From Archangium sp. (GTDB lineage: Bacteria > Myxococcota > Myxococcia > Myxococcales > Myxococcaceae): a stretch of 20,896 nucleotides of DNA. Shown here one piece after another: positions 1 through 20,896 of this stretch. Below the pieces are notes generated by a model. That model did not search any database and was not told the DNA's origin. It worked only from the letters and a program-made list of their open reading frames with translations. Both the position numbers and the translations under genes were made by a program. The stretch is taken from assembly GCA_016792935.1 (NCBI GenBank), contig JAEUJS010000455.1, positions 1 to 20,896 on the forward strand, written 5' to 3'. The first letter of the stretch is position 1, and every line of letters begins with the position of its first letter.

Positions 1-516
1 GACGCGCGAGAGCGGCCGCACCACGAAGGTGATGGTCTCGAGCTGCGCGTCGGTGAAGCCGCCGTTCGCGCGCGTGGCGAACGAGATGGCGTGCACCGTG
101 CCGCCCATGAAGCGCATCGGCATGAACACGATGTCGGTGAAGCCGCTCTGCTTGAGCTCCAGCACGTCGGACGGCGTGTTCTCGAGCGTGAGCGTGTGCA
201 GCACGCAGCGATCGACTTGCCCGGTCTCGAAGACGCGCGCGAACGGTGAGCGCTTGAAGACCTCGGCGTTGATCAACTCCCACGGCGCTTCGCCGACCTG
301 CGTCTTGCCGGTCTCGATTTCCCAGATGAAACGGCGGCCCACGATGGATGGGTGCAGCGTCTTCACGAACGCCGACATGCGATGCACCGGCACGCCCGCG
401 GCGTTCAAGTCGGGACCGAGGCGCTCGAGCACCGCCATCGGCGTCGGCGCTCCCGGCGCACCGTCCACCAACCAGTCGAAGAGCTCCTGCACCTTCGCGT
501 TGGGCATGGCGCGCAT
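1..516 (-). CDS. Partial CDS (first 172 codons; continues past the left edge). The N-terminal region resembles the sensor region of bacterial class III adenylate/guanylate cyclases.
   Basis: Absent from the supplied ORF track because it runs off the window. My reverse-strand translation starts at ATG 516..514: MRAMPNAKVQELFDWLVDGAPGAPTPMAVLERLGPDLNAAGVPVHRMSAFVKTLHPSIVGRRFIWEIETGKTQVGEAPWELINAEVFKRSPFARVFETGQVDRCVLHTLTLENTPSDVLELKQSGFTDIVFMPMRFMGGTVHAISFATRANGGFTDAQLETITFVVRPLSRV. An in-frame TAA lies upstream at 556..558. GC3 is strongly G/C-biased. The 'LxDWL...AGVPVxRxSxxxxTLHP' pattern is what I remember from N-termini of rhizobial/myxobacterial cyclases. No catalytic domain is in the window. 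Confidence 0.6.
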   Translation of the reverse strand, partial: MRAMPNAKVQELFDWLVDGAPGAPTPMAVLERLGPDLNAAGVPVHRMSAFVKTLHPSIVGRRFIWEIETGKTQVGEAPWELINAEVFKRSPFARVFETGQVDRCVLHTLTLENTPSDVLELKQSGFTDIVFMPMRFMGGTVHAISFATRANGGFTDAQLETITFVVRPLSRV

Positions 517-571
517 GATGCCATCCGGGCAGGAACTTTCTGGGCGGGTTTCTGGTTAAAACAGACATCCA

Positions 572-3500
572 GTGCTCGAGCCGTCTGCCCCGCCCCCGGG
601 TCCACTTCCGGAGCCCAAACCAGTTCCCCCGCCCGTCTCGTCCGACGGGCGCGCGTTGCGTCTGCTCGCCGAGGTCCGCGCCGCGCAGGCCCGCGCGCTG
701 TGGACGCAGGGGCTGCTCCTCGGGCTCATCGTCGCGCTGGTCTTCCTCGTCGCCGGCTCGTGGGTCGGCGCGTCGCACGCGCGCGTCGGGCTCGGTGTCC
801 TCGTCAGCGGCGGACTCTTCTCGTTCGCGGTGCTGGCGTGGTTCGGCGTGGTGTTGCCCCGCCGCAAAGTCGGAGACGACGCGCGCACCGCGAAGCTCCT
901 CGCCGAGCGACTCCCCGAGCTGAACCTCGACCTGCTCGCCGCGGTCGAGCTGAGCAAGGCGCTCGGTCGCACCGGCGAAGACTTCTCACCCGAGCTGGCC
1001 CGCGCCTTCTTGCGCGACGTCGATCTACGCGCCGCGAAGTTGTCGGTGCAGAAGCTCATCGACCAACGCCCCACGCAGCGCGCCGCGATGTCGATGGTGG
1101 CCACGGTCTTCGTGGTGCTCACCCTGTTGGTCGTGCAGGGCAAGAAGCTGCGCGAGGGGTTCGCCGCGGCGGTGACTCCGGCCGAGAAGACCGAGCCGTC
1201 GCGACGCCAGCCCATCACCGGTGACGTCGAGCTGACCTACCGCTACCCCGCGCACACGGGCCTCGAGCCGCGCACCATCGCGGGCAGCACGGGCGACGTC
1301 AGCGCGCCGACGGGCACCGAGGTGACGTTCAAGACGCGCGCAGACCGTGACGTCGAAGCGGCGGCGCTCATCTTCGGTCCCGCGGGGACGCGTGTGCCGC
1401 TGCGCGTGGACAAGCGCGAACTCATCGGCAGCTTCGTGGTGAACGAGAGCGGCGTGTTCCACGTGGCGTTCCTCAGCAAAGCCCCCTGGGGCGACGCCGT
1501 TGGGTTGCAAGACGGGACGGACCCTGTCGCCGAGGGGCCTGATCAATCCGTCACCGCGGAAGTCGATCAGCCGCCGCAGGCGCGCATCTCCGCGCCGGTG
1601 GACAACCTCGAGCTCGACCCCAAGAAACAGGTCGTCACCGTGAAGTTCGACGCCAGCGACGACTACGGGCTCACCACGCTCGACCTCGTCTTCACGCCCG
1701 TCGGCGGCAAGACGCAGCGCGTGTCGCTCAAGCCCGACGATGGCCGCACCACGCGCGGGAGCTACCAGTGGGACCTCGCGCCCCTCGCGCTCAACCCCGG
1801 CCAAATCGTCACCTACGCGCTCGAGGCGACGGACAACGACGCGGTGAAGGGCAACAAGAAGGGCACCTCCACCACGATGCGCCTCAAGCTCTACAGCTCG
1901 GCGGAGCATCGACGTGAAGCGCTGCAGAAGGCCGAGGTGTTGTGGACGCGTCTCATCGACCACCTCGCTGACCGCATGGAAGGTCCCGACCGAGCGCAGG
2001 CGACCAACGTCCCGCCTTCCAAAGGCTCCGTGGGCTCGGGGCTCGACGCGATGGTGACGGGCAAGCCGGTGGACGAGCGCGGCACGGTGCTCGCGACCGA
2101 CTTCATTCAGCTCGCGCACGACCTCAACGAGGAGCAAGACCCGCCGCAAGAACTCCTCGCCGCGATGCAGAACGTCGGTACCGAATTGCGCGACGACGTC
2201 GGTCAGGTGTCGACCAATCGCAACTTCCTCCTGCGCTTGAGTGGCCGCATCGCCGCGCCCAACGGCAAGACACAGTTCGTCGACCCGCGCGCGGGCTCGT
2301 ACACGCAGGACCTGCAGCGGCGTGTGTCCATCTCCATCGAGACCGACATCAAGCACTCCGAGAAGAACGTGCTGTACCTCGAGGCGCTGCTCGACCGCGC
2401 GCGGCTCGACGCCATTCGCGAGCTCACGCGGCAGCTGCGCGACGACCGCCAGGAGCTCTCGAAGCTGCTCGACGAATACAAGAACTCGCCCGACCCCGAG
2501 AATGGGCAGCGGCTGCTCGACCAGATGGATGCGCTCAAGCAGCGCATGGACGACCTGCAGAAACGCATCGCCGAGCTGTCGTCGAAGATTCACGACGACT
2601 TCATGAACGCGGAAGCGCTCCAGGAAATGAACCGTGAGTTCGACATGAACGACGTGTTCGCCGACATGGAGAAGCTCATCCGCGAAGGCAAGGCCGACGA
2701 AGCGCTGCGTCGCATGCAGGAATTCTCCATGCAGATGGACCAGTTCCTCGAGAACCTCGACCGGGCCGAAGAGCGCGCCGAACAACAGATGGACCCCGAG
2801 CTCGCGCAGCAGTTCACCGAGTTCCAGGACAACCTGCAGGACACCATCGACAAGCAGGACCAGCTCTCCGAGAAGACGCGGCAGCTGCGTGACAAGTACC
2901 GCGCCGCGCAGAAGGAACGCATCGCGAAGCAGGGTGAAGCGCTCAAGAAGGAACTGAAGGAAAAACTCGCCGAGCTCGAGAAGAGCTGGTCGCAGGGAGA
3001 GCAGCGCTACGGCGCCGAGTTCAAGGAGAAGCTCCGCGAAGCGCAGCAGTCGCGCGCCAACGTCGGGCAGTCGCTCGAGGCGAACGACTTCGACCTCGCG
3101 AGCGAGGCCGCCGAGTCGATGGAAAAGCGCGCGTGGGAGATGTCGTCACTCGCCCAGGAGATGTACCGCTGGGAAGACTCCCCGCAGAACCCGCCCGAAT
3201 ACCGGCGTGAGGCGCGTCAGAACGCCGAGAAGTACGCGAAGGACGCGAAGAAGGCGGCCGAGATTTCCTCGAAGCTGCGCGACCTCTTCCCGCAGCCCGG
3301 TCAGCAGATGAGCGAGGCCGACCGCCAGCAGATGAACGAGCTCTCGCGTCAGCAGAAGCAGCTGCAGAACCAGGCGGCGCAGTTGCAGCAGCAGATGGAC
3401 GACATCAACGAGCGCGCTCCCATCTTCAATCAGGACTCGATGGACCAGGCGCAGCAGGCCGGTCAACGCATGCAGGGCGCTGGAGAGAAGCTGCAGGGCA

Positions 3501-3790
3501 AAGACCCGGGCCGCGGCTTCGGAGAACAGCAGGGCGCGCTGCAGTCACTGCGCGGGCTGCAGCAGTCGATGGGCGAGTCGGGCAACAAGGGCAAGGGCGG
3601 CATTCCGCTCCCGATGCGCGGCAAACGTGGTGGTCGCGGCACGAGCAACGAGAAGGTCGAGATTCCCGACGAAGACCCCAACGCCGCGCCGCGCGAGTTC
3701 CGCAAGGACGTGATGGACGCGATGAAGCAGGGCCAGCCCGACCGCTACAAGGAACAGAACAAGAAGTACTACGAGGAGCTGGTGAAGTGA
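572..3790 (+). CDS. Large membrane-anchored coiled-coil protein, DUF4175-like (two N-terminal TM helices, a beta-rich middle region, a long Gln/Glu/Lys/Arg-rich helical C-terminal half)
   Basis: 1072-aa ORF with consistent high GC3. TM segments are GLLLGLIVALVFLVAGSWVGA and GGLFSFAVLAWFGVVL. The middle block 'VKFDASDDYGLTTLDLVF...YQWDLAPLALNPGQIVTYALEATDNDAVKGNKKGTSTTMRLKLYS' matches my memory of the conserved DUF4175 core. About 500 aa of heptad-like E/Q/K/R/L sequence follow. The 572 start is GTG and unverified; an internal TTG/GTG start is possible. Confidence 0.7.
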   Translation: MLEPSAPPPGPLPEPKPVPPPVSSDGRALRLLAEVRAAQARALWTQGLLLGLIVALVFLVAGSWVGASHARVGLGVLVSGGLFSFAVLAWFGVVLPRRKVGDDARTAKLLAERLPELNLDLLAAVELSKALGRTGEDFSPELARAFLRDVDLRAAKLSVQKLIDQRPTQRAAMSMVATVFVVLTLLVVQGKKLREGFAAAVTPAEKTEPSRRQPITGDVELTYRYPAHTGLEPRTIAGSTGDVSAPTGTEVTFKTRADRDVEAAALIFGPAGTRVPLRVDKRELIGSFVVNESGVFHVAFLSKAPWGDAVGLQDGTDPVAEGPDQSVTAEVDQPPQARISAPVDNLELDPKKQVVTVKFDASDDYGLTTLDLVFTPVGGKTQRVSLKPDDGRTTRGSYQWDLAPLALNPGQIVTYALEATDNDAVKGNKKGTSTTMRLKLYSSAEHRREALQKAEVLWTRLIDHLADRMEGPDRAQATNVPPSKGSVGSGLDAMVTGKPVDERGTVLATDFIQLAHDLNEEQDPPQELLAAMQNVGTELRDDVGQVSTNRNFLLRLSGRIAAPNGKTQFVDPRAGSYTQDLQRRVSISIETDIKHSEKNVLYLEALLDRARLDAIRELTRQLRDDRQELSKLLDEYKNSPDPENGQRLLDQMDALKQRMDDLQKRIAELSSKIHDDFMNAEALQEMNREFDMNDVFADMEKLIREGKADEALRRMQEFSMQMDQFLENLDRAEERAEQQMDPELAQQFTEFQDNLQDTIDKQDQLSEKTRQLRDKYRAAQKERIAKQGEALKKELKEKLAELEKSWSQGEQRYGAEFKEKLREAQQSRANVGQSLEANDFDLASEAAESMEKRAWEMSSLAQEMYRWEDSPQNPPEYRREARQNAEKYAKDAKKAAEISSKLRDLFPQPGQQMSEADRQQMNELSRQQKQLQNQAAQLQQQMDDINERAPIFNQDSMDQAQQAGQRMQGAGEKLQGKDPGRGFGEQQGALQSLRGLQQSMGESGNKGKGGIPLPMRGKRGGRGTSNEKVEIPDEDPNAAPREFRKDVMDAMKQGQPDRYKEQNKKYYEELVK

Positions 3791-5535
3791 TCTCCGCGCT
3801 CGTCGTCGCGACGCTGGTGCTCGCGCAGACCCCATCAGCAGGCTTGCCTGCTGGGGTAGCCGAGGAGCCCGACCTCTCTTCCGTGAAGGGCGAGGCGAAG
3901 GCGCGCATCCAGAACCTCGACCAGTACCTCGACGATTGGGACCTCGAGGCCGCGAAGGGAGAGCTCGCCGCGCTCGAGAAATTGGCGCCCGCCGACATCG
4001 AGCCGCTGGCGTACTACCAGGGCCGCATCGCCTTCGAAGAGGGCCGCTACGAAGACGCGTCGAAGCTGCTCGAGAAGGCTGGCCTCACCGACAAGCCCAA
4101 CAGCTGGGTGCGCCTCGCGAAGGACACCGGGCAAATCGTCGCCAACTACGAGAAGGCCGAGAGCGAACACTTCATCTTTCTGTACCCGAAGGGGCGTGAC
4201 GCGGTGCTCGTGCCGTGGGCGCTCGAGACGCTCGAGAGTGCGCGCGCTGCGTTGGAGAAGGACCTCGGCTACGCGCCTCCCGGAAAAGTGCGCGTCGAAG
4301 TGGTGAGCAGCGGGAGCGAGCTGGCGAAGGTCTCGACGCTCACCAAAGAAGCCATCAAGACCACCGGCACCATCGCCATCTGCAAGTTCAACAAGCTGAT
4401 GGTGACGAGCCCCCGCGCGCTGGTGCTCGGCTACGACTGGCTCGACACGCTCGCGCACGAATACGTACACCTCGTGGTCAGCAAGAAGAGCCGCAACACC
4501 GTGCCCATCTGGATGCACGAGGGCCTCGCGAAGTACCTCGAGTCTCGGTGGCGTGGTCCTGCGGGCGGAGCGATGACGCCTCCCACGCTCGCGTTGCTCG
4601 GCATGCGCGTGAAGAAGAACACGCTGGTGCCCTTCGAGAAGATGCACCCCTCGATGGCGTTGCTCCCGACGGCGGAAGACGCGGCGACGGCGTTCGCGGA
4701 GGTGTTCTTCGCGTTGAAGCTCATCGACACCGAAGGCGGCCCGCAGGCGCTGGAGCGGTTGCTCGACGAGATGAGCAAGGGCGTCAGTGACCGCGCGGCC
4801 GTCGAGCACGTGATGAAGCGGAAGTGGCCGGCGTTCGAAGCGAGCTGGATGGCGTCGCTCAAGAAGCAGCCGTTCCCGAAAGAGCTGATTCCGCCGTCGT
4901 CCTTCGAGAAGAAGGAGCTCACCGAGAACAAGAACGCCGAGCCGAAGAAGAAGGCGCGCGAGGTGAGCTTCGGAGATTTCGCCGAGGTGACCGAGAACGA
5001 CGCGCGGCGTGATGCGCATCTCGGTGAGCTGTTCCGTGAGCGTCAGCGCATGAAGGCGGCGGCCGAGGCGTACGCGCGCGCGCACAAGGTGGTGGGCGAC
5101 AAGTACGAGTCGGTGTCGAACAAATACGCGCTGACGTTGCTCGAGCTCGAGCGGTACGACGACGCGGCGAAGGTGCTCGAGTCGAGCCTCGTGATGCATC
5201 CCGGGGTGTCGGCCACCAACGTGCACCTCGGTCGTATCTATCTGCGCGCGGAGAAGTGGGACGCGGCGAAGACGGCGTATCTCGCGGCCAACGCGGTGAA
5301 CCCGTTCGATCCTGAGATTCATGTCGCGCTGTTCGTCGCGGCGACGGAGCTCAAGGACGTGAAGCTCGCGGCGCGCGAGAAGGAAGCGGTGAAGCTGCTG
5401 CTCTCGCTCGATGACGCGAAGGTGACGGAGCTCGCTCGGCGTTTCTCGGGCATCAAGGATCTCGCGAACGTCGACTTGAACGCGGGCGCCGTAGAGAAGT
5501 CCTCCGACACGAAGAAGACGGACGCGGGGACCTGA
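3787..5535 (+). CDS. Secreted TPR-flanked zinc metallopeptidase-like protein (Peptidase_MA_2-type HExxH...E gluzincin motif)
   Basis: 582-aa ORF. The GTG start overlaps the upstream stop by 4 nt (GTGA, 3787..3790). N-terminal signal-like MISALVVATLVLAQTPSAG. Motif LAHEYVHLVVSKKSRNTVPIWMHEGLAKYLESRW, i.e. HExxH plus a downstream Glu in the 'P.W..EGLA.Y' context typical of the Peptidase_MA_2 family. TPR-like helical repeats lie on both sides (YYQGRIAFEEGRYEDASKLLEKA; YALTLLELERYDDAAKVLESSL; GRIYLRAEKWDAAKTAYLAANAVNP). Confidence 0.75.
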   Translation: MISALVVATLVLAQTPSAGLPAGVAEEPDLSSVKGEAKARIQNLDQYLDDWDLEAAKGELAALEKLAPADIEPLAYYQGRIAFEEGRYEDASKLLEKAGLTDKPNSWVRLAKDTGQIVANYEKAESEHFIFLYPKGRDAVLVPWALETLESARAALEKDLGYAPPGKVRVEVVSSGSELAKVSTLTKEAIKTTGTIAICKFNKLMVTSPRALVLGYDWLDTLAHEYVHLVVSKKSRNTVPIWMHEGLAKYLESRWRGPAGGAMTPPTLALLGMRVKKNTLVPFEKMHPSMALLPTAEDAATAFAEVFFALKLIDTEGGPQALERLLDEMSKGVSDRAAVEHVMKRKWPAFEASWMASLKKQPFPKELIPPSSFEKKELTENKNAEPKKKAREVSFGDFAEVTENDARRDAHLGELFRERQRMKAAAEAYARAHKVVGDKYESVSNKYALTLLELERYDDAAKVLESSLVMHPGVSATNVHLGRIYLRAEKWDAAKTAYLAANAVNPFDPEIHVALFVAATELKDVKLAAREKEAVKLLLSLDDAKVTELARRFSGIKDLANVDLNAGAVEKSSDTKKTDAGT

Positions 5536-5828
5536 TGCTCGCTCTCTTGCTCTTGCTGCTCGCTGGTGACGTGTTGCCACCGCCACCGCCCGGCGAGTTC
5601 AGCCTTCGGCCTCCGAAGACGACCACGGCGGACGGTGGCGTCGTGTCGTGTCAGACGGTGAACGAGTGCTGGCTCGCTCCAGACGGCAGCCCGATGCCGC
5701 GGCCCGCGCGCTTCAAGAAGAAGCCGCTGCCGAAGGGCGACTGCGGAAAGAACCTGCTGTGGCTGCGCAATCGGCTCACGTGTGAAGAGAACGTCTGCAA
5801 GTCAACGTACATGGGCGACGCGTGCTGA
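5535..5828 (+). CDS. Small secreted Cys-rich protein (97 aa, 6 Cys), function unknown
   Basis: The ATG overlaps the upstream TGA by 1 nt (TGATG at 5533..5537). Leu-rich signal-like N-terminus MLALLLLLLAGDV followed by a Pro run. Six cysteines (VSC, NEC, DCG, TCE, VCK, DAC) are consistent with three disulfides. GC3 is high. No family recognised. Confidence 0.55.
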   Translation: MLALLLLLLAGDVLPPPPPGEFSLRPPKTTTADGGVVSCQTVNECWLAPDGSPMPRPARFKKKPLPKGDCGKNLLWLRNRLTCEENVCKSTYMGDAC

Positions 5829-5856
5829 TTCCCTGCTCGCTCCCGGTGCGCTCTCG

Positions 5857-7059
5857 TCATTTGACGGGCACGTAGCTCGTCGGCACGCCGCCGTTCTTCA
5901 CCAGCTCGTGAAACGTCTCGACGGCATCGGTCGCCTTGCGCTGCAGCGTGGCGTCGGTGCGCACGTCGACCGTGAAGAGTCCGAACCGATTCCGGTAGTC
6001 GCCCCACTCGTAGTTGTCGGTGAGTGACCAGTAGTTGAAGCCGATGACGTCGATGCCTTCGTCGCGCGCGCGCTGCAGCCAATAGATGTGGTCGCGCAAA
6101 TGGTTGCTGCGCGTGTAGCCGTCGCGGCGCGGCAGTCCGTCGTCGGTCGCCATGCCGTTCTCCACCACGTACAGCGGCAGGTGCGGAGCGCGTGCGTGGT
6201 AGTCGCGCAGCGCGGTGAGCAACTCGCTCGGGCGGAAATTCACGCGCCAGAATTTGCCGCGACCGGCGTGCGCGACGGACAGGTCGAGCGTGAGCGCGTA
6301 GTAGTAGTCGAGCGCGATGAAATCGACGTGATGTGCGACGCGCTCGAAGAACCAGTCGTCGAACCAGCTCGCGGGTGCTGGTTCCCACACGACGTTGGTC
6401 GAGACCGGAGCGCCGGCGTCTTCACGATGCAGCAGATCGAACGCGACGACGTGCATCTGAACGAGCCGTGCCTTCGCGCGCTCGACCTCGGCGTCGGGGA
6501 CGGAGCCGTGTCGGCGTTCGAGCGTGAGGAAGTAGGACGCTTCGTTGAGCGTGACCCACCGTGCACCTCTCGAGCGGTAGCGCCTGGCGACCACTTCGAC
6601 GAAGTCGCGAAACGCGCGAACGATGGAATCTGAAGCGAGTCCTCCTTCGTCGAGCACCCAGCCGGGCGTGACGAAGTGCAACAGCGTCGGCATCGGCGTC
6701 ATGCCTCGCTCGCGGAGTGCCTCGAACATTTGGTCGTAGTGCCGGAGGGCCTCTTCATCGACCACGCCGCGCCTGGGCATGACGCGCGCCCACTCGATGG
6801 AGAAGCGGAACGTGTCGACTCCGAGTGAGGCGGCGAGCGCGATGTCGTCGCGGAAGCGGCGGAAGAAATCGACCGAGTCGGCGTACGGCTCGTGCGCGGT
6901 GCCCGGGCGCGTCGTGTAGCGAGTCCAGTTGCTGTCGGGGAACGAGCCCTCGCTCTGAAATCCGGAGGTCGCGACGCCCCAATGAAAGTCTTTGGGGAGC
7001 TTCGAGACGGGCACCGCACAACCGCTCACCACCAACGAGATCAGGAACGCCGTCCGCAC
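5857..7059 (-). CDS. Glycoside hydrolase family 1 (beta-glucosidase-like), probable lipoprotein
   Basis: GH1 signatures: FHWGVATSGFQSEG near the N-terminus; TLNEASYF (acid/base Glu in an NE motif); YVVENGMATDD (nucleophile Glu in an ENG motif); WSLTDNYEWGDYRNRFGLFTVD near the C-terminus. I place the start at GTG 7059..7057. This gives MRTAFLISLVVSGC, a signal peptide with lipobox VSG|C. The track's 489-aa version (to 7326) would cross the divergent gene that starts at 7142. Confidence 0.85.
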   Translation of the reverse strand: MRTAFLISLVVSGCAVPVSKLPKDFHWGVATSGFQSEGSFPDSNWTRYTTRPGTAHEPYADSVDFFRRFRDDIALAASLGVDTFRFSIEWARVMPRRGVVDEEALRHYDQMFEALRERGMTPMPTLLHFVTPGWVLDEGGLASDSIVRAFRDFVEVVARRYRSRGARWVTLNEASYFLTLERRHGSVPDAEVERAKARLVQMHVVAFDLLHREDAGAPVSTNVVWEPAPASWFDDWFFERVAHHVDFIALDYYYALTLDLSVAHAGRGKFWRVNFRPSELLTALRDYHARAPHLPLYVVENGMATDDGLPRRDGYTRSNHLRDHIYWLQRARDEGIDVIGFNYWSLTDNYEWGDYRNRFGLFTVDVRTDATLQRKATDAVETFHELVKNGGVPTSYVPVK

Positions 7060-7141
7060 ATTTCGAGCGTAGCGGGAGAGGGGGAACTCGCGCGCTGCGC
7101 TCAGGCGAGTACTGTCGTGTTCGCAGGTCCTGGGAGATTCC

Positions 7142-7840
7142 ATGCACATCGACGGCTTCTCGGTCGACGCCTTCCGGCGCACGGTCGATGACGACCAGAT
7201 CGTGGTCATCGCGCTCGGGGACGAGCCGGCCGCGCTTCGTGAGCGACTCGGCGGCAACACCGAGACGTGGCTCACCTCGACCTCGCCCCACGCCGCCGAG
7301 CTCGACGTGCTGTTCGGTCGCCCCACCGGACTCCCCGAGCTGCTCTTCGTGCGTCACGGCGTCATCGTGCGCTGGTGGCTCGGCCATTCCGGCTCGCTCT
7401 CATCGCTCGACGTGAAGCCTGACATTGAGGCGCCGTTCACTCCGGAGCGCTACCGCGCATTGGTCGACGAAGTGCGCGCGCTCAGCGACGTCGAAGCTGC
7501 GTGGAGAGAAGTCACTTCGTGGCGCGAACTCCCCGACACGGTGCCGACCGCGTACGCGTTCAACGACGAGACGCTCCGACTCGAGCGCGGCGGCGCGGCG
7601 AGCCAGCGTCACAAGAACGGAGAGCTCCTCGGCACGTGGAGACTCCGCAGTGACGGCGACCTCGACCTCTTCTGGAAACGCTTCGTGCGCGAGAACGACG
7701 AAGGCACCGAGACCTCCGAGCTGGACCGACGCGAGGTCTGGCAGCTCGGTCAACGCGACGGTCGGGTGCAGGTGAGACCGACGCGCGGTCTGCTCCCGCG
7801 GCTCACGGCCTCGCACCGTGTCTTCATCGCCGACGCCTGA
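7142..7840 (+). CDS. Hypothetical protein (232 aa)
   Basis: Complete ORF with uniformly high GC3 (checked codon by codon) and balanced amino-acid composition. Divergent from the GH1 gene and convergent with the ferritin-like gene (12-nt gap). No motif I can name. Confidence 0.6.
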   Translation: MHIDGFSVDAFRRTVDDDQIVVIALGDEPAALRERLGGNTETWLTSTSPHAAELDVLFGRPTGLPELLFVRHGVIVRWWLGHSGSLSSLDVKPDIEAPFTPERYRALVDEVRALSDVEAAWREVTSWRELPDTVPTAYAFNDETLRLERGGAASQRHKNGELLGTWRLRSDGDLDLFWKRFVRENDEGTETSELDRREVWQLGQRDGRVQVRPTRGLLPRLTASHRVFIADA

Positions 7841-7852
7841 CCAATTCCGCCC

Positions 7853-8668
7853 TCAGCGACGCGATGCCTTCACTTTGATGCCCAGCTTGTCGAAGCGCCG
7901 CAACACGTCGCGCTCGAGTGACTTCTCGTAGACCTTCGTCCGCTCGGCGTTCTTCAGATGTCCGAAGGGATTACGAGGCGACTCGGTGTCGTCGAAGTCG
8001 CAGCCCTCGAACACCGCCTCTCTCGCGCTCTCCAGGTCCATCGTGATGCGCTTCTCGACGCGCTTCTTCTCGCGAGCGTTGAGCACCGGCCACAGCTGCG
8101 CGAGCAACGTCCACCCCAGCTGCGAGTGAAACGACTCATCGCGCGTCAGCGCCGTCACCACTTCGCGCGCCAGCGGGTCTTCCGTCACGTCACGCGTCGC
8201 GGCGAGCAGCGCGGTGGACAGAGTCTCTCCGATGCACAGACTTCCGGTGAGCGTCTGCACCGCGCGCACCCGCAGCGGCTCCGCTGAATCACTGCGCACC
8301 CACTTCGGCTCGCCGGGAATCTCGTCGGTGCCGCCAAGCGCGTTCACCAATCGCCGGCACAGCTCGACGTGCCGTGCTTCATCGCGCACCACGCGGACCG
8401 CGGCGGTCAACGTGTCGAACGCGCAGCCCAGCTCCGTCAGCTCGAAGAGGAACTCGGTGAAGCCGACCTGCGAGCGATACTCGTCGAGCGTGCGCAGCTG
8501 CCACGACTCGCGCGCCCAGCTGATGGTGTCTTCGTCGTAGCGGCTCGGGTCGAACGCCTCGAACGACTTCGCGTGCAGCGCCTCGGGCAACGCCTCGTCG
8601 AAGAAGCGCCGCTGATTCGTCGCGAGTCCGGAGTCGGCCGCGCCGAGGTGAAGGATGGGCTGCGTCAT
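7853..8668 (-). CDS. Ferritin-like diiron-carboxylate protein (duplicated E...DExxH motif)
   Basis: Start placed at ATG 8668..8666 (MTQPILHLGAADS), 4 nt after the upstream gene's TAA (8673..8675). First half-site: LDEYRSQVGFTEFLFELTELG...RVVRDEARHVELCRRL, Glu then DEARH about 33 residues later. Second half-site: CIGETLSTALL...TALTRDESFHSQLGW, Glu then DESFH about 29 residues later. This is the classic four-helix-bundle diiron ligand pattern. Confidence 0.75.
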   Translation of the reverse strand: MTQPILHLGAADSGLATNQRRFFDEALPEALHAKSFEAFDPSRYDEDTISWARESWQLRTLDEYRSQVGFTEFLFELTELGCAFDTLTAAVRVVRDEARHVELCRRLVNALGGTDEIPGEPKWVRSDSAEPLRVRAVQTLTGSLCIGETLSTALLAATRDVTEDPLAREVVTALTRDESFHSQLGWTLLAQLWPVLNAREKKRVEKRITMDLESAREAVFEGCDFDDTESPRNPFGHLKNAERTKVYEKSLERDVLRRFDKLGIKVKASRR

Positions 8669-8672
8669 GAAG

Positions 8673-14035: not shown

Positions 14036-16057
14036 ATGTGCCCTGATGAGAACGAGTTGCTGAAGTTCGCGAGCGGTGCCGCGGGTGAGCTCCCGGCCCT
14101 GGAAGCGCACCTCGACGGTTGCGAAGACTGCCGGCGTGCAGTGGCGGCGGCGGCTTCAGAGCGCACCCTGCCGACGCAAGCCGTCACGCACACGCTCTCA
14201 CCCGGTCAGCGCGTCGCCCGCTACGAAATCGAGCGCGAGCTCGGCCGCGGAGGCATGGGCATCGTCTACCAGGCGCGCGACGTGACGCTCGATCGCCGCG
14301 TGGCGCTCAAGCTGCTGCACGCGCGCCGAGATGAAGCGGCACAGGCCCGACTCCTCCGCGAAGCACAGGTGATGGCGAAGCTCACGCACCCCAACGTGGT
14401 GCCGGTCTTCGAGCTGGGCGAGTGGAAGAGCGACCTCTACCTGGTGATGGAGCTGGTGAACGGCGTCACGCTCGAGCAGTGGTTGAAGCGCGAGAAGCAC
14501 CGCCGCTCCGACATCATTCATGCCTTCGTTCAGGCGGGCCGTGGACTCGCCGCTGCACACGCAGCGGGCGTGGTGCACCGCGACTTCAAGCCAGCGAACG
14601 TGTTGGTCGGTGGTGATGGCCGCGTGCGCGTGACCGACTTCGGGCTCTCGCGGCCGGGACCTGCGCTCGAGCTCCCGGCGACCGACAGCGCCGTCGTCAC
14701 GCGCGACGGAGCCATCGTCGGCACGCTCGCGTACATGTCTCCCGAGCAGATCGACGGGAAGACGGCCGACGAGCGCAGCGACCAGTTCTCATTCTGCGTG
14801 TCATTGGTGGAAGCGCTCAGCGGCCTGCGTCCCTTCGAAGGAGAGAACTGGGCGCAGCTCGCGCAGGGTCTGGCCAAGAAGCCGCGCCTCTCTGGAGTGC
14901 CGCGTGCCCTGCGCTCCGTTCTCCGCAAGGGCCTCGAGCGAGATGCGTCGCGTCGCTACACGTCACTCACCGCGTTGCTCAACGCCATCGAGCGCAGCCA
15001 GCAGCTCGGGTGGAGCGCCGTTGCCGCCACCGCCGCCGCCGCGCTCGTCGCCGCAGGGGTGTATTTCTTTCCGACGCTCGCTCCGCAGCCGGCGGCGCTG
15101 GGCAAAGACCTCGTTCCCATCGTCGTCGCCAGCCGCGACCTGCAACCCGGCACCGTCGTCACCGCCGACATGCTCGAGCAACAAGTGATGCCGAGGGAAC
15201 GCGTCACCACCTCGTTCGTCGCGCACGACTCGCTCAGCTACATCCTCAATCAGAAGGTCATCGTGCTGGTGCAGAAGGGCGACCCCATCACCTGGCAGCA
15301 GTTCGAGACGGCAGACAAGCCGAGCCTCGCGAATGAGGACTACGTGCCAGTGGTGATGGCCGCGGTGGACATCGTCGACGGCACGACCGTGACGATGGAG
15401 ATGATTCAGCAGCGCAACATGCCGTCGATGTACGTCACCAGCTCGGTCATCAAGCCCGACGCCGCGTCGTACATCGTGGGGCAGAGAATCCTCGTGCCGG
15501 TGCAGAAGGGCGACGTGTTGCTGTGGTCGCAGTTCGAGACCATCAAGAGCAACACATCGATGGTGACGGTGATGGTGGCCGCTCGTGATTTGCCCGAGGG
15601 CTCGGTGCTCAGCAAAGACCGCGTCATGCAGGAAGAGATCCCCGAGTACATGGCGACCAGCTCGGTGATGCGGCCCAGGCAGTCGGGGCACCTCTGGGGT
15701 CACGCGCTCAAGGGCAAGCTGCGCAAGGGCGACCTGATTCTGTGGAGCAATCTGTCCGACGAGATGTTCATGGAAGACGGGCTCGACGCGAACTCGGTGA
15801 CGGAGCTGGTGAAGAAGAACATGAGCTCGCTCGCGCCGTGTCTGCAGAAACCGCCGCTGGGCGTGCCCCAGACGAACATGGTGTGGAGCGTTCATCCCGA
15901 TGGCTCCGCGTTCGACGTGCACCTCGAAGAGAAGGACCTCACCGGCAGCGAGCTCGAGTCGTGTCTCTCGAAGGCGGTCACCGCGCTCAGCTTCCCGAAG
16001 TCGAAGCGGCCGACGGTGGACGCGTCGCTGCAGTTGGTGTTCGCACCGGCGCAGTGA
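14036..16057 (+). CDS. Membrane Ser/Thr protein kinase with an N-terminal anti-sigma (HxxxCxxC) motif, three extracytoplasmic SAF-like repeats and a C-terminal TonB-C/AgmX-like domain
   Basis: Start placed at ATG 14036 (AGGAGG at 14025..14030, 5-nt spacer) rather than the track's GTG 14012. ZAS-like motif EAHLDGCEDCRRAV. Kinase motifs LGRGGMGIVYQA, VALKLL, HRDFKPANVLV, DFGLSR, YMSPEQ. TM helix AVAATAAAALVAAGVYFF. Three repeats of about 85 aa (VPIVVASRDLQPGTVVTADML...QKGDPITWQQFET; VPVVMAAVDIVDGTTVTMEMI...QKGDVLLWSQFET; VTVMVAARDLPEGSVLSKDRV...RKGDLILWSNLSD). C-terminal SLAPCLQK...MVWSVHPDGSAFDVHL...LESCLSKAVTALSFPKS. Confidence 0.9.
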   Translation: MCPDENELLKFASGAAGELPALEAHLDGCEDCRRAVAAAASERTLPTQAVTHTLSPGQRVARYEIERELGRGGMGIVYQARDVTLDRRVALKLLHARRDEAAQARLLREAQVMAKLTHPNVVPVFELGEWKSDLYLVMELVNGVTLEQWLKREKHRRSDIIHAFVQAGRGLAAAHAAGVVHRDFKPANVLVGGDGRVRVTDFGLSRPGPALELPATDSAVVTRDGAIVGTLAYMSPEQIDGKTADERSDQFSFCVSLVEALSGLRPFEGENWAQLAQGLAKKPRLSGVPRALRSVLRKGLERDASRRYTSLTALLNAIERSQQLGWSAVAATAAAALVAAGVYFFPTLAPQPAALGKDLVPIVVASRDLQPGTVVTADMLEQQVMPRERVTTSFVAHDSLSYILNQKVIVLVQKGDPITWQQFETADKPSLANEDYVPVVMAAVDIVDGTTVTMEMIQQRNMPSMYVTSSVIKPDAASYIVGQRILVPVQKGDVLLWSQFETIKSNTSMVTVMVAARDLPEGSVLSKDRVMQEEIPEYMATSSVMRPRQSGHLWGHALKGKLRKGDLILWSNLSDEMFMEDGLDANSVTELVKKNMSSLAPCLQKPPLGVPQTNMVWSVHPDGSAFDVHLEEKDLTGSELESCLSKAVTALSFPKSKRPTVDASLQLVFAPAQ

Positions 16058-16102
16058 ACCAGCGTTGACGGGCGAGGAGCGTGCGAGTTCGCTTGGCAGT
16101 CC

Positions 16103-16909
16103 ATGGCACGTGAGAAGCCGCTGAGCACCGCACGCCGTCTCGAGAGAAGTCTTCCGAAGTTATCGCCGCTGATGCGCGAGGCGTACGCCTCGATGTGGAC
16201 CGACGCGCAGTGCGATGCGTGGGGCCGGAGAACGAAGGGCCCCGAGGTCGCGAAGCAGGCCAACGACTGGCTGCAGCTCGCCGACAAGGCGCTGCGCGCC
16301 GAGGGAGCAGAAGACATCCCGTGGTCGCGGCAGAGACTCGCGTGGGTCGCGTCGCTGACGGTGCAGCTCGAGAACGAGCTCGCGGGGAAGCTGGACGATG
16401 AGAGCTCCGCGGCGCGGCATGCGCGTGACGAGCACCTCGCGGCCGCGAAGCATCTGCGCGCGAAGACGTTGAGCCGCATGTCCTTGCTCGTCGGCGGCAA
16501 CGGAGAGCGCGGCGCGGCGCTGGCAGTGGCGAACAAAGACAGCTGCAACGCTGACGAGGTCGCCTCGACGCTCGGTGCGCTCGCCAACTTGCTGCATCTG
16601 TGGCGAATGGAAGCGCGCCTGCGGCTCCTGGCAGACGAGCTGGGGCTCGATGAGACCGTGGTGCGTGGGCTGCGTGAGTCGAAGAGTCAGCTGGCAGAGG
16701 CCGAGCTGAACGCGGCGAGCCTGCGTCCGTCGCGCGGTGATGGGCCCGCGCTCAACCGCGTGGAAGGAAGGTTGCTCCGCGAGTTGCGCGCGCTGCAGCT
16801 CGCGTTCGGAATGGCGCGCGACCAGGGGCTGAATGCGCCGAAGTTGCCGGTGCGGGCGGCGCTCAAGTCGATCTTCTCGAGTCGGCAGTCCACCGAAGTC
16901 GAGGAGTAG
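16103..16909 (+). CDS. Hypothetical helical protein (268 aa)
   Basis: Complete ORF with consistently high GC3 (read codon by codon) and helix-rich, balanced composition. The competing antisense ORF 16160..16915 is Arg-rich low complexity. No family recognised. Confidence 0.6.
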   Translation: MAREKPLSTARRLERSLPKLSPLMREAYASMWTDAQCDAWGRRTKGPEVAKQANDWLQLADKALRAEGAEDIPWSRQRLAWVASLTVQLENELAGKLDDESSAARHARDEHLAAAKHLRAKTLSRMSLLVGGNGERGAALAVANKDSCNADEVASTLGALANLLHLWRMEARLRLLADELGLDETVVRGLRESKSQLAEAELNAASLRPSRGDGPALNRVEGRLLRELRALQLAFGMARDQGLNAPKLPVRAALKSIFSSRQSTEVEE

Positions 16910-17361
16910 TCGCACGCACTCCGCACGAAGCGACGCTGGAGGCGCACGCAGTCACGCCGGAGGCGCACGCAGTCGCTCGGGAGCTGCACGCAGTCTCGCC
17001 GGAGCCAAACGCAGTGACCCCGGAGGCGCACGCAGTGACTCCGGGGGCGCACGCAGTCGCTTGGGAGCTGCACGCAGTCACGCTGAAGGCGCACGCAGTC
17101 ACGCCGGAGGCCCACGCAGTCACGCCGGAGGCCCACGCAGTCACGCCGGAGGCGCACGCAGTCGCTTGGGAGCTGCACGCAGTCTCGCTGAAGGCGCACG
17201 CAGTCACGCCGGAGGCCCACGCAGTCGCTCGGGAGCTGCACGCAGTCCCGCTGGAGGCGCACGCAGTCACGCCGGAGGCGCACGCAGTCACGCTGGAGGC
17301 CCACGCAGTCGCTCGGGAGCTTCACGCACTCACGATGGAGGCGCACGCAGTCACGCCGGCT
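16910..17361. repeat. Spacer-less tandem array of a 21-bp unit, consensus GCGCACGCAGTCACGCCGGAG. Twenty in-register copies (16942..17361) plus about 1.5 degenerate leading copies
   Basis: I parsed every unit. The core CACGCAGT is identical in 17 of the 20 units. Three are variants: AACGCAGT in unit 4, CACGCACT in unit 19, and unit 5 differs only just after the core. Three unit types occur: A (..GTCACGCCGGAG), B (..GTCGCTYGGGAG) and C (CTGCACGCAGTCNCGCYGRAG). B is always followed by C. The order is A-BC-AA-BC-AAA-BC-A-BC-AA-BC-A. The array starts 1 nt after the stop codon at 16909. Confidence 0.95.
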
Positions 17362-17596
17362 TCCAGCCGCCGCAGTCGCGACTCGGCCACCAGCCCCGCG
17401 CGCCGTACCTGCACGGTCGCTCGAGGCCCTACCTGTCGTGGCCATGCACCCCGGTGTCCGCGTGCGTCCTGCACGGCGAGCCGACGAGCGCGGTGGTGAC
17501 GGCGCGGCACCTCGCGACAAGTCACCGCTCATCATGCGTGGCGAGTTCGCCTTGCGACTCCCGAGCGTGTCTCGTCCAGCCCGTTAGACTCCCGCC

Positions 17597-18031
17597 ATGC
17601 GAGACATCATCCACACGCTCGAGCAGCAGCACCGCGCCCTGGAGAAAGAAGTCGCCATGCTCGAAGGCGCGCTCGCAGCGAAGAGCGCGCGTGGCGTCCG
17701 CTCCGCGCTCGACAAGCTCGAAGGCATGCTCACCGTGCACTTCACGCTCGAGCAGAAGGAGTTCTACCCGCCGTTCCTCCAGCGCGTGGAACAGGCAGAC
17801 CCCGAAGCCAACAAGCTCGTGCTCCTCTTCCACCAGAACCTCGAGCGCATCGCGCTGGGCGTGCTCGCCTTCTTCCGCCGATGGAACGGCGAGCTCGAAC
17901 CCGCGCGCCTCTCCGAGCTGAACGGAGAATGGAAGACCACGCTCAAGGTGCTGTCCGGCCGCCTGCGCGACGAAGAGAAGGTGCTGCACCCCATCTACGT
18001 GCGCCTGTTCGGAGCGCCTCCGACGAGCTGA
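17597..18031 (+). CDS. Hemerythrin-like (HHE cation-binding) domain protein
   Basis: 144 aa. IIHTLEQQHRALEKEV, LTVHFTLEQKEFYPPF, LFHQNLERI and EEKVLHPIY give the spaced H / HxxxE / H pattern of hemerythrin-like four-helix bundles. GC3 is high. Confidence 0.7.
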   Translation: MRDIIHTLEQQHRALEKEVAMLEGALAAKSARGVRSALDKLEGMLTVHFTLEQKEFYPPFLQRVEQADPEANKLVLLFHQNLERIALGVLAFFRRWNGELEPARLSELNGEWKTTLKVLSGRLRDEEKVLHPIYVRLFGAPPTS

Positions 18032-18808
18032 TCAATCCTCATCGACGAGCGGCGGCGGAGACGACTCACTCGCACCCAACACCGCCGCCGTGATGGCGCC
18101 CGACACGCCCAGCCCAATCGCCACGCTCCCCGTGCCGAGCAGCGCGTTCGCGGCTCCCGCACGCTCGAGCGCCTGTGGCCGCGTCAGCGTCGTCACCACC
18201 GGCTGCTCCGCGAGCGCGGCGTCGAGCTGACCCTTCGCCACCGCACCGGCGATGAGCAGCGCGATGCCCACCACGCCTACGCCGAGCGACGTGAAGCCGA
18301 TGACCTTCGGCGCCGCAGACGGAGCGGCACGCGACGTGTCCACCCACTCGGGCTGCGGCACGACCTTCACGGGCGGCTTCTCGACCTCGGGCTTCGGGTT
18401 CTCCGCGACCGGCGCGTCCTTCAACAGCCGCGTCGAGAGCTGATGCGCGAACACCTGCGCCTCGGGGCTGCGCTCGAACTTCTCCACGTTGCTCACGAGG
18501 AACGTCTGCTGCAACACGACGGCCTCTCCATCGACGGCGTCGAGGTCCACCGTCACGCCCTTCTTGCTCTTCACGATGGTCATGCCGACCACCACGCGCT
18601 TCCGCTCGCGCGCCAGCGACTGCAGACAGGCGCGGTCCGCACACGTCTCGTTGACGACCTCGGCCTTCACGCTGACGTCCTCGAGCGCCTTCGCCAACTT
18701 CGTCCGCAGCTCCGCTCCTGCGGGAGCAGGAAGGCCGAGCGTCGAGCGTTCCACCACCACCACGTCGGCGGCGGCAGAGACGATGAGCGTGAGGGCGAGC
18801 GCGAACAT
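18032..18808 (-). CDS. Secreted/membrane-anchored hypothetical protein (signal peptide, Pro/Lys/Glu linker, two C-terminal hydrophobic helices), co-transcribed with the upstream kinase
   Basis: Start placed at ATG 18808 (MFALALTLIVSAAADVVVV), 5 nt after the kinase stop (18814..18816). Linker ENPKPEVEKPPVKVVPQPEW. Hydrophobic helices VIGFTSLGVGVVGIALLIAGAVA and GTGSVAIGLGVSGAITAAVLGA. The track's 18862 start would overlap the kinase gene. Confidence 0.65.
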   Translation of the reverse strand: MFALALTLIVSAAADVVVVERSTLGLPAPAGAELRTKLAKALEDVSVKAEVVNETCADRACLQSLARERKRVVVGMTIVKSKKGVTVDLDAVDGEAVVLQQTFLVSNVEKFERSPEAQVFAHQLSTRLLKDAPVAENPKPEVEKPPVKVVPQPEWVDTSRAAPSAAPKVIGFTSLGVGVVGIALLIAGAVAKGQLDAALAEQPVVTTLTRPQALERAGAANALLGTGSVAIGLGVSGAITAAVLGASESSPPPLVDED

Positions 18809-18813
18809 GGTGG

Positions 18814-20817
18814 TCACTTCTTGAAGAACGTCTTCTCGATGTCCGCCAACTCGGACCAGCACTTGTCGGGCGCCGCGCTGCAGTAGCGCGCCTCGTCGAG
18901 CTGCAACTTCGCTGCGCGTCGCAGGTCTTCCGGCAACGTCTTCGCGCGCTGATTCAGCTCACGCCACTTCTTGTTCACGTCCTTCTGCGTGTGCCGCTCC
19001 GCCTTCGCCGGAGCCTTCGGTTTGGGGGGCTGCGGCTCGGGTTTCACCACCTCGACCGGCTCCGGCTTCACCACCTGGACCGGCTCGGGCTTCTCCACTT
19101 CGACCGGCGGAGGCAGCTCGACCACCGGCTTCACTGGAGGCCGCGGTGTCTCATCAGGAAGACGCAGCGCGACGAACGCACCGCCAAGCACCGCAATCAC
19201 ACACACCAGCGCGACAGGCACTTTCCAGCTGCCGCCACCCTGAGAGGGATGTTCATCGGTGGTCTCGCGCGACGCCGCATCGGCAGCGGGCGCCACGGGA
19301 CGCACGCGCGTGGGAACGACTCCGGCCGCGAGCGCTTCGCCCAGCCGCTCGAGCTGCTCCTTCACTTCCTGCGCGGACGCGGGCCGTTTCTGCGGGTCTT
19401 TCTCGAGCAGCCGCATCACCAACTTGTCGAACTCCACCGGCACCTGCGGAGCCGACGTGCGCAACGGCCTGGGCGCCAACGTGCGATGCGCGTCGAGCAG
19501 CTCGTGCAGGTTCGCCGAGGTGAACGGCGGATGACCACTGAGCATCTCGTACAGCACACAGCCGAAGCTGTAGAGGTCGGTGTACGGCCCGACGTTCTCT
19601 CCGCGCGCCTGCTCGGGAGCGACGTACAGCGGCGTGCCTCCCACGCTCGTCTGCCGCAGCGAACGCGCGCCCTTCTCACCGCGCCGCGCGAGCCCGAAGT
19701 CGAGCAGCTTGGGAAACACCGAGCCGTCGTGGAGCTTCAGCAGGAACACGTTGCCTGGCTTCAGGTCGCGGTGAATCACGCCCGCGGCGTGCGCAGCGCC
19801 GAGCCCGCTGAGCATCGGAATGCAGATGGACAACGTTTCCTTCGGGCTGAGCGGCGCGCGCTCGGCCAGCACCTGCTCGAGCGATTGTCCCTCGAGCAGC
19901 TCCATCACCAGGAAGGCGTCGCCCGCGGGGGTCTCGCCGAAGCTGAAGACGTCGATGATGTTCGGGTGCCGCGCGATGGACAGCGAGCGCGCTTCCTCGA
20001 GGAAGCGACGCGCGTGGTCGGGGTCATTCGCGTACTCGCGGCGCAGCAACTTGATGGCGACGGGCCGGCCGATGACGGGGTGCTCTCCGCGGTACACGAC
20101 GCCCATGCCCCCGGTGCCGAGCGGAGCGAGGACGCGGTACTCGCCCAACATCGCGCCGATGAGTGGGTCGGTCGCGCTGCTGATGGCGCGCACCGTCGTC
20201 ACTTCGAGCGGAGCCGCCGGCACATCAGGGCCCGTCACCAGCTCCGGCTGACGTCGCACGGCCGGAGGATCGACGATGGCCGGGTTGGCGCGAATCACCG
20301 CGGGCCGTCGCTGCGTGGCATCGGCATCACCCGGCTCCGCCCACGGCACTTCATGGCGACCCGTCAGCTGATCTCGCTGAACGGTGGAATCGAGACCGGC
20401 GTCCACTCCCGCGTGCGTCGGAGGCGGAACGATGTCGCGCGAGTGTCGACGCACGGTCCGCTCGAACGCGCCTTCCTCGCTCGGAGGCGGAACGAGGTCG
20501 CGCGAGTGCCGACGCACGGCTGAATCAGCAGGCGAGCCGGCTGCGTGACGCGGGTCCAACGGTGCACCTTTGTCTCCCGCATCTCCCGCGTGCGCGGCGT
20601 GTTGTGTCGTCGAGACCTCACGTGACTGACGTCGCGCGTTCGGGAGCGCGGCCTCTCGCACCGTCGGCGCGTGCGGCTCCTCGTCGATGGTGAGCGCCGC
20701 GTGCGCAGGCCGCGCCATGGACGGGTCGGTCGGTGCGTCTCCGCGCGCGGCCTTCAGGCGCTCCAGAACACCGTCATCGTGTGCGTCGTCGGTGGCCATC
20801 AGAGTTTGTTGAACCAC
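18814..20817 (-). CDS. Membrane Ser/Thr protein kinase with a long disordered N-terminus and a Pro-rich extracytoplasmic C-terminus
   Basis: Kinase motifs LGTGGMGVVYRG, VAIKLL, HRDLKPGNVFL, DFGLAR, YVAPEQ. TM helix VPVALVCVIAVLGGAFVAL. The C-terminal region contains VEVEKPEP/VQVVKPEP/VEVVKPEP repeats. The start is ambiguous: GTG 20817 or ATG 20799 (MATDDAHDD), neither with an obvious SD. Confidence 0.9.
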   Translation of the reverse strand: MVQQTLMATDDAHDDGVLERLKAARGDAPTDPSMARPAHAALTIDEEPHAPTVREAALPNARRQSREVSTTQHAAHAGDAGDKGAPLDPRHAAGSPADSAVRRHSRDLVPPPSEEGAFERTVRRHSRDIVPPPTHAGVDAGLDSTVQRDQLTGRHEVPWAEPGDADATQRRPAVIRANPAIVDPPAVRRQPELVTGPDVPAAPLEVTTVRAISSATDPLIGAMLGEYRVLAPLGTGGMGVVYRGEHPVIGRPVAIKLLRREYANDPDHARRFLEEARSLSIARHPNIIDVFSFGETPAGDAFLVMELLEGQSLEQVLAERAPLSPKETLSICIPMLSGLGAAHAAGVIHRDLKPGNVFLLKLHDGSVFPKLLDFGLARRGEKGARSLRQTSVGGTPLYVAPEQARGENVGPYTDLYSFGCVLYEMLSGHPPFTSANLHELLDAHRTLAPRPLRTSAPQVPVEFDKLVMRLLEKDPQKRPASAQEVKEQLERLGEALAAGVVPTRVRPVAPAADAASRETTDEHPSQGGGSWKVPVALVCVIAVLGGAFVALRLPDETPRPPVKPVVELPPPVEVEKPEPVQVVKPEPVEVVKPEPQPPKPKAPAKAERHTQKDVNKKWRELNQRAKTLPEDLRRAAKLQLDEARYCSAAPDKCWSELADIEKTFFKK

Positions 20818-20896
20818 GGAGAGCGCGCCACTCCCGGCGATGGCGGCAAGGAACCTGAGATGAAGACCGTCACCACGCCCGCGTCACCGCCAGGCA

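Follow-up and report, generated by a model that had tools for sequence, protein, structure and literature searches.

A conserved 21-nucleotide element amplified in tandem behind the stop codon of a Myxococcota gene family

Arrays of binding sites placed beside the gene of their own binder are known from plasmid replication and partition. The iterons of plasmids are direct repeats (19 bp in P1 oriR/incA, 22 bp in R6K, and 17-bp repeats at ~22-bp spacing in RK2), and the incA array of P1 is located just downstream of repA. The tandem-repeat centromeres of partition systems include sopC of F, in which 12 repeats of 43 bp lie downstream of sopB, as well as parC of R1 and parC of pSK41, and a parS site occurs inside spo0J. 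Mycobacterial MIRUs are intergenic VNTRs of 40–100 bp, dispersed over dozens of loci. At the RNA level, the RNAs of the CsrB/RsmZ class and ToxI are encoded by small-RNA genes of their own or upstream of the toxin gene, and their motifs are presented in hairpins or pseudoknots.

In the window, that is, the whole stretch of 20,896 nucleotides from contig JAEUJS010000455.1 of Archangium sp. (assembly GCA_016792935.1), we found an array of 21-bp tandem repeats behind a gene at 16103–16909 (+ strand; hereafter designated the linked gene), which encodes a basic (pI 9.2), all-helical protein of 268 residues belonging to a Myxococcota-specific family. The array is a VNTR by definition and belongs to no named family; by analogy, it may be described as an array of tandem cis-elements beside its presumed cognate gene, which would work most like plasmid iterons, tandem-repeat centromeres or iterated-motif sponge RNAs, yet differs from each of them in defining features. 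With iterons it shares direct repeats of 17–22 bp at about two helical turns, a conserved core followed by a variable remainder, and a position beside one gene, but the adjacent protein in the window has no Rep-type winged-helix match in sequence or fold searches, a GC content of 0.70–0.73 throughout 16800–17600 leaves no AT-rich unwinding region, the locus belongs to the chromosome, and the array and the stop codon overlap, so that the array would be transcribed. A plasmid or phage origin was also rejected, since tblastn searches against 72,556 plasmids and against phages detected no homologue of the linked protein and viral contigs contained none of the arrays.

Like partition centromeres, the array adjoins the gene of its presumed binder, and a copy of the 11-mer GACGCGCAGTG within the linked gene, as a possible extra site, recalls parS in spo0J. 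Unlike them, it has no ParA, ParM or TubZ gene nearby, the neighbours being genes for a sigma-like protein, a Ser/Thr kinase, a hemerythrin-like protein and an unknown protein in the window, and CBS-domain, aldose epimerase and aldo-keto reductase genes at other loci; moreover, the linked protein has neither a ParB nor a ribbon-helix-helix fold, and the presence and copy number of the array vary by species. MIRUs are similar in being head-to-tail intergenic repeats of variable copy number that overlap the upstream stop codon, whereas the units described here are 21 nt long, are kept across deep divergence, and follow one gene family only, an exclusivity that refers to the ~300 kb of sequence examined. 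As with the CsrB/RsmZ RNAs and ToxI, a short motif present many times on a single transcript would give multivalent binding; in contrast to those RNAs, the array would constitute the 3' tail of an mRNA and shows no structure signal and no Rfam match, and it departs from ToxIN in lying downstream of the gene, whose product has no ToxN/AbiQ endoribonuclease fold. Literature searches returned no description of such arrays in myxobacteria.

Twenty well-formed units with the consensus CGCACGCAGTCACGCCGGAGG follow one another in register at 16943–17362 (+), in agreement with Tandem Repeats Finder, which reported a period of 21 with 20.9 copies at 16922–17359 (78% matches, 0% indels, score 484) together with a higher-order period of 84 bp (5.2 copies, 83% matches, score 605). 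The figure of about 20 tandem units given in a preliminary description of this DNA thus stands, and the unit order proposed there, A-BC-AA-BC-AAA-BC-A-BC-AA-BC-A, is exactly reproduced by the in-register layout, where class A (alpha-like, as defined below) carries GTCACGCCGG, class B (beta-like) carries GTCGCT[CT]GGG, and class C begins with TGC or TTC and always comes after B, all three on the + strand. The extent of the array had been drawn too short, because degenerate in-register units flank it on both sides (16911–16942 and 17363–17383). Its leading edge at 16880–16942 (+) is decayed: when the 21-bp register is extended backwards from GCAGT at 16948, remnants of the core are met on the + strand as GCAGTC at 16885, inside the coding sequence of the linked gene, and as GTAGTCGC at 16906, a stretch containing the TAG stop codon of that gene, and these are followed by a half-unit, CGCACGCACTC, read from the sequence at 16911–16921 (+), and a degenerate unit, CGCACGAAGCGACGCTGGAGG, read in register at 16922–16942 (+). 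A trailing degenerate unit, CCAGCCGCCGCAGTCGCGACT, with GCAGTC in register, occupies 17363–17383 (+). Including the decayed ones, ~23 units stand after the stop codon of the linked gene.

The octamer CACGCAGT occurs 20 times in the window, 18 times within the array, always on its + strand, and twice elsewhere, compared with a chance expectation of 1.29 ± 0.99 for the whole window, as estimated from dinucleotide-preserving shuffles (n = 100), none of which reached 20. It is exact in 18 units and not, as first counted, in 17, since only units 4 (AACGCAGT) and 19 (CACGCACT) deviate; both had rightly been listed as variants, but the octamer of unit 5, listed with them, is intact. The CACGC pentamers of the A units start 9 bp apart rather than 8 bp, and the equation of 21 bp with two helical turns holds as plain arithmetic.

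We compared the DNA around 14 distinct lineages of the linked gene, most of them represented by metagenomic contigs. Homologous 21-nt units are present at or just after the stop codon in 10 of the 14, always on the gene strand and in 1 to ~24 copies, and at every such locus the array starts 0–40 nt past the stop codon of the linked gene. Besides the window, the loci with units (protein identity in parentheses) are L047–L052 (81%; 6.5–8.5 units of GTGCGCGCAGTCGCTCCGGCG), L053 (70%; 61 bp × 3.3 plus 21 bp × 21.3), L064–L066 (70%; ~7 degenerate units), L058 (67%; 5 units), L067 (66%; 1–2 units), L059 (61%; 9 units), L055/L056 (57%; 6.5 units), L057 (57%; 10 units), and L068 (55%; 2–3 units), so that at least five units are retained in 8 of the 14 lineages. 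The anchoring can be as tight as an overlap, the TGA stop codon being the start of the first unit, TGACGCGCAGT, in L058, L059 and L067. Linked-gene loci L054, L060, L061 and L063 carry no unit at all, and the element is therefore dispensable for the gene; L046 (90% protein identity) was left unjudged, its contig ending 28 nt past the stop codon. As judged from these sequences, the unit is a conserved non-coding element of 21 nt, linked to one gene, anchored at its stop codon, confined to one strand, and amplified to variable copy number.

The copy number differs even between close relatives (8.5 units in L047 vs 6.5 in L048 with an identical flanking gene, and ~24 in L053 vs ~7 in L064 with proteins 86% identical), which corresponds to the VNTR behaviour considered in the preliminary description, although, where short-read assemblies are compared, such differences could partly stem from the assembly itself; the longer L047 allele is common to four samples. 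The contigs of L047–L052 stop within or shortly past the repeats. An assembly artefact is nevertheless an unlikely source of the array, because independent assemblies of relatives have homologous arrays at the same place. Longer duplications were also observed at two of these loci: in L048 (2381–2588), a segment of ~95 bp that opens with the last array unit has one further copy downstream of the array, and a direct repeat of ~90 bp with the pattern CGCTCACGTT..GGGGGTG..CAATCTGTACATGCCCGGGCAG..GAGCCACGAGTTGGACC is present in two copies (7545–7640 and 7775–7870) between the array and the hemerythrin gene of L053.

Beyond these loci, a search for three CACGCAGT octamers at 21-bp spacing in 185,579 genomes, a set from which the source genome is absent, returned 45 matches in many phyla, all of them unrelated: the rest of the unit differed entirely in every one, and none was near a homologue of the linked protein. 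The candidate dispersed family was rejected, the 45 matches being chance agreements among the many bacterial 21-bp arrays, and the array family envisaged in the preliminary description is not detectable by CACGCAGT among those genomes. Arrays of 21 bp are seemingly common in bacteria (L001–L045); those of L029 (Thermoanaerobaculia) and L003 (Treponema), for example, have 22 and 19 units, respectively.

When the consensus sequences of six arrays are compared, C3, GCAGT (positions 6–10), C15 and G17 are invariant, giving a family consensus of GACGCGCAGT[CG]-N4-C-N-G-N4, of which CGCACGCAGTCACGCCGGAGG is the window version. Two old unit variants can be recognized, alpha (GTCACCCCGGCAC) and beta (GTCGCTCCGGCG). 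The alpha unit, GACG[AC]GCAGTCACCCCGGCAC, is identical at 19–20 of 21 positions among L055, L057 and L067, and the beta unit, GACGCGCAGTCGCTCCGGCG, matches at 10 of the 11 nucleotides of its tail, which lies outside the core, among L047, L057 and L068; 11-nt tails alike at 10 or more of 11 positions were found in five pairs of loci, a level reached in none of 2,000 tail shuffles. Since the A units of the window are alpha-like and its B units beta-like, the A/B-C pattern would reflect two ancient unit types, and the distinction between classes A and B drawn in the preliminary description is real and common to several species. Fourfold-degenerate sites of the linked genes are 45–68% identical between lineages, as against 38–47% expected at saturation from composition alone, which places the synonymous sites of the linked gene close to saturation. 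The survival of the units while synonymous sites are nearly saturated argues for purifying selection on the units themselves.

The protein encoded by the linked gene is matched by neither Pfam nor NCBIfam models and is not significantly similar to any solved structure, and sequence and fold searches recognized no nucleic-acid-binding fold in it; exact look-ups of three window proteins gave no match. Its 54 close homologues are from Myxococcota in every case carrying a name, and the family, with 274 cluster representatives, is basic (pI ~9–10). Some distant members (P0055, P0147, P0193, P0197 and P0191) have Lys/Ala-rich N-terminal tails resembling histone H1, and C-terminal heptad repeats are seen in P0197 ('KEPDKPA', five to six times) and P0191 ('EGRLLRR', five times), those of P0191 coming after an apparent frameshift.

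The first unit follows the stop codon too closely for a terminator to fit in between, so the array would be transcribed as the tail of the mRNA of the linked gene. A simple scan of the window spacer found neither a sigma-70-type promoter nor a canonical terminator, and the same scan found no canonical terminator after the arrays of L055, L057 and L059. A GC-rich hairpin resembling REP (short repetitive palindromic) elements follows the array in L055, L057, L059 and L064, while none was seen in the spacer after the window array. Such hairpins, of the type GGGGAGAGGG / CCCTCACCCC, occur after the gene or the array in many relatives (L046 3049–3076; L055 5780–5801 and 5990–6030; L057 ~6150–6190; L059 ~5130–5170; L060 ~3545–3585; L064 ~4990–5030). 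In some cases the hairpin is translated and supplies the C-terminal end of the protein, as in '...GEGRGEG'. A stable RNA fold was not indicated for six of seven arrays, whose folding energies were no better than those of shuffled sequences on either strand: five of the seven gave z-scores between −0.7 and +2, and the window array gave +5.3 in the sense orientation, less stable than shuffles, and +3.5 in the antisense orientation, L055 (−3.3 and −2.4) being the only negative case. A scan of 16000–18100 with Rfam 15 yielded only a sub-threshold CRISPR-DR20 match inside coding sequence (20.5 bits vs a gathering score of 42).

Collectively, the chances appear about evenly balanced that the array is a functional multivalent binding platform tied to the upstream gene. 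A conserved core repeated at a fixed spacing of 21 nt, with no stable RNA fold, would offer such a platform to a sequence-specific binder, the obvious candidate being the basic protein whose gene lies immediately upstream. At the RNA level, the array would act as a single-stranded 3' untranslated region, a tether or sponge in cis through which mRNA stability or yield is set; at the DNA level, it would present duplex sites all on one face of the helix in the style of iterons or centromeres. In such a platform, the copy number would tune the strength of the effect. From these comparisons, an RNA-level role seems at least as likely as a DNA-level one, and we lean slightly to RNA because the strand is fixed and the anchoring to the stop codon is strict. 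A DNA-level role accords equally well with the 21-bp period and the basic protein, and iteron-like DNA binding is possible by analogy. The argument from helical phasing is weakened by the 20-bp units tolerated in L053 and L064, and the constant period could be inherited rather than selected.

Within the platform reading, a more specific form is put forward only tentatively, namely, a two-part Myxococcota module in which a basic helical protein would recognize the 21-nt element iterated at the 3' end of its own gene, an element that also matches an 11-mer in its own coding sequence. Acting in cis, the protein would then target the DNA or mRNA of its own locus, with the repeat number serving as a fast-evolving gain control. 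The 11-mer GACGCGCAGTG is the strict ancestral core of the array units in relatives, from which the window units have drifted, and in ~300 kb of high-GC DNA it occurs only in the arrays and at one conserved site inside the linked gene. This site, at 16202–16212 (+) in the window, covers codons D-A-Q-C of the invariant TDxQC(D/E)AW motif and is found in relatives at L046 2341, L047 1701, L054 5103, L059 4103 and L062 1000. A search for co-variation of the intragenic site with the array cores found none. The intragenic GACGCGCAGTG may be a relic of the origin of the unit, a second site for the same putative binder, or a chance match, the probability of the last being roughly 1 in 300–1000 as estimated after the fact.

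Alternatively, the array could be a minisatellite without function, in which a single element at the stop codon is functional or a relic and the multi-copy arrays are neutral products of replication slippage and unequal recombination, so that their copy number would carry no meaning. A copy number that ranges from 1 to ~24 and changes between close relatives, the four lineages without the element, and the 84-bp higher-order repeat, which is typical of unequal crossing-over, all agree with this explanation, as does the frequency of 21-bp arrays in bacteria, 45 unrelated ones having matched the phased-octamer pattern. Against it, the 8 lineages of 14 with five units or more have kept them despite nearly saturated synonymous sites, and both old unit types have remained nearly intact across lineages, which is not expected if the extra copies drift. 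Moreover, bacterial genomes have a well-known deletion bias, which should purge 150–630 bp of useless DNA. We consider neutral amplification unlikely on balance, though still a serious alternative to a functional platform.

The neighbourhoods of the linked gene bear on a further explanation, that the array is an iteron-like set of DNA sites controlling the downstream hemerythrin gene. The window, L053 and L064 have in common a sigma-like gene, a Ser/Thr kinase gene, the linked gene, the array and a hemerythrin gene. In the window, a sigma-70 region 4 protein (13250–13915, +) precedes the kinase (14012–16057, +), which has a weak N-terminal zf-HC2 (anti-sigma-like) match and three SAF domains, and in all three loci these two genes come before the linked gene. 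The array stands 234 bp ahead of the start codon of the hemerythrin gene, the arrangement recurs in L053 and L064, and the tail of the B unit, CGCTCGGGAGCTGCA, is 87% complementary to 17553–17567, just upstream of the start codon. As observed separately, the complementary stretch TGCGACTCCCGAGCG at 17553–17567 stands ~30 nt before the hemerythrin start and pairs with CGCTCGGGAGCTGCA at 16974 and 17226, a match that could be due to chance. Control of the hemerythrin gene is opposed by the other loci: L055–L057 and L068 have a CBS-domain gene upstream instead, and the downstream gene is an aldose epimerase in L055, an aldo-keto reductase in L057 and a convergent gene in L067 (61 nt away) and L068. 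Furthermore, the anchor is the upstream stop codon with no fixed distance to the hemerythrin start, and the spacer adjoining the hemerythrin gene is not conserved, barely aligning between the window, L053 and L064. Because homologous arrays follow the linked gene amid differing neighbours, the array travels with the upstream gene; by this comparison, it is inherited with the gene at 16103–16909 and not with the hemerythrin gene, contrary to the preliminary description, which had presented it as an element upstream of the latter. Hemerythrin control is already largely refuted by these comparative data and is regarded as improbable.

Several other features of the window were noted in passing. 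An ORF at 13039–13803 (−) overlaps the sigma-like gene and is probably spurious. The gene at 9232–11484 (−) encodes a protein of 750 residues with a major-vault-protein shoulder and repeat domains (PF11978, 3e-31; PF17795), and a vault-like homologue occupies the same relative position in L053. Between the vault-like and sigma-like genes, the segment 11499–13027 (−) contains an AAA_21/MADS3-like/PtuA-like ATPase gene (12062–13027, −) accompanied by an ORF of 188 residues without a family; it is missing from the corresponding stretch of L053 and could be a small defence-type insertion. A 24-bp × 3.2 tandem repeat at 19033–19108, inside a Ser/Thr kinase gene at 18814–20817 (−), encodes a proline-rich linker of the 'VKPEPV' type and is an ordinary coding repeat.

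It is also conceivable that the array is translated, either as a heptad-repeat gene of its own or as a C-terminal extension of the 268-residue protein reached by readthrough or frameshifting. The period is a multiple of 3, and four frames in the window are open or nearly so. All six had been reported as open; only three are free of stops throughout (two + and one −), the others having a single stop near one end of the array (−), 4 stops (the + frame continuing the linked gene) and 10 stops (−). The question is hard to decide within the window, where the high GC content keeps frames open, and is settled by the relatives, in which frames were compared by their position relative to the conserved GCAGT core. 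The 'xAVxPxx' (RAV) frame, read as HAVTPEA in the window, is in frame with the gene in L055, L058, L059 and L067 but is shifted by 1 nt in the window and L057 and by 2 nt in L047, the relation between the gene frame and the GCAGT core not being constant from locus to locus; it has 5, 2 and 7 stops in L057, L058 and L059, respectively. Likewise, stops interrupt the 'DAQ' frame in the window, L057 and L058. The sole frame open in all seven arrays checked, 'ARS/TRS', has an atypical GC3 of ~57%, as counted on the consensus unit, and in the window it overlaps both neighbouring genes.

Indels in the arrays do not respect codons: the L047 array includes one 20-bp unit, L047 and L048 encode an identical protein and differ solely by a 41-bp indel inside the array, and 20-bp and 61-bp units are included in the arrays of L053 and L064. 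Substitutions among the 20 window units are distributed over codon positions as 22/17/16 in every frame (p = 0.57), with no enrichment at third positions. Distant family members have ORFs that cross such repeats ('RRAVRQA' four times in P0193, and 'GRAxxxx' heptads in P0061), and the 268-residue protein ends in residues encoded by the decayed first units of the window array. The Pfam matches of array frames (Pneumocystis MSG and, narrowly missing the threshold, a grass antifreeze repeat) were rejected as repeat or low-complexity artefacts, and a protein database search with the translated consensus array gave no scored match. Translation is thus highly improbable, no frame being usable throughout. 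Except where the final few codons of the upstream gene extend into its decayed leading units, the array is non-coding by this comparison, and the preference of the preliminary description for a non-coding element is borne out by the lack of a consistently open frame in relatives, by indels that are not multiples of 3, and by the absence of codon periodicity.

Least probable of all is a processed repeat RNA of the ToxI kind in a type III toxin-antitoxin system, with the units cut into monomers that neutralize the adjacent protein, because, although a tandem non-coding repeat does adjoin one protein gene on the same strand and is co-inherited with it, the array comes after the gene rather than before it with a terminator in between, the protein is all-helical with no significant similarity to solved structures, the units are 21 nt instead of ~34–36 nt with no folding signal, many family members have no array, and plasmids and phages have no homologues.

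The array has practical consequences for genome data. It breaks short-read assemblies, most short-read contigs of close relatives ending in or just past the repeats, and it invites spurious gene calls, as seen in the four long ORFs in the window and in ORFs of public protein sets that cross such repeats. The four array ORFs, already suspected to be artefacts when first listed, are counted as spurious, the array being non-coding by comparison with relatives. If the units bind the protein encoded next to them, the two would make up a new pair of protein and cis-element in Myxococcota, with a natural copy number of 0 to ~24. A chromosomal, transcribed version of such a site array, placed at the 3' end of a gene and coupled to an uncharacterized protein family, would then represent a new regulatory arrangement, and it would provide the first handle on the function of a family that has 274 cluster representatives and no Pfam model.
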